This document shows, piece by piece, positions 1 through 64,000 of a DNA stretch of 64,000 bases (within the stretch, counting starts at the first letter, position 1; each line of letters opens with the position of its first letter). A program made the position numbers and the translations under genes. The DNA is from Eledone cirrhosa. Lineage: Eukaryota. The stretch spans positions 107,632,001 to 107,696,000 of the forward strand of contig OZ024741.1 in assembly GCA_964016885.1 (NCBI GenBank), in the 5' to 3' direction. Below the pieces are notes generated by a model that did not search any database, was not told the origin of the DNA, and saw only the letters and a list, made by a program, of their open reading frames with translations.

Positions 1-3000
1 CCTAACCATCCAATTCACCACTACACCTAACCATCCAATTCACCACTACACCTAACCATCTAGTTCACCACTACACCTAACCATCTAGTTCACCACTACA
101 GTTAACCATCTAGTTCACCACTACACCTAACCATCTAGTTCACCACTACACCTAACCATCTAGTTCACCACTACACCTAACCATCCAATTCACCACTACA
201 CCTAACCATCCAATTCACCACTACACCTAACCATCTAGTTCACCACTACACCTAGCCATCTAGTTCACCACTACACCTAACCATCCAATTCACCACTACA
301 CCTAACCATCTAGTTCACCACTACACCTAACCATCCAATTCACCACTACACATAACCATCTAGTTCACCACTACACCTAACCATCTAGTTCACCACTACA
401 CCTAACCATCTAGTTCACCACTACACCTAACCATTCAGTTCACCACTACACCTAACCATCTAGTTCACCACTACACCTAACGATCTAGTTCACCACTACA
501 CCTAACCATCTAGTTCACCACTACACCTAACCATCTAGTTCACCACTACACCTAACCATCTAGTTCACCACTACACCTAACGATCTAGTTCACCACTACA
601 CCTAACCATCCTGCTCACCACTACACCTAACCACCCAGTTCACCGCTACACCTAACCATCCAATTCACCATTACACCTAACCATCTAGTTCACCACTACA
701 CCTAACCATCTAGTTCACCACCACACCTAACCATCCAATTCACCATTACACCTAACCATCTAGTTCACCACTACACCTAACCATCTAGTTCACCACTACA
801 CCTAACCATCTAGTTCACCACTACACCTAACCATCCAATTCACCACTACACCTAACCATCTAGTTCACCACGGCACCTAACCATCCAATTCACCACTACA
901 CCTAACCATCCAATTCACCACCACACCTAACCATCCAATTCACCACTACACCTAACCAGCTAGTTCACCACTACACCTAACCATCTAGTTCACCACGGCA
1001 CCTAACCATCGAATTCACCACAACACCTAACCATCCAATTCACCACCACACCTAACCATCCAATTCACCACTACACCTAACCAGCTAGTTCACCACTACA
1101 CCTAACCATCTAGTTCACCACTACACCTAGCCATCTAGTTCACCACTACACCTAACCATCCAATTCACCACTACACCTAACTATCCAATTCACCACTACA
1201 CCTAAACATCTAGTTCACCACGGCACCTAACCATCCAATTAACCACTACACCTAACCATCCAATTCACCACCACACCTAACCATCCAATTCACCACTACA
1301 CCTAACCATCCAGTTCACCACTACACCTAACCATCTAGTTCACCACTACACCTAACCATCTAGTTCACCACTATACCTAACCATCCAATTCACCACTACA
1401 CCTAACCATCTAGTTCACCACTACACCTAACCATCTAGTTCACCACTACACCTAACCATCCAATTTACCACTACACCTAACCATCCAGTTCACCACTACA
1501 CCTAACCATCTAGTTCACCACTACACCTAACCATCTAGTTCACCACTACACCTAACCATCCAATTCACCACTACACCTAACCATCTAGTTCACCTCTACA
1601 CCTAACCATCTAGTTCACCACTACACCTAACCATCTAGTTCACCACCACACCTAACCATCCAGTTCACCACTAGACCTAACCATCTAGTTCACCACTACA
1701 CCTAACCATCCAATTCACCACTACACCTAACCATCTAGTTCACCACTACACCTAACCATCTAGTTCACCACTACACCTAACCATCTAGTTCACCACTACA
1801 CCTAACCATCCAATTCACCACTACACCTAACCATCCAATTCACCACTACACCCAACCATCCAATTCACCACTACACCTAACCATCCAATTCACCACCACA
1901 CCTAACCATCCAATTCACCACTACACTTAACCATCTAGTTCACCACTACACCTAACCATCTAGTTCACCACTACACCTAACCATCCAATTCACCACTACA
2001 CCTAACCATCCAATTCACCACTACACCTAACCATCCAATTCACCACCACACCTAACCATCCAATTCACCACTACACCTAACCATCTAGTTCACCACTACA
2101 CCTAACCATCTAGTTCACCACTACACCTAACCATCCAGTTCACCACTACACCTAACCATCTAGTTCACCACTACACCTAACCATCTAGTTCACCACTACA
2201 CCTAACCATCTAGTTCACAACCATACCTAACCATCCAATTCACCACTACACCTAACCATCCAGTTCACCACTACACCTAACCATCTAGTTCACCACTATA
2301 CCTAACCATCTAGTTCACCATTAAACTTAACCATCTAGTTCACCACTACACCTATCCCATCCAATTCACCACAACACCTAACCATCTAGTTCACCACTAC
2401 ACCTAACCATCTAGTTCACCACTACACCTAACCATCCAATTCACCACTACACCTAACCATCCAATTCACCACTACACCTAACCATCTAGTTCACCACTAC
2501 ACCTAACCATCTAGTTCACCACTACAGTTAACCATCTAGTTCACCACTACACCTAACCATCTAGTTCACCACTACACCTAACCATCTAGTTCACCACTAC
2601 ACCTAACCATCCAATTCACCACTACACCTAACCATCCAATTCACCACTACACCTAACCATCTAGTTCACCACTACACCTAGCCATCTAGTTCACCACTAC
2701 ACCTAACCATCCAATTCACCACTACACCTAACCATCTAGTTCACCACTACACCTAACCATCCAATTCACCACTACACATAACCATCTAGTTCACCACTAC
2801 ACCTAACCATCTAGTTCACCACTACACCTAACCATCTAGTTCACCACTACACCTAACCATTCAGTTCACCACTACACCTAACCATCTAGTTCACCACTAC
2901 ACCTAACGATCTAGTTCACCACTACACCTAACCATCTAGTTCACCACTACACCTAACCATCTAGTTCACCACTACACCTAACCATCTAGTTCACCACTAC

Positions 3001-5700
3001 ACCTAACGATCTAGTTCACCACTACACCTAACCATCCTGCTCACCACTACACCTAACCACCCAGTTCACCACTACACCTAACCATCCAATTCACCATTAC
3101 ACCTAACCATCTAGTTCACCACTACACCTAACCATCTAGTTCACCACCACACCTAACCATCCAATTCACCATTACACCTAACCATCTAGTTCACCACTAC
3201 ACCTAACCATCTAGTTCACCACTACACCTAACCATCTAGTTCACCACTACACCTAACCATCCAATTCACCACTACACCTAACCATCTAGTTCACCACGGC
3301 ACCTAACCATCCAATTCACCACTACACCTAACCATCCAATTCACCACCACACCTAACCATCCAATTCACCACTACACCTAACCAGCTAGTTCACCACTAC
3401 ACCTAACCATCTAGTTCACCACGGCACCTAACCATCGAATTCACCACAACACCTAACCATCCAATTCACCACCACACCTAACCATCCAATTCACCACTAC
3501 ACCTAACCAGCTAGTTCACCACTACACCTAACCATCTAGTTCACCACTACACCTAGCCATCTAGTTCACCACTACACCTAACCATCCAATTCACCACTAC
3601 ACCTAACTATCCAATTCACCACTACACCTAAACATCTAGTTCACCACGGCACCTAACCATCCAATTAACCACTACACCTAACCATCCAATTCACCACCAC
3701 ACCTAACCATCCAATTCACCACTACACCTAACCATCCAGTTCACCACTACACCTAACCATCTAGTTCACCACTACACCTAACCATCTAGTTCACCACTAC
3801 ACCTAACCATCCAATTCACCACTACACCTAACCATCTAGTTCACCACTACACCTAACCATCTAGTTCACCACTACACCTAACCATCCAATTTAGCACTAC
3901 ACCTAACCATCCAGTTCACCACTACACCTAACCATCTAGTTCACCACTACACCTAACCATCTAGTTCACCACTACACCTAACCATCCAATTCACCACTAC
4001 ACCTAACCATCTAGTTCACCTCTACACCTAACCATCTAGTTCACCACTACACCTAACCATCTAGTTCACCACCACACCTAACCATCCAGTTCACCACTAG
4101 ACCTAACCATCTAGTTCACCACTACACCTAACCATCCAATTCACCACTACACCTAACCATCTAGTTCACCACTACACCTAACCATCTAGTTCACCACTAC
4201 ACCTAACCATCTAGTTCACCACTACACCTAACCATCCAATTCACCACTACACCTAACCATCCAATTCACCACTACACCTAACCATCCAATTCACCACTAC
4301 ACCTAACCATCCAATTCACCACCACACCTAACCATCCAATTCACCACTACACCTAACCATCTAGTTCACCACTACACCTAACCATCTAGTTCACCACTAC
4401 ACCTAACCATCCAATTCACCACTACACCTAACCATCCAATTCACCACTACACCTAACCATCCAATTCACCACCACACCTAACCATCCAATTCACCACTAC
4501 ACCTAACCATCTAGTTCACCACTACACCTAACCATCTAGTTCACCACTACACCTAACCATCCAGTTCACCACTACACCTAACCATCTAGTTCACCACTAC
4601 ACCTAACCATCCAATTCACCACTACACCTAACCATCCAGTTCACCACTACACCTAACCATCTAGTTCACCACTACACCTAACCATCTAGTTCACCATTAC
4701 ACTTAACCATCTAGTTCACCACTACACCTAACCATCCAATTCACCACAACACCTAACCATCTAGTTCACCACTACACCTAACCATCTAGTTCACCACTAC
4801 ACCTAACCATCCAATTCACCACTACACCTAACCATCCAATTCACCACTACACCTAACCATCTAGTTCACCACTACACCTAACCATCTAGTTCACCACTAC
4901 AGTTAACCATCTAGTTCAGCACTACACCTAACCATCTAGTTCACCACTACACCTAACCATCTAGTTCACCACTACACCTAACCATCCAATTCACCACTAC
5001 ACCTAACCATCCAATTCACCACAACACCTAACCATCTAGTTCACCACTACACCTAACCATCTAGTTCACCACTACACCTAACCATCCAATTCACCACTAC
5101 ACCTAACCATCTAGTTCACCACTATACCTAACCATCTAGTTCACCACTACACCTAACCATCTAGTTCACCACTACACCTAACCATCCAATTCACCACTAC
5201 ACCTAACCATCCTGCTCACCACTACACCTAACCATCCAATTCACCACTACACCTAACCGTCCTGCTCACCACTACACCTAACCATCCTGCTCACCTCTAC
5301 ACCTAACCATCCACTTCACCACTACACCTAACCATCCAATTCACCACTACACCTAACCATCCTGCTCACCACTACACCTAACCATCCTGCTCACCACTAC
5401 ACCTAACCATCCAATTCACCACTACACCTAACCATCTAGTTCACCACTACACCTAACCATCCAATTCACCACTACACCTAACCATCCTGCTCACCACTAC
5501 ACCTAACCATCCTGCTCACCACTACACCTAACCATCCAATTCACCACTACACCTAACCATCTAGTTCACCACTACACCTAACCATCCAATTCACCACTAC
5601 ACCTCACCATCCTGCTCACCACTACACCTCACCATCCTGCTCACCACTACACCTAACCATCCTGCTCACCACTACACCTAACCATCCTGCTCACCTCTAC
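1..5700. repeat. 25-bp tandem satellite (consensus CCTAACCATCTAGTTCACCACTACA) with ~2.4-kb higher-order repeat
   Basis: Continuous 25-bp period with central variants CTAGT/CCAAT/CCAGT/CCTGC. Rare variants recur at +2426 (positions 101/2527, 255/2681, 352/2778). Confidence 0.98.
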
Positions 5701-6154
5701 TTCATCTCAACAATTCACCAATCTACCCTGTCCTTATCACACACCCACTACAGCAAGCTTCTATTACATCACCACAGCTTCTCATCTAACAGATCATCTC
5801 TCACTCGCCTCCTGTACTTCTAACTCTCTCACACATCTCCATTATATCGATTCCAGTCGGCAATGGAATCAATAAATATACATAATAGGCAGCGTGTGAA
5901 AGCGACATCTATTATCAATATATTCGATTCTGCATCAATACATTCGACCTTTTGGTGATTTAGAAGACAAATTTTCCACAGACGAGACGTAGTTTATGAT
6001 GCATACAAGTACTATACTGCACATACGCACACATACACGTTTACACACATGCACCATAAACAAACAGATACACACACACACTTATCACACATATACACAC
6101 ACACGTACACACGCACGCGCACACACACGCACACACACGCGCACGCGCACGCAC

Positions 6155-6185
<31 letters not shown>

Positions 6186-6645
6186 TTGCAGTGCCTTTCT
6201 TACACGGAAACCAACAGAAATCGGGGTTAGGGTGACCTGACCAAATGCTATTGATTCGGCAATGATATTTGGCCAATAGAATTGCTAAAACAAAGTTGAA
6301 TAGAGTGAAAGATGGGACAGAATTGAATGGCTTAGCAATCATAGTAAATAGATACATACATTTATAATGTTATATACATATATTTACGCGCGTACACACA
6401 CATACACACACATACATATATATATAGTACATATATATAGTACATATATATATATATAGTACAGATAGACATACACACACACACACATATATATACGTGT
6501 ATATATAAACAGAGAGTGAGCGAGAGAGAGGTAGAGATAGAGAGAGAAAGAGGGAGAGAGAATGTGATAGAGAGAGAGAGAAAGAGAGAGAGAGGGAGAG
6601 ATGGAGAGAGAGAGAGAGAGAGGGAGAGAGAGAGGGAGAGAGAGG

Positions 6646-6820
6646 AGGGGAGACAAGTGGCAAATTGTAGTTTGAACGTCGTTGGGACGTCTCTATAAGA
6701 TGCTTTGCGGTATTCGTTCTGGCTTTTTGCCTTCTCTCACTTATCCCACTGAAGTCAACTTTGCTTTTCATCCTTTCGATGTTGACAAAAAAAGTACCGA
6801 TAAAATACTAGGGTCGATTC
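6646..6820 (+). mobile_element. Degenerate tRNA-derived SINE (octopus-type)
   Basis: gtcaactttgcttttcatcctttcgatgttgac..agtacc matches the SINE core seen in many copies in this window. Confidence 0.7.
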
Positions 6821-7083
6821 TTTCTCTATATCTCCTTCGCACTTCTTCTCTATCACACACACTCTCTCTCTTGAAGAAACCGACTGTGTTCACACCGGGA
6901 AAGGGAGGGGCTTCGCCAGATGTTATTATCATACTTACTCCGCAAGTTTGATTAGACTAAATATACATAGTCAAAAGATGCAGGAAAGGGATAAGAAAGG
7001 AGGTACTGATTATGTTTGCCATAAAATGCCATAAAGAGAATAAGGGAGGAATTTGTTTGCACTCCGTACTGCTCTCTCTAAGA

Positions 7084-7112
7084 GTTGTTGTTGTTGTTGT
7101 TGTTGTTGTTGC

Positions 7113-7155
<43 letters not shown>

Positions 7156-7275
7156 CTTCTTCTTCTTCTTCTTCTTCTTCTTCTTCTTCTTCTTCTTCTT
7201 CTTCTTCTTCTTCTTCTTCTTCTTCTTCTTCTTCTTCTTCTTCTTCTTCTTCTTCTTCTTCTTTTTCTTCTTCTT
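7084..7275. repeat. Compound (GTT)n(TTC)n microsatellite
   Basis: Direct reading. Confidence 0.98.
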
Positions 7276-7439
7276 CGTGAGAGAGTCGTGACGGCAGAGT
7301 CCTCAAACACCCCTTTCAACAGGTCATATCAGAAGCAACCATCTCCAATTGATCCGACTCGATCCCCAAGCGTGACAAGCCAAGCTCGTGGATGTTATTC
7401 AATTATCTAGATCGGAGTCTACCCATGGACTCCTGTTGG

Positions 7440-7700
7440 TTGGTTTTGCCCATAAAATTTCGGCCGTTTGTATTTGCGATCGTATTCTTTCGGTCATTAT
7501 CCAAGACTCATTACAATAGGTAAGGGTTGGTACGAAAACCGAATTGATGATAGCGATTTTGGCTTTTACACCTCCATCCCTTCTTATTACAGAATGCTGA
7601 AGCTGGCGCATTACTGTCTTCCATCACTCGTGAACATGGCCCCGAAATACTTGAACATCTGCAGCATCAGTGGAACTCCATTCACATGTAGAGTTAATTG
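7440..7700 (-). pseudogene. RTE-like LINE RT/thumb fragment
   Basis: KAKIAIINSVFVPTLTYCNESWIMTERIRSQIQTAE resembles the post-RT 'P.LTYG.E.W' LINE motif. Confidence 0.65.
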
Positions 7701-8299
7701 TGAAAAAGTTGTAGAGGAGCAATTTATTTTGCGAGTTGAATATCTTAGCAATCTACCACTTTGTCATCAAAGCGCACCCACACAGACACACTCACTCAAG
7801 CACTCACACATAGAAACAAACACCCACTCACATACACACCCACATCCTCCTTCTCACTCCCCCTATATGTATGTTTGTATAATGATCTTATCATTCCCAT
7901 AGCAATTTATGCTGAGAAATAATACATAGAAAAACATAATGGAAGTTGAAAAAATGAGAGACAGTCACAATGACTGATATCAGCAGAAACCTGGGTTGAA
8001 ATCAGATATACACACTTTCATAAAAAGAAGGAGGTTAAACTGGTTTAAAATGCCATCAATAGAAGCGATGATAGCTATGTCAAAATAGGAAAAGGTCATT
8101 GAATCTAAATTTGAGAGGACGCTGGAATACCGCTACTCACACTGGACAGAATTGTTCTGCCCAGGAAAAAGTGGAAGGAATTTGAGGACATGACGCGTGC
8201 AAGGATCCCGTCGTGATTATGCAATTGAGATAAGATAGACAGAATGGTTGCATTTGTTAAGGGTATGTCAATATTTATTTATAAAACTAACCTATATTA

Positions 8300-8365
8300 T
8301 ATTTTATCTGATGAAAGCGCACCATAGTTTACTCTGGTGGCCCTTGAAATATGTATAATGAAATA
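8300..8365 (+). ncRNA. Type I hammerhead ribozyme (family A)
   Basis: attttat-CTGATGA-aagcgcacca[tagtttactc]tggtggccctt-GAAA-tatgta-TA-atgaaat; followed by AATAAA and (TA)n at ~8408. Confidence 0.8.
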
Positions 8366-8403
8366 AATATGGTTTTATAAATATAGTTTCCATTTGTTAA
8401 TAT

Positions 8404-8452
<49 letters not shown>

Positions 8453-11315
8453 TGGTTAACTCACAAACACGCCATATTTTCAAAAATGCATCGCATACAG
8501 AAAATCTAGACAAAGTCTTTCAAATACGATATGATTCCAGACAGGTTTGTTAATCCCAAATATCCCCTGAACACACGTCTTTATAGAAAACAATATTATG
8601 ATCCCTTCCAGTCATAATCATATGGTTCCATGCATGGAAAGCAATATCTACAGCAGCGTATTGTTTACAAGAGAACGGTGGGTAGCAGAACAATACAATG
8701 CATAAACGCCATCAAACGCTAAGCGAACACAGAAGACGTCACTGTAAATAACCACCGTTTATCCTTTGCCCATTACTCTGAAGCTGGCCACTGAGTCGCA
8801 GCTCATCCGCCTTCATCACAAGGATGAAACCATTGACCACCTGAAAGTTTTGTCACCAAGGTGGCTAATGAGTCCCACCTACACAAGTTTTGAAATCAGA
8901 ATCGTCCTTCTCCTAGACAGACTGCCAACCAAAGCTAGCGACCTCTGTCTATCCTTTTGTTTTTATTACATACTATGCTCGGTGGGGTTGCCGACGGCCT
9001 GACCATGTCACAGGTTGTATTGCATTACATATTACCAGTAGTGCTCCAGAGCGATTTGACATAAACGTGCTAATACCCCACTATAACCCCCCCCTACATA
9101 CACACAAACACAAACACATAAACAGATGCACACACATACACGTAAACACACATACAGTCTCTCACTCAAAATCAAATTAAAACGAAAGTAGACATGTCCC
9201 AAGTCATCTCATCCAAAACGTTATTTCATTTAAAAACCTATTAACAAAATTAGACTGAACTGTTAATTAAAGCAATCAATGCATTATTGAATTTGTTCTA
9301 CCTTTGTTGTTCCCTTAATCACTTATTTAATACAAAAACAAACAAACATTTTCTTTTAAATAATAATTTTTATAACAAAATTTGCTGTTATTAACGGTCT
9401 TAGATAATTAAATACCCCAATGATTTATAGATGAAACAAAAAATAAAAATAAAATGTATGTAAAACAAAAATTATGACACAACAGGTTATTAAAATTTAT
9501 ATGTTATCTATTCACTATGGGTAGATGAAATAATTTTTCTTTTATTTTAATTTTAGTAAATGTTTCTTTCTATCGTAGATATTTGGTCAATTAAGGAAGC
9601 TGAACGAGGAAATAACGAGTTGATGTTGAAATTGATAGAGCTTATTGTCTGACCTTCTATTATTAAAGGTTATAGATGTCTAGATCAGATATATACCCAT
9701 CAAAAACTTACCAGAGTTACTGATGTTTTACCATCTTGCATCTTATGTCTGTGAATAGGGGTGTTTATAAGTGTATATGTTTATATAATTCAGCAGAGTG
9801 ACTGGACTGCCGGTATACGTCATTGCCAAGATGCTTAAGAATATGGAAGATGCATATACACTCCCGCATATATGCCTGTGTACGAGTGTGTGTGTATGTG
9901 TGTGTTGATTTATATGCGTGTATGTATGTGGTATGTACATGTGTGTTTATGTGTGTATATGAGCATGTGGTGTGTACCTGTGTGTGTGTGACCGTTGGGC
10001 CCATTTTACCGTCAATAGTGAGATTTTACCCAATATTCTAAGCTATTATTTATAACAATGAGCTGTATTTACAGTTATTTCATGCGTTTGTGAATTTTAT
10101 ATTTTCTAGGAATATATATTGTAATCCTCCTCTTTCACAAAAGAAGCCTCAAAAGCCATAAATGGTGACTTCATGTAAATTAGATTCGTCTGAAAATCGA
10201 AATCTGCCTGGAAACAGTTTATATAAACAGCTTCTAACACGATCATGCGGACGCAGCTTAACCGAATGTTTACGAATTTCGCTTTGCAATCATAATTTAA
10301 ATCTTTATAATCTTTATAATATTTATGTATTGATAAGATAAACTCGGCTCAAATTCATGTCTAGTGTGTAAAATTGAGTCGTCCATCTGATGGACTGTTT
10401 GAGAAGTTCATCGGCTGGACATACTTGTAATCAAAATTTGTCAGCGTGGTCACTCGGTGTTTCTGAGAATTATGTTAAGAGAACATGTGTCTGTGGAATA
10501 TTCAGCTAATTTCCGTTTTTCAACAATATGAAAACTGATAGTGGAAACTGATGGAATTTCACTTCATCTAGAGTAAGCATTCAGATAGTTTAAAAACATA
10601 ATGCAGGTTTTTAACACAATAGTTGAAATTATATGGGGATTATCTGGGGTCCCTGGTTCTCCCCATCATGATTAGCAAATTCACAAGAAGTTTCTCCAAG
10701 TGGTAATCAAAAGCTGAGTGAGAAAAGCGAAGAAGATGCGAGTGGGAGAACACCATAGACACTCACTTGAAATGTGAAATAATATTAGTGATACAACTCA
10801 CCGGCGTTTAGAGTTTGGAAACAATTTATGTTATGTTTTTGTTTATGTTCTGTTACTGTTAGTATCATTCTTCCAGAGATATATGATAGACAATACTTCT
10901 CTCATATATATATGTACAGAGAGAGAAAGAGGGAGGGAATGGGAGAGAGAGAGCGGGGTGGGAGAGAATGGAAGAGAGAGGGGGAGAGAAAGGGAGAGAG
11001 AGATAGAGAAAGATGCATTTATGGTTTATTCACATATATCTATCGATTAACCTCTCCACTTCTCTCCCTCTCTCTACACATACACGCACACATATATATA
11101 TATAACCTCCCCAATTTCTTTAATATTACACATATACGTTCGTGCTTACTTCTCTACCATTTGCCCCGTCACGTTCACCCTGTCAGTTATCACATACGCG
11201 GTTGTTCATTCACCATAGATTCCTATGGCTCTCTTATAGTCAGAAACATATACTCTTACAGCTGAAAGAGACCAACAAAATACACACACACCTCTACCTT
11301 TCACTTCACAGCTCT

Positions 11316-11384
<69 letters not shown>

Positions 11385-11754
11385 TATTAACATCATTTTG
11401 CTCACGGCTTCGTACTTACAAGCACAGTCACACTCTTTTACTTACATATACACACACATATCCTCTTAGATTCGTACGGACGTATAATAACACACACATA
11501 CACACATACACACATACACACACACACACATACACTCATACGCACGCGCACCCGTATAGCTCTATATACAAAACAGTTTTTTTCCATTTCAGGTAGACAC
11601 GCTCCATCATCCACTTTTCTAAAAAACATATACATAAAACGCCAGCATCAACAGTTTTCAAAGAGATTGCAACATGAATGGACTTGTTATTTTTCTCTAA
11701 AAACATTTTTTTTCCACCCGCCCGTCTCTTCAATATATCTTACTTCTCATTCTT

Positions 11755-11790
11755 TCTTCTGATGAAAGACTAACGTCCGAAACGTTAATA
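11755..11790 (+). ncRNA. Degenerate minimal hammerhead-like motif
   Basis: CTGATGA-aagac[taac]gtcc-GAAA-cgtta; stem I is poor. Confidence 0.4.
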
Positions 11791-11863
11791 CCTTCTTCCT
11801 GCTATTTCAAGCGTTAACCTAATATATTCCTTCCATATACTGTACGGATTGGGTTGCTATTTC

Positions 11864-11985
<122 letters not shown>

Positions 11986-12361
11986 ACACACATACACATA
12001 TATATATATATGTCAACAATTACCCACACACACGCACTGTCGGACACATGAAGGTTTACATCAAGTGTGTCAAATATGTACATATACGTACCAAGGAGAC
12101 CCACATTAATACAGAACATAGGAAGAGAAATGAAGTTGGTTTATATTTATAAGTGATTCATATATAAATTATGTGGCAGCTCTCAGGAGATTCAATATTT
12201 ATGTATGGCTTCAAGTTTACAAATATCGGGAAACTATATACATACTATTGGATAATTGAACTTTTCGATATTGAATACATACAGCATACATATATATATA
12301 TATATATATATACATATATGCCTGTATACATACATATATACGTACATACATAAACGTACGC

Positions 12362-12419
<58 letters not shown>

Positions 12420-12460
12420 GTATAGCCCCATACCCACAGATGCATATATATATATGGGGC

Positions 12461-12502
<42 letters not shown>

Positions 12503-12544
12503 GCCCCATACCCACAGATGCATATATATATATATATATATATA

Positions 12545-12665
12545 TTTATTTATTAAAATAACAGATTAAAGTTTAAGCAAAGAATCGCTGCTTTCACCCT
12601 TAACGGGATCTTCTGAAACTAACAAAGTCAATCTGTAAACGCAGAACTGGATATTTCAAAAAACA
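12545..12665 (-). mobile_element. Solo 3' end (pLTR fragment) of the Naiad-like PLE, with CAGAAGA hammerhead-like fold
   Basis: Near-identical to 25293-25410; abuts (TA)n. Confidence 0.9.
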
Positions 12666-12855
12666 TTGTGTATTGGCGGTGACTATGTTTATCGCCATGT
12701 GTACATTATTTCGATGAAATAAACATACTCTTACAAATTAATTCTAAATTTTGTGTCCGTTATAAAGAATGTTTTCCAAAATATTGTAGTGTAGGTAAAA
12801 GTGTAATGGTTTTAAATATTATTTTTACATCACAACCTTCTGCTAAATGAATATA

Positions 12856-13040
12856 ATTGTTTCTACTTTAGGCACAAGGCCAGCAATTACCCAGTACATT
12901 ACTGGTACTTTATTTTATCGACCCCGTAAGGATGAAAGGCAAAGTTAACCTCGGCGGGATTTGAATTCAGACTGTAAAGGGAGGTAACTATGCTAGAAAA
13001 CATGGCGTCCAACCCTCTACCGATACTGCCAATTCACCGC
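12856..13040 (-). mobile_element. tRNA-derived SINE with target-site duplication
   Basis: Core ttttatcgaccccgtaaggatgaaaggcaaagttaacctcggcgggatttgaa; ctaaatgaatataat on both sides (~12843 and ~13040). Confidence 0.9.
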
Positions 13041-13574
13041 TAAATGAATATAATGATCTCATGAAAGTAATTCCTAAAAAATGTAATTAGCCAAATTTTA
13101 ATATCATGAAAATTAAAAAGAGAATTAAAATATTTCATTGAAAGCTATTAAAATAATGTGTTAGTGGAGATCTTAAAACGTCACTGCAATATAAAGCGTA
13201 TTAAATAACGAAATGAAGTTATGATAGTAAGTGTGTCTAGATCAGTGTTTGTATAGCATATCTGTTAGATGGAAATGTTGCATTAATATGAAAATGCTGC
13301 ATAAGCAAAAATAATGACAATGTTAGCAGTAAGTACTGGAAAATTCTATCTAAAAATAGACAAAGAAAAACTTCGTTGCAAAAGAAGAAAAAGCTATGCA
13401 ATGAGATCAACTATATCAGCGCTCAACTTATGGCTTTATCAGTGCTTAACTAGTGGACATATCAATGTTCAACATAGATATATCCGTGTTCAATGTGCTA
13501 CATCAAACGTTCAACGTGCTCCATCAAATGTTCAATTTGTGTCTACATCAAATGCTTAACATGTGTTTGCATTA

Positions 13575-14060
13575 AATGCTTAATATGTCTTCAGGCCTTT
13601 CAGTCGCTTCCACAACAAAACCTCTTTCACTAACGCTCCAAGACAGAGAAAAACGGCCTCTCCTTCCCGGCCAAAAGCATATGGTTGGGAGATCTTCATG
13701 ACGAAGTCAGTCGATAGGCGGACCTGTACTACACGCGACAATATTTGTTCGAGAAATCTCCACAAGTCAGCAATGCTGGGATATTGGACGAGTACGTGCA
13801 GAACAGTTTCTTTGCACTGCGCACATCACAGACAGGTCAGTCTGACAGCACTTGAATGCCTGTACATTTTGTCTCGAACCGGCAGTGCCAGACCAAAGAC
13901 TTCTGGAAATTATCCATAGTGCGAGGACCGAAAGTTCTCGTTGACGCCCAGACTTTCTCCGAGAATTTCGTCGCACTTACCCACCACTAGTCTTCCATAG
14001 AACGCTTAAGTGGATTTCCACTGACCACATTGCCAGACTTGTAGAGGGCTGTGAGCGCTT
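13575..14060 (-). pseudogene. Tx1/L1-like LINE 3' ORF2 fragment
   Basis: Similar to 34380-34720 and 35800-36130 (GREGEAVFLCLGALVKEVLLWKRLKGL). Confidence 0.6.
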
Positions 14061-15107
14061 AACAACATCCTAGATGTCAGGCACACAATCATGGTCTTCG
14101 CCATGAGACGAGCTGTGGAAAATCCTGCCTTAAAAACGCCGACAACCTCTATTCACTGTTTATGAATACCTGGAAATGTCGTAGCTTCAGTGCATGTTTG
14201 CGCATCATCAACCAGGTTATGCCCAACTTTCTGCGTAGAGTGTGTTGTCAGTGTTACCAGTGGAACCTGTCTCTTTGACAAGATATTACCTCGTCCAATG
14301 TCTTCTTATACAGCTACATTTAATACATGTACATAGAAATACGTGTGTATGTAGAAACAGTTTATATAGCTTAGAGAGAGCTGCCAGGAAGATGCATATG
14401 TGACTACACAACAACATAGAGACAGGGAGAACAAGTGAATGTCTTTCAATTAGTACCGCAAAGTGATTATGAAAACAAATAACAATAAAATGTTTCACGA
14501 CTGAAAACAGTACAGGATACGGTGCAGACAAGTTGTGCAAACGGTAATGCCGGAAGGAGGGAAATATAAATAGATTAAATTTGCCACTGGAGGACTACAA
14601 ATATGTTTAGTGAAAGTTAATATAAACAACTACGAAGCATGAACAAAGCAAACAATTGTTTTCTAGGAAGCCAACAAGTACAAAACAGAAGTTGAATTTA
14701 CAGATAGTTATGAAGAAAAAGAAAAACAGGAGTGAAAAACAGTGGTGAAAAGCTGAAATCTAAACTAGAAACAAATCTCGAGAACGTCATGCTAGCGCGA
14801 CATGCCACAGAACACATAGAAGGAGATAAATAGATAAAAGTCACTTGATCAGATGGTATAGTCAAATACCATAAAGAAATGCCTTATAATTGACACCTTT
14901 AGATAATCAGAGCTGAACTACATCGGCGTCATGCCTTAAGATGTGATACAGGTTATGTAACCCGCCAGGCCTTAAGCCGTTCCAATAAAGCGAGACACGT
15001 GTCATACGATTATGCGAATAAGAATGTGTTAAACAGTAATTTTTCTCTTTCACACTCATATATAGATACCCCCCCCCCCCCCCCTACACGCGCGCGCGCG
15101 CACACAC

Positions 15108-15204
<97 letters not shown>

Positions 15205-15671
15205 CGCACACACATATATATATATATATGTAACGCATCTTTGAATATTCATATTTTATTCAAAGCCGTTTGTAGCATAGCAAATATATTTCAGCAATTT
15301 CAGCATTATACCAGAGTTGCTGTCGCTATAGTTATATCTAGATATAATAGGATTATAACAAAAGTTTAAGCTTTGAGACTAAACTGCAGAACTTTGCATA
15401 TAATTGATTAATTTTAAAGGAAATAATTTCTCCATTTTTTTTCCATCCTGAAGTCAGAAAGTTCAAATGGAAAGGTGCCATCAGAGGAAATTTCCGTTCC
15501 GTTTATGAGCGAAATTGCAACGTTATCACAGCAAAATATGTTGTATGTTGTATGACATTAGTTAACAAATATGAAAGAAGATAAAAGTAACATACATTGC
15601 CAACTTTAATACATATATATATACAAACATAGACACAAGCGCACAAATATATTTATTATATTATGTTCCCC

Positions 15672-15779
<108 letters not shown>

Positions 15780-15887
15780 ATCAAAAGATGGTTATATATT
15801 ATGTATACTCAGTCCTACAAACTGTAGAGTGCTTCTTATCCGATATCTGCATTGTTTTATTGTACTACAATAAAACTCACCTCCTAC

Positions 15888-15950
<63 letters not shown>

Positions 15951-15963
15951 GTATATGCATATG

Positions 15964-16044
<81 letters not shown>

Positions 16045-16057
16045 GTATATGCATATG

Positions 16058-16095
<38 letters not shown>

Positions 16096-16097
<2 letters not shown>

Positions 16098-16285
16098 AAC
16101 CAGTAAGACCCCGACAGCTGAGCTCAAGCCGTTTCGACGGCTAATTCTGGTCCAGAATTAGCCGTCGAAACGGCTTGAGCTCAGCTGTCGGGGTCTTACT
16201 GGTTCCTATTACCCACTCTACTACCTCAAGTATTGAGTACTTTGGTGCGTTATGGTCCACCTGGTTCCTTACCACATTCCCTTCG

Positions 16286-16287
<2 letters not shown>
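16096..16287 (+). mobile_element. Hairpin-plus-tail (TA)n-embedded mini-element, copy 1
   Basis: Perfect 55-bp arms around T16151, then ~80-nt tail; (TA)n on both sides; related copies at 19800, 30291, 57401. Confidence 0.9.
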
Positions 16288-16317
<30 letters not shown>

Positions 16318-16321
<4 letters not shown>

Positions 16322-17073
16322 ATACATTAACTGCGCCATAGACTCTCGCCGTTCCCTGTAAATAATTTGCCCAAAGGAGAGGAAAACTTAAGCTCTTTAA
16401 AATACAATATGTTGAAAAGGTAACACACTAGAGAGATATACAGTGCGCTATCAATAAAAAAGGGAAAAACCACCAGTGTATGGAATCTATAACCTATGAA
16501 AGGCAGACTATAGACACGATAATTAAAAATATAAATTAAAGCGTAAATAAATACCTCTATAACTATATAACACACGTACCAATCCAAAGTGATCTGTTTC
16601 GCCAGAAATGAAATAAACCCGGTTCATCAGCGTGTGTAAAGCTATACATTTCAGACAACACTAAGAGAGTTTTTAAAGCGACCGTCCAGCTACACGTGGG
16701 AGAGAGAGGTCACCGCGTGTTTTAGGGCAGTGAACCAGTGGCCTCTGAGGGACGAGCTGCTAGAAAGGGCAGCCCAAAACCACTGAGACAAGTGTGCTCA
16801 ACCAAACAGAGTGAGAGGAAAGATTGTTATAAGGAGCAAAATAACACGATACATTAACGGCGCCCTAGACTCTCGCTGTTCCCTGTCAATAATTTGCCCA
16901 AAGGAGAGGAAATCCTGAGCTCTTTAAAATACAATATGTTGAAAAGGTAACACACCAGAGAGATATACAGTGCGCTATCAATAAAACAGGGAAAAAACAC
17001 CAGTGTATGGAATCTATAACCTATGAAAGGCAGACTATAGACACGATAATTAAAAATATAAATTAAAGCGTAA
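16318..17073 (-). mobile_element. Retrozyme-like partial tandem (527-bp period) with HHR
   Basis: 16318-16546 repeated at 16845-17073; HHR in between; left end abuts (TA)n. Confidence 0.8.
16571..16636 (-). ncRNA. Type I hammerhead ribozyme
   Basis: Minus strand: cacacg-CTGATGA-accggg[..]tctggc-GAAA-cagatc[..]gattgg-TA-cgtgtg; 6-bp stem I. Confidence 0.85.
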
Positions 17074-17183
17074 TATATAAATATATGTATACATATATGC
17101 TTGAGTGTGTACGCATGTATTGTACGGATAAAGTATGAATAGATGAGCATGATCATATATCTACCTATCTATACACACACGCA

Positions 17184-17376
<193 letters not shown>

Positions 17377-17659
17377 ATATATCTCTCTCTCTATATATAA
17401 AGGCTTTGTTTCCTGTGGAGTTGAGAATCAATACATTAGTAGCAAAGTATTTTGATTAGAATTTCAGTCTATACACAATCACACTTTTAAGAAATATAAA
17501 GAATCATGCACATATACACACTCGGATCGGATAAATACATACGCGCACACATATAGACACATAGGTACATGCATCACTATATATATACACTTAATATATA
17601 TATATATATATATATTAATTCAAAATATTAACAAAAATAGACATTCGTGTGATCAAGTA

Positions 17660-17726
17660 TATTTTATTATACATATTTCAGAGGTACTGAGCTAACTTCA
17701 ACAGTACGTCCTCATCAGATAAAATA
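17660..17726 (-). ncRNA. Type I hammerhead ribozyme (family A)
   Basis: tattttat-CTGATGA-ggacgtactg[ttgaagttagct]cagtacctct-GAAA-tatgta-TA-ataaaata; 8-bp stem I. Confidence 0.88.
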
Positions 17727-18231
17727 AGATGATGCATGACATACCCTGACTTAGTAGATGGTTAAGATTCAGTCATGGTAGTGAATAAGATATGACAAAA
17801 CTCAATATTTATATACCTTAAGATTGAGACATGAAAAAATTTACATATAATACAGAGTGAGAAAGCTTAAAAATATATAATAGCAATTTACATAACTGTT
17901 AGAGATTCAAATAATTTAAATTATTGAAGAAAGAAGAAAGAAAGAAGAAAGACAGAAAGAAACAGATGAGGAGAAAATATAGTTACTAGAAGTATGGAAA
18001 GCAAAAGAGAATTGATCAAGGATAGAGAGACAAGGAGGAATAATTTTTATAATATAAAGCATAGGGAGGGAGGTTTGTATTGTCGTGGATGAATAGGGTG
18101 TGATTAGATAATGCAAAACTTATATATATCTATACAAACACATGAATATACATTTAGGCATAGCTTTGTGAAAGAGTAAACTCGAATCTTTGAATTATTG
18201 AATTATCTAGAAGTATCCATCAATCTAAATA

Positions 18232-18290
18232 TTATCTGATGAGGACGTACTGTTGAAGTTAGCTCAGTACCTCTGAAATATGTATAATAA
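18232..18290 (+). ncRNA. Type I hammerhead ribozyme (inverted copy of 17660)
   Basis: Same core and stems II/III; stem I shortened. Confidence 0.78.
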
Positions 18291-18502
18291 AATATACTTG
18301 ATCACACGAATGTTTATTTTTGTTAATATTTTGAATTAACATTAATAACTCCGGAAAACGAAATTTGTTGAGTGCTTCAAATCTATTGTAAAACTCATTC
18401 TTTGATTTATTCATTGAACCTTGTTTAACCTTTAAATTTGCCAAATGCGCATTGCCATTGTAAAGCCTAAATTTCGATCGATCATATTTATTACTGAACC
18501 TT

Positions 18503-18558
<56 letters not shown>

Positions 18559-18561
<3 letters not shown>

Positions 18562-19453
18562 ACAAGGGGGAAGAAAAAATGGCTTCATTTGTGCTTTCAA
18601 CAAATTTATTTTCTTCACAAAATCCAAAAATTATTTTTCTTAAAAAAAATTATTTTATAAATTAAGTTGTTGGTTGTTGGTTAGGTCTTAGGAGTTCTTG
18701 GTTAACGTAGGAGGTATTGTTTCGTTTTTAGAAAGACCTTTCACGCTGAGGTGCGCTTGTCAAACTGATGTGTATGTGGTGTGTTGTTCTATATATAGGG
18801 ATTTAACATGTCTGTGGTGTGGTGGGGGTTTCTTTTCTCCCCCTTTAATAAGTGCATGGCTGTAGGTGTGTTGAAAAAGTGTTCATAGCAGTAAAAAAAA
18901 AAAAAAAAAAAATAATAATAATTATCCACAAACTTGACAGGTGCGATTTGCCTGTGACCATTCTCAACACAAAAGCAATACTAAGAGCTTTTCCCCTGAA
19001 TAAAGGAATTTTTCGAGAATGACCGGGGCAGGCCGCATTTGCTACATTTCTCCCCACCCAACCCTACTCACCGTCTCAACTCATTACTGCTATGAACACT
19101 TTTTCAACACACCTACACCCATGCACTTATTAAAGGGGGAGAAAAGAACCCCCACCACACCACAGACATGTTAAATCCCTATATATAGAACAACACACCA
19201 CATACACATCAGTTTGACAAGCGCACCTCAGCGTGAAAGGTCTTTCTAAAAACGAAACAATACCTCCTACGTTAACCAAGAACTCCTAAGATCTAACCAA
19301 CAACCAACAACTTAATTTATAAAATAATTTTTTTTAAGAAAAATAATTTTTGGATTTTGTGAAGAAAATAAATTTGTTGAAAGCACAAGTGAAGCCATTT
19401 TTTCTTCCCCCCTGTCTTAATATACCTAACTGTACCAAGGATTACACACATTT

Positions 19454-19458
<5 letters not shown>
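18559..19458. mobile_element. PLE 3' end with inverted ~335-bp duplication and 3' tail, between (TA)n tracts
   Basis: 18559-18894 is the reverse complement of 19084-19418; ~40-nt extra tail on the right; TTGACAA-gcgc[acctca]gcgt-GAAA motif in each arm. Confidence 0.8.
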
Positions 19459-19517
<59 letters not shown>

Positions 19518-19592
19518 CCTGTCTGTACATTTCATATGCACACATATGGACACATAGATACATGCATCACTATATATATATATATATATACA

Positions 19593-19652
<60 letters not shown>

Positions 19653-19662
19653 GTATATATAT

Positions 19663-19746
19663 AGTAATAACAAATGTGAAGACTAAAATCCAAAGTTAAG
19701 GGTGAAAGCAGCAATTCTTTGCTTAAACTTTCATCTGTTCTTATAA

Positions 19747-19750
<4 letters not shown>
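19663..19750. mobile_element. Collapsed remnant of the Naiad-like element (tail joined to inverted pLTR end)
   Basis: gaagactaaaatccaaag (cf. 25223) fused to ttaagggtgaaagcagcaattctttgcttaaac (cf. 27694); (TA)n both sides. Confidence 0.75.
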
Positions 19751-19799
<49 letters not shown>

Positions 19800-19803
<4 letters not shown>

Positions 19804-19990
19804 ATGTATGACCCCGACGGCAGAGCTCAAGCCGTCGAAACGGCTATTTCTGGACTCCAGAAATAGCTGTTGAAACGGCTTGTGCTCTGCCGTCGGGTTC
19901 ATACATTTTCCTATTACCCACTCTACTACCCTAATTATTGAGTACTCTGGTGCGTTATGGTCCATCTGGTTCCTTATCACAACTCCTTCG

Positions 19991-19992
<2 letters not shown>
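19800..19992 (+). mobile_element. Hairpin-plus-tail mini-element, copy 2
   Basis: Arms 19800-19854 and 19856-19910, same tail as copy 1; (TA)n both sides. Confidence 0.88.
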
Positions 19993-20025
<33 letters not shown>

Positions 20026-20346
20026 CCGACAGACAACCTTTCCCCCACCCCGGAAAAAAACCTCAGTTGATGGATGTGAATCCGAAATATATAGGGACAA
20101 TTAAATCTCTCCCAAGGTAACTCTTTCTCGTGTTGTTATTTTTATTTTATCCTTTATACTCTTTCCTTCATTCTTCTACACATCTTATGCACACCACGCA
20201 ATTCAACGTACACCCACTTACATCTCTCTCTCCACCACCGGATCTTGTTACCCGGAGATTTACCCATTTGCATTGTCGAGGCTTCCAAACGACTTCAAGA
20301 TATTTACTTATTATTCCACAATGCTTCAAGCAAACTTCAATACTCT

Positions 20347-20399
<53 letters not shown>

Positions 20400-21314
20400 A
20401 GTGACAATAAGAATCTGTAAAGTTTACAAGAAGATGCAATTTTTATTGTCACTTCATATACTCTCTACAAAATTAAGCCGCCTTAAACATGAAGCAGAAC
20501 CCAACGAGAGATGGAAACAGTAACAGCATCGAGTGCTTACATGCATACATACATACATCGATGCACGTTCATACATACACACGAAGTCGTACATAACTAC
20601 CAATCCACACACATATATATATATATAGAATCGTACAAATATAAATACATTTATATTTATACAGGAAAATACACAGATATGTAAAACTTTATATTCATAA
20701 AAAAAAAACTTCGAGAATTTCAGGATGTAGGTAGAATCTTTGCCAAATGCGCATTGCCATTGTAAAGCCTAAATTTCGATCGATCATATTTATTACTGAA
20801 CATTACGATCCGGTGTGTTAAAGATATTCCGTAGACACACGTTAAATGGCAAATATTTCATTGAAAAGGCAAACACACGTGTCAAAATGATTATTATCTT
20901 TGAAAGCGGAAAGACTGGAACCTTCTGGTAGATGGAGAGGTAATATAGTGTCTATTTTCTTTCACATATACAGACACATAGGCTCACACACACTCACATA
21001 TATGAATATATACAGACACATTCATATATTCATATAAACATAGTGACACATACAATCACATATACACATTCATACATATGCACACACACATACACATATT
21101 TACATATTTACACATACATGAACACATATAACCTCTGGTTCAATCTGAGGCAATTGATGATCTTAATTACATATTTGTATGTGAAGCATTGATAATGTAG
21201 GAACTGACCTTCCCGCAGCTAGTGCTCTTTGTTGGATCAAGTCTTATTACTTGTGAACACAGCCAGTTCTTTCCAGAAAAGGATAGAGAGAGTGATGAAG
21301 ATATATAGAAGAAG

Positions 21315-21473
21315 AATTGACCTCAGTTCTGGAGTGCTACTCTATTTATCGACCACGGAAGGATGAAAGGAAAGTTGATCTCGGCGGGATTTGAACTCAG
21401 AGCTCAAATAAGCAGAACTAATATCACAGAGCATTCTATCCGAGGTTCTAACGGCTTTGCCTATTCTCCGCCT
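21315..21473 (-). mobile_element. tRNA-derived SINE
   Basis: tttatcgaccacggaaggatgaaaggaaagttgatctcggcgggatttgaactcag. Confidence 0.8.
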
Positions 21474-22763
21474 TCACGTTCAAGTTAGGGTAATTTTCTT
21501 ATTTTAAGTTCGTGGTAGTATATGTCCTACGATGGGTTTGTCTTATGAAGTACGTCTCTTTGTATCATATGACTAACATGACAGTTTGACCGTTGTTGTT
21601 TCAACGATATGGAGTGAGAGCGATTGGAATTTTGGTTAGTATGCTTACTTGTTGTTTAAGAACATAGGGAATGGGTGACTTACTGTCGAGTAACGAACCA
21701 GACAGAGATAGAGCCCCTGGCTTCTGCCACTTCCGCGCGAAATGGGTGTAGTATTTAGGTAGTTGTTAATTTTATTTTACATACTATTACTTCGCTGAAC
21801 GGAATTATGTACTCGATAATTCAGGTTAGATAATACTTCAATACATTTTATGGGGCTAAATTTTGTCAACCTCGTCGAGAAATTGTTTCACACTCTTAAT
21901 TGTGTTATTCTTTATAACTTCCAGTTAATGTCTATATTGAAAACATGTTCATAGAAAATATGTGGGCGTTTCTTATGATTGTTTAGAGTAGTAAGTCGTT
22001 TGCATTGGTACGTGTAAGGTAATACTCGGGATTATTTGGCTATTTATTTGCTAGGACCGTATCTTCACTGGGTTAATTTGATCGAGTTTATTGTTTCGTT
22101 AAGTGGCATAGAGCTAGGATTAGGTTAAAGGGTGATTACAAAACAAACAAAATTTATTACTCTAAATATTATCTTCTTTTACTCCTTCACAACTTCAAAA
22201 TTGGATATTTAGTTGCAACTTTCTACGTTTTATTTATAATACGTCAAGGACACATTAAAGTTTCAACCTTTCAGGTTCAAGAAAATTAAGTATTGGAATC
22301 GATAACATTCACTTTCTTCTTCGTTATTGCTGGCCTTCTGCCAATCAGAAATGCGCGATTCTGGAATTATAATATACATAAGCATATTGCATATGTCTTC
22401 ATATACATCTCTATTATGAACCAAAATATGTTAGTGCTACTGCTAATTAATCCTACCTAGTTCGTTTCGCACTATATGCAAAAGACCATCCCCAGATTAT
22501 TTTGTGCCATATGTAAATGAGTGGCGCAAGATAATGTTTCATTTGCAAACAAACAAACAAACATTTTAGCTTATTCTTTATTCAGTAGCGAATGATTAAA
22601 TGTCTCTGTTGAAATATAAATATCTAGAAAGGTGTGTCTAGCATTCTCACTGACTACAGTGATAGCTGTAATATGATCACAGCATAAAATGTTTATAGCG
22701 GGACTCATATTTCATTATATATAGAGATATCGTACACATCTTCATATACAACTTTATAATAAA

Positions 22764-22808
<45 letters not shown>

Positions 22809-22921
22809 GATATATATATATATTATATATTCATTTATTAAGGCTAAATAAATCTTGTTACTCTGGAGTTTCACCTGTTTATCACAAGATTCTCATATAT
22901 ATATATACACACACACACACG

Positions 22922-23015
<94 letters not shown>

Positions 23016-23439
23016 ATTTTCACTACTATGTCTTTAGATGCGCTTGAATATATACAATGATCTTTTCTATAATCAGCGATAATCCATCTGCTATAGGAGC
23101 CGACTGGATTGAGCTATATGGATAAAAAGAATCGAGAAGGGAGGCTACTCAGTACGACTTTGAATGAGAGTTCGCAGGACAAGATATCTGATGCCATTTA
23201 GCATTTACATTAACAGCTCACAATAACGGTATCGATTTTTGCTTAAACCCACTGCCACTCCGTATATTTTTCGTATGTCTGTCTATATCTACACAAGCAT
23301 TTCTATACAACCATGTACATGCTTAAGTACACATATAACTACTCTCTACTTCTTCCATATGCTAATCTAGTCCCGTACAAGGTGTTCAACAAGGTAAGAG
23401 TTGTTATACACTTGACAGCAGCCATTGGGTGATGCTTAT

Positions 23440-23635
23440 TATGTTATTGGACGTTCATCGTTTGCGACGACGAGTGGTCCCGTCAAGTCATCCAATCAAC
23501 GGAACTGACTTCTCGTAAAATGAACATGTAAGCGACTAGCGTGTGAGTGGCTACACAGACAACGCAATTAGTTCTAAGGTAGATTCAGCGTCACTCAATG
23601 TGTGATTAGATTGACCCCTTGAACAACATGTACCT
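23440..23635 (-). mobile_element. Second SINE-like family, degenerate
   Basis: ctacacagac..gattcagcgtcac..tgtgtga..cccttgaa; loosely related sequence in opposite orientation at ~10420-10510. Confidence 0.4.
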
Positions 23636-23971
23636 TTTCGATTTTTTATTAAAATTAGACGAATATAATGTTTCAAGATGCAAATGTGATCACATCTTAG
23701 GGATCTGCTGTAATCCGTCTGGGAATGCAGGAGACAATGTCCCATCAAATCGTGAAGTGACTCTGTAGTTGCTCCGGTCTTTTCCACGACAACATGGGGC
23801 TACTTAGAGCCACTCACTGATTTAGCCAACCAACGTCCTACACAACGGCACAATACATCGGTTTTGTTCAAACTTAGAGAGGTACGGGCTCCAGCAGATT
23901 TAAGAAGCAGAAGACGGCGTCCACACGACTCCAGGAGTTTCGGGGTAAACGGAAGGAATCTGTGTTCCTAT

Positions 23972-24160
23972 AATAATTGTTTCTACTTTTGGCACAAGGC
24001 CAGCAATTATTCCAGTGCCTTACTGGTGCCTTATTTTATCGATCCCGTAAGGATGAAAGGCAAATTTAACCTCGGTGAGATTTGAACTCACAAAATAAAG
24101 GATCTTAACTCTATGTTGCAAAGTATGACGTCCGACCCTCTACGGATACTGAAAGTTCAG
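23972..24160 (-). mobile_element. tRNA-derived SINE
   Basis: Same core and ggcacaaggccagcaatt 3' part. Confidence 0.85.
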
Positions 24161-24705
24161 ATTGGGATACAACTGCTACGTATATAATTAATTGAGCTTG
24201 AGCAAGGATTTTACTTTCTGAATTTATTTTGTTCGACTTTATAAAAATGTGTTAATTTTACAGCCCTGTAATTTTGGTAACACACATATATATTATCATC
24301 GGCCCTATTTCTTTTCGTGGATATGTGCATATGTAAGTGTTTGAGTGCGTCGGTAGTCCAACTCATTTGAGTATATATATATTTATGTGCATGTGCGAGT
24401 TTATGCCTGTAACTTTTGTATGAAGAGCAGATCGATACTGGATTCGGGTCCATAATCACTTAGTGTGACTTTTAACCAATCCACTGTGAAGCGCATGTAA
24501 CATGTCGATACACAATATAAACCTAAATACAGGTACATGAAACTTCATCGTTTTTCTTCATATATACATTCTGCCTGTGCATAGAGTGGTTTTATGGATG
24601 CCACCACCAGTAATTCACTGAATCACATACAGTATATATAGATGTGTGTGTGTTTGAAACGTAATATTTTTGACTATATAATATAGTCTAATAACGGAGC
24701 ATATA

Positions 24706-24775
24706 AACCACGGGTGTCGAACCTACATCTCACGTTTGCCGAGAGAGTAGGCTACCATTACGCCAATGAATCCAC
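24706..24775 (-). pseudogene. tRNA-like head (SINE or tRNA pseudogene)
   Basis: Minus strand TGGCGTAATGG (A box) and GGTTCGACACC (B box); no clean anticodon stem. Confidence 0.5.
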
Positions 24776-25170
24776 CCAGCTTTTCCTTTAGTTTTAGACG
24801 CTATAACTTAATAGCGATATGTAAATAAAGGAAGTATCTTTGGAACGCGGTGGACGAAGATTGGAATTGAAAATGATATCCATCTTCGTCCGTCCTGCGG
24901 TGTTGTGTGTAAGGCTTTGTGTAGGTGGGTATGTAAATCTGTATGCATGTGTGCGTGTGTGTATGTACCTATACCGTTTGTATGGGTGCATGTATGTATA
25001 GCTCTATATATGCATATATGTGTGCGTGTTTATCTGTGTATTGGAAATTGCGTGTTGCTCTATGAAGCCAATGACAGTAGTTCTAAAGTCATTTGAAAAT
25101 CAGTAAACTTTTTTATACACCTACATGTGTGGGTAATATTCTAGGGACATCACCTTCCTATAGTTTGTGT

Positions 25171-25208
<38 letters not shown>

Positions 25209-25305
25209 ATAATAATAAAATTGAAGACTAAAATCCAAAGAGGGCTCGATAAGGAAAATATATATCAAATATATAAGAACCGTAGAGCAAATATTTATTA
25301 AAATA

Positions 25306-25381
25306 ACAGATTAAAGTTTAAGCAAAAAATCGCTGCTTTCACCCTTAACGGGATCTTCTGAAACTAACAAAGTCAATCTGT
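25306..25381 (-). ncRNA. Hammerhead-like fold with CAGAAGA core in 3' pLTR
   Basis: acagattga..agttt-CAGAAGA-tccc[gttaa]gggt-GAAA-gca[..]tgc-TT-aaact..taatctgt. Confidence 0.65.
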
Positions 25382-26306
25382 AAACGCAATCTGTAACCGC
25401 AGAACTGGATATTTCAAAAAACGTTGCAACCGGAGGAAGACAGGAAGACGATACTTTGGTTCGTGGTAACGTTCGCTGGCAAAGAACGGGAAAAAACGAA
25501 TAATACGTCATTAATAGGAGCGGTGAAAAACAATTACGCGCAAAGACAAAACCACGTTTATGGTATAAAAGAGGTCGTAGACTAATGTTCTCTTAGATGG
25601 TGCATAGAGACGTTCTCTGGCAATGAACGAAAAAACGAAGATAATAAGTCATATGTGGAGCGTGGAGAACAATAGCACGCAAAGACAAAACCACGTAAAT
25701 GGTATAGCAGAAATCGTAGACTAAAATTCTAACTAGGAGACCAAATGAATCTCCGCTACAGAGTTAAGAACAAAGTAAATAAATACAATACAGAAGTAAT
25801 AGAAACAAATAAATACATACACGCAAACAGATACGTACATACACAACCATACGCAAAACCTTACCATGGGTATACAAAACCACGCACATATAAATATGTG
25901 TGTGTGTGTATGCTTGTGTACAAATAAATAAATAATTATATAAACGTATATAAGTAAATAAATACGTATATAACAAGCGCACACGCATACCTACATATAA
26001 ATACACGAATGTTTGGAGACGTAAGTCAACTAAAACAAGAAGTACACATATACACACACCCACCATACGTACGAACCTGCACACTCACGCGGACGCAAAA
26101 CTCCCGTATACACATAGCCAAACCCTAAATACCAGAATATGTAAAAATTATACGCTATAACAGTCAAATATACGTACGAGAAGGTATACATACCTTCACA
26201 AAACATACGGGTAATATATACTTACCTATGCAAATAAGTAAAGGAATAAACAAAACATATACTTAGCTCCCACATCAAGACGTAAAATATCCACGTATAG
26301 ATCGTG

Positions 26307-27500
26307 CTATCCGTTAGGGTATAACGTGGGGCTGTAATACAGGAAAGTTTTGTGCAATTTATGTTTACAAGCCGAAATTGCCTCAGATCTTTTGTTTAAG
26401 ATGTGGTCTGTAGCGTAGAGTATTTCCAGGGCCTCAGCGGCGCAGAGGTCACATGGTCTTTTATTTCCGTTATACGATCTAGCCCTAGCTAGGATCTCCC
26501 AGTGTAACTTATATTGGGTGTGGTTGTCTTTTAGACTCCAGATATAAGCTGAAAGTGACGTCATATTCCTTCTTAGAGGGTAACGAAAAGAATGGGTATG
26601 CATGTAGAGACGCTGCTTGAAACTATTGGCGGTTAACCCTATGTAGGCCCTACGGGACGTGGGTGTTACAACCTTACATTTGTAGACAATGTTATTAGAG
26701 AGGCATTTCCCGGAAACTGGGCAATCAGCCCGATTCCTACAATTACAGTTAGTACTAACTACAGGGTTGCACGTGTTCCTACGGCTAGGTAGTTTAGCTA
26801 AATTTGAAGCTGTGATGTTATGTGCAAGGTTAGGAGTCGTAGAGTAAGAAATTTTAATAGTATTTCTATTAAAAATGTTACTATATTTATGTGTAGGGGG
26901 AAAATGCTTCGTAATAAGGGAAAGAAAGATCTTAGCTAATGGTGTGGCCACCTCCATATTATATGGTGGGTTAAACCAACAAATGTGACGGGATCTATTT
27001 CTTCTAGGTCTATTTTCGTACTCTGTATATGCTACCTTATCGACAAATCCACTTCGAGCAAGAGCTTCATTGTAATAAGTGGAATGGTCGTTGAAAATGC
27101 GCTCGTTGGTGGAAAGACGGGAAAGCCTCAACGAAACGTTTCTTACCAGGTTCTTGGTTATGCTGGCAGGATGGTTGGAATGCTTACTTATGTAATTAAG
27201 CGTATCATTCGGCTTACTATACGGGTAATACAACCCATTCAATAAATTGAGGGTAACGTCGAGGTAATTAACGACCGAGAGATTGGCCTCAACCTGTATA
27301 GAGAGGTTGAAGCCTTTAAAGAAGGCTGTGAGTTCTTTTCTGAACCTGTCGCAAGCACGAGGTCCGCACTTAGTCATGGTCAAAAGACCATCGTCACGGT
27401 ACAAACCACCGCCCGCGTTGGGGAATTCGTCCTTGATAGAGAAAAGAAGGAAAAGGCCAATAAGATCAGTAACCTCCGCAGAGTCACTGGCGCCCATACT
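26307..27500 (-). CDS. PLE polyprotein, C-terminal part: RT (MGASDSAEV, LYRDDGL), thumb, GIY-YIG endonuclease
   Basis: CNCR..CPVSGKCL, NIVY..AYIGLT..FKQRLYMH, CDLC..E..ILNKRSEAISACKH. The first ~33 aa of the predicted ORF (27501-27599) come from the inverted pLTR. Confidence 0.93.
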   Translation of the reverse strand, partial: SMGASDSAEVTDLIGLFLLFSIKDEFPNAGGGLYRDDGLLTMTKCGPRACDRFRKELTAFFKGFNLSIQVEANLSVVNYLDVTLNLLNGLYYPYSKPNDTLNYISKHSNHPASITKNLVRNVSLRLSRLSTNERIFNDHSTYYNEALARSGFVDKVAYTEYENRPRRNRSRHICWFNPPYNMEVATPLAKIFLSLITKHFPPTHKYSNIFNRNTIKISYSTTPNLAHNITASNLAKLPSRRNTCNPVVSTNCNCRNRADCPVSGKCLSNNIVYKCKVVTPTSRRAYIGLTANSFKQRLYMHTHSFRYPLRRNMTSLSAYIWSLKDNHTQYKLHWEILARARSYNGNKRPCDLCAAEALEILYATDHILNKRSEAISACKHKLHKTFLYYSPTLYPNG

Positions 27501-27660
27501 CTTTGTCTTTGCGCGTAATTGTCTTTGCGCGTAATTGTTTTTCACCGCTCCTATTAATGACGTATTATTCGTTTTTTCCCGTTCTTTACCACGAACCAAA
27601 GTATCGTCTTCCTGTCTTCCTCCGGTTGCAACGTTTTTTGAAATATCCAGTTCTGCGTTT

Positions 27661-27736
27661 ACAGATTGACTTTGTTAGTTTCAGAAGATCCCGTTAAGGG
27701 TGAAAGCAGCGATTCTTTGCTTAAACTTTAATCTGT
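27661..27736 (+). ncRNA. Hammerhead-like fold with CAGAAGA core in inverted 5' pLTR
   Basis: Same fold as 25306; stem I AGTTT/AAACT extended by ACAGATTG/TAATCTGT. Confidence 0.65.
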
Positions 27737-27743
27737 TATTTTA

Positions 27744-27796
<53 letters not shown>

Positions 27797-28577
27797 CACA
27801 CAAATCTCTCCCTCTCTCTCTCTATATATATATATATATAGACACACACACATACACACATGCACACAAACACACACACACGCACACACACATATATATA
27901 TATATATATGTATATACATATATATATATATAGAGAGAGATATATATATATCATATATATATATATATATATATGTATATACATATATATATATAATATA
28001 TGAAATAGTCTTTTAAGACTATACAGAGCATTTGATGTTATTCCAAATTGAAGGATAAGTGTTTCAAACTTTATTTTATCATGAGTTAAAGGTCTATAGA
28101 TTTTTCCCTGGATTTTACTAAATTCTGTGGATGAATTTATATCCTGATTCTCTTTTGAGATGAGTTTGAGTTATTTTTCCTAAATCTTTCGTTAACTACT
28201 TTTCCCATCTTGACGTTATAGTCGCATATATGTTATAGAATGCCTTTAGCTTCTTGCTAAAACAATCTCTATACCTCTCATTTATATTTATACTCGGATT
28301 CTTTTCCTAGAGTGCTTAAACTATCTGTGACTAATCCCGGTTTTTTTCATAAAAACTGTGATAATTATTGCTGTTTTGCTGAACTCCTTTGTAGAGTTTT
28401 TTTTCAGAATGTATTTGACTGCTATTTCTTGTAAATAAACATTCACTTCCATCCTGACGTCACTAGCCCCGTTTTTTCCTCATGTGCTTTTTCATAAATA
28501 CACATGAAGGCGAACTAGCCAGTTTTAGAATTCCCTTTTTCGGATTATACTACTGTGAGAGCCCTGGTTTCTGTTGA

Positions 28578-28658
28578 GCTCTGCTGATGAATGAAATCCA
28601 ACCGTGACCATCTCCACTGAAAGTTTTCATGAAATAGTCTTTTAATACTATACAGAGC
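28578..28658 (+). ncRNA. Type I hammerhead ribozyme
   Basis: gctctg-CTGATGA-atgaaa[..]tttcat-GAAA-tagtct[ttta]atacta-TA-cagagc. Confidence 0.9.
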
Positions 28659-29206
28659 ATTTGATGTTATTCCAAATTGAAGGATAAGTGTTTCAAACTT
28701 TATTTTATCATGAGTTAAAGGTCTATAGATTTTTCCCTGGATTTTACTAAATTCTGTGAATGAATTTATATCCTGATTCTCTTTTGAGATGAGTTTGAGT
28801 TATTTTTCCTAAATCTTTCGTTAACTACTTTTCCCATCTTGACGTTATAGTCGCATATATGTTATAGAATGCCTTTAGCTTCTTGCTAAAACAATCTCTA
28901 TACCTCTCATTTATATTTATACTCGGATTCTTTTCCTAGAGTGCTTAAACTATCTGTGACTAATCCCGGTTTTTTTCATAAAAACTGTGATAATTATTGC
29001 TATTTTGCTGAACTCCTTTGTAGAGTTTTTTTTCAGAATGTATTTGACTGCTATTTCTTGTAAATAAACATTCACTTCCATCCTGACGTCACTAGCCCCG
29101 TTTTTTCCTCATGTGCTTTTTCATAAATACACATGAAGGCGAACTAGCCAGTTTTAGAATTCCCTTTTTCGGATTATACTACTGTGAGAGCCCTGGTTTC
29201 TGTTGA

Positions 29207-29287
29207 GCTCTGCTGATGAATGAAATCCAACCGTGACCATCTCCACTGAAAGTTTTCATGAAATAGTCTTTTAAGACTATACAGAGC
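29207..29287 (+). ncRNA. Type I hammerhead ribozyme
   Basis: gctctg-CTGATGA-atgaaa[..]tttcat-GAAA-tagtct[ttta]agacta-TA-cagagc; all three stems perfectly paired. Confidence 0.93.
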
Positions 29288-29537
29288 ATTTGATGTTATT
29301 CCAAATTGAAGGATAAGTGTTTCAAACTTTATTTTATCATGAGTTAAAGGTCTATAGATTTTTCCCTGGATTTTACTAAATTCTGTGAATGAATTTATAT
29401 CCTGATTCTCTTTTGAGATGAGTTTGAGTTATTTTTCCTAAATCTTTCGTTAACTACTTTTCCCATCTTGACGTTATAGTCGCATATATGTTATAGAATG
29501 CCGTTAGCTTCTTGCTAAAACAATGTCTATACCTCTC

Positions 29538-29606
<69 letters not shown>

Positions 29607-29771
29607 AAGAGAGAGAAAGAGAGACAACGATCAAGCGATATACACGATTTCAAGTAAAATCAATCCATAAATCTATACCCAACATTACCCACAAAACACC
29701 AAGTAAACAATCACACCCAACGAAACCATATGTTAGACACTACAAGCACAACAAGAAGCAGCATGCGCCAA

Positions 29772-29958
29772 ATAATAATTGTTTCTACTTTTGGCACAAG
29801 GCCAGCAATTATCCCAGTGTATTACTAGTACTTTATTTTATCGACCCCGTAAGGATGAAAGGCAAAGTTAACCTCGGCGGGATTTGAACTCGGAATAGCA
29901 TCACTATGCGTCAAATCATGGCGTCCGACCATCTACCGTTACTGCCAATCCACCCCCT
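29772..29958 (-). mobile_element. tRNA-derived SINE
   Basis: Full core, B box (gagttcaaatc on minus). Confidence 0.88.
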
Positions 29959-30239
29959 TAAAATAGTAAAGGTATAAACAAACATACACTCGTGCACACA
30001 TACACATACACACACAGAAACACACACACATATATATATGTGTGTGTGTGTGTGTGTGCGTGTATATATATATTATATACATATATATTTGGGTGTGTAC
30101 GTGTATATATATATATATATATATATCACTGTCGTCATTGAAATATGTATCTCAGCATTATCATTAAAGGACTTTAAAATCTGAAACTACTTCGCTTTTT
30201 CTTATTCTCTCTCTCTATATATATATTATTAAATACATA

Positions 30240-30290
<51 letters not shown>

Positions 30291-30491
30291 GGAACGAGTA
30301 GGACCCCGACGGGTGAGCTCAAGCCGTTTCGACGGCTAATTCGGCTAATTTTTTAGTCCAGAATTAGCCGTCGAAACGGCTTGAGCTCAGCCGTCGGGGT
30401 CCTACTCGTTCCCATTACCCACTCTACTACCCTAAGTATTGAGTACTTTGGTGCGTTATGGTCCACCTGGTTCCTTACCACATTTCCTTCG

Positions 30492-30493
<2 letters not shown>
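30291..30493 (+). mobile_element. Hairpin-plus-tail mini-element, copy 3
   Basis: ggaacgagtaggacccc..ggggtcctactcgttcc arms, same tail, (TA)n both sides. Confidence 0.88.
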
Positions 30494-30550
<57 letters not shown>

Positions 30551-30552
<2 letters not shown>

Positions 30553-30752
30553 TGCAGAACTGATGAGAAATCTGCAGATACTCCACCTGATTACACCTTC
30601 AGATTTATGCCTGTGATTATTGGGGCACCGGGGTATGTTAGTAACTGCCTCAATACGAATCTTGAGAAGCTAGGCTTCAGAGGAACAGAAAGAACACAAC
30701 TAGTTAGGAAATTACAAGTACAATCCATTAATGGAACAGTAGAAAATTTTGC
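30551..30752 (+). pseudogene. RLE-type (R4/R2-group) non-LTR retrotransposon C-terminal fragment
   Basis: YAELMRNLQIL..FMPVIIGAPGYVSNCLNTNLEKLGF..LVRKLQVQSINGTV. Confidence 0.65.
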
Positions 30753-31399
30753 ATCTAATAACTGCATATACACATGTACAGATACAAAGTATATACACAT
30801 GTACAGATACAAAGTATATACACGTGCACACATACAACTCAAAACATACACATCCACACATACAATAACATCCACATCTACACATACATGCATGCAGGCA
30901 TGCATACATAATCAACCTAGTTGATGTTGAGTAAATTCCAATGAGGGAGTCTTGTGTCTATGTCAGAAACCGACTATCTCTCTCTCTATTGGTAAACATT
31001 TGTGAAATTATAAAACCAGAGGAATATACATACATATATGTAGCTTTTAAGTTTTTCACACTAGTGGCCTTCTACCCCCTGTAATTGAAAACATACTCTT
31101 TCACGTTTTCTCCTCTCTATATTGTATTATGAACTTATTCCTTTAGCTCCTTGAATTACAGGGATATACGCTAGTATTTGACTCCATTGTTTCATTACAT
31201 ATATATACACACTTTGCTTTTGCATTTGTTTTGCATGATACTTGATATGAATGTGAAATCGTGTGTTGAAACGTATATTGTTATACTTTGGGACGGTCAT
31301 TCTGCCTATAAAAAGACATGCATCTATTGAGTTTCACTTCAGTATATTATTAATTTAGTAACTAATCCCTTCCTCGGTTAGTTTAGTAAATTGATATTT

Positions 31400-32760
<1,361 letters not shown>

Positions 32761-33584
32761 TAGTGCATGTGTTTTTATTGGTAAAATGACAATCCACTAA
32801 TATAACAATATCTGTTTCAACATATGATCTCACATCAAGACTCTTGCAAAACACACAAACACACGCACACACATACACACACACGCTCACACACACACAT
32901 ACATACACCCCACACACACAACCACACACACAAGCAAACACACGCATAAACACACATACATAAACACAGATATATATGTATGTATATACTTGTCGACAGC
33001 TTTCTTGCTTGGTTAATATTTGATTTTTTGTTTGATTGAATACAAATCATATATTAACATTTCTACACACACATACATACCCATTTATATGAGTCTGCGC
33101 GCATGAGTGTGTGTGTGTGTTATGCATGCCTTTGTGTATGTGTGTTATGTGTGCCTTTTGTGTGTGTATGTATGTATGTGTGTGTGTGTGTGTGTGCGAC
33201 AACAGAAGAGGTGTGTAATCTCGATATATTTATACGTGGGGAGAAATCGATACATTTGTACTTTTATACTTTGCATCTAACATAGTTATTGGGGGGTAAA
33301 AGCTTACCAGGGGTTATAAAGACATTGAACGTTATTATCAATTTTGTCTTGAAGGAATCTGTGAAGGATGCAACGACAGGAACTGTATCATACAAATACA
33401 CAAAACTCCAAAACAAAAATAAGTAATCGTTATAAAAATTGCATTTTAATTCTTTGAGAATGATCGATTTACAAAGTTTGTATTACAAAAAAAGTTTCAC
33501 AACTTCCAGCAACATTGATCGATTCTGACAGTATTTTGGCGATATTTCAAATACGAAAATATTGGACAGAGTCCAGCAATGTAA

Positions 33585-34010
33585 TAATAATAATGATTTC
33601 TACTATAGGCACAAGGCCAGCAATTTGGGGAAGGGAAAGTCAATTATATCGACCCCACTGCATTACTGGTTCTTTATTTTATCAACCCCGTAAGGATGAG
33701 AGGTAAAGCTAACCTCGACGGCATTTGAACTCAGAACGTAAAGGGACACAGCTCAATGCCGCGAAGTATGGCGTCTGACGCTATCCCGTTACTGCCAATA
33801 ATAATTGCTTCTATTTTAGGCATAAAGCCAGTAATATTGGTGAGGGGAAATTCGATTATATCGACACCAGTGGATTACTGGTACTTTATTTTATCGACAC
33901 CGTAAGGATGACAGGCAAAATTAACCCCGGCGGGATTTGAACTCAGAATGGCAAGGGCCGCAACTCAATGCCAGGAAGCATAGCGTCTGATGCTTTATCG
34001 ATACTGCCAA
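33585..34010 (-). mobile_element. Two tandem tRNA-derived SINEs
   Basis: Cores at ~33680 and ~33890. Confidence 0.85.
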
Positions 34011-34019
34011 TAATAATAA

Positions 34020-35390
34020 TAATAATTGTTTTATGTATTGGCCACATGGGCCGACATATAGGGGACAATAGAAAAACAGGGACATTAAAATCAAGTAAAA
34101 ATACACAATAACAAAAATAATTAAAAATAAATATATAAGAAAAACAAATTCCACAATAGAGAGGCGAACCAACCAAGGGTGACTCATGTATCCCGCCAAT
34201 CCTGAGCCAGCCAACGCGCCGAGGGCACCCGGGATGCGTACCCCAATTCTCAAATTAACAAGCCTACAGGTGCATTCTCAGTGTAGGTCCATTCACTCGG
34301 GCCATTCTCACCATATTCACTCGCCTTTTAACAAGTGAAATTTGAAGAAGTTGATGGGGATTTAGCCGAAAAGTGTCTGTCTTTACTCTTTTCAACCTGA
34401 TCTACCACACAATCTTTTTTGCTACCACCACCAGACAGAGGAAAAGTACCTGTCCTTCCCAGTCAAAAGAAGGCAGTGGGGTGATTTTTCACTATGGACT
34501 CGGTCAATAGCCGGATCCGTCCTGCACGCAACAATAGATGTTCGATCTAACTCCATATCTCAGTAAGGCACCGACACTGGACGAGTGCGTACAGAACGGT
34601 TTACTCGCTCTGCACGCATTTCGGGCTGATCCGCACTTCCGCGCCTGTAGATTTTATCTCGAACCGGCAGTGCCCTCCGGTAGCAATGCCAAGCGAGGGA
34701 TTTCTGGAAGGTATCCATAGTGGCCGGCTCGAAGGTCCTCCGGAACAGAAACAGTCCCGAAAGCTGGCCATTAACTTTGACCACCGAGCAGATGCTGCTG
34801 TGGAGCTATCCAGTCTCCGAAAACAGGACCGAAGCCAGCTGCCTTGAGGACAACCTCCAACTCTCGATGGTTGATCCCATCGAAAGCTTTCGATTGATCT
34901 AAATTGATCAGAGCTCTACCAAAGCCAGGTTTACAGCCTATGCACTATATGATGTATCGCAAGAGGTTGAGGTTGTCGTGCATGGACCTGATCAGGATTG
35001 CGCAAGTTTGCGCCTCCTCTACCAAATGCTCGACAGCAAGCGCCAACCTCTTCGCTAACACCTTGGCCAACATCTTAACCTCTGTGTATAGCATACTTAT
35101 GGGCTGGAAGTTGTTTAATGTATCCCTCCTGTTCTCGGCTTTCCTTATCAGCGTCACTACACTCCGGTTCACAGAACTGGGAATACTCCTTTTCTGCTGC
35201 CAATTGAAGCAGAGCACTTCGGGGAGATCGGAGAATATGCCTGTAATATCTACGTAAAGCTCGTAGGGCCGACCATCCAAACCGAATGACTTGAACCTTG
35301 TACAGTCGACTAGAGCATCCTGAATCTAGGCTGAAGTTATCGGCCGTTCGCAGCGGTCAGCATCGGCCGACGAGAGACGCTATAATTCTT
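34020..35390 (-). pseudogene. Tx1/L1-like LINE ORF2 remnant with 3' UTR
   Basis: DGRPYELY..IPSSVNRSVVTLIRK..NFQPISML..KMLAKVLAKRL..EAQTCAI..SMHDNL. Confidence 0.85.
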
Positions 35391-35789
35391 TCTTTATTGG
35401 CCACTATGGCCGTAACATAATGGACGGTACAAAAGAACAGGGATAGTAGAGATTTACATAATAACGTATAAAAAGAGGAAACAGTCAACAAATAGCAATA
35501 AATAAATAAAACTTCAACTTCCCGATAGAGCAAGGCCTCGCCTATTGGTAGTTTAGAAACTCCACAGATTCGAAACCACACTAATTGCCAAGAGCACAAT
35601 AAGAAGATTCTCCTCCCACCTCTCTGAACTCTCCATTCTCCAGTCCCTTGCACAGCATAGGCCCATTCACATAGGTCGGGTCATGCTCGCTATATTCAAC
35701 GACCATTTAACTTATGTACTGTGTAGTAGCACTTCTCTCTGACTCCTCACCTACCCTTCCACATTGAACTTGAAAAAATGATGAGGGTT

Positions 35790-37265
35790 TCGCCAAAGTG
35801 GGAAAGCGTCTGTCTTAAGTCCTTTCAGTCGTGTCAAACGTAAAACCTATTTCGCTATACCTACGAGCCAGAAGTAAACTGCCTGTCCTTTCTGTACACA
35901 ATAAGATGGTGAGGTTATCTTCACGATGGAGTTAGCCAATAGCCAGATCCGTCTAACACTCGATACCAGCTGTTCGACAAATATCAACAAGTCGTCAATG
36001 CACGAACACTGTACGAGTGCGTGCTGAAGGTTTTCGTCGCTCTGCGTTCATCACGGAGAGGTCCGTCTCATAGCACTTCCATTCATTTACAGTATATCTG
36101 GGATTTTTGGAAATTATCCGCAGGCCCTGGTTTGAAAGTCCTCTAAACAGTTTGTCGTTGTCGACGCTCAGATTCTCCACGAGAACGTCGACGCATAATG
36201 GGTATTGCTGGCAGATGGACCACCTGACCTTTCCACAAGTAAACAAAGAAGATCCACTTCATTATAATGAGGCACTAAATGTGTAAAAGCGATGTACGCG
36301 TTCACCACCTCCGATTGACCTTTCACGGATAGATTTCCTTGGCCCATTTCTGGATAAGAGTATCCACTCAGCTCGTTATCTAGTTCCATTTCCTATCCGC
36401 CTGGAGGTCCAGACCGAACCGGATCCTGAGCATCTTGACCAGTCCGTCCGTCCATATTCCGAGCTGAAAGCCCACCGACTTTTGCGGGATGATTTTTGCT
36501 CCCATCAAATTTTCATATTCTCTCAGCAGTTACCAACCACCTCGAATGCCGAAGTATTCGTCACCATCACGGTGAACTTGTCGCATACAAAGGCCTTCCA
36601 GTTGCTGGTTCGAGCGGGATGCCCTGCAAGAGCTCCAGCTTCTGCAGTAACGTCTCGAAAGTCAGCATATCTGAAACAGTTCCGATAGGTAGCTAATTGC
36701 TCTGACCACTGAGTAGATGCCGCTGTGCATTGCAGCGATCCAGACTCCGAAGATGGGATCGAAACTGACTGTCTTGAGAATTGCTTTTAGTTATCGATGG
36801 TCAATTGCTAATAAAAGCTTTCGATTGATTGAAATTTATCAGCGCCCAGAGAAGCCAGATTTACTGACTACCCTCTCTGCGATATATTGTGTGAGGTAGA
36901 GGTTGTCGTGTATAGAACTAGTCGGGATTGTCAACATTTGCGTTGCCCCCACCAGACGCTTGACGACAAGCGCCAACCTCATTGCTACCAGATTGAGGAA
37001 AATCTTAAACTCTACATCAAGCAGAGTTATGGGCCAGACATCGCCAATATCATTTCCCTTGTTCTCGTCTTTCCTCATCGGCGTTAAAATATCTCGACTT
37101 ACAGAGCAGGCAATTCTTCCCTTTTACTGCCAGTTGTAGTAGACATCTTCGAGGACATCGGAAAATAAGTCTGGCATGTCTTCATAAAGCCCTATGGTCG
37201 ATCATCAAAACCGGGCGATTTGCGTCACGTGTAGCTGTCTAGGCTTTCCGTATCTCGGCTTTTCA
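35790..37265 (-). pseudogene. Second Tx1/L1-like LINE RT remnant
   Basis: WPITLLDVEFKIFLNLVAMRLALVVKRLVGATQ..SIHDNL. Confidence 0.8.
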
Positions 37266-38119
37266 CAGCACATTTTCCTGTCTCATGGGATCTTTACCCG
37301 ATTTTTGTAAGATATTTTAGATCAACTGGTTTTAATTATAGATATTTTCTGCGTCGGAGCTCCCTACACCTTATATACTTTATTAAAGCTAAATACATAT
37401 GTATTTCGTTCGATACCAATCGTACATATATACCAATCTAACAATTCTATGGCAAATTCAAAAAAGCATTAAAGTGTCTGCGAAATATCATGCAACATTT
37501 AATCTGGATAATCAGTTCTCACGCTCCCGATTTAAGAAAGTATAGTACGGGTACAGGCCGTGGAACTTGCATTTTGCTTCCGAGTTAAAATTTCGTTGGG
37601 AGTTTGTTGGTGTTAAACTAATCAATCGCTCATTTTCATACCACCACCTGGTTCTTGGACACATTTAAGAGAGTTCATTTTGCTGCAAGCATTCAAAGTA
37701 GGTTTAAAGAGACATGCATCATGCCATCCCTTCTACCAACCTACACGTTAAAAATAACATGTACTTCTTATAAAATAATGATGAATATGAACCATCTACA
37801 TGATTGTTTATTTATTTACTCCAACGAATTACAATGTTATATCTATTTGTATTCCTTTAATTGTTAGCAGGTCAAATCATTTGACACATCAATATGACTG
37901 CATTTTCATTATATATACTAGCAGAAAAACCACCCTCGGGTGGTTTTCTGCTAGCGTGTGTAGTGTGTAAGTTGATATTATACACAAATATATATACATG
38001 TAGATATGATACATCAAATAAAATCGTAATTGACAATATACACAGAAATTGAATGAAGACTGTGTTACACTGTCTTATGTAATCAGTAACGTAATCCATG
38101 ATATATTAAAAAAAGACGA

Positions 38120-39229
38120 TATCTATATCTATACATATATATAAAACTGTAGTTGTCTGCGTGTGTCCCCTCATTTTTGCAAAGTCTATACAAATCCACA
38201 TTTCTACTCCGATTGACTTCAAACTTGCATTTATATATTCCTTGTGGTCTAAAGATATTAACTGCAGCTTTTATTTTTCAATTTTCTGTTGTTAAAGGGG
38301 TGTTAGGCGCCGGTTATCGATCTCCGTCGAGCCCTTATAATATCTGTCTGTATGTCTGACTGTCTGCATCACGACATTATTACAAACACGTCATTGCTGA
38401 CGTATTACGTTCGCCTTTTTCCGTTCATTGCCAGGGAATCTCTTCACGAACCAAAGTATCATCTACCTATTTTCCTTCGGTTGCAAAGGTTTTCGAAATA
38501 TTTACTTCTGCGTTCACAGATTGATTTTTTTTTAGTTTCAGAAGATCCCGTTAAGGGTGAAAGCAGCGAGTCTTGGCTTGCCAATAAACATTAACTCTTT
38601 GTGCGCCATTCATCTAACTGTAGACCAAAAAATACCAACTAAACGGAGAGTTGGCAAGAACGATGGCGAGGTAAGCAGTTTCCTCCCGAGCTGTTAGTTC
38701 ACGCGGGATTCTCTGCAACACATTTTCGTAATAATACTGAACAACGTACTGCTAGTCACTCCTGCCTCCAAAAACCGTACAAAGCGGACATGTGCACCGG
38801 ACAGATGGATCTGGTACAAATCTACACCAGGACTACGCGAGAAATTCGCAAGGGACTGCACCGAGAGGGATAGAGAGAAAGAGTAACTTAGTGACAAGAG
38901 TGCGAATGAACTTTTGAGGTTAGTAGCATACTCCTTACTGCTATTGCACTGGATCTTCCTGCCAACTTAATCTGTGACTTTCTCTTTCACATTTACTCCA
39001 ATAGGCCAAAACAGAGGAGTATGAAAAGAAGGGGCTCAACAATATTTCTATGAACAATGCACGTAAACAGCTAAACTGTACTTTCAACTTCTTAATTTTC
39101 TCCAAATAAAACAAGTTTCCTGTCGGTAGATTTTCGTCAGTTTTTAATAGGCATTCACAAATAAACGTTTCTCATTGGAGGTGCTATTACGAATGTTCTT
39201 ACCCGTGCAACGCCGGGATACACTGCTAG
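38120..39229 (+). mobile_element. Non-autonomous Helitron-like element
   Basis: 5' tctatat..tatataaaactgtagttgtctg; 3' hairpin cccgtgcaacgccggg followed by CTAGT; ends shared with 59525-60468. Confidence 0.75.
38390..38580 (+). mobile_element. Diverged Naiad-like pLTR fragment inside the Helitron-like element
   Basis: Homologous to 27555-27722, retains agtttCAGAAGAtcccgttaagggtGAAAgcagc. Confidence 0.8.
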
Positions 39230-41007
39230 TTATATATAAACTACATTAGGAGAAAATTAGCGACGGAAATATATGCGATATTTTATTAAATGTTATAATA
39301 TAACGGCCGCTAACCGGAAGTGTTGACATTTGAAAATTGTAAAGAAGTGAATTATTAAATAAGCTATAAAATATATTTAATCAACAGCCACGAAATTTAG
39401 CACATAAATTATGTAATATTCATTCATTATTTATTCAAAGTAATCCAACTTATTTTACCAACGGGGTAAAAAAATAATATTCTGGACGGAGTCCCGCACT
39501 GCTCCCTTTATTATAGTTAAGATATATATATATATTTAAATGATATCTGGAATATTTGATTTTAGTTTCAAAAAATCCTCCAGTTGAATGCAAGTTTTGC
39601 AAACTATGTACGAAGATGAGAGAAATGGAAGAAACTTTATATAACTTCATATATCGATTAAAGAACAAGTATCATTATGTGTGCTGTTGTTTTTGTCAAT
39701 ATAATACCAATAATAGAGATGTATTGATTGGTAAAATGCATTGGTAGCAATACAGAGGATCACCAATTAATTATTTTTTAAGAAGCTATCAGGAATATAA
39801 ATTATCTTTGAATTACTTTTGATGTTTGTATTTTTCCCATTCCATTAAATTGAATTTTTTTGCATTCTTTACATTTTCTCTGAAGCGATTCAAATCATAG
39901 ATTTCCCCTCCTATTTCTAATTAAGAAGACGATTCCATTACGCCGAGATTAATAATTATAAAATAGTTCGTTGGTGTTGTATAGTTCATTAAAAGTATAT
40001 AATATTTTACATTTAATCCATAATTTCAATCGCTGATTTTTTTTCTATCATGTTTTATTGCTAATTTCTTTCAGTCCAATAACTAATAATGATTTCTCAT
40101 TTCGGTACAAGGCCAAATGTTCGGAGGATGGAAAAATTGAATATATCAAATCCAATACATGGCAGGTACATTCGGAAGAATGAAATGCAAAATTCATCTT
40201 GACAGAATTTAAGCTGTAAAACATTTCAGAACAAATATCTCAAATCATTTTGCCAGATTACCTAATATTTCTGCCAATACAACATTAATTTTAATGTTGA
40301 TAGACTTTGTGGAATATTTCAAAACAAGAATAGCCACAACACTAACTGCTAATATTTCCGTCGATGACAAGTGACTTTGTTGACTGGAGCAAGTTTTGTC
40401 ATGTTCTCTTTTACGTGTTTCTGGTTTCGCATTATAGAGTGATGTGAACAATCACATCATATTATCTGCCTTGACTGAAAGCCGGTATTAAATTAGGTCT
40501 CAACACTATTAGATATATTTCTGACCTTATCATCTATAGTCCTATCGCATTAAATTTCAACATCGCTAATATGAGAAACCTACTAATATTTACATTGTTC
40601 CACATCTTCGGTATCACTCATTTAAATGAAAAATTGTACGTCTTTTATAAAGCTTGATCTACTAGTGTTTGGTAATCCTATGTCACCCACAACCACCACT
40701 ACCACCACCACCACCCAAAACAACAACAACAACAACAAAACAGACCAGTAACACAACAATCACCAACACCACCACCAACAACAAAAATAACTACAATATC
40801 AACATCGTCTTTCTCACCACCACTACCAATAACAAGAACAGGATTAGCGATATCCTCATTAACACCAGCAACAGCAATAACACCTCCAAAATCACCACTA
40901 CAAAAACAACCACCATCACCATTATTATTAATATTATTATTATTATCTGAAACTTTCTTTGAATCCTGCTTCTTTCCTAAATAATGCCGAATGTCGGAGG
41001 CAAAATT

Positions 41008-41678
41008 TAATAATTGTTTCTACTATTGGCACAAGGCCAGCAATTATTCCAGTGCATTACTGGTACTTTATCGACCCCGTAAGGATAAAAGGCAAAGTTA
41101 ACCGCAGTAGGATTTTAACTCAGACCATAGACGGGCGTAACTCTATGCTGGAAAGCATAGCGTCCGACCCTCTACCGATACTGCCAATCCATACAAATGA
41201 TGCCACAAGGGCACAAACAATAAGTAAATGTCTTTACAAGTTTCTAAATTAATAATGGTTTCTTATATAGGCACAAGGCCAGTAATTTGGGGGGAAGGGA
41301 AAGTCGATTAAATCGACCGCAGTGCGTGACTGGTACTTTATTTTATCGACCCCATTAGGATGAAAGGCAAAGTTAAACTCGGCGGGATTTGAGCGCAGAT
41401 CATAAAGAGCCGTAACTCTATGCTGCAAAGCATGGCGTCCGACCCTCTACTGATACTGCCAACCTACCGCCCTCAGGTTTCTAAATTAATAATGCTCTTA
41501 ATATCGGTAGATGGGTCGGACGCCATGCTTTGCAGCAAAGAGTTACGGCCCTTTATGGTCTGAGTTCAAATCCCGCCGAAGTTAACTTTGCCTTTCATCC
41601 TGACGGGGTCGATAAAATAAAGTACCAGTGATACACTGTGATAATTGCTGGCCTTGTGCCAAAAGTAGAAACAATTAT
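41008..41678. mobile_element. Cluster of three SINEs (two minus, one plus)
   Basis: Cores at ~41070, ~41345 and ~41590; gtttctaaattaataatg duplicated at ~41240 and ~41478 (TSD). Confidence 0.85.
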
Positions 41679-41679
41679 T

Positions 41680-43150
41680 TTCTGTATCTCTTACAGATAT
41701 GGCTTTCCAGGTATCTGTTCCAAATATTTTTTATTTCCCTTTGTTATTAATCCAAGTGCACTGACTATCACTGGTATTGTACAAGCCTTAAAATGCCACA
41801 TTTTTTCAATTTCAAGTGACAGATATTTATACTTACTGAGCTTTCCAAACTCCTTCGAGGAGATGTTAAGATCTGATGGAATGTTCATGTCAATTAAGAA
41901 ACATTTTCTATTTATGGTCCTTCACATTTATATCAGATCTGTTGGCCTTGATTTTTCTGTCAGCATTCACAGGGATATCCCGTAAAATTGTCGTGTTCCC
42001 GCTCCCTGTTAATGCATCTGGGTGAATTTTTGTACCATTTTCCCTCCGTTTTCAGACTATAAAACCTACAATTACCCAGTGTAAATATTGTCCCCTCTAT
42101 CATGCCTCGTTTTATATTCCTGGGGAGCTAATATGTGTAGCCTGAAACCAGGTTGTGTATGGTCTCAACATGCTCATCACAGAATGGACGTTTTGGGTCA
42201 ATTCCGTTTCTGATCACATTGGTTTGAAAGTTGTGCATTGAAAGACATTGGTCTTGTGCAGACAAAGTGAAGCTCTCACTTTGCTTTTAGTCTAGAAGTC
42301 ATAGCGGAGAGTTTGATCTACATAAGGTTCTTTGCTATGGAGAACATACTGACCATGCAGTGGTTTTTTGTTCCAATTTAATGCAGAGTATCTGTTGAGC
42401 TTCATGTTTTGCCAACATTTTGATATTTTTTGCAGCTTTAATCGCAGAATTGCTGTCATTTTCAAAATGTCTTCCCAATTCTTCTGCAAACGTCCTACTT
42501 TCCTTTGTGATTGTATGTAACCTCTTCTTCCTTTCATGATCTGCAACCATTTCCATCATCCAGTTATCTACGGTTTTAAGTACTAATCAAGTCCAATGGT
42601 TGATATTATACCTGACATGGATCATTCTTCTTCCTTTTTCGTATAGGAAGATAGAGGCGATCTGCATCTGCATTTGGGTGATGTATTTTATTACAGGTCA
42701 AATGTTTCCTAATTTTGGTGTCCATCCTATTAATTTCACTAACGCTCCAGTTTATGATATTGAAACTGTAGGTGACAACTGGGATTGCAAGCGCATTTAT
42801 GGCGGATAGCTCATCCTCGAGTTAAGCTCAGTTTTCAAGACAGTACTACTCTACGGAAGTATTCCTTCCTGATTCTCCCATTCATGCTGGTGTGGTGAAT
42901 ACATTGGCCTTCATTGATATCTAGTTATCTATAGGGTTGTTCCTATTTTAGTTTCTTAATTACTGCATTCACATCTATTTCCATTGAGTTTGTGCTTGTC
43001 ATTCTGCCTTTCTTGAATGCTGCTTTGGCACATTTTTCCAATCCAAATTTCATCCCTTCATCATCGCTGAACACCTTAACTGTCCTCAACAGTCCTTTTG
43101 ATTCACTCTCATTTTTGGCATACATTTTCAGATCATCCTTATAAAACATT
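41680..43150 (-). pseudogene. R4/Dong-clade non-LTR retrotransposon remnant (RT, CCHC region, RLE)
   Basis: FYKDDLKMYAKN..FSDDEGMKFGLEKCAK; KPLHGQY; KLSKYKYLSLEIEKMW..IPVIVSALGLI. Confidence 0.88.
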
Positions 43151-43162
43151 ATTATTATTACC

Positions 43163-43350
43163 AGGTGGAATGAGGGTGGTGGATTGGCAGTATCGTTGCA
43201 GCAAAGAGTTACGGCCCTTTATGGTCTGACTGAGTTCAAATCCCGCCGAGGTTAACTTTGCCTTTCATCCTTACGGGGTCGATAAAATAAAGTACCAGTA
43301 ATACACTGGGATAATTGCTGGCCTTGTGCCAAAAGTAGAAACAATTATTA
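43163..43350 (+). mobile_element. tRNA-derived SINE
   Basis: gagttcaaatcccgccgaggttaactttgcctttcatccttacggggtcgataaaa. Confidence 0.88.
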
Positions 43351-44282
43351 CAAGCTGTAATAACCAACGTTTTAAAAAAATGATAGCTGCAGCAACAACA
43401 AAAACACTGCATGGGAAAAATAGGAGACTAACTTCCCACTTTTAAAATATTTGACACCGCCGTCACTCTCAGAAGAAAAAATAAAACAATCCTAACAAAA
43501 AAACAAGAACACTACCACCAGCAACACCAACACCATCACCACCACCACCACCACTGTAATAACAAAAATCAACACAGTAACACAGTCAACAACAATACGA
43601 ACAACAATAACATGGATAAGAAAACAGCATAAGATTTTTGCAGTAACGGTTGGAAAATCCACACAAATGTTTAATTTATACTTAATAGACGAGCACTCTT
43701 ATTTGGCATGAGCGGCAAATCGTGTCAAATTACGAAATTTTCGCTGACTTAGCCGTCCCGCCCAAGGTGTGCAGTACCGCAAAAAAAAAAAAAAAAGCCT
43801 GTGAATCACCGACAAAAACGGTTGTCCGTAAAATATTCTGTAGTCCTAGCGTATCTGGGGAGAAGAACTATGAAGATGAGAATTTCAGAAATACCGTCGG
43901 AATTATATAACTGGTAGATCCTGACTAGTGCCTGCGTGTCGGAAATCTTGGTCTCGCTGACGGCTGTCACAACTCTAGCTAGTGACCGGAATTCGTTGAG
44001 CTAATGACATTGCTTCCAAGATAACCCCAGGCCACGCAAATTCATGCAATCTACTCGTAAAACTGTCATGTTTGTCGGATTTAAGAAAAAATAGGGTCAC
44101 TTACCCTCCGAGTACTTTGGATAGGGAATATTTCGACATTAAGGGGAGGTAGAGAAAAACGAACCAGCTGATGAAGATAGTGGTTAGTTTATCTATAGAA
44201 TATCAACAAATTACGTTGGAATACAATGTGAATAACAACACGTGTGGAAAAACGAAACGAATGAATATAATGATAATAATAT

Positions 44283-44492
44283 CAATAATTGTTTCTTATT
44301 TAGGCACAAGGCCAGCAATTTTGAGGGAGGGGAAAGTCGATTAAATCGACCCCAGTGCATTACTGGTTTTATTTTATCGACGCCGTAAGGATGAAAGGCA
44401 AAGCTAACCTCAGTGGGGTTTTTCACTCAGAACGTAAAGGGACATCACTCCATGCTGCAAAGCATGGTGTCCGATGCTCTACCGATACTGCC
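44283..44492 (-). mobile_element. tRNA-derived SINE
   Basis: Same core. Confidence 0.85.
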
Positions 44493-44814
44493 TATCCAAT
44501 TATGATAATAATAAATATAAACAACAAATTTGCCCTTTATTTAACTAAGTGTCGAGTGTTCCAACTGCCGCCTACTACAAGCGATGATTTGATTGGAAGA
44601 AAAATCGGTTACCGTAATAGAAGAAAATCTCCTTACTGATTGTGATGTGGTACATGTGATCAAAGATCGATACACTTTAAAAACCTTATAATATAGCAGG
44701 AGGAAACATCACCAGTAACATTTGACAAGATATATTGGCACATATTCTACAACAGCTTCTCTTTCTTTTCACACCTTATCATCATCTTCTCCTTCATCGT
44801 CATTACAACGGGTG

Positions 44815-44867
44815 CCTTCTTCTTCTTCTTCTTCTTCTTCTTCTTCTTCTTCTTCTTCTCATCCCCT

Positions 44868-44939
<72 letters not shown>

Positions 44940-46086
44940 AACAACAGCAACTACTACTACTCCCTATTGTATCTTTTTCCTTTGGAATTCTCCATTCTTT
45001 CATCTCTTTCTCTAATATTTTTCCACTCTTAACCGATATTACTTTCCTTCATTTCGTGTCCTTGATTTTCTTTCATTGCTGTTGTTGCTGCTGTTGTTGT
45101 CATTGTCATTGTCGTTCTTCTTCTTCTTCTTCTTCTTCTTCTTCTTCTTCTTCTTCTTCTTCTTCTTCTTCTTCTTCTTCTTCTTCTTCTTCTTCTTCTT
45201 CTTTTTCTTCTTTACTCGACCATCACGATACTAATCCATATAAAGGAAATAATTATTACTGTTTTCATTACTATACATATTATCAACATAAGCCCCGACA
45301 AACAGTATCGACGTTGCCGTCGCCGCCGTCATCTACATCAACCACCACCACCACCACCACCACACCACCACATCAACCACCACCACTATCACCACCACCA
45401 CCACCATCATCAACTCCACCACCACCACCACATCAACCACGAACACCACACCACCACATCAACCACCACCACTATCACCACCACCACCACTACCACCACG
45501 AACACCGCACCACCACATCAACCACCACCACTATCACCACCACCACCACTACCACCACCAACACCACAACACCACATCAACCACCACCACTATCACCACC
45601 ACCACCACTACCACCACCAACACCACACCACTACTATCACCACCACCACTACCACCACGAACACCACACCAACCACAACGACTATCACCACCACCACCAC
45701 TACCACCACCAACACCACACCACCACATCAACTACCACCACTATCACCACGACCACGACCACCACCACTACCACCACAAACACCACACCACCACTACCAT
45801 CACCAGCACCACTACCACCTTTTCGATCACCAACATCATCACCAACTCCACCACCAACAACATCCCCCACTATCGATATCAATATCGCCCCCACAATCAT
45901 AGTAAACACCATCACCATCACCATCAACGCCATTATATAATGCCTTCGAAAAAAATATGGTTTCTCTTTTTGCCCTTTGCATTCGAGTTTTCACTTGTTT
46001 ACACGGAATTCATTTCCCACTACACCTATCTTCGCTTCCACCTCTGACTACTACTACTACTGCTGCTGCTACTACTACTTCTTCTT

Positions 46087-46118
<32 letters not shown>

Positions 46119-46132
46119 GCTACTACTACAAT

Positions 46133-46210
<78 letters not shown>

Positions 46211-46212
46211 CG
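44815..46212. repeat. Compound trinucleotide low-complexity block (TTC, CTA, CAC)
   Basis: Direct reading; explains the 401-aa pseudo-ORF. Confidence 0.95.
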
Positions 46213-46699
46213 CAGAAAGTCATACATCCTATGTCATATAGATCGATTTCATTGTTAGTGGTACAGATGACACTGAGACGATCATTAAATGTGTGAGTTG
46301 AATATGTGTTCGTGTGTCCGAGTCAATGTTTAGCACCCATATGTATTCGTCTTTGTACTTACAAGTTATATCTGTGTTGGTACGCTGAAAGCCACTCCAC
46401 ATATATATATATATATATAAATATGTATGTGTCTGAATGTACGTATATATATATGTACATGGGAGAGATGACCCCTTAGCCTTTGTCAAGGCAGAATTCT
46501 AGGAGAAGGAAAACTCTGATATAACACCTGCAACCCTGATGGCATCCAATGATGTTGACTTGTTCTTCTTTTTGGTAAATATCATCTTGGTTAAGAGAGT
46601 GGGACTGGCTTTGTGCAGTGCTTTTGATCACTATAAAAGCTTCACGGCACAGGCATTGCTTTATATCTGGAGATCTCTCTGCACTTGTCGTCACATGGT

Positions 46700-46865
46700 A
46701 CCATGGGCCCTGCACTGTGTCAATAATTGTCACAAGTGTAGTGTTTGTACCAGAGTTTTCAAGTCGCTGGCTGGACTAAAAAGTCACACTCGTTCAGCGC
46801 ATCAGTAGGGGTTCTCCTACATGGATATAAAGTAGTGACCGTACTCGAAAACGAGTTGGCAGCCA

Positions 46866-46868
<3 letters not shown>
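46700..46868 (+). pseudogene. Probable LINE 3' end encoding a terminal C2H2 zinc finger
   Basis: CSVCTRVFKSLAGLKSHTRSAH then stop, short UTR and (TA)n. Confidence 0.5.
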
Positions 46869-46916
<48 letters not shown>

Positions 46917-46963
46917 CATCAAGAAAACGAATAATCAGTGATGCATCTGCACTTATTTTATTG

Positions 46964-47054
46964 CGTATTACAAATGTTTCGCCGGCAGGTAGCTCGAGAC
47001 ATGGTCCTTGTATGGATCTGGCTGATTCTACTTCTGCGGGTTCTTTCAGACACG
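46964..47054 (-). ncRNA. Hammerhead with long stem II (family B)
   Basis: cgtgt-CTGAAAGA-acccgcag..ctgccggc-GAAA-catttg-TA-atacg; one extra nucleotide in the core. Confidence 0.6.
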
Positions 47055-47797
47055 GGTTTTCGTCTGGAGCAAATTTTATCACTGGGGTGTTATCATAAAA
47101 AAACACCCTAAAAAAACCCTACTTCCACTCTTGTCATGCCATTGGCTGTTTTTACTCCACGTCATCACAAGTCAGTATCTGCTGCCACACGGTACATCAA
47201 CCATTTCCCGTCCGACACATTTCGATGGCGTCATGCTGGGTTTAGTACTTCACACGTCTGCTCACACTTCAGAGTAAGCACCCACACATACTAAAATACA
47301 TACATAAACACACACACATGCAGACACATACCCATTTATGCATACACACACGTACACCTACATGCGCAGACACACACACACCCACATTCATACAAAAAAG
47401 TATATATACACACACACCCTGTCTCCCTCACTTCCACGGACCCAGTCACACCCACTTGTTGATCCATATCGCCACAAGCCTTATGACGGCTGCTTACTTC
47501 GTGCCCTGTGTCAGTTGGGATAAGCATAGCCTACTCAAGCATACACATATATACATACATACGCCCAACCTTATATACATACATCTACACATGCATACAC
47601 ACACATGTTGCCACATGCGTACACCTGCACATATGCATATCTGCCTACACACAGATGTGCTTCCACATATACATATATAAACACAACCGTAAATTAAAAG
47701 TTAAAAATACATTATGCAATAAAAAAACAATATATATAATAAAATAACAGTAAATTACCGTAACATAAAAATATACAATGTAATATAATATACAATA

Positions 47798-47876
<79 letters not shown>

Positions 47877-47991
47877 CATATATACACACCAATTATATAT
47901 ATATATATATATAAACTGGAGTGAAATCATCTGGTGCGTGTCTTTCTTATTGGCAACATGACCCTCCCAAAGTATAACAATATATATACGT

Positions 47992-48035
<44 letters not shown>

Positions 48036-48089
48036 GTACACACATACAACATATATATATAATGGGTGTGTATGTGTGTGCGTGAATGT

Positions 48090-48127
<38 letters not shown>

Positions 48128-48244
48128 GTGTGTATGCATATATCTATATGTATGCATGTGCATATGTATATATGTATATATGGATGTGTGTTTGTATGTG
48201 TGTACGTATATATATATATATATATGTATGTGTGTACGTATATA

Positions 48245-48598
48245 TTTTGTTGTACTTTGGGAAGGTCATGTTGCCAATAAGAAACACACGCACCATATGC
48301 TTTCACTCCAATTTATTATAAATTAAATTATAAATAAAAAAAAAAATTATAAATTTCCAGTTGGTTGGTTGGTTCCACAAACGGACGGTTGTTCATATAT
48401 TGTCAAAGTTCTTTCGTCACACATTCTGTGACCTCATCAGTGACCGGGATTATTTTCTTTGTTTTTTGCCCCTCCTTTGTTCTGTCCTACGCCATCTTTG
48501 TTTTTGAAAAAACAAGATGGTGTCAGACAGAACAAAGGAGAGGCACACACCTAACTCGTCCCATGGACTGAGTGCTCTATGGATATTACCTTCCACAC

Positions 48599-48600
<2 letters not shown>
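48245..48600 (-). mobile_element. PLE 3' end (same family as 60610-61325) with HHR at 48402-48444
   Basis: gtca-CTGATGA-g-gtcaca[gaatg]tgtgac-GAAA-gaac-TT-tgac; homologous to 61070-61325. Confidence 0.85.
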
Positions 48601-48655
<55 letters not shown>

Positions 48656-49529
48656 AGTGCATGTGTGTTGTATGTGAATGTGTGTGTGCGTGCGTATGTG
48701 TGTGTGTGTTTATATGTATATGTACATATATGTATGATTGTAAAGATATCGCCGTAGCTCAGACATAGCGTTCGGAATGTAAGCAGGGCAACATCCGGGG
48801 TTCGTATAGAGCTAGTCGATGAAAGATGGCGTTTATATCCATGTCGTGGTGTCTTTAGGAGCATATCGCTTATAAGTTTTGTTTATATCTTCATCAATGT
48901 CCTGCATAAACATGCGCCCCCGTCTGATAACATCAATGATTGCAAACAGGAGAAAAAGTCTCTGAGTTCATTGATATTGTCAGTTGAAGTGAGAATACCA
49001 TAGTGAAAGCAAATCATAAACAAGAATAGTGCCAGTATATTATTGACTTGTATGACGCCTACGAAATAATTGTTGTCTCTGACAGATGATCGTAAATTAG
49101 CGCTTGTATTTTTGTAGAATATAGCAACATAACTGCCTCCTCCCCCTTCCCCTCCTCCTCCTCCTGTGGTTGTTGTTGTTGATGTTGTTGTTGTTCTTCT
49201 TCTCTTTCTTCTGCTGCTGCTGCTGAACGTTTCAAATTTTAAAATAGAATATATTTGTATGCATATGTATGTTTATCTGTCATTAGATAAGTACGTGCAT
49301 AAAATGTTACACATGTTTCGAAACTGCACGCACAAGCGTGTAAATTCGAAACGTGTATATAACATTACTAGCAATAACTCCTCGCAGAAGATTGAGTTAT
49401 TTACACGGTTCCAGATATTAAAAAAAATTGTCCAGGCTTCTTCTGTATGTTACTTTATCTCAATTATTCGTTGTCTCGTTCACTAGAATAAATCGGTTGT
49501 GATATTTGGCCAACTTCAGATATGCATTT

Positions 49530-49730
49530 GCTTGGAAAAGGCGGTAGAGCGTCGGAAAAATGTGCAGCAGTACTTGATCCGTTTCTTCACATTCTGAATA
49601 CAAATTGTGCCACGGTCAACTTTGCATACGGCGTTGATAAAAGAAAGCACCAGTAATGCACTGGGGTCGATTTAATCGACTTTCACCTCTCCCCAAAATG
49701 CTGGCCTTGTGCCTGTATTAGAAATCATTA
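49530..49730 (+). mobile_element. Degenerate tRNA-derived SINE
   Basis: gtcaactttgc..gataaa..cactggggtcgatttaatcgac..ctggccttgtgcc. Confidence 0.75.
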
Positions 49731-50035
49731 TTAATATTAAAACATTTTAGCCAGGGAGAGAATTGCAGAGCCTATAACCTTTTCAAGGGTTTAGGAAAAT
49801 AAGAGACTTATCTCGAATGAAAGCAACTGGGTGGACTTCACTAAAAGCAGATGTTTGTGAGTGAGTGTATGTGCCTACTTGCATGAATGCGGCCCCTCTG
49901 CATGTAGGTTGTTTAAGATTTCATGCTTGCTGTTTGTTGATAGAAATACAGTTAATTGGCTTGCAACTAGAATGCATTTAATACGCATGTGTACATGCAT
50001 CCTGCATATAAAATTCTCTCACTCTCTCTCTCTCT

Positions 50036-50153
<118 letters not shown>

Positions 50154-50681
50154 ATTGTGGCAAATAAAGAAAGATATCTATCTCTATCTCTATCTTTCTC
50201 TCTCTTTACACACACAAACATCATTCACACGGTCATCGGTCATTCCAATTCTCTCAACTCTCGGCCTTTTCATTCCACACACGTGCCATTATTTCTAACA
50301 TCAAAGCGCTTTCTTTCCTTACCGGAGTCATTCCATCTACTTCTCGTCCTCTGTACATTGCGATCTTTAGATCTGGTCAGAAAACTAAACATCTATGAAA
50401 CTGTATATTTATTTAGATTTTGTTTGTATCTACACCTTGTTCTTTGTGGCTGCTGCTGCTGTTGCACTATATTTATTCACCCTGTCTTTAATCTCTCTCC
50501 CTCTCTCACTTACTCTCTATCGGCAGAAACATATGTCAGTTTGACAATGCCTTGAATATTTGGTGTTTTAAAAATTAGTATATAACAGATCTACGTGTAC
50601 ACCATTGTACGAGCTTTTAACCATCCGGTAAAACAGTTTTAATACTCCACTTATTATTAATAATAGTATTATTATTAAAGC

Positions 50682-50717
<36 letters not shown>

Positions 50718-50858
50718 GTGTGCATGTAGGTGAATGTGAGTGTGTATGAGGGCAAGTGAACTATGGTGGAGCACTAATCTATGTATGGAACTGTACATAA
50801 GTATGACTAACCTGTGTGTTTGTCTTCACGCCAATTCTCAAGGTATAAGTAATATATA

Positions 50859-50924
<66 letters not shown>

Positions 50925-50994
50925 AAAAGAGTGAGGATCCCGACAGCTGAGGTCCGGCCGTTTGGACAGTTATATATATACACACACACACATT

Positions 50995-51050
<56 letters not shown>

Positions 51051-51057
51051 GAGAAGA

Positions 51058-51520
51058 AAGAAGAATACTGCGTGGTTGCATATGGGTTACATATGATAAA
51101 ATTAGTCCTTCGTCAGTGATTTGCCAACCATTATTGATATTTCATCGCATTAAAAATCATATACCTCAGGTTGGTGCGAGCAATAACTAAAAAAAGCTAT
51201 TGGGACAAGTAAATCGCGTAAAGCGAGTGAGACAAGTAAACAACATAGAAGGATGAAAGCAACGCAAAGATGGGAATAAACAAGCAACATGGTTATCCGG
51301 TCAGCATAAACTGGGTGGATTTCATGAGCGATCGCGATACAGACCGTCCGACGTGAGTGAGATGTGAGCAAGAAGATAACCCACTACTAGCCAAACGGGA
51401 GGAAGTGAGAAGGGGAGAAACAAAGAGTGAGTGAGTGGAAGTGCGAGGAAAAGGTCAGTCGAGAGAAAGTGTAACTGACAGAGGGGGCGAAAGAAGGTGA
51501 GAGCAACAGAGAGAACGGGG
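51058..51520 (-). mobile_element. (TA)n-adjacent repeat, second copy at 53342-53700
   Basis: Shared aagaatactgcgtgg..ccttcgtcagtg..acctcaggttgg sequence. Confidence 0.75.
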
Positions 51521-51659
51521 AATATATATATATGTGTGTGTGTGTGGGTGTGTGTGTGTGTGGGTGTGTGTGTGTGCTCGGAAAAGATTGTTTTGGTAAA
51601 AACAGGAGTAAGCAGGAGAAAGCCCTCAACAATCGTTGTTTTAGTTACGATGGAGAATT

Positions 51660-52385
51660 TTATAAAAATAATAAAATACGATGCTGAGGTTACATATATC
51701 GTTTAATCATAATAATTATTTCCACGGTTCTCCATGCAATCGAGATGTCCTTCATGCATTTGCTGTTTATTATTAGAACGGTTTCCTAAGATGAAGATCG
51801 ATATATTTGATATGTCGCTGGCAGGAAAACACACATCCTAATGCCTGTATGCCCAGCATACATATGAGTTCCTTGAAGGGTTTGCCAGCCGTCACGTTTA
51901 TTAGAAAAAGCTATGAACGAAAGAAGACGAAAAGAACGAAGAACCAAAAGCCAGTAGACAGTTGAAGCAACACAAGGAGCTCTGAGGGAGGTGGGGTATA
52001 CATTTAGTTGACGACCACCTATAGACAACAACAACAACAACAACAACGACAACTACAACAACAACAATGACAATAACATCAAACCGTCGACCAAAGTTGT
52101 CCACACTGGTCGCAATAGTCGTGCTGATACAATTGACAACAACTAAAACAACCTACCTCTAAACACCTTTTTATTGCTTTGGCCTTATCGCTGTTTACGG
52201 CCAACAGGGTGGTATCGTCACTGCGACGACTACGACCAGTATACACGACGCTGGTCTGTGTGTTTGCTGTTGTTGTCGTTTGTTGCTGTTGTCGTTGTAA
52301 GTGTTTTTACTGTGGCTGTTGTTGAAATAATTATTATGATTAAACGATATATGTAACATCAGCATCTTATTTTATTATTTTTATA
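51660..52385. mobile_element. Segment bounded by ~62-bp inverted repeats (MITE-like)
   Basis: 51660-51722 is approximately the reverse complement of 52324-52385. Confidence 0.6.
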
Positions 52386-52440
52386 TATATATAGGAAAAG
52401 AGTGAGGACCCCGACGGCTGAGCTCCGGCCGTTTGGACAG

Positions 52441-52489
<49 letters not shown>

Positions 52490-53170
52490 CACACAGACAC
52501 ACAACACTCCTCCTGCCTTGACCACTTCCTGTTGCGCGCGCGCACCCCACATCTCCCCTCTTCTGACCAATCTCTTCACGGATTACACGTATGTGAACCT
52601 TGATCCCGGAATCCACCAGATCCGAGGATTTTACTAAGCATTCCACTACATCTTCTTACGGAATCACCTTTATGACTCACCCACACACACACACCCAAAA
52701 ATAATTTTTTTCCCACACGCCAACTACAACCACAACACGCTTAATAACACACACCCACGTGCGTACGACCACATATTTACACATTCAGCCTCCAGATTCC
52801 TCTTCCCCCACCCCTCTATCCATACACGCACACACACTCCGACCTACACCCCACCTCTTCCTGAACATGCAACCCCGTTCTTCCCCCAACCCTTGCTTTC
52901 ACATACACACACACACACACACGTACACCTACACACACACACCACCTTCAGCCCTCCCCGCTCGGACACCCCGTCTCCCTCTCCCCACTCCACCCGCCAC
53001 CACCCCTACACGCCCCACACCCTTCCACCACCTGTTTTACCCCATTTAAATTTTATTTTGATCATGCCTTTATTTTTAATTTCATTTTCACCGTTTCCTC
53101 TCACCCCCTTTTTGCTATATGTCTCTCCACCACTCCCCTACACACCCTTTGAACTCTCTTCCCACACACT

Positions 53171-53206
53171 TTTCACCTGAAGAAGGGCTTATGCCCGAAA
53201 CGTCGT
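53171..53206 (+). ncRNA. Minimal PLE-type hammerhead motif
   Basis: ac-CTGAAGA-a-gggc[ttat]gccc-GAAA-cg-TC-gt; AATAAA and (TA)n downstream; C-rich decayed PLE-like sequence upstream. Confidence 0.7.
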
Positions 53207-53290
53207 TCCCCACCACCACGCCACTCTCAAGAGCGTGAAATTAATAAACATTTGTTGTACTGCTTCTGTTTTGTTCCCGTTCAATTTTTC

Positions 53291-53341
<51 letters not shown>

Positions 53342-53344
<3 letters not shown>

Positions 53345-53692
53345 AAGAATACTGCGTGGTTTGCACATGGGTTACATATGATAAAAATAGTCCTTCGTCA
53401 GTGATTTTCCAACTATCATTGGTATTTCATCGCATTAAAAATCAGATACCTCAGGTTGGTACGAGCATTAACTAAAAACAGTTATTGGGACCAGAATTCG
53501 CGTAAGACGAGGGGGACAAGTAAACAACATAGAAGGATAAAAGCAAACCGAAGATAGGAAAATAAACAAGCAACATGGTTGTCCGGTCAGCATAATCTGG
53601 GTGGATTTCATGAGCGAGAGAGGTACAGACCGTGTTGATGTGTGTGAGATGTGAGCAAGAAGAGACCCACACAAGCCAAACGGGGGGAAGTG

Positions 53693-53700
<8 letters not shown>
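53342..53700 (-). mobile_element. Second copy of the 51058 repeat
   Basis: Colinear similarity; (TA)n both sides. Confidence 0.75.
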
Positions 53701-53731
<31 letters not shown>

Positions 53732-53761
53732 AGATCAAAAGATGGTTAAAAGAGTTCCAAG

Positions 53762-53832
53762 TATTTTATTATGCGCATTTCAAAAACAGATATCATCATG
53801 GGATGATATCTGCGTTCTCATCAGATAAAATA
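53762..53832 (-). ncRNA. Type I hammerhead ribozyme (family A)
   Basis: tattttat-CTGATGA-gaacgcagatatcatc[ccat]gatgatatctgttttt-GAAA-tgcgca-TA-ataaaata. Confidence 0.9.
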
Positions 53833-53976
53833 GGGAGAAATGATATGAAGCTTAAAAAACACTTGTGAATAGTGAAGTTTTAAATCAACATATGAAAAAT
53901 AAATTAAGATTGATGTATGAGATTGGGTAAAAGTGAGGGGGATTGCTTTATTGTGCTACAATAAAAGCTCACCTCC

Positions 53977-54051
<75 letters not shown>

Positions 54052-54552
54052 GCGTAGTATACACACAGACACAAACATAGATATTCATGCAAGTACACGC
54101 GCGTGCGCGTAAATACATTTTCCGGGAGCTGAGGCTCCGGCATCTCATTTCATCAGGATATATTCATGGGCGGAGTCTAGATCTTCTGGAGAGTCACCGG
54201 ACAAATTAGGAGGTTACATCGTGACGTTATGTTAAATAATGAATATTTTCACCTTCATATATTAGATAATAAGTGAAGTCTTTCTGAATTGTTAATACGA
54301 CACTTGTGAATAATGCGTAGCAAACCGAACAGTCTGATGTGGGTCTTGAACCGATGGTGTGATGAAATAGTTATTGAGCTTATGTATTGTATATGGTTAA
54401 ACAAACATAGTTTGACTGTTGCATTGCAAACACATCAACATTTAACCCATACCAATATTTGTGTCACAAGTTTATCTGTACGTATTTTGCCAAACGTATG
54501 AATTAGAACACGCCACACACATACACACACACACACATACAAACACACAAAC

Positions 54553-54672
<120 letters not shown>

Positions 54673-56641
54673 ATACATACATACACACACACAAACTCAC
54701 ACCCACACACCCACCCACCCACACACATACATACAAACACACACACAAACACACCAACACTATGAACAAACCTTGAAAAATTTATTTTTTCTTGGACAAT
54801 AAATATGTAGTTGTGCGTGTATGTTTATGTGTGTGCATGTGTGTGTATGTGTAAGTGTGTTTGTATTTGTGTGTGTATGTATACAGAACTTGAAACTGTA
54901 CACAGTAGCCTAAAACGCAATCATTGAACAAATGGACCGACACATGAGTATGCACATACCTAGACATGCACACATATTAACACTTATGAACACATACATA
55001 CACATGATGACAATGACATAAATGCACACATGTGTATATACATATCCAGAGCAACAGGAATTTAAATCCAACTCTTCTATAGAAATACAAGTCCATGTCC
55101 TAATTCATATTATTAGTACTGGTTTTCCCCCCACTGTTGTGAAGACGAATGGATTTATTGTTAGGGTGATGTGCTAATGATCGAAACTTCAATTTCCGGA
55201 TCGAGGGCGCTTCTTAACCTTTAGCAAGCAACATTATTTCCTGGTGCTCCAGAAATAGTTTACCAGAAGTTAAAACTCACGGAGTCACAGACCCCATTAT
55301 GTATTAAATGCCAGAAAAGGCAGACAGTACGTTTATGAGGTTTTAAGGCATGCAGCTAAATTGATTAACTATGTTAATCATGTGAACTGTGTTCCATCTG
55401 GATTCGAAGCTAAACATATTCAAAATATGCTTTTCTCATTCATCAGTATTCACATGAATGCAACGGTAAATTTTTAAAATATTATAACAATGATGTTGAG
55501 ATGTTACCTTTAATAGGTCCTTCTATTTCGGGATAAATTCCCACCATCAAAATATTAAGAGCGACATAAAATATGCAGACCCGAACTGTTCATAGAACGG
55601 TCTTACTAGAACATTGTATAATGATTCTTCTAAGCACTCTGTCTGAATAACAGTTGGATCATTTGTGAGCAGAAGTATCCTGCTGATTTGGGTCTGAACA
55701 ATAACAACTTTGATATGAACCACAACGGCATCATCATCAACCACAGCTCAAAACACAAAAGATATATATATATTTATTAGGAATAATATATACATGGACA
55801 TTTTGGCTTTCATGTTATTCACCCACATCATTAGCTTAGTGAAATATCCTTAACTGGAGATTGAAACCGTCTCGACGATTTTACGACACGTGCGTGTAGT
55901 TCTCCATAGTGTTTAACGTTAGACAAAAGTATATACACCGAACACACACACACACACACACACTTGCACACGCATATATACTCAAGTCCAATTATGTGTT
56001 TATTTGTGCATACATATGTATCTATGCACATGCAGAATTATGCACGCGTGTAACATACATGCATGTTTGTATATGTGCATGAGTATGTGTGTGTATGTAT
56101 GTGCGTACATGTAACCGAACACACGCGCAAACAAGGAACACACAGAGAGACAGAAAAAATAACATCTGCTGAATGCTGCTCTTTTCTTACATAAGCTTCA
56201 TGATCAGGGATTTATGTTGTATATAGGTAAATGTCAGCGTGTAACATATTGACTTTTAACGAGGTAAATTAGTTTCAGGTTTTAAAACTGAAAGTTGCTT
56301 GAAATGGGAATCTAGACAGCGTATGAAGACTGGTGGCTCGGTACTTGTGGGTAATATGATTGGTTTATTGACCACAAATTTACTGCAACAGCGTGCTGCC
56401 ATCAATCATAAATTCACTATAAAGCTATAAAACAATTTATGTTCGTAAGAACACACAAGCACAAGCACTTGCACGCAAAATGCATCTATTTCATTCTTTC
56501 TATCGCTAGCATTCGATCATCCTCGCATTATATACTTAAATACATAAACATGAATATATGCAAGCGCGCGTGCATACAAAGGCACACATACAGAATAACA
56601 CAAACACATACAGACTCACACAAACGCATACACACAAACTC

Positions 56642-56712
<71 letters not shown>

Positions 56713-57307
56713 CGACACACACATACAAACAAACATATATATTTCTCATTTAATTATATGGATATTTCAGAAAGGGTGTATGTGAGCGTGTGTGAGAGCG
56801 GGGTTGTGAGTGTGTGCATATGTGTATGTGTCTGTATGCGGGATCATATTTCGATCCAAAATAATTCCATACACACACACATACATACATACACAAACAT
56901 TACAAAAAACACAAAAAGTTGCACATATATTTCATTAATTTTATAGGTATTTGAGAAGCTCTATAAATATGTGAGTTGTTAGTGTGTGAGTGTGTGTGGG
57001 TTTGTATGTGTGTGTGTGTTTTTGAGTGGGAGTGTGCGTGCGAGTATGTTTGAGCGTGTGTGGGGAGCGCTCTTATTGCGATCCAAACTAATCAGTTACG
57101 TAAATAGTGTCAACCATGTGATATCGCCATAAGGGGCACAGGTTTATCCAGCTTTGCACAACAGTGACGTCATCAAGTGAAACTGCGCATTTGGAAATAC
57201 AAACCTTGCATTTTCAGTTTGATTACACACCCGCAATCGCACGTGTACACACAGACAGATTATACATACATACATATACATACATAAACACACACACACA
57301 TACACAC

Positions 57308-57400
<93 letters not shown>

Positions 57401-57586
57401 GAATAGAGGCGGTAAAAACTAGTTAGACCATTACTCACCAGAGTACTCTATACTTGGGGTAGTAGAGTGAGTAATATGCGCTCCTGCCGTTTCAACGTCT
57501 AGATCCTAGCTCTTGAAATGGCCGGAGCTCAGCCGTCGGGGCCCTGAATTTTATATATATATATATATAAAATTCAGGACCCCGAC
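57401..57586 (-). mobile_element. Diverged hairpin-plus-tail mini-element, copy 4
   Basis: Reverse complement of the tail (ctctactaccccaagtatagagtactctggtg) plus gagctcagccgtcgggg arm. Confidence 0.7.
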
Positions 57587-57759
57587 TATTGGTTAGTGCT
57601 TAGTACTAAACTCCACATGTATAATTATAATTATATATAAATCATATATAAGTATAAATATATTTATTATTACTGTATATATATATATATATATATATAA
57701 TGGAAAAATTGAACAGGGACAAAACAGAGAGGCAGTACAAAAAAAGTTTATTAATTTCA

Positions 57760-57803
<44 letters not shown>

Positions 57804-57806
<3 letters not shown>

Positions 57807-57943
57807 ATAATAATTAATTTGAAGACTAAAATCCAAAGAGGGCTCGATAAGGATAAATATATATCAAATATATAAGAACCGTAGAGCAAATATTTATTCA
57901 AATAACAGACTAAAGTTTAAGCAAAGAATCGCTGCTTTCACCC
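57804..57943 (-). mobile_element. Solo 3' tail and pLTR end of the Naiad-like element
   Basis: Matches 25206-25344; a short inverted end also at 58140-58190. Confidence 0.85.
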
Positions 57944-57969
57944 CATATATATATATATGTATATATTTA

Positions 57970-58037
<68 letters not shown>

Positions 58038-58187
58038 TATGTGTGTGTGTGTGTGTGTTTATGTATGTAAATGTATATATGTATAATCTGTCTGTGTGTA
58101 AGTGTGTGATTGTGGGTGTGTAATCAAACTGAAAATGCAAAGGGTGAAAGCACCAATTGTTTGCTTAAACTTTAATCTGTTATTTTA

Positions 58188-58224
<37 letters not shown>

Positions 58225-58513
58225 CGTATGTATGTGCGTGTGAGTGTGTATACTTGGGCATGAATATCAGCGTGTGTTTAAGTTTGTGTTTATATCCTAT
58301 ATTATAGCGGGTCGACAAAAGTGATCGAGAAAATATGCACCAGACTTGAAAAGCAAATACTGTGGTCGAAATGATTAATGAAACCAAGGTAGTGCTCAAA
58401 TATGTCCGCAGTTTGCTTACTGAATCAAGCAAAAGAATAAAAGAATATATATATATATAAAATTAAATAATTAAGTCAAATATTTAAAATTCAGCTTCGT
58501 TTATTAAAGGTGT

Positions 58514-58570
58514 ACTGCTATATATATATTTCCGTGACAGCCATCCTTCGCTGTGACCTCATCAGGCAGT
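58514..58570 (-). ncRNA. Type I hammerhead (slightly decayed)
   Basis: actgc-CTGATGA-ggtcacagc[gaaggatg]gctgtcacg-GAAA-tatatata-TA-gcagt. Confidence 0.7.
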
Positions 58571-58657
58571 CCGGAGTAACCAAACCAACCTGCGCACTTT
58601 ATCGAGTGCTCCATTCTGGATACTGAGGTGTCGGTAAACAACCAACATATACTCAAA

Positions 58658-58691
<34 letters not shown>

Positions 58692-58760
58692 AAAAAGAGA
58701 TGAAATCGAAAATGCAACTGGAGTCTTATTTTTTAAAAAAATATATATATTTATTTGGTT

Positions 58761-58798
58761 CCTTTACCGGTTTCGCAGTTCTTCTGCTTTTCAAAAGG
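58761..58798 (-). ncRNA. Minimal hammerhead with U3-A8 core
   Basis: cctt-TTGAAAA-gcag[aagaa]ctgc-GAAA-ccgg-TA-aagg. Confidence 0.8.
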
Positions 58799-59272
58799 TG
58801 AGTTGAGATGGAGGGTCTGTGGTTTTTCTCACATCTGGTTGGTCTCTGAATGTTACATGTTTTATATGGAAAAAGTGGCTCGAAATACCATGTTTTTCGA
58901 GAAGTAATTTGATTGGTTTGTCAATAATTATAATAAATTTCGCGCCAGTTCGCGTTACAATAGTTCTTCAAATAAGAGGGGGGGTTGTCACAAGTTGTTT
59001 TTTCATATATGAGTGTTTGAATTTCTTTTTACTTGAAGTAAAAAGAAATTCAAACACTCATATATGAAAAAAACAACCTGTGACAACCCCCCCTCTTATT
59101 TGAAGAACTATTGTAACGCGAACTGGCGCGAAATTTATTATAATTATTGACAAACCAATCAAATTACTTCTCGAAAAACCTGGCATTTCGAGCCACTTTT
59201 TCCATATAAAACAAGTAACATTCAGAGACCAACCAGATGTGAGAAAAACCACAGACCCTCCATCTCAACTCA

Positions 59273-59310
59273 CCTTTTGAAAAGCAGAAGAACTGCGAAA
59301 CCGGTAAAGG
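59273..59310 (+). ncRNA. Minimal hammerhead with U3-A8 core
   Basis: Identical inverted copy of 58761. Confidence 0.8.
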
Positions 59311-59441
59311 AACCAAATAAATATATATATTTAAAAAAAAAATAAGACTCCAGTTGCATTTTCGATTTCATCTCTTTTTCTTTATACTTTCACTCGTGTA
59401 GGACACCTCGGTTATTTTTCATTTTGTAAAAAAAACCTCAC

Positions 59442-59480
<39 letters not shown>

Positions 59481-59483
59481 TAA

Positions 59484-59524
<41 letters not shown>

Positions 59525-59536
<12 letters not shown>

Positions 59537-60468
59537 TGTGGTTGTCTGTCTGTCTATCGATTTTTGGCACACATCTCCTCTTAGAATCTCTGACGGAATT
59601 GCACCGAAATTGCTATACTTGTACATTGAGCCCTAGCGAAGACATCGGAAAAAAAAATTTCAAATTGACCCACCCTATGTGACGAAATCGAATATAATGT
59701 ATCGATTTTTGAGCGTAAGTTATCAGTTATTTCCCTTTGTTCTGTTTACATTGAGCGTCTTACGTAAAAAATTACGCTGGCTTTCTCAGCGTTTAAAATG
59801 ACATTAACACAATACACGAACAGTTGTCGAGCCAGCAAAATATTGACCTGCAAAATTCATCAGTTCGAACACTAAGCTTCCGTTTTGCTTCATTTCCATT
59901 TAAAAGCATTTTAAAACAATATTTTTACTTGAAAACAAGTCTATTTAAAGACTACATAAAACAAGCAAATATTTCGTCGTTAGGCGTGCAGACAAACAGT
60001 CGTGCAGACAGACAGTAGTGCAGAGAGGTGATATACGCGTGCAGACAGATAGTCGTGCAGAGAGGTGATATAGGCGTGCAGACAGACAGTCGTGCAGAGA
60101 GGTGATATAGGCGTGCAGACAGACAGTCGTGCAGAGAGGTGATATAGGCGTGCAGACAGACATAACTGATAATTTGGTTACGCTAATGTTTTTCTCTGCA
60201 TTGCAGTGTTTACATTTTCGATCTTTGTTAATAAATAACCAGTGCAGTTTCTATCCCCAGCATCCTCTTTTGTTATAACATTCGGGTTATCGTTATGTTT
60301 TCTTAACTTCATAAGGCATATTGTTGGTTGAGGGAATATTAATCAAAAACACCACATGCAAGTCTGCACAGTAGACACTACAGTTTTTAAGCCAAGAAAG
60401 AAACTTAACATTGTAACTTTAACACAGCTACTGAGCGACCCCGAGCAACGCCGGGCTTTACTGCTAGT
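59525..60468 (+). mobile_element. Non-autonomous Helitron-like element with internal 37-bp minisatellite
   Basis: 5' tatataaaactgtggttgtctgtctgtc; 3' cccgagcaacgccggg..CTAGT; 37-bp repeat at ~59985-60160. Confidence 0.75.
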
Positions 60469-60609
60469 ATATATATATATGAATGTATATATAGTATATT
60501 TATGCTATTGTTTTAAAGTAGTGACTATGTCATTACTTTAAAACAAGAGCATAAGGTCTTCAAAATGCTTTTAATTAAGCATACAGTGTATTGCCAAATA
60601 TACTAAATA

Positions 60610-61320
60610 TACGAGCTGTCTCACCTATGTACTCTATATTCTCATAGAATATTCTAAGGATATAGTGTACATAGGTGAGACAGCTCGTAGTATAAGAGAA
60701 CGATTACATGAACACTGGCGAGAACTTCAATATAAAGAAGAATCATCAATACTCCACGAACATGCTAAAATAGAACATAAGGGCAAATTAAAGAACATAG
60801 AAATAAAAATAGAACCTACACACAGAAAAGGTGCAATGTTTAGATAAATCACAGAGGCAATAAACATAAATGAACTCCAACCAAAATTAAATAGAAAATA
60901 TGAATGGAATAGCAACATCACAACTTACAATTGGGGACAAAATGAAAACACACAGACATAGAACAAACAACCAACCAGTAACATGTAAATAAACAAATAA
61001 ATAAACAAATATAAACACGCAGACACCCGGATGTAGCACATGCGCAAACTAAGCACGCAACACACACAAAAACAAGATGGCGTAGGACAGAACAAAGGAG
61101 AGGCACAAACACAAAGAAAAGAATCCCCAGTCACTGAAGAGGTCACAGAATGTGTGACGAAAGAACTTTGACAATATATGAACAACCGTCCGGTTATAGA
61201 ACCCACCAACTAACCGGAAATTTATAAATTCTTAAATTTATAAATTTAATTTATAATAAATTGGAGTAAAAGCAACTGGTGCGTTTTTTTCTTATTGGCA
61301 ACATGACCCTCCCAAAGCAT

Positions 61321-61325
<5 letters not shown>
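60610..61325 (+). mobile_element. 5'-truncated PLE: GIY-YIG remnant, HHR at 61130-61172, tail to (TA)n
   Basis: VYIGETARSIRERLHEH..H..H..MFR*ITEAININELQPKLNRKYEW; gtca-CTGAAGA-g-gtcaca[..]tgtgac-GAAA-gaac-TT-tgac. Confidence 0.85.
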
Positions 61326-61364
<39 letters not shown>

Positions 61365-61404
61365 AAAACGAAGAATCAGTGATTTATCGGAACACAAATT
61401 TACT

Positions 61405-61497
61405 ACGTATTAAAAATGTTTCTCCGGCGAACAGGTCGGGGTACGATCTGTTTGTAGATCGAACCTGACTCTGGATTCGCAAGTTCCTCAGATACGT
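61405..61497 (-). ncRNA. Hammerhead with long stem II (family B)
   Basis: acgtat-CTGAGGA-acttgcgaa..cgatct[acaaac]agatcg..ttcgccgga-GAAA-catttt-TA-atacgt. Confidence 0.7.
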
Positions 61498-61529
61498 CTA
61501 GTGATTTCGAAGCAAATCCTCTTTCTATA

Positions 61530-61615
<86 letters not shown>

Positions 61616-61616
61616 T

Positions 61617-61780
61617 CAGTGGCGGACTGGGTCTAAAAATATTGGTTGCCAGGAGATGAAGGGGGCCCTCCTACATATAGAATTGTATCATTTCATTTTT
61701 ATAATGAATAAATAACATTTTCAAAATATATATAAATGGAAACAAAACAGTGTAATCAAATTTTTGCGGAAATATTATTA
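61617..61780 (+). mobile_element. hAT-like DNA transposon end; second copy at 62512-62635
   Basis: Begins CAGTGGCGGACTG; shared ggaaacaaaacagtg.aatcaaatttttgcgg. Confidence 0.45.
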
Positions 61781-62479
61781 AATATTACTAAAATATTACT
61801 AAATATTACTAATAGCTCTAGGAAAGCCATGAACGGCACCATATCTTTCTAACTTTGATTTTGAAAGTAGGTTTATAATTATCAATTTTCTTTATACCTT
61901 TGTAGCTGTTCGGTGGCCTATTTGGGGAAATCATACACGGTGGTAACCCTGGTCGAAGTTCGATCCTGGTCGGGAGTAGGTTTCCCAATAAAGTTTTTTA
62001 CATTTTTTTTCCTATGGGCTGTAAAATAAATACTGAAAAAGGTTACATGCACCTCTTGACCAGGAATGAATCCAACGTCAGGCTCTCCAACGTCTCTAGT
62101 ACCTATCGCTAGGCCACAGACTCAACTACGAAAATCTTATGAAAATTCATACTTATAAAACTACTTTCAAAATTTTCAAAACAAAATCATGTTGTGTCGT
62201 TTATGTCTTTCTTAATGTAATTGCTCTTACTTCAGGTCGACTTCTAAATCATTTGGGTGTTCCATAAACTACATCCTCATCTATCTAGACTACATTTTAA
62301 CCTGTAATCCATGCTTCATTTCTGTTCCACCTCATTTCTCCCCCACCTATCTCTCTGTCTTTCTCTCCGTGATATTTGAATCAACTATGATTTGGGCTTA
62401 CCTTATATATGTTTACCTTATATATGTTTACTATATATATGTTTTTGCATGTCAGTTAAATTCAAACTTACAATGATTG

Positions 62480-62515
<36 letters not shown>

Positions 62516-62729
62516 GTCGGACTAGAACTAAAAATAGTGGTTGCCATCATTTAATTTTTATAATGAATTAATAACATTTAAAAAAAATACATAAGTGGAA
62601 ACAAAACAGTGCAATCAAATTTTTGCGGAAAAATATCTTACCTTCTCCAATAAAAAATATGTATTTTGCGAAATCCGGAGACTTTCAACAATGACCTTTT
62701 GTCTTTCACACTCACTCAATATATATATA

Positions 62730-62764
<35 letters not shown>

Positions 62765-62769
<5 letters not shown>

Positions 62770-63742
62770 AAGAAACCATGGTAGAGATATAATTACGATA
62801 TGTGCGCATTTCTTCTAAGTTTAATTTTACTACTAATTGTGTGTGGTTGATGGTATATTTGGTCAGTTTCTACATGCTGTCGAAATGTTGGATAAATAAT
62901 GAAACGGGGCCGCCGCGAAGAGGCTACGGTCGATTATTTGTCGGAGATTTCCCCATAAGAGAATTTATTCTTATAGCTTGCTAGGATTGATTTTGTATAT
63001 GGTTAATTATGCTAATTAGAAGAAGAAATAGTATATATTTTAATATCTGATGATTCTAAAGACATGATTTATGATATAATGCTCTGATTTTTTTATTTTA
63101 ATTTATTAATTCTTCATAGAGCTTAAAAGTGAACAGTTGCAACATATATATATCTTTAACTTTATGTATATGATAACCTTTATATTTAATAATCTCCCAA
63201 TAGGTTGAGATTAAATTTGGCGATATATGGCTGCGCTTTCTAGCAGCAAGCCTACCCGCCGTAAGCAACCAATCACACTCTTTCTCTCTGGCTGGAACAC
63301 AGCTACATAGCATTTTTTAGCCATTTTTGAATCTAAATTTGGCGGGATCGGATTGAAAAACTAGATGTCTGATTTTGAGTTTGTCTCCTGATGAAACCTA
63401 ACTCTGGACATTCCTATTATTTGGATGTCCTAAATAAGGAAGAAACCATGGTAGAGATATAATTACGGTATGTGCGCATTTCTTCTAAGTTTAATTTTAC
63501 TACTAATTGTGTGTGGTTGATGGTATATTTGGTCAGTTTCTACATGCTGTCGAAATGTTGGATAAATAATGAAACGGGGCCGCCGCGAAGAGGCTACGAT
63601 CGATTATTTGTCGGAGATTTCCCCATAAGAGAAGTTATTCTTATAGCTTGCTAGGATTGATTTTGTATATGGTTAATTATGCTAATTAGAAGAAATAGTA
63701 TATATTTTAATATCTGATGATTCTAAAGACATGATTTATGAT
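62765..63742 (+). mobile_element. Retrozyme-like partial tandem (670-bp period) with HHR
   Basis: 62765-63077 repeated at 63435-63742; (TA)n both sides. Confidence 0.85.
63383..63458 (+). ncRNA. Type I hammerhead ribozyme
   Basis: gtctc-CTGATGA-aacct..ggacattc[..]ggatgtcc..aggaa-GAAA-ccatgg-TA-gagat; palindromic stem III. Confidence 0.75.
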
Positions 63743-64000
63743 ATATATATATATATATATAGTTAAAAGAATAGAGGTGTAACACACAAGTTATTATATA
63801 TTGGTAAACGGAATAGAAAATGCTGACAAATTGTTCACAGTTGAAAAATGGTTTAATTAGGAATAAAAGAGTATTAGTGATTGTATGGGTTAGTATTCAG
63901 TTGTGGTTTTAAGTTTTTAAGTTTTTACCGGTTGCGCATTTCTAAATGCTTTTCAAAAATAATTTTGAGATAGAGTGTCCGTGCTGTTTGCTCAGCATTT

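Follow-up and report, generated by a model that had tools for sequence, protein, structure and literature searches.

The short hairpin-plus-tail element at positions 16,096 to 16,286 of the analysed stretch of Eledone cirrhosa DNA (64,000 nt, hereafter the window) is one of more than 20,000 hairpin stubs of a young Penelope-like element (PLE). Each stub consists of the terminal arm and the tail of this PLE, its hairpin probably having formed when two cDNAs copied off the capped 5′ end of its RNA were joined head to head. The family is otherwise an ordinary Hydra-clade PLE; what is new is that both arms stop at a single TTAGT site, often with an extra C.

Copies of the element in the window and in the genome

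The window element follows the order (TA)n, a 55-nt arm, 1 nt, a complementary 55-nt arm, an 80-nt tail and (TA)n, and this layout, proposed in the preliminary description, was confirmed at 16096-16286. All of the further copies listed there were recovered (19800-19991, 30291-30492 and a diverged one at 57401-57552 on the minus strand), and both half-arms exist, although they start at 50923 and 52394, one base further along than had been proposed. The three outer-arm pairs quoted as self-complementary were correct, but the arms of the copy at 19800 hold several unpaired positions. DNA folding of the window hairpin gave −80.5 kcal/mol (z = −19.3), with none of 200 shuffles equally good, and Rfam returned no match at the gathering threshold across the window. 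In the features below, parent positions are numbered from +1, the A of a TTAGT motif at position 2848 of the parent locus, L211.

15890..16095, no strand: left (TA)n target flank
16096..16150, minus strand: inverted arm, antisense of parent +58 to +4 and identical to the reverse complement of the L211 arm
16151..16206, plus strand: sense arm, parent +3 to +58, the 3′ end of the pseudo-LTR (pLTR)
16159..16193, plus strand: 3′ half of a predicted type-I hammerhead, from the fold of L211:2795-2900, comprising the helix II 3′ strand, GAAA, helix III, the GUC cleavage triplet (ending at 16189) and the helix I 3′ strand
16207..16286, plus strand: 80-nt tail, the start of the parent 5′ UTR, with loose ends into (TA)n at L211:2908 and 2988
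16287..16317, no strand: right (TA)n target flank
19800..19991, plus strand: hairpin-plus-tail copy, subfamily b
30291..30492, plus strand: hairpin-plus-tail copy of subfamily c whose apex carries a short T run
50923..50969, minus strand: single arm fragment, subfamily d type
52394..52440, minus strand: single arm fragment, subfamily d type
57401..57552, minus strand: diverged copy, subfamily d type, with a tail 85% alike over 60 nt and the outer part of the tail-side arm missing

We infer that the inverted arm at 16096..16150 is a cDNA begun at a start site at the arm end and that the 80-nt tail spans the interval between two start sites of the reverse transcriptase (RT). The apex differs in length among copies, and long ORF-bearing relatives of the subfamily b copy at 19800..19991 occur among loci L071-L100, L208 and L209.

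A DNA search of the 3.0-Gb assembly with the element returned 1,352 candidates, and all 40 scored matches were full-length at an identity of at least 99%. Among the 30 best matches that were fetched, every one had TA flanks and 23 were mutually identical, apex included, with a single tail base setting them apart from the window copy. Scanning 464 kb that included the window revealed 24 matches with several arm types and a variable apex, while a 24-mer spanning the arm end and the tail start had 23,294 exact matches in the genome and its reversed control had none.

The window also carries other repeats. Long inverted repeats (319 and 293 nt, 97%) lie in (TA)n at 58685-59450 and 18553-19460 with short one-sided extensions, and probably represent inverted ends of additional PLE families. 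Beside element ends, short local inversions were found around a (TA)n centre (window 57541-57620, L002 and L003), and positions 1-5700 hold a 25-bp satellite of 228 copies with 92% matches and a strong strand skew.

The parent Penelope-like element

The first clue to the parent was one match that lay terminally in a fragment bearing a GIY-YIG-type coding region; a search with this fragment revealed long copies that terminate in the same arm, some with the tail and some lacking it. An autonomous element ending in the same tail, which the preliminary description had suggested searching for, could accordingly be located: the intact parent of the window subfamily (a) is L211 (G000:C1:11226001-11232300), in which 2850-2985 match the arm and tail of the window copy at 135 of 136 nt. 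The tail corresponds to the first 80 nt past the upstream pLTR, 93 nt ahead of the ATG of an intact ORF (3079-5238, 719 aa). Hence the stub itself holds no ORF, as had been noted, but it belongs to an ORF-bearing element.

The parent protein carries YRDD at 348 and VIY/YIG at 591/606, and this order of an RT followed by a GIY-YIG nuclease in a single ORF classes L211 as an EN+ PLE, as does its structure, namely a pLTR produced by a partial tandem, an inverted truncated copy and a one-sided tail. The protein further contains RWR at 37 (R for K), DKT at 117, and the CxCx5C linker, CxxC and CxH motifs at 572, 670 and 698, while GxK[F/Y] is absent. A Pfam scan detected no families in the parent ORF or in the protein of a second PLE described below; homologs at E ≤ 1e-20 numbered 2,054, the best of which carries PF01541 GIY-YIG. 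Judged from these protein motifs and the (TA)n target, the parent appears to fit the Hydra clade as defined in the accessible text of PMC8557442, according to which nearly all Hydra-clade PLEs insert in (TA)n. Here, the left flank was TA-rich in 50 of the 55 copies having an inverted arm. An initial Neptune label was withdrawn, the Neptune/Nematis linker being CX2-5CxxC and that of the parent CxCx5C.

The unit measures 3,118 bp in L211, and tandem ORF matches elsewhere are spaced about 3.53 kb apart. Of the eight long subfamily b copies in which both ends could be seen, seven carried the tail at exactly one end. Identity was about 100% for all 40 scored matches to a 301-nt piece of the ORF, which indicates that the family is young. 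Because none of 25 distinct T-run loci read through, subfamilies a and c had at first seemed to be without a long parent; the long copies in our positional sample (8 of 70) refuted this. Side observations on the parent include a downstream 3′ UTR in L211 that falls about 410 bp short of what the 3.53-kb tandem period would give, a three-unit tandem at G000:C2:51278318-51285674, and a 13-codon upstream ORF (L211:2951-2992) that starts in the tail and stops just beyond it, its start and stop being kept in subfamily b (L085).

Covariation of the arms

The positional sample comprised the first 70 copies, all from the start of contig C1, and provided 52 short hairpins after L144 (tail on both sides), L151 (mis-paired with its neighbour) and L148 (long) were dropped. 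Arm identity was 98.1% within copies (42 differences over 2,253 positions) and 94.2% between copies, so that the proposed covariation of the arms withstood the comparison set for it in advance. The covariation is real, but it lies between subfamilies and is not private to single copies, as the 23 identical genomic copies illustrate. In particular, 65 of the 67 mirrored changes fall at four diagnostic subfamily sites, and the arm haplotypes agree in 48 of 51 hairpins. Mirrored subfamily sites together with unmirrored differences indicate that both arms came from one source sequence and then decayed separately. The hairpin structure of the stub is not maintained.

These counts bear on the suggestion that a structured RNA or single-stranded DNA hairpin is under selection, or that the element is a DNA element of the MITE, Crypton or Helitron type. 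The hairpin is indeed very stable; however, 42 unmirrored differences stand against only two private mirrored ones, the apex is variable and the sequence is continuous with an RT-bearing PLE, and we regard either version as scarcely credible. A MITE or fold-back DNA transposon was rejected on the same variable apex and RT-bearing parent and on the one-sided tail. An origin from a Crypton or another tyrosine-recombinase element, for which no fitting literature was found, was dropped once the PLE parent had been found.

Junctions between the arms

The 52 hairpins displayed 46 junction types, with 18 types among the 19 of subfamily a and the commonest type occurring in four of the 52; the apex is formed anew at each insertion. 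Given the identified parent and junctions that vary among copies, the PLE reading of the preliminary description, in which the structure is made at insertion, is supported. Conversely, its proposal of an undescribed minimal non-autonomous element found no support in the sense of a hairpin that copies itself. In such a family a few master hairpins would be mobilised in trans by the PLE, and the 23 copies identical even at the apex would be their progeny, though these were chosen as best matches to the query. The junction diversity in the positional sample speaks against masters, and repeated junctions are expected by chance given thousands of subfamily a copies and a stop zone of 13 nt, which leaves this explanation very improbable. 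A SINE or other fixed short master was rejected on the 46 junction types.

Both arms end at or just inside one site, the A of TTAGT. Ends within −4 to +8 accounted for 39 of 70 on the tail side and 42 of 55 on the inverted side, and eight of the 70 tail-side ends continued seamlessly into the upstream UTR of the parent. Expressed per base at risk, ends occurred at 0.007 over +50 to +9, at 0.119 over +8 to −4 and at 0.005 over −5 to −70. Contigs from sequencing runs X1 (which may be the assembly's own sample) and X4 showed the same boundary, with summed read depth stepping up about 10-fold at +1 and falling steeply past the tail. The runs of organisms B and C gave short contigs, one of them a hairpin, whose depth of 2-5 was too low for them to be used. 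TTAGT stands at the same place in subfamily d.

The bases added at this site were examined at 1,104 loci in which both arms are at +1 with 1-5 nt between them. Hand counting of the first 50 junctions gave 14 with a single C/G, which is not assignable to one arm, three with a single A/T, nine with C..G and none with G..C; the rest comprised three with a one-sided cDNA C, two with a one-sided cDNA G and 19 with A/T only. An extra C thus often follows a cDNA end at +1, as expected from copying of a cap. On the sense strand this C corresponds to an extra G, which we liken to the extra sense G reported as a mark of capped full-length L1 ends (PMC11702581). In all, 22 of the 50 junctions carry A/T only and some arms extend to −1 to −4, indicating either a ragged 5′ end or untemplated addition of A. 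Runs of A or of T up to about 30 bases at the apices of L113, L118, L103 and L184 are absent from the parent, which suggests reiterative or untemplated addition by a telomerase-related RT. Separately, in L133 and L189 an arm extends past +1 with additional bases and then continues from a distant upstream point, in the parent 3′ UTR, like an off-target template jump.

Comparing the reach of the two arms, we found that the tail-less arm extends further upstream in 15 of the 52 hairpins (in 11 by at least 10 nt) and the tail-bearing arm in 14, while their ends lie at most 2 nt apart in 23. As each arm may reach further, neither is a simple copy of the other, and arm-from-arm copying probably did not take place. 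Therefore, of the PLE-type re-templating put forward in the preliminary description, the inverted end, the 3′ tail and the origin at insertion stand, but one arm was probably not templated by the other. A related alternative is fold-back self-priming, in which the 3′ end of a single cDNA folds back and the second arm is synthesised on that same cDNA. The nearly coincident ends in 23 hairpins and the agreement of arm haplotypes would suit it, and the junction palindromes of Adineta vaga PLEs have been read in this way (PMC3846280, in its accessible part). However, the 15 hairpins with a longer tail-less arm, and L211, in which that arm exceeds the other by kilobases, would need later trimming, and C..G junctions imply two separate cDNA ends; we consider self-priming quite improbable.

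A second, Hydra-type PLE lies at 25206-27745 of the window on the minus strand, 5′-truncated and with an inverted pLTR and a tail of about 88 nt in (TA)n. A 25-mer across the junction of the second PLE family has 14,283 exact copies. Among its 30 loci, 21 read through and nine are short, four of which stop at TTAGT (L215, L219, L230 and L240), with an extra base in L230 and L240, and no TATA-like box was evident at this TTAGT. Coverage profiles of three other PLE families involved too few copies to show a boundary.

The predicted hammerhead and the nature of the +1 stop

In parent a, L211:2795-2900 folds into a three-way junction with the shape of a type-I hammerhead and a U3-A8 core, a hammerhead variant reported for PLEs (PMC4209133, in part). 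The energy of this fold is not better than that of shuffles (z only −0.5), and minimum-energy folding missed the three-way form in two of four other long copies; helix II pairing is retained in subfamily d. Rfam returned no match for the hammerhead, and in the pLTR a single chance hit. The stub contains only the 3′ half of the predicted hammerhead, the 5′ half lying upstream of +1. The RNA structure that appears conserved is this predicted hammerhead in the parent sense strand and not the stub hairpin. Classification as a non-LTR retrozyme was rejected, the stubs being inverted monomers that lack the hammerhead 5′ half. At +41 to +43, where the ribozyme is predicted to cut, copy ends were not clearly enriched (5 of 123). 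Hammerhead-like pLTR motifs with varied cores were also read by eye in other nearby PLE families (L031 on the minus strand, L052-L053 and L063-L064).

The +1 stop falls inside loop II of the predicted hammerhead and not at a stem base. TTAGT stands at the initiator position of one promoter cluster, according to the accessible part of PMC10695386. In parent a, a TATA-like box is found at −29 to −22. The promoter cluster with TTAGT at its initiator position is reportedly from Drosophila. An alternative with the same PLE origin would be that +1 is not a transcription start but an RT pause, an RNA processing site or a splice acceptor. In subfamilies a-c a pyrimidine run and AG precede +3, so that the boundary resembles a 3′ splice site, and the intron of Drosophila virilis Penelope is described as ending at its hammerhead (PMC4209133). 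Nevertheless, the copy ends include the AG and then gain a C, no constant upstream exon follows, the stop falls in a predicted loop and not at a stem base, and it recurs at the TTAGT of an unrelated PLE family. A stop of this other kind is improbable, if somewhat less so than self-priming.

Proposed mechanism

In the reading that we favour and consider likely, two cDNAs would be joined head to head. Transcription would begin within loop II of the predicted hammerhead, at the A of TTAGT. The GIY-YIG nuclease would nick both strands of the (TA)n target, and the two 3′ ends would anneal to UAU motifs in the RNA, at +58 and +138; in the parent, a TAT follows each of the two presumed RT start sites and could serve for such pairing. 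Each cDNA would then run to the cap, gaining a C (by cap copying) or runs of A, before end joining trims and fuses the two into arm, arm and tail. The step of two UAU-primed cDNAs is modelled on an anole PLE in vitro, for which the accessible text of PMC11167929 reports that both target strands are cut and extended and that RT starts at two internal sites bounding the tail. Most likely it is the full-length mRNA whose 5′ end serves as the template. Short, non-hairpin RNAs from pLTR-only copies are a possible template as well and would give the same product. Lacking any sequence upstream of +1, the stubs are probably dead ends.

A further reading, which we hold to be possible though rather unlikely, is that the hairpins are failed strand transfers and that the PLE acts like an LTR element without an LTR. 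Starting inside the upstream hammerhead, the RNA would have a 5′ end unable to self-cleave, while the whole hammerhead of the downstream pLTR would cut at +41 and leave a terminal repeat of 41 nt. RT would always start near the cap, and long copies would arise only if the strong-stop cDNA jumped to the 3′ repeat. If true, this would account for the regeneration of pseudo-LTRs and for partial tandems. The resumption of L133 and L189 in the 3′ UTR past +1 is a hint in its favour, but the remaining long copies cross +1 seamlessly, as either model allows, and the ends at +41 to +43 show no clear excess.

Comparison with known systems

The comparisons that follow refer to the accessible portions of the cited papers. 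With the EN+ PLEs of the Hydra clade (Craig et al. 2021, PMC8557442) the family shares RW[K/R], DKT, CxCx5C, CxxC and CxH, the lack of GxK[F/Y], a single ORF, a pLTR hammerhead (predicted here) and the (TA)n target. It differs in its unit length (3.1-3.5 kb, against generally <3 kb in the clade), in its tail (80 nt, against 30-40 nt in other PLEs) and in that most insertions are stubs of fixed reach, unlike the Hydra-clade PLEs described there (PMC8557442).

Inverted pLTRs and a one-sided tail are standard for PLEs (PMC3846280, PMC2377424). Penelope of D. virilis and A. vaga Pen2a share head-to-head inverted ends, a tail at one end and partial tandems, as well as a promoter and an Inr-like motif within the pLTR, and their inverted part is variably truncated, for which self-priming on an antisense template has been proposed (PMC3846280, PMC2377424). 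Here, in contrast, the ends of both arms cluster at a single site and often bear a cap-like extra base. Poseidon PAc of Anolis, studied in vitro (Frangieh et al. 2024, PMC11167929), likewise has two tail-bounding RT start sites downstream of its hammerhead, has both target strands cut and extended, and yields products whose length is set by the RNA 5′ end. It belongs to another clade, however, and neither head-to-head joining nor genomic run-off products are described in the accessible text (PMC11167929).

Twin priming of L1 also involves two primed cDNAs that are end-joined, with an extra G at capped 5′ ends, but the L1 cDNAs copy adjacent stretches from poly(A) (PMC11702581), whereas here one stretch of 58 nt would be copied by both cDNAs, starting at internal sites. 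Non-LTR retrozymes (bioRxiv 10.64898/2026.07.22.740005) are, like the stubs, short PLE-derived sequences related to pLTRs, but they form head-to-tail tandems with whole hammerheads, in contrast to inverted monomers with half a hammerhead. In the accessible part of the literature searched, we found no description of cap-delimited PLE hairpins or of a pile-up at a start site with a cap-like base.

Significance

Such stubs resemble MITEs or SINEs and are easily misfiled in annotation. The origin of the inverted ends, the one-sided tail and the pseudo-LTRs of PLEs is stated to be unresolved in the accessible parts of PMC8557442, PMC2377424 and PMC11167929, and tens of thousands of young stubs with junctions readable to the base provide a natural record of intermediates. 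Their structure suggests that two cDNAs were primed separately and that a capped start lies within the predicted ribozyme, and the stubs would likely mark the transcription start of the PLE.

Follow-up and report, generated by a model that had tools for sequence, protein, structure and literature searches.

Architecture of the locus

The window is the whole 64-kb stretch of Eledone cirrhosa DNA analysed here. Near its right end, a long palindrome sits within a (TA)n target microsatellite, recognised by sequence on both its left (58661-58688) and its right (59448-59532). Both palindrome arms are, with near certainty, the 3' end (pseudo-LTR, or pLTR) of a Penelope-like element (PLE). The right arm (59036-59386, + strand) is a 5'-truncated copy of this end, identified from the alignment of the arms and from longer copies of the element; the left arm (58685-59035, - strand) is an inverted, 5'-truncated copy that stops at the element's short end, ...CTTTATA, whose final TATA is shared with the left microsatellite. 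Over 351 alignment columns, the left arm and the reverse complement of the right arm show 8 mismatches and 1 gap (97.4%); the 37 bp nearest the central base, G59035, match perfectly. An earlier note on this DNA had described arms of ~350 bp with few mismatches and a 1-nt centre at G59035, which is borne out (351-nt arms, nine differences). The same note extended the palindrome from 58685 to 59447. The mirrored part ends at 59386, and the remaining 59387-59447 (+ strand) is a 61-nt tail of the same element that is carried by the right arm only; in tandem copies, this tail continues into the ORF1 leader.

At the junction of the arms lies TT-G-AA (59033-59037), a self-complementary microhomology of 2+2 nt around the central G. 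The assembly contains a single copy of the 25-mer at this exact junction. The right arm contains a promoter-like region (59155-59237, + strand; function inferred) with CCAAT at 59155, TATAAAA at 59205-59211 and a sharp 5' boundary shared by many copies at ~59234-59237. Its mirror image in the left arm spans 58834-58916 (- strand), and by sequence and arm alignment the TATAAAA there lies at 58860-58866 (- strand). As the earlier note had stated, each arm also carries a minimal hammerhead motif, on the + strand at 59273-59310 and on the - strand at 58798-58761, supported by the arm sequence and a genome-wide pattern.

A different repeat family, with 1,483 candidates, has left an inverted stub directly to the left of the palindrome (58480-58688), and the palindrome sits in the terminal (TA)n of that stub. 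The stub contains a decayed C3-G8 minimal hammerhead (- strand, ~58505-58569) with the stem III palindrome TATATA. Hammerhead-like minimal motifs of other families occur at 61130 (+), 48444 (-), 32674 (+, apparently decayed) and 53828 (-); the regular-expression scan of the window is incomplete, having missed the motif of the palindrome itself. Elsewhere in the window, a 455-aa open frame (26310-27674, - strand) resembles a reverse transcriptase (RT) fragment of another PLE family, with YRDD, and its printed part is near-identical to a frame at a second locus (L039). A 25-bp unit, repeated 228 times with 92% matches, makes up a satellite with strong G/C strand skew at positions 1-5700, and a 37-bp tandem repeat of ~5 copies lies at 59982-60182.

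The parent element and its hammerhead

In this genome the arm sequence is a repeat that is both young and abundant. A search of the 3.0-Gb assembly with the arm gave 1,079 candidates, 40 of which were scored, the best at 96-99% identity. The hammerhead pattern has 12,108 exact genome matches as compared to 0 for the reversed control, so the match is not due to chance. Family copies reach varying distances in the 5' direction, and the longer ones encode RT followed by a C-terminal GIY-YIG endonuclease. In two of two frames from loci outside the window (L034 and L035), GIY-YIG (PF01541) exceeds the Pfam cut-off and RVT_1 falls slightly under it (E 1.2e-6; 28.8 bits vs 29.6). The protein of the parent element contains DKG, YLDD, CxxxxCxxC and CCHH motifs, and a linker of the CX2-5CxxC type, CGRSNCGTC, is located 29 aa N-terminal of the GIY-YIG core. 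Among 20 loci picked by their 5' coding region, 11 have a direct upstream copy of the element end, with the tail entering the ORF1 leader through the same junction. These direct upstream copies are the partial-tandem pLTR structure of PLEs. In L034, the 5' copy is inverted.

The order of RT and GIY-YIG, the DKG, CGRSNCGTC and CCHH motifs and the hammerhead in the pLTR are shared with Neptune/Nematis-type PLEs, and this placement by motifs suggests that the element belongs to that type. Membership in Naiad/Chlamys was rejected, given an endonuclease that is C-terminal rather than N-terminal and the presence of the hammerhead. The element departs from the canonical single-ORF form: ORF1 (400 aa) overlaps the RT-endonuclease frame, which lies in the -1 frame. 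Frameshift-split ORF1 is listed among some PLE types, with no clade given, in the Fig. 1 legend of Craig et al. 2021 (PMC8557442), and by that legend a -1-frame ORF1 is an allowed PLE variant. A slippery T TTT TTA (U UUU UUA in RNA) lies in the ORF1 frame at 20 of 20 loci (L065-L084); in L068, read in element sense, frames 928-2130 and 2040 onward overlap. From these sequence features, the parent element likely uses programmed -1 frameshifting at U UUU UUA. Pseudoknot-free folding of the region 3' of the slippery site gave no unusually stable structure (z -0.7 to +0.2). ORF1 has six homologs at 38-49% identity, five of which end in FL...DTxW, as does the ORF1 of this family.

Each arm reads CCTT-TTGAAAA-GCAG-AAGAA-CTGC-GAAA-CCGG-TA-AAGG at the hammerhead, in which CCTT/AAGG forms stem I, UUGAAAA the core and GCAG/CTGC stem II. 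The motif has the minimal-hammerhead core: a Watson-Crick N3-N8 pair, U4 G5 A6, A9, G12 A13 A14 and a UH cleavage site. U3, A8, G5, A6 and GAAA are almost invariant in 88-89 arms, a set that includes pattern-selected loci and a few duplicates; positions 3 and 8 are invariant in 89 of 89, leaving no within-family variation in either column. The U3-A8 core recognised in the earlier note agrees with published U3-A8 minimal hammerheads (Cervera and De la Pena 2014, PMC4209133, available text). Published minimal hammerheads commonly have an additional base separating position 9 from 10.1, which is absent here: UUGAAAA is followed directly by GCAG. As compared to the Cercyon PLEs of Schistosoma mansoni, the family shares U3-A8, G10.1-C11.1, a palindromic stem III and a short stem I; it differs in a stem II of 4 bp rather than 7-8, in lacking the extra base between A9 and G10.1, and in its ~12,000 near-identical copies rather than heterogeneous families (PMC4209133, available text). 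Rfam models at gathering score returned 0 matches in the 64-kb window.

The claim of a palindromic stem III of the dimer type also held up, in that two copies are predicted to co-fold through ACCGGU at -22.5 kcal/mol; in the right arm the corresponding ACCGGT lies at 59300-59305, and cleavage is predicted after GUA at 59306. The suggestion of two hammerheads stands for the motifs themselves. As they lie on opposite strands, a single RNA holds only one of them, and in a read-through RNA that hammerhead is predicted to be wholly buried and paired within the long hairpin. With one sense motif per RNA, buried in the predicted hairpin, the palindrome builds no ribozyme dimer. The hammerhead is best described as pLTR cargo; any activity is predicted to come from dimers formed on element RNA and to owe nothing to the palindrome. 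Formation of dsRNA, editing and cruciform extrusion at the palindrome, as envisaged earlier, are possible. Among the public sequencing runs listed as carrying the sequence there was no RNA run, a result neutral on expression. None of the four left-arm point differences is A-to-G on the sense strand, a number too small to be informative on A-to-I editing.

Head-to-head pairs and their junctions

The locus is an ordinary retroelement scar, one among thousands of stubs of a single PLE family in which head-to-head copies are routine. Among the first 100 hammerhead matches listed, all pairs lying in one 30-Mb stretch of one contig, 40 matches make up 20 head-to-head pairs within 3.6 kb. One pair (L050) was removed: both of its arms are tailed, and they stand 3.3 kb apart around an unrelated middle. 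Exactly one arm is tailed in 19 of the remaining 19 pairs, as in the window. The other arm stops at the short site (...CTTTATA, window position 59386) in 16 of 19, and by alignment 13-34 bases short of it in three. Use of this site passes over a longer TA run ~60 nt upstream (59320-59331). The flanks of the pairs are rich in (TA)n. Tail-less arms are also found unpartnered, with no partner in the 6.5 kb upstream (L032, L041).

Partner arms differ by 1.55%, as compared to 3.74% for non-partners, and they share 13.9 minority variants per kb vs 4.2 for non-partners, a value reached in 0 of 3000 permutations. This similarity, together with the shared variants, indicates that partner arms derive from one source. 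Common origin in this sense holds for the pair set, the window's own arms being without a shared private variant. In public contigs there are many inverted joints of the family, and the hot spot is again where the best supported of them lie; joints of this class are therefore unlikely to be assembly artefacts. The exact centre of the palindrome is unbridged among the contig pieces listed from six public runs, which perhaps come from other individuals.

The inner ends of the arms point to a preferred boundary. Both arms start at the window equivalent of 59233-59262 in 12 of 19 pairs, and exact genome matches fall with the start of the probe, from 7,978 (59237) to 4,900 (59234) and 3,027 (59232); the 22-mer 59213-59234 has 1,886. 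Conservation was 29/29 for both probes checked, with probes placed one base off and the copies nearest the window used. TATAAAA (59205) and CCAAT (59155) lie 30 and 80 bases ahead of 59235. Copy ends and motifs together suggest that pLTR transcription likely starts at ~59235, and most stubs would then be run-off copies of the RNA 5' end. The arms in the window run 200 bases past ~59235 and include the promoter-like region, facing outward on both sides. Outward promoter-like sites of this kind would yield RNAs of the same sense, unable to pair with each other.

Twenty junctions (19 pairs and the window) were compared; 14 are clean, and six were set aside as mismatches or insertions break the exact extension. 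Overlap at the junction is at least 1 nt in 11 of the 14 and at least 2 nt in eight, against 43% and 17% under a random-joint null. The tail-less arm extends further 5' in seven of the 14, the tailed arm in four, and the two are equal in three. Neither arm contains the other in 7/14 clean junctions, and in five of these seven non-nested cases the tail-less arm exceeds by 6 to 352 nt. Several loci have a centre of only 0-1 nt (L043, L049, L052, L053). Two loci, L062 (the same as L052) and L064, have centres nearly at the site used in the window, of 0 nt and 2 nt, which makes TACTT(G)AA a reused joining word. In L006, L055 and L020, the centres contain element sequence from close by, duplicated in short tandems or inserted by templating, as if from repeated priming attempts while joining. 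At the column of the palindrome's central base, 0 of 46 covering arms have G on the sense strand, where the element has C. As the + strand carries G at this position, the central G belongs to the left, tail-less arm.

Origin of the palindrome

Taken together, these observations support the earlier reading of the palindrome as an integration product, and its probable origin is a 5'-truncated head-to-head insertion of PLE ends in (TA)n, made from two cDNAs that were primed on opposite target strands and joined at their ends. Such a reaction would involve: nicking of both (TA)n strands by the endonuclease; initiation by RT on the element RNA at two internal TATA-containing sites, one per target strand, 61 nt apart at 59386 and ~59447; and joining of the products. 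Having the same sequence, the two cDNAs can anneal to each other, and in the window they would do so at a short self-complementary word, TTGAA against TTGAA, with four pairs and a G.G mismatch. The annealed ends would then be trimmed and filled in, and retention of one G of the mismatch by repair would account for the 1-nt centre. Most stubs are shorter, because RT would reach the 5' end of the RNA at the pLTR start (~59235) and run off there. The copy in the window, reaching 200 nt beyond that start, would stem from a longer transcript, of which it would represent the 3' pLTR.

Consistent with this proposal, a PLE protein studied in vitro, a predicted dimer, nicks and extends both target strands, and the two internal sites in the RNA at which it starts define the tail (Frangieh et al. 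2024, PMC11167929, available text). This system, PAc (Poseidon, Anolis), shares with the present family the two RT start sites defining a tail, the cutting and extension of both strands and the AT-rich target. Its start sites lie within the ORF and lack homology to the target, in contrast to the TATA words found here, which lie upstream of ORF1 and match (TA)n. Head-to-head products are not explained in the available text of that paper.

The main alternative is self-priming, in which a single cDNA (or antisense RNA) folds back and is copied, and central deletion or repair trims the loop to 1 nt. It has been proposed for PLE palindromes, on an antisense template, in Arkhipova et al. 2013 (PMC3846280, available text), and two features of the pair set agree with it: partner arms are more alike than non-partners, and their 5' ends are often only a few bases apart. 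Fold-back followed by asymmetric central deletion could also yield non-nested arms and microhomology. However, a copy must nest within its template, yet seven of the 14 clean junctions pair the tail with an opposite arm that reaches further 5', and the central G of the palindrome cannot derive from the tailed arm. Self-priming also sits poorly with a second end fixed at one site (16/19) that bypasses the longer TA run, and a plain hairpin fold-back would have a 1-nt loop, which is too tight. We therefore regard self-priming as unlikely. Fold-back second-strand synthesis during integration, as suggested in the earlier note, is disfavoured on the same locus: the tail is on the right arm, and the central G matches the strand of the left arm only.

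The great abundance of the family, a known nested insertion (L025) and the lack of private variants shared by the window arms would also suit two independent insertions head to head, or neighbouring copies that later underwent inversion or gene conversion. This is very improbable, as the family targets (TA)n and the centre of the palindrome is not (TA)n, and as one tail per pair (19/19) with variants shared between partners points to single events. An assembly or chimeric-read artefact is, if anything, slightly less credible again: the exact centre is unspanned among the public contigs listed (the runs perhaps being of other individuals), but the arms differ at 9/351 columns, their asymmetry obeys the tail rule of the family, and independent public contigs carry many of its inverted joints. 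Miniature inverted-repeat DNA transposons look similar, with long inverted arms and a TA target. This possibility, like that of a selected host hairpin RNA gene, deserves almost no credence, since centres vary by copy, the junction of the palindrome is unique in the assembly, and the arms of longer copies continue into an RT-GIY-YIG frame; the miniature transposon reading was rejected on finding the palindrome's centre once in the assembly.

The preferred two-cDNA origin recalls L1 twin priming, in which both target strands prime cDNA, the products are joined at microhomology and an inversion results. In L1 the inverted segment lies upstream and does not overlap the other; here, one segment is copied twice, giving a palindrome. 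Much of the remaining anatomy is familiar from PLEs with an endonuclease (EN+). Their insertions share the head-to-head pLTR, a palindrome at the junction, a tail at one end, a TATA box and start inside the pLTR, an AT-rich or (TA)n target and partial tandems, and differ in a tail of 30-40 nt as compared to 61 nt here (PMC3846280 and PMC8557442, available text); the window copy, in contrast to those published, is without coding sequence. Inverted truncated copies, one-sided tails and a preference for (TA)n are described in the available text of PMC8557442, and that of PMC4209133 reports hammerhead pairs on opposite strands ~100-700 bp apart. All of these features, namely U3-A8 cores, inverted copies, tails on one side and targets of the (TA)n type, are thus already published. 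The difference lies in the junction data, which favour two cDNAs where the 2013 proposal (PMC3846280, available text) invokes self-priming.

A wider model, which could be termed double-copy twin priming, would take the thousands of stubs of this family as a record of the PLE insertion mechanism itself, and we hold it to be slightly better than an even bet. A dimeric RT-endonuclease would prime two cDNAs, one from each target strand, at two fixed internal RNA sites, which would mostly lie in the 5' pLTR; both cDNAs would then run off at the transcription start, and their identical ends would anneal and join at tiny palindromes. A literature search in which subscription papers were mostly out of reach found no paper stating this model. 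If true, one step would explain the tail asymmetry, the 0-1-nt centres and the fixed stub length, and the model would supplant self-priming as the explanation in print for head-to-head repeats of PLEs.

Thousands of such loci form a natural record of the way in which PLE inverted repeats and tails arise, and the value of this one is as part of that record; the process is named as unresolved in the available text of Craig et al. 2021 (PMC8557442). With the junction and end statistics of this young family, the two-cDNA and self-priming models can be tested directly, and its data also indicate a promoter and a frameshift open to assay. Should many of the stubs be intronic, the family would supply long hairpin RNA on a large scale.
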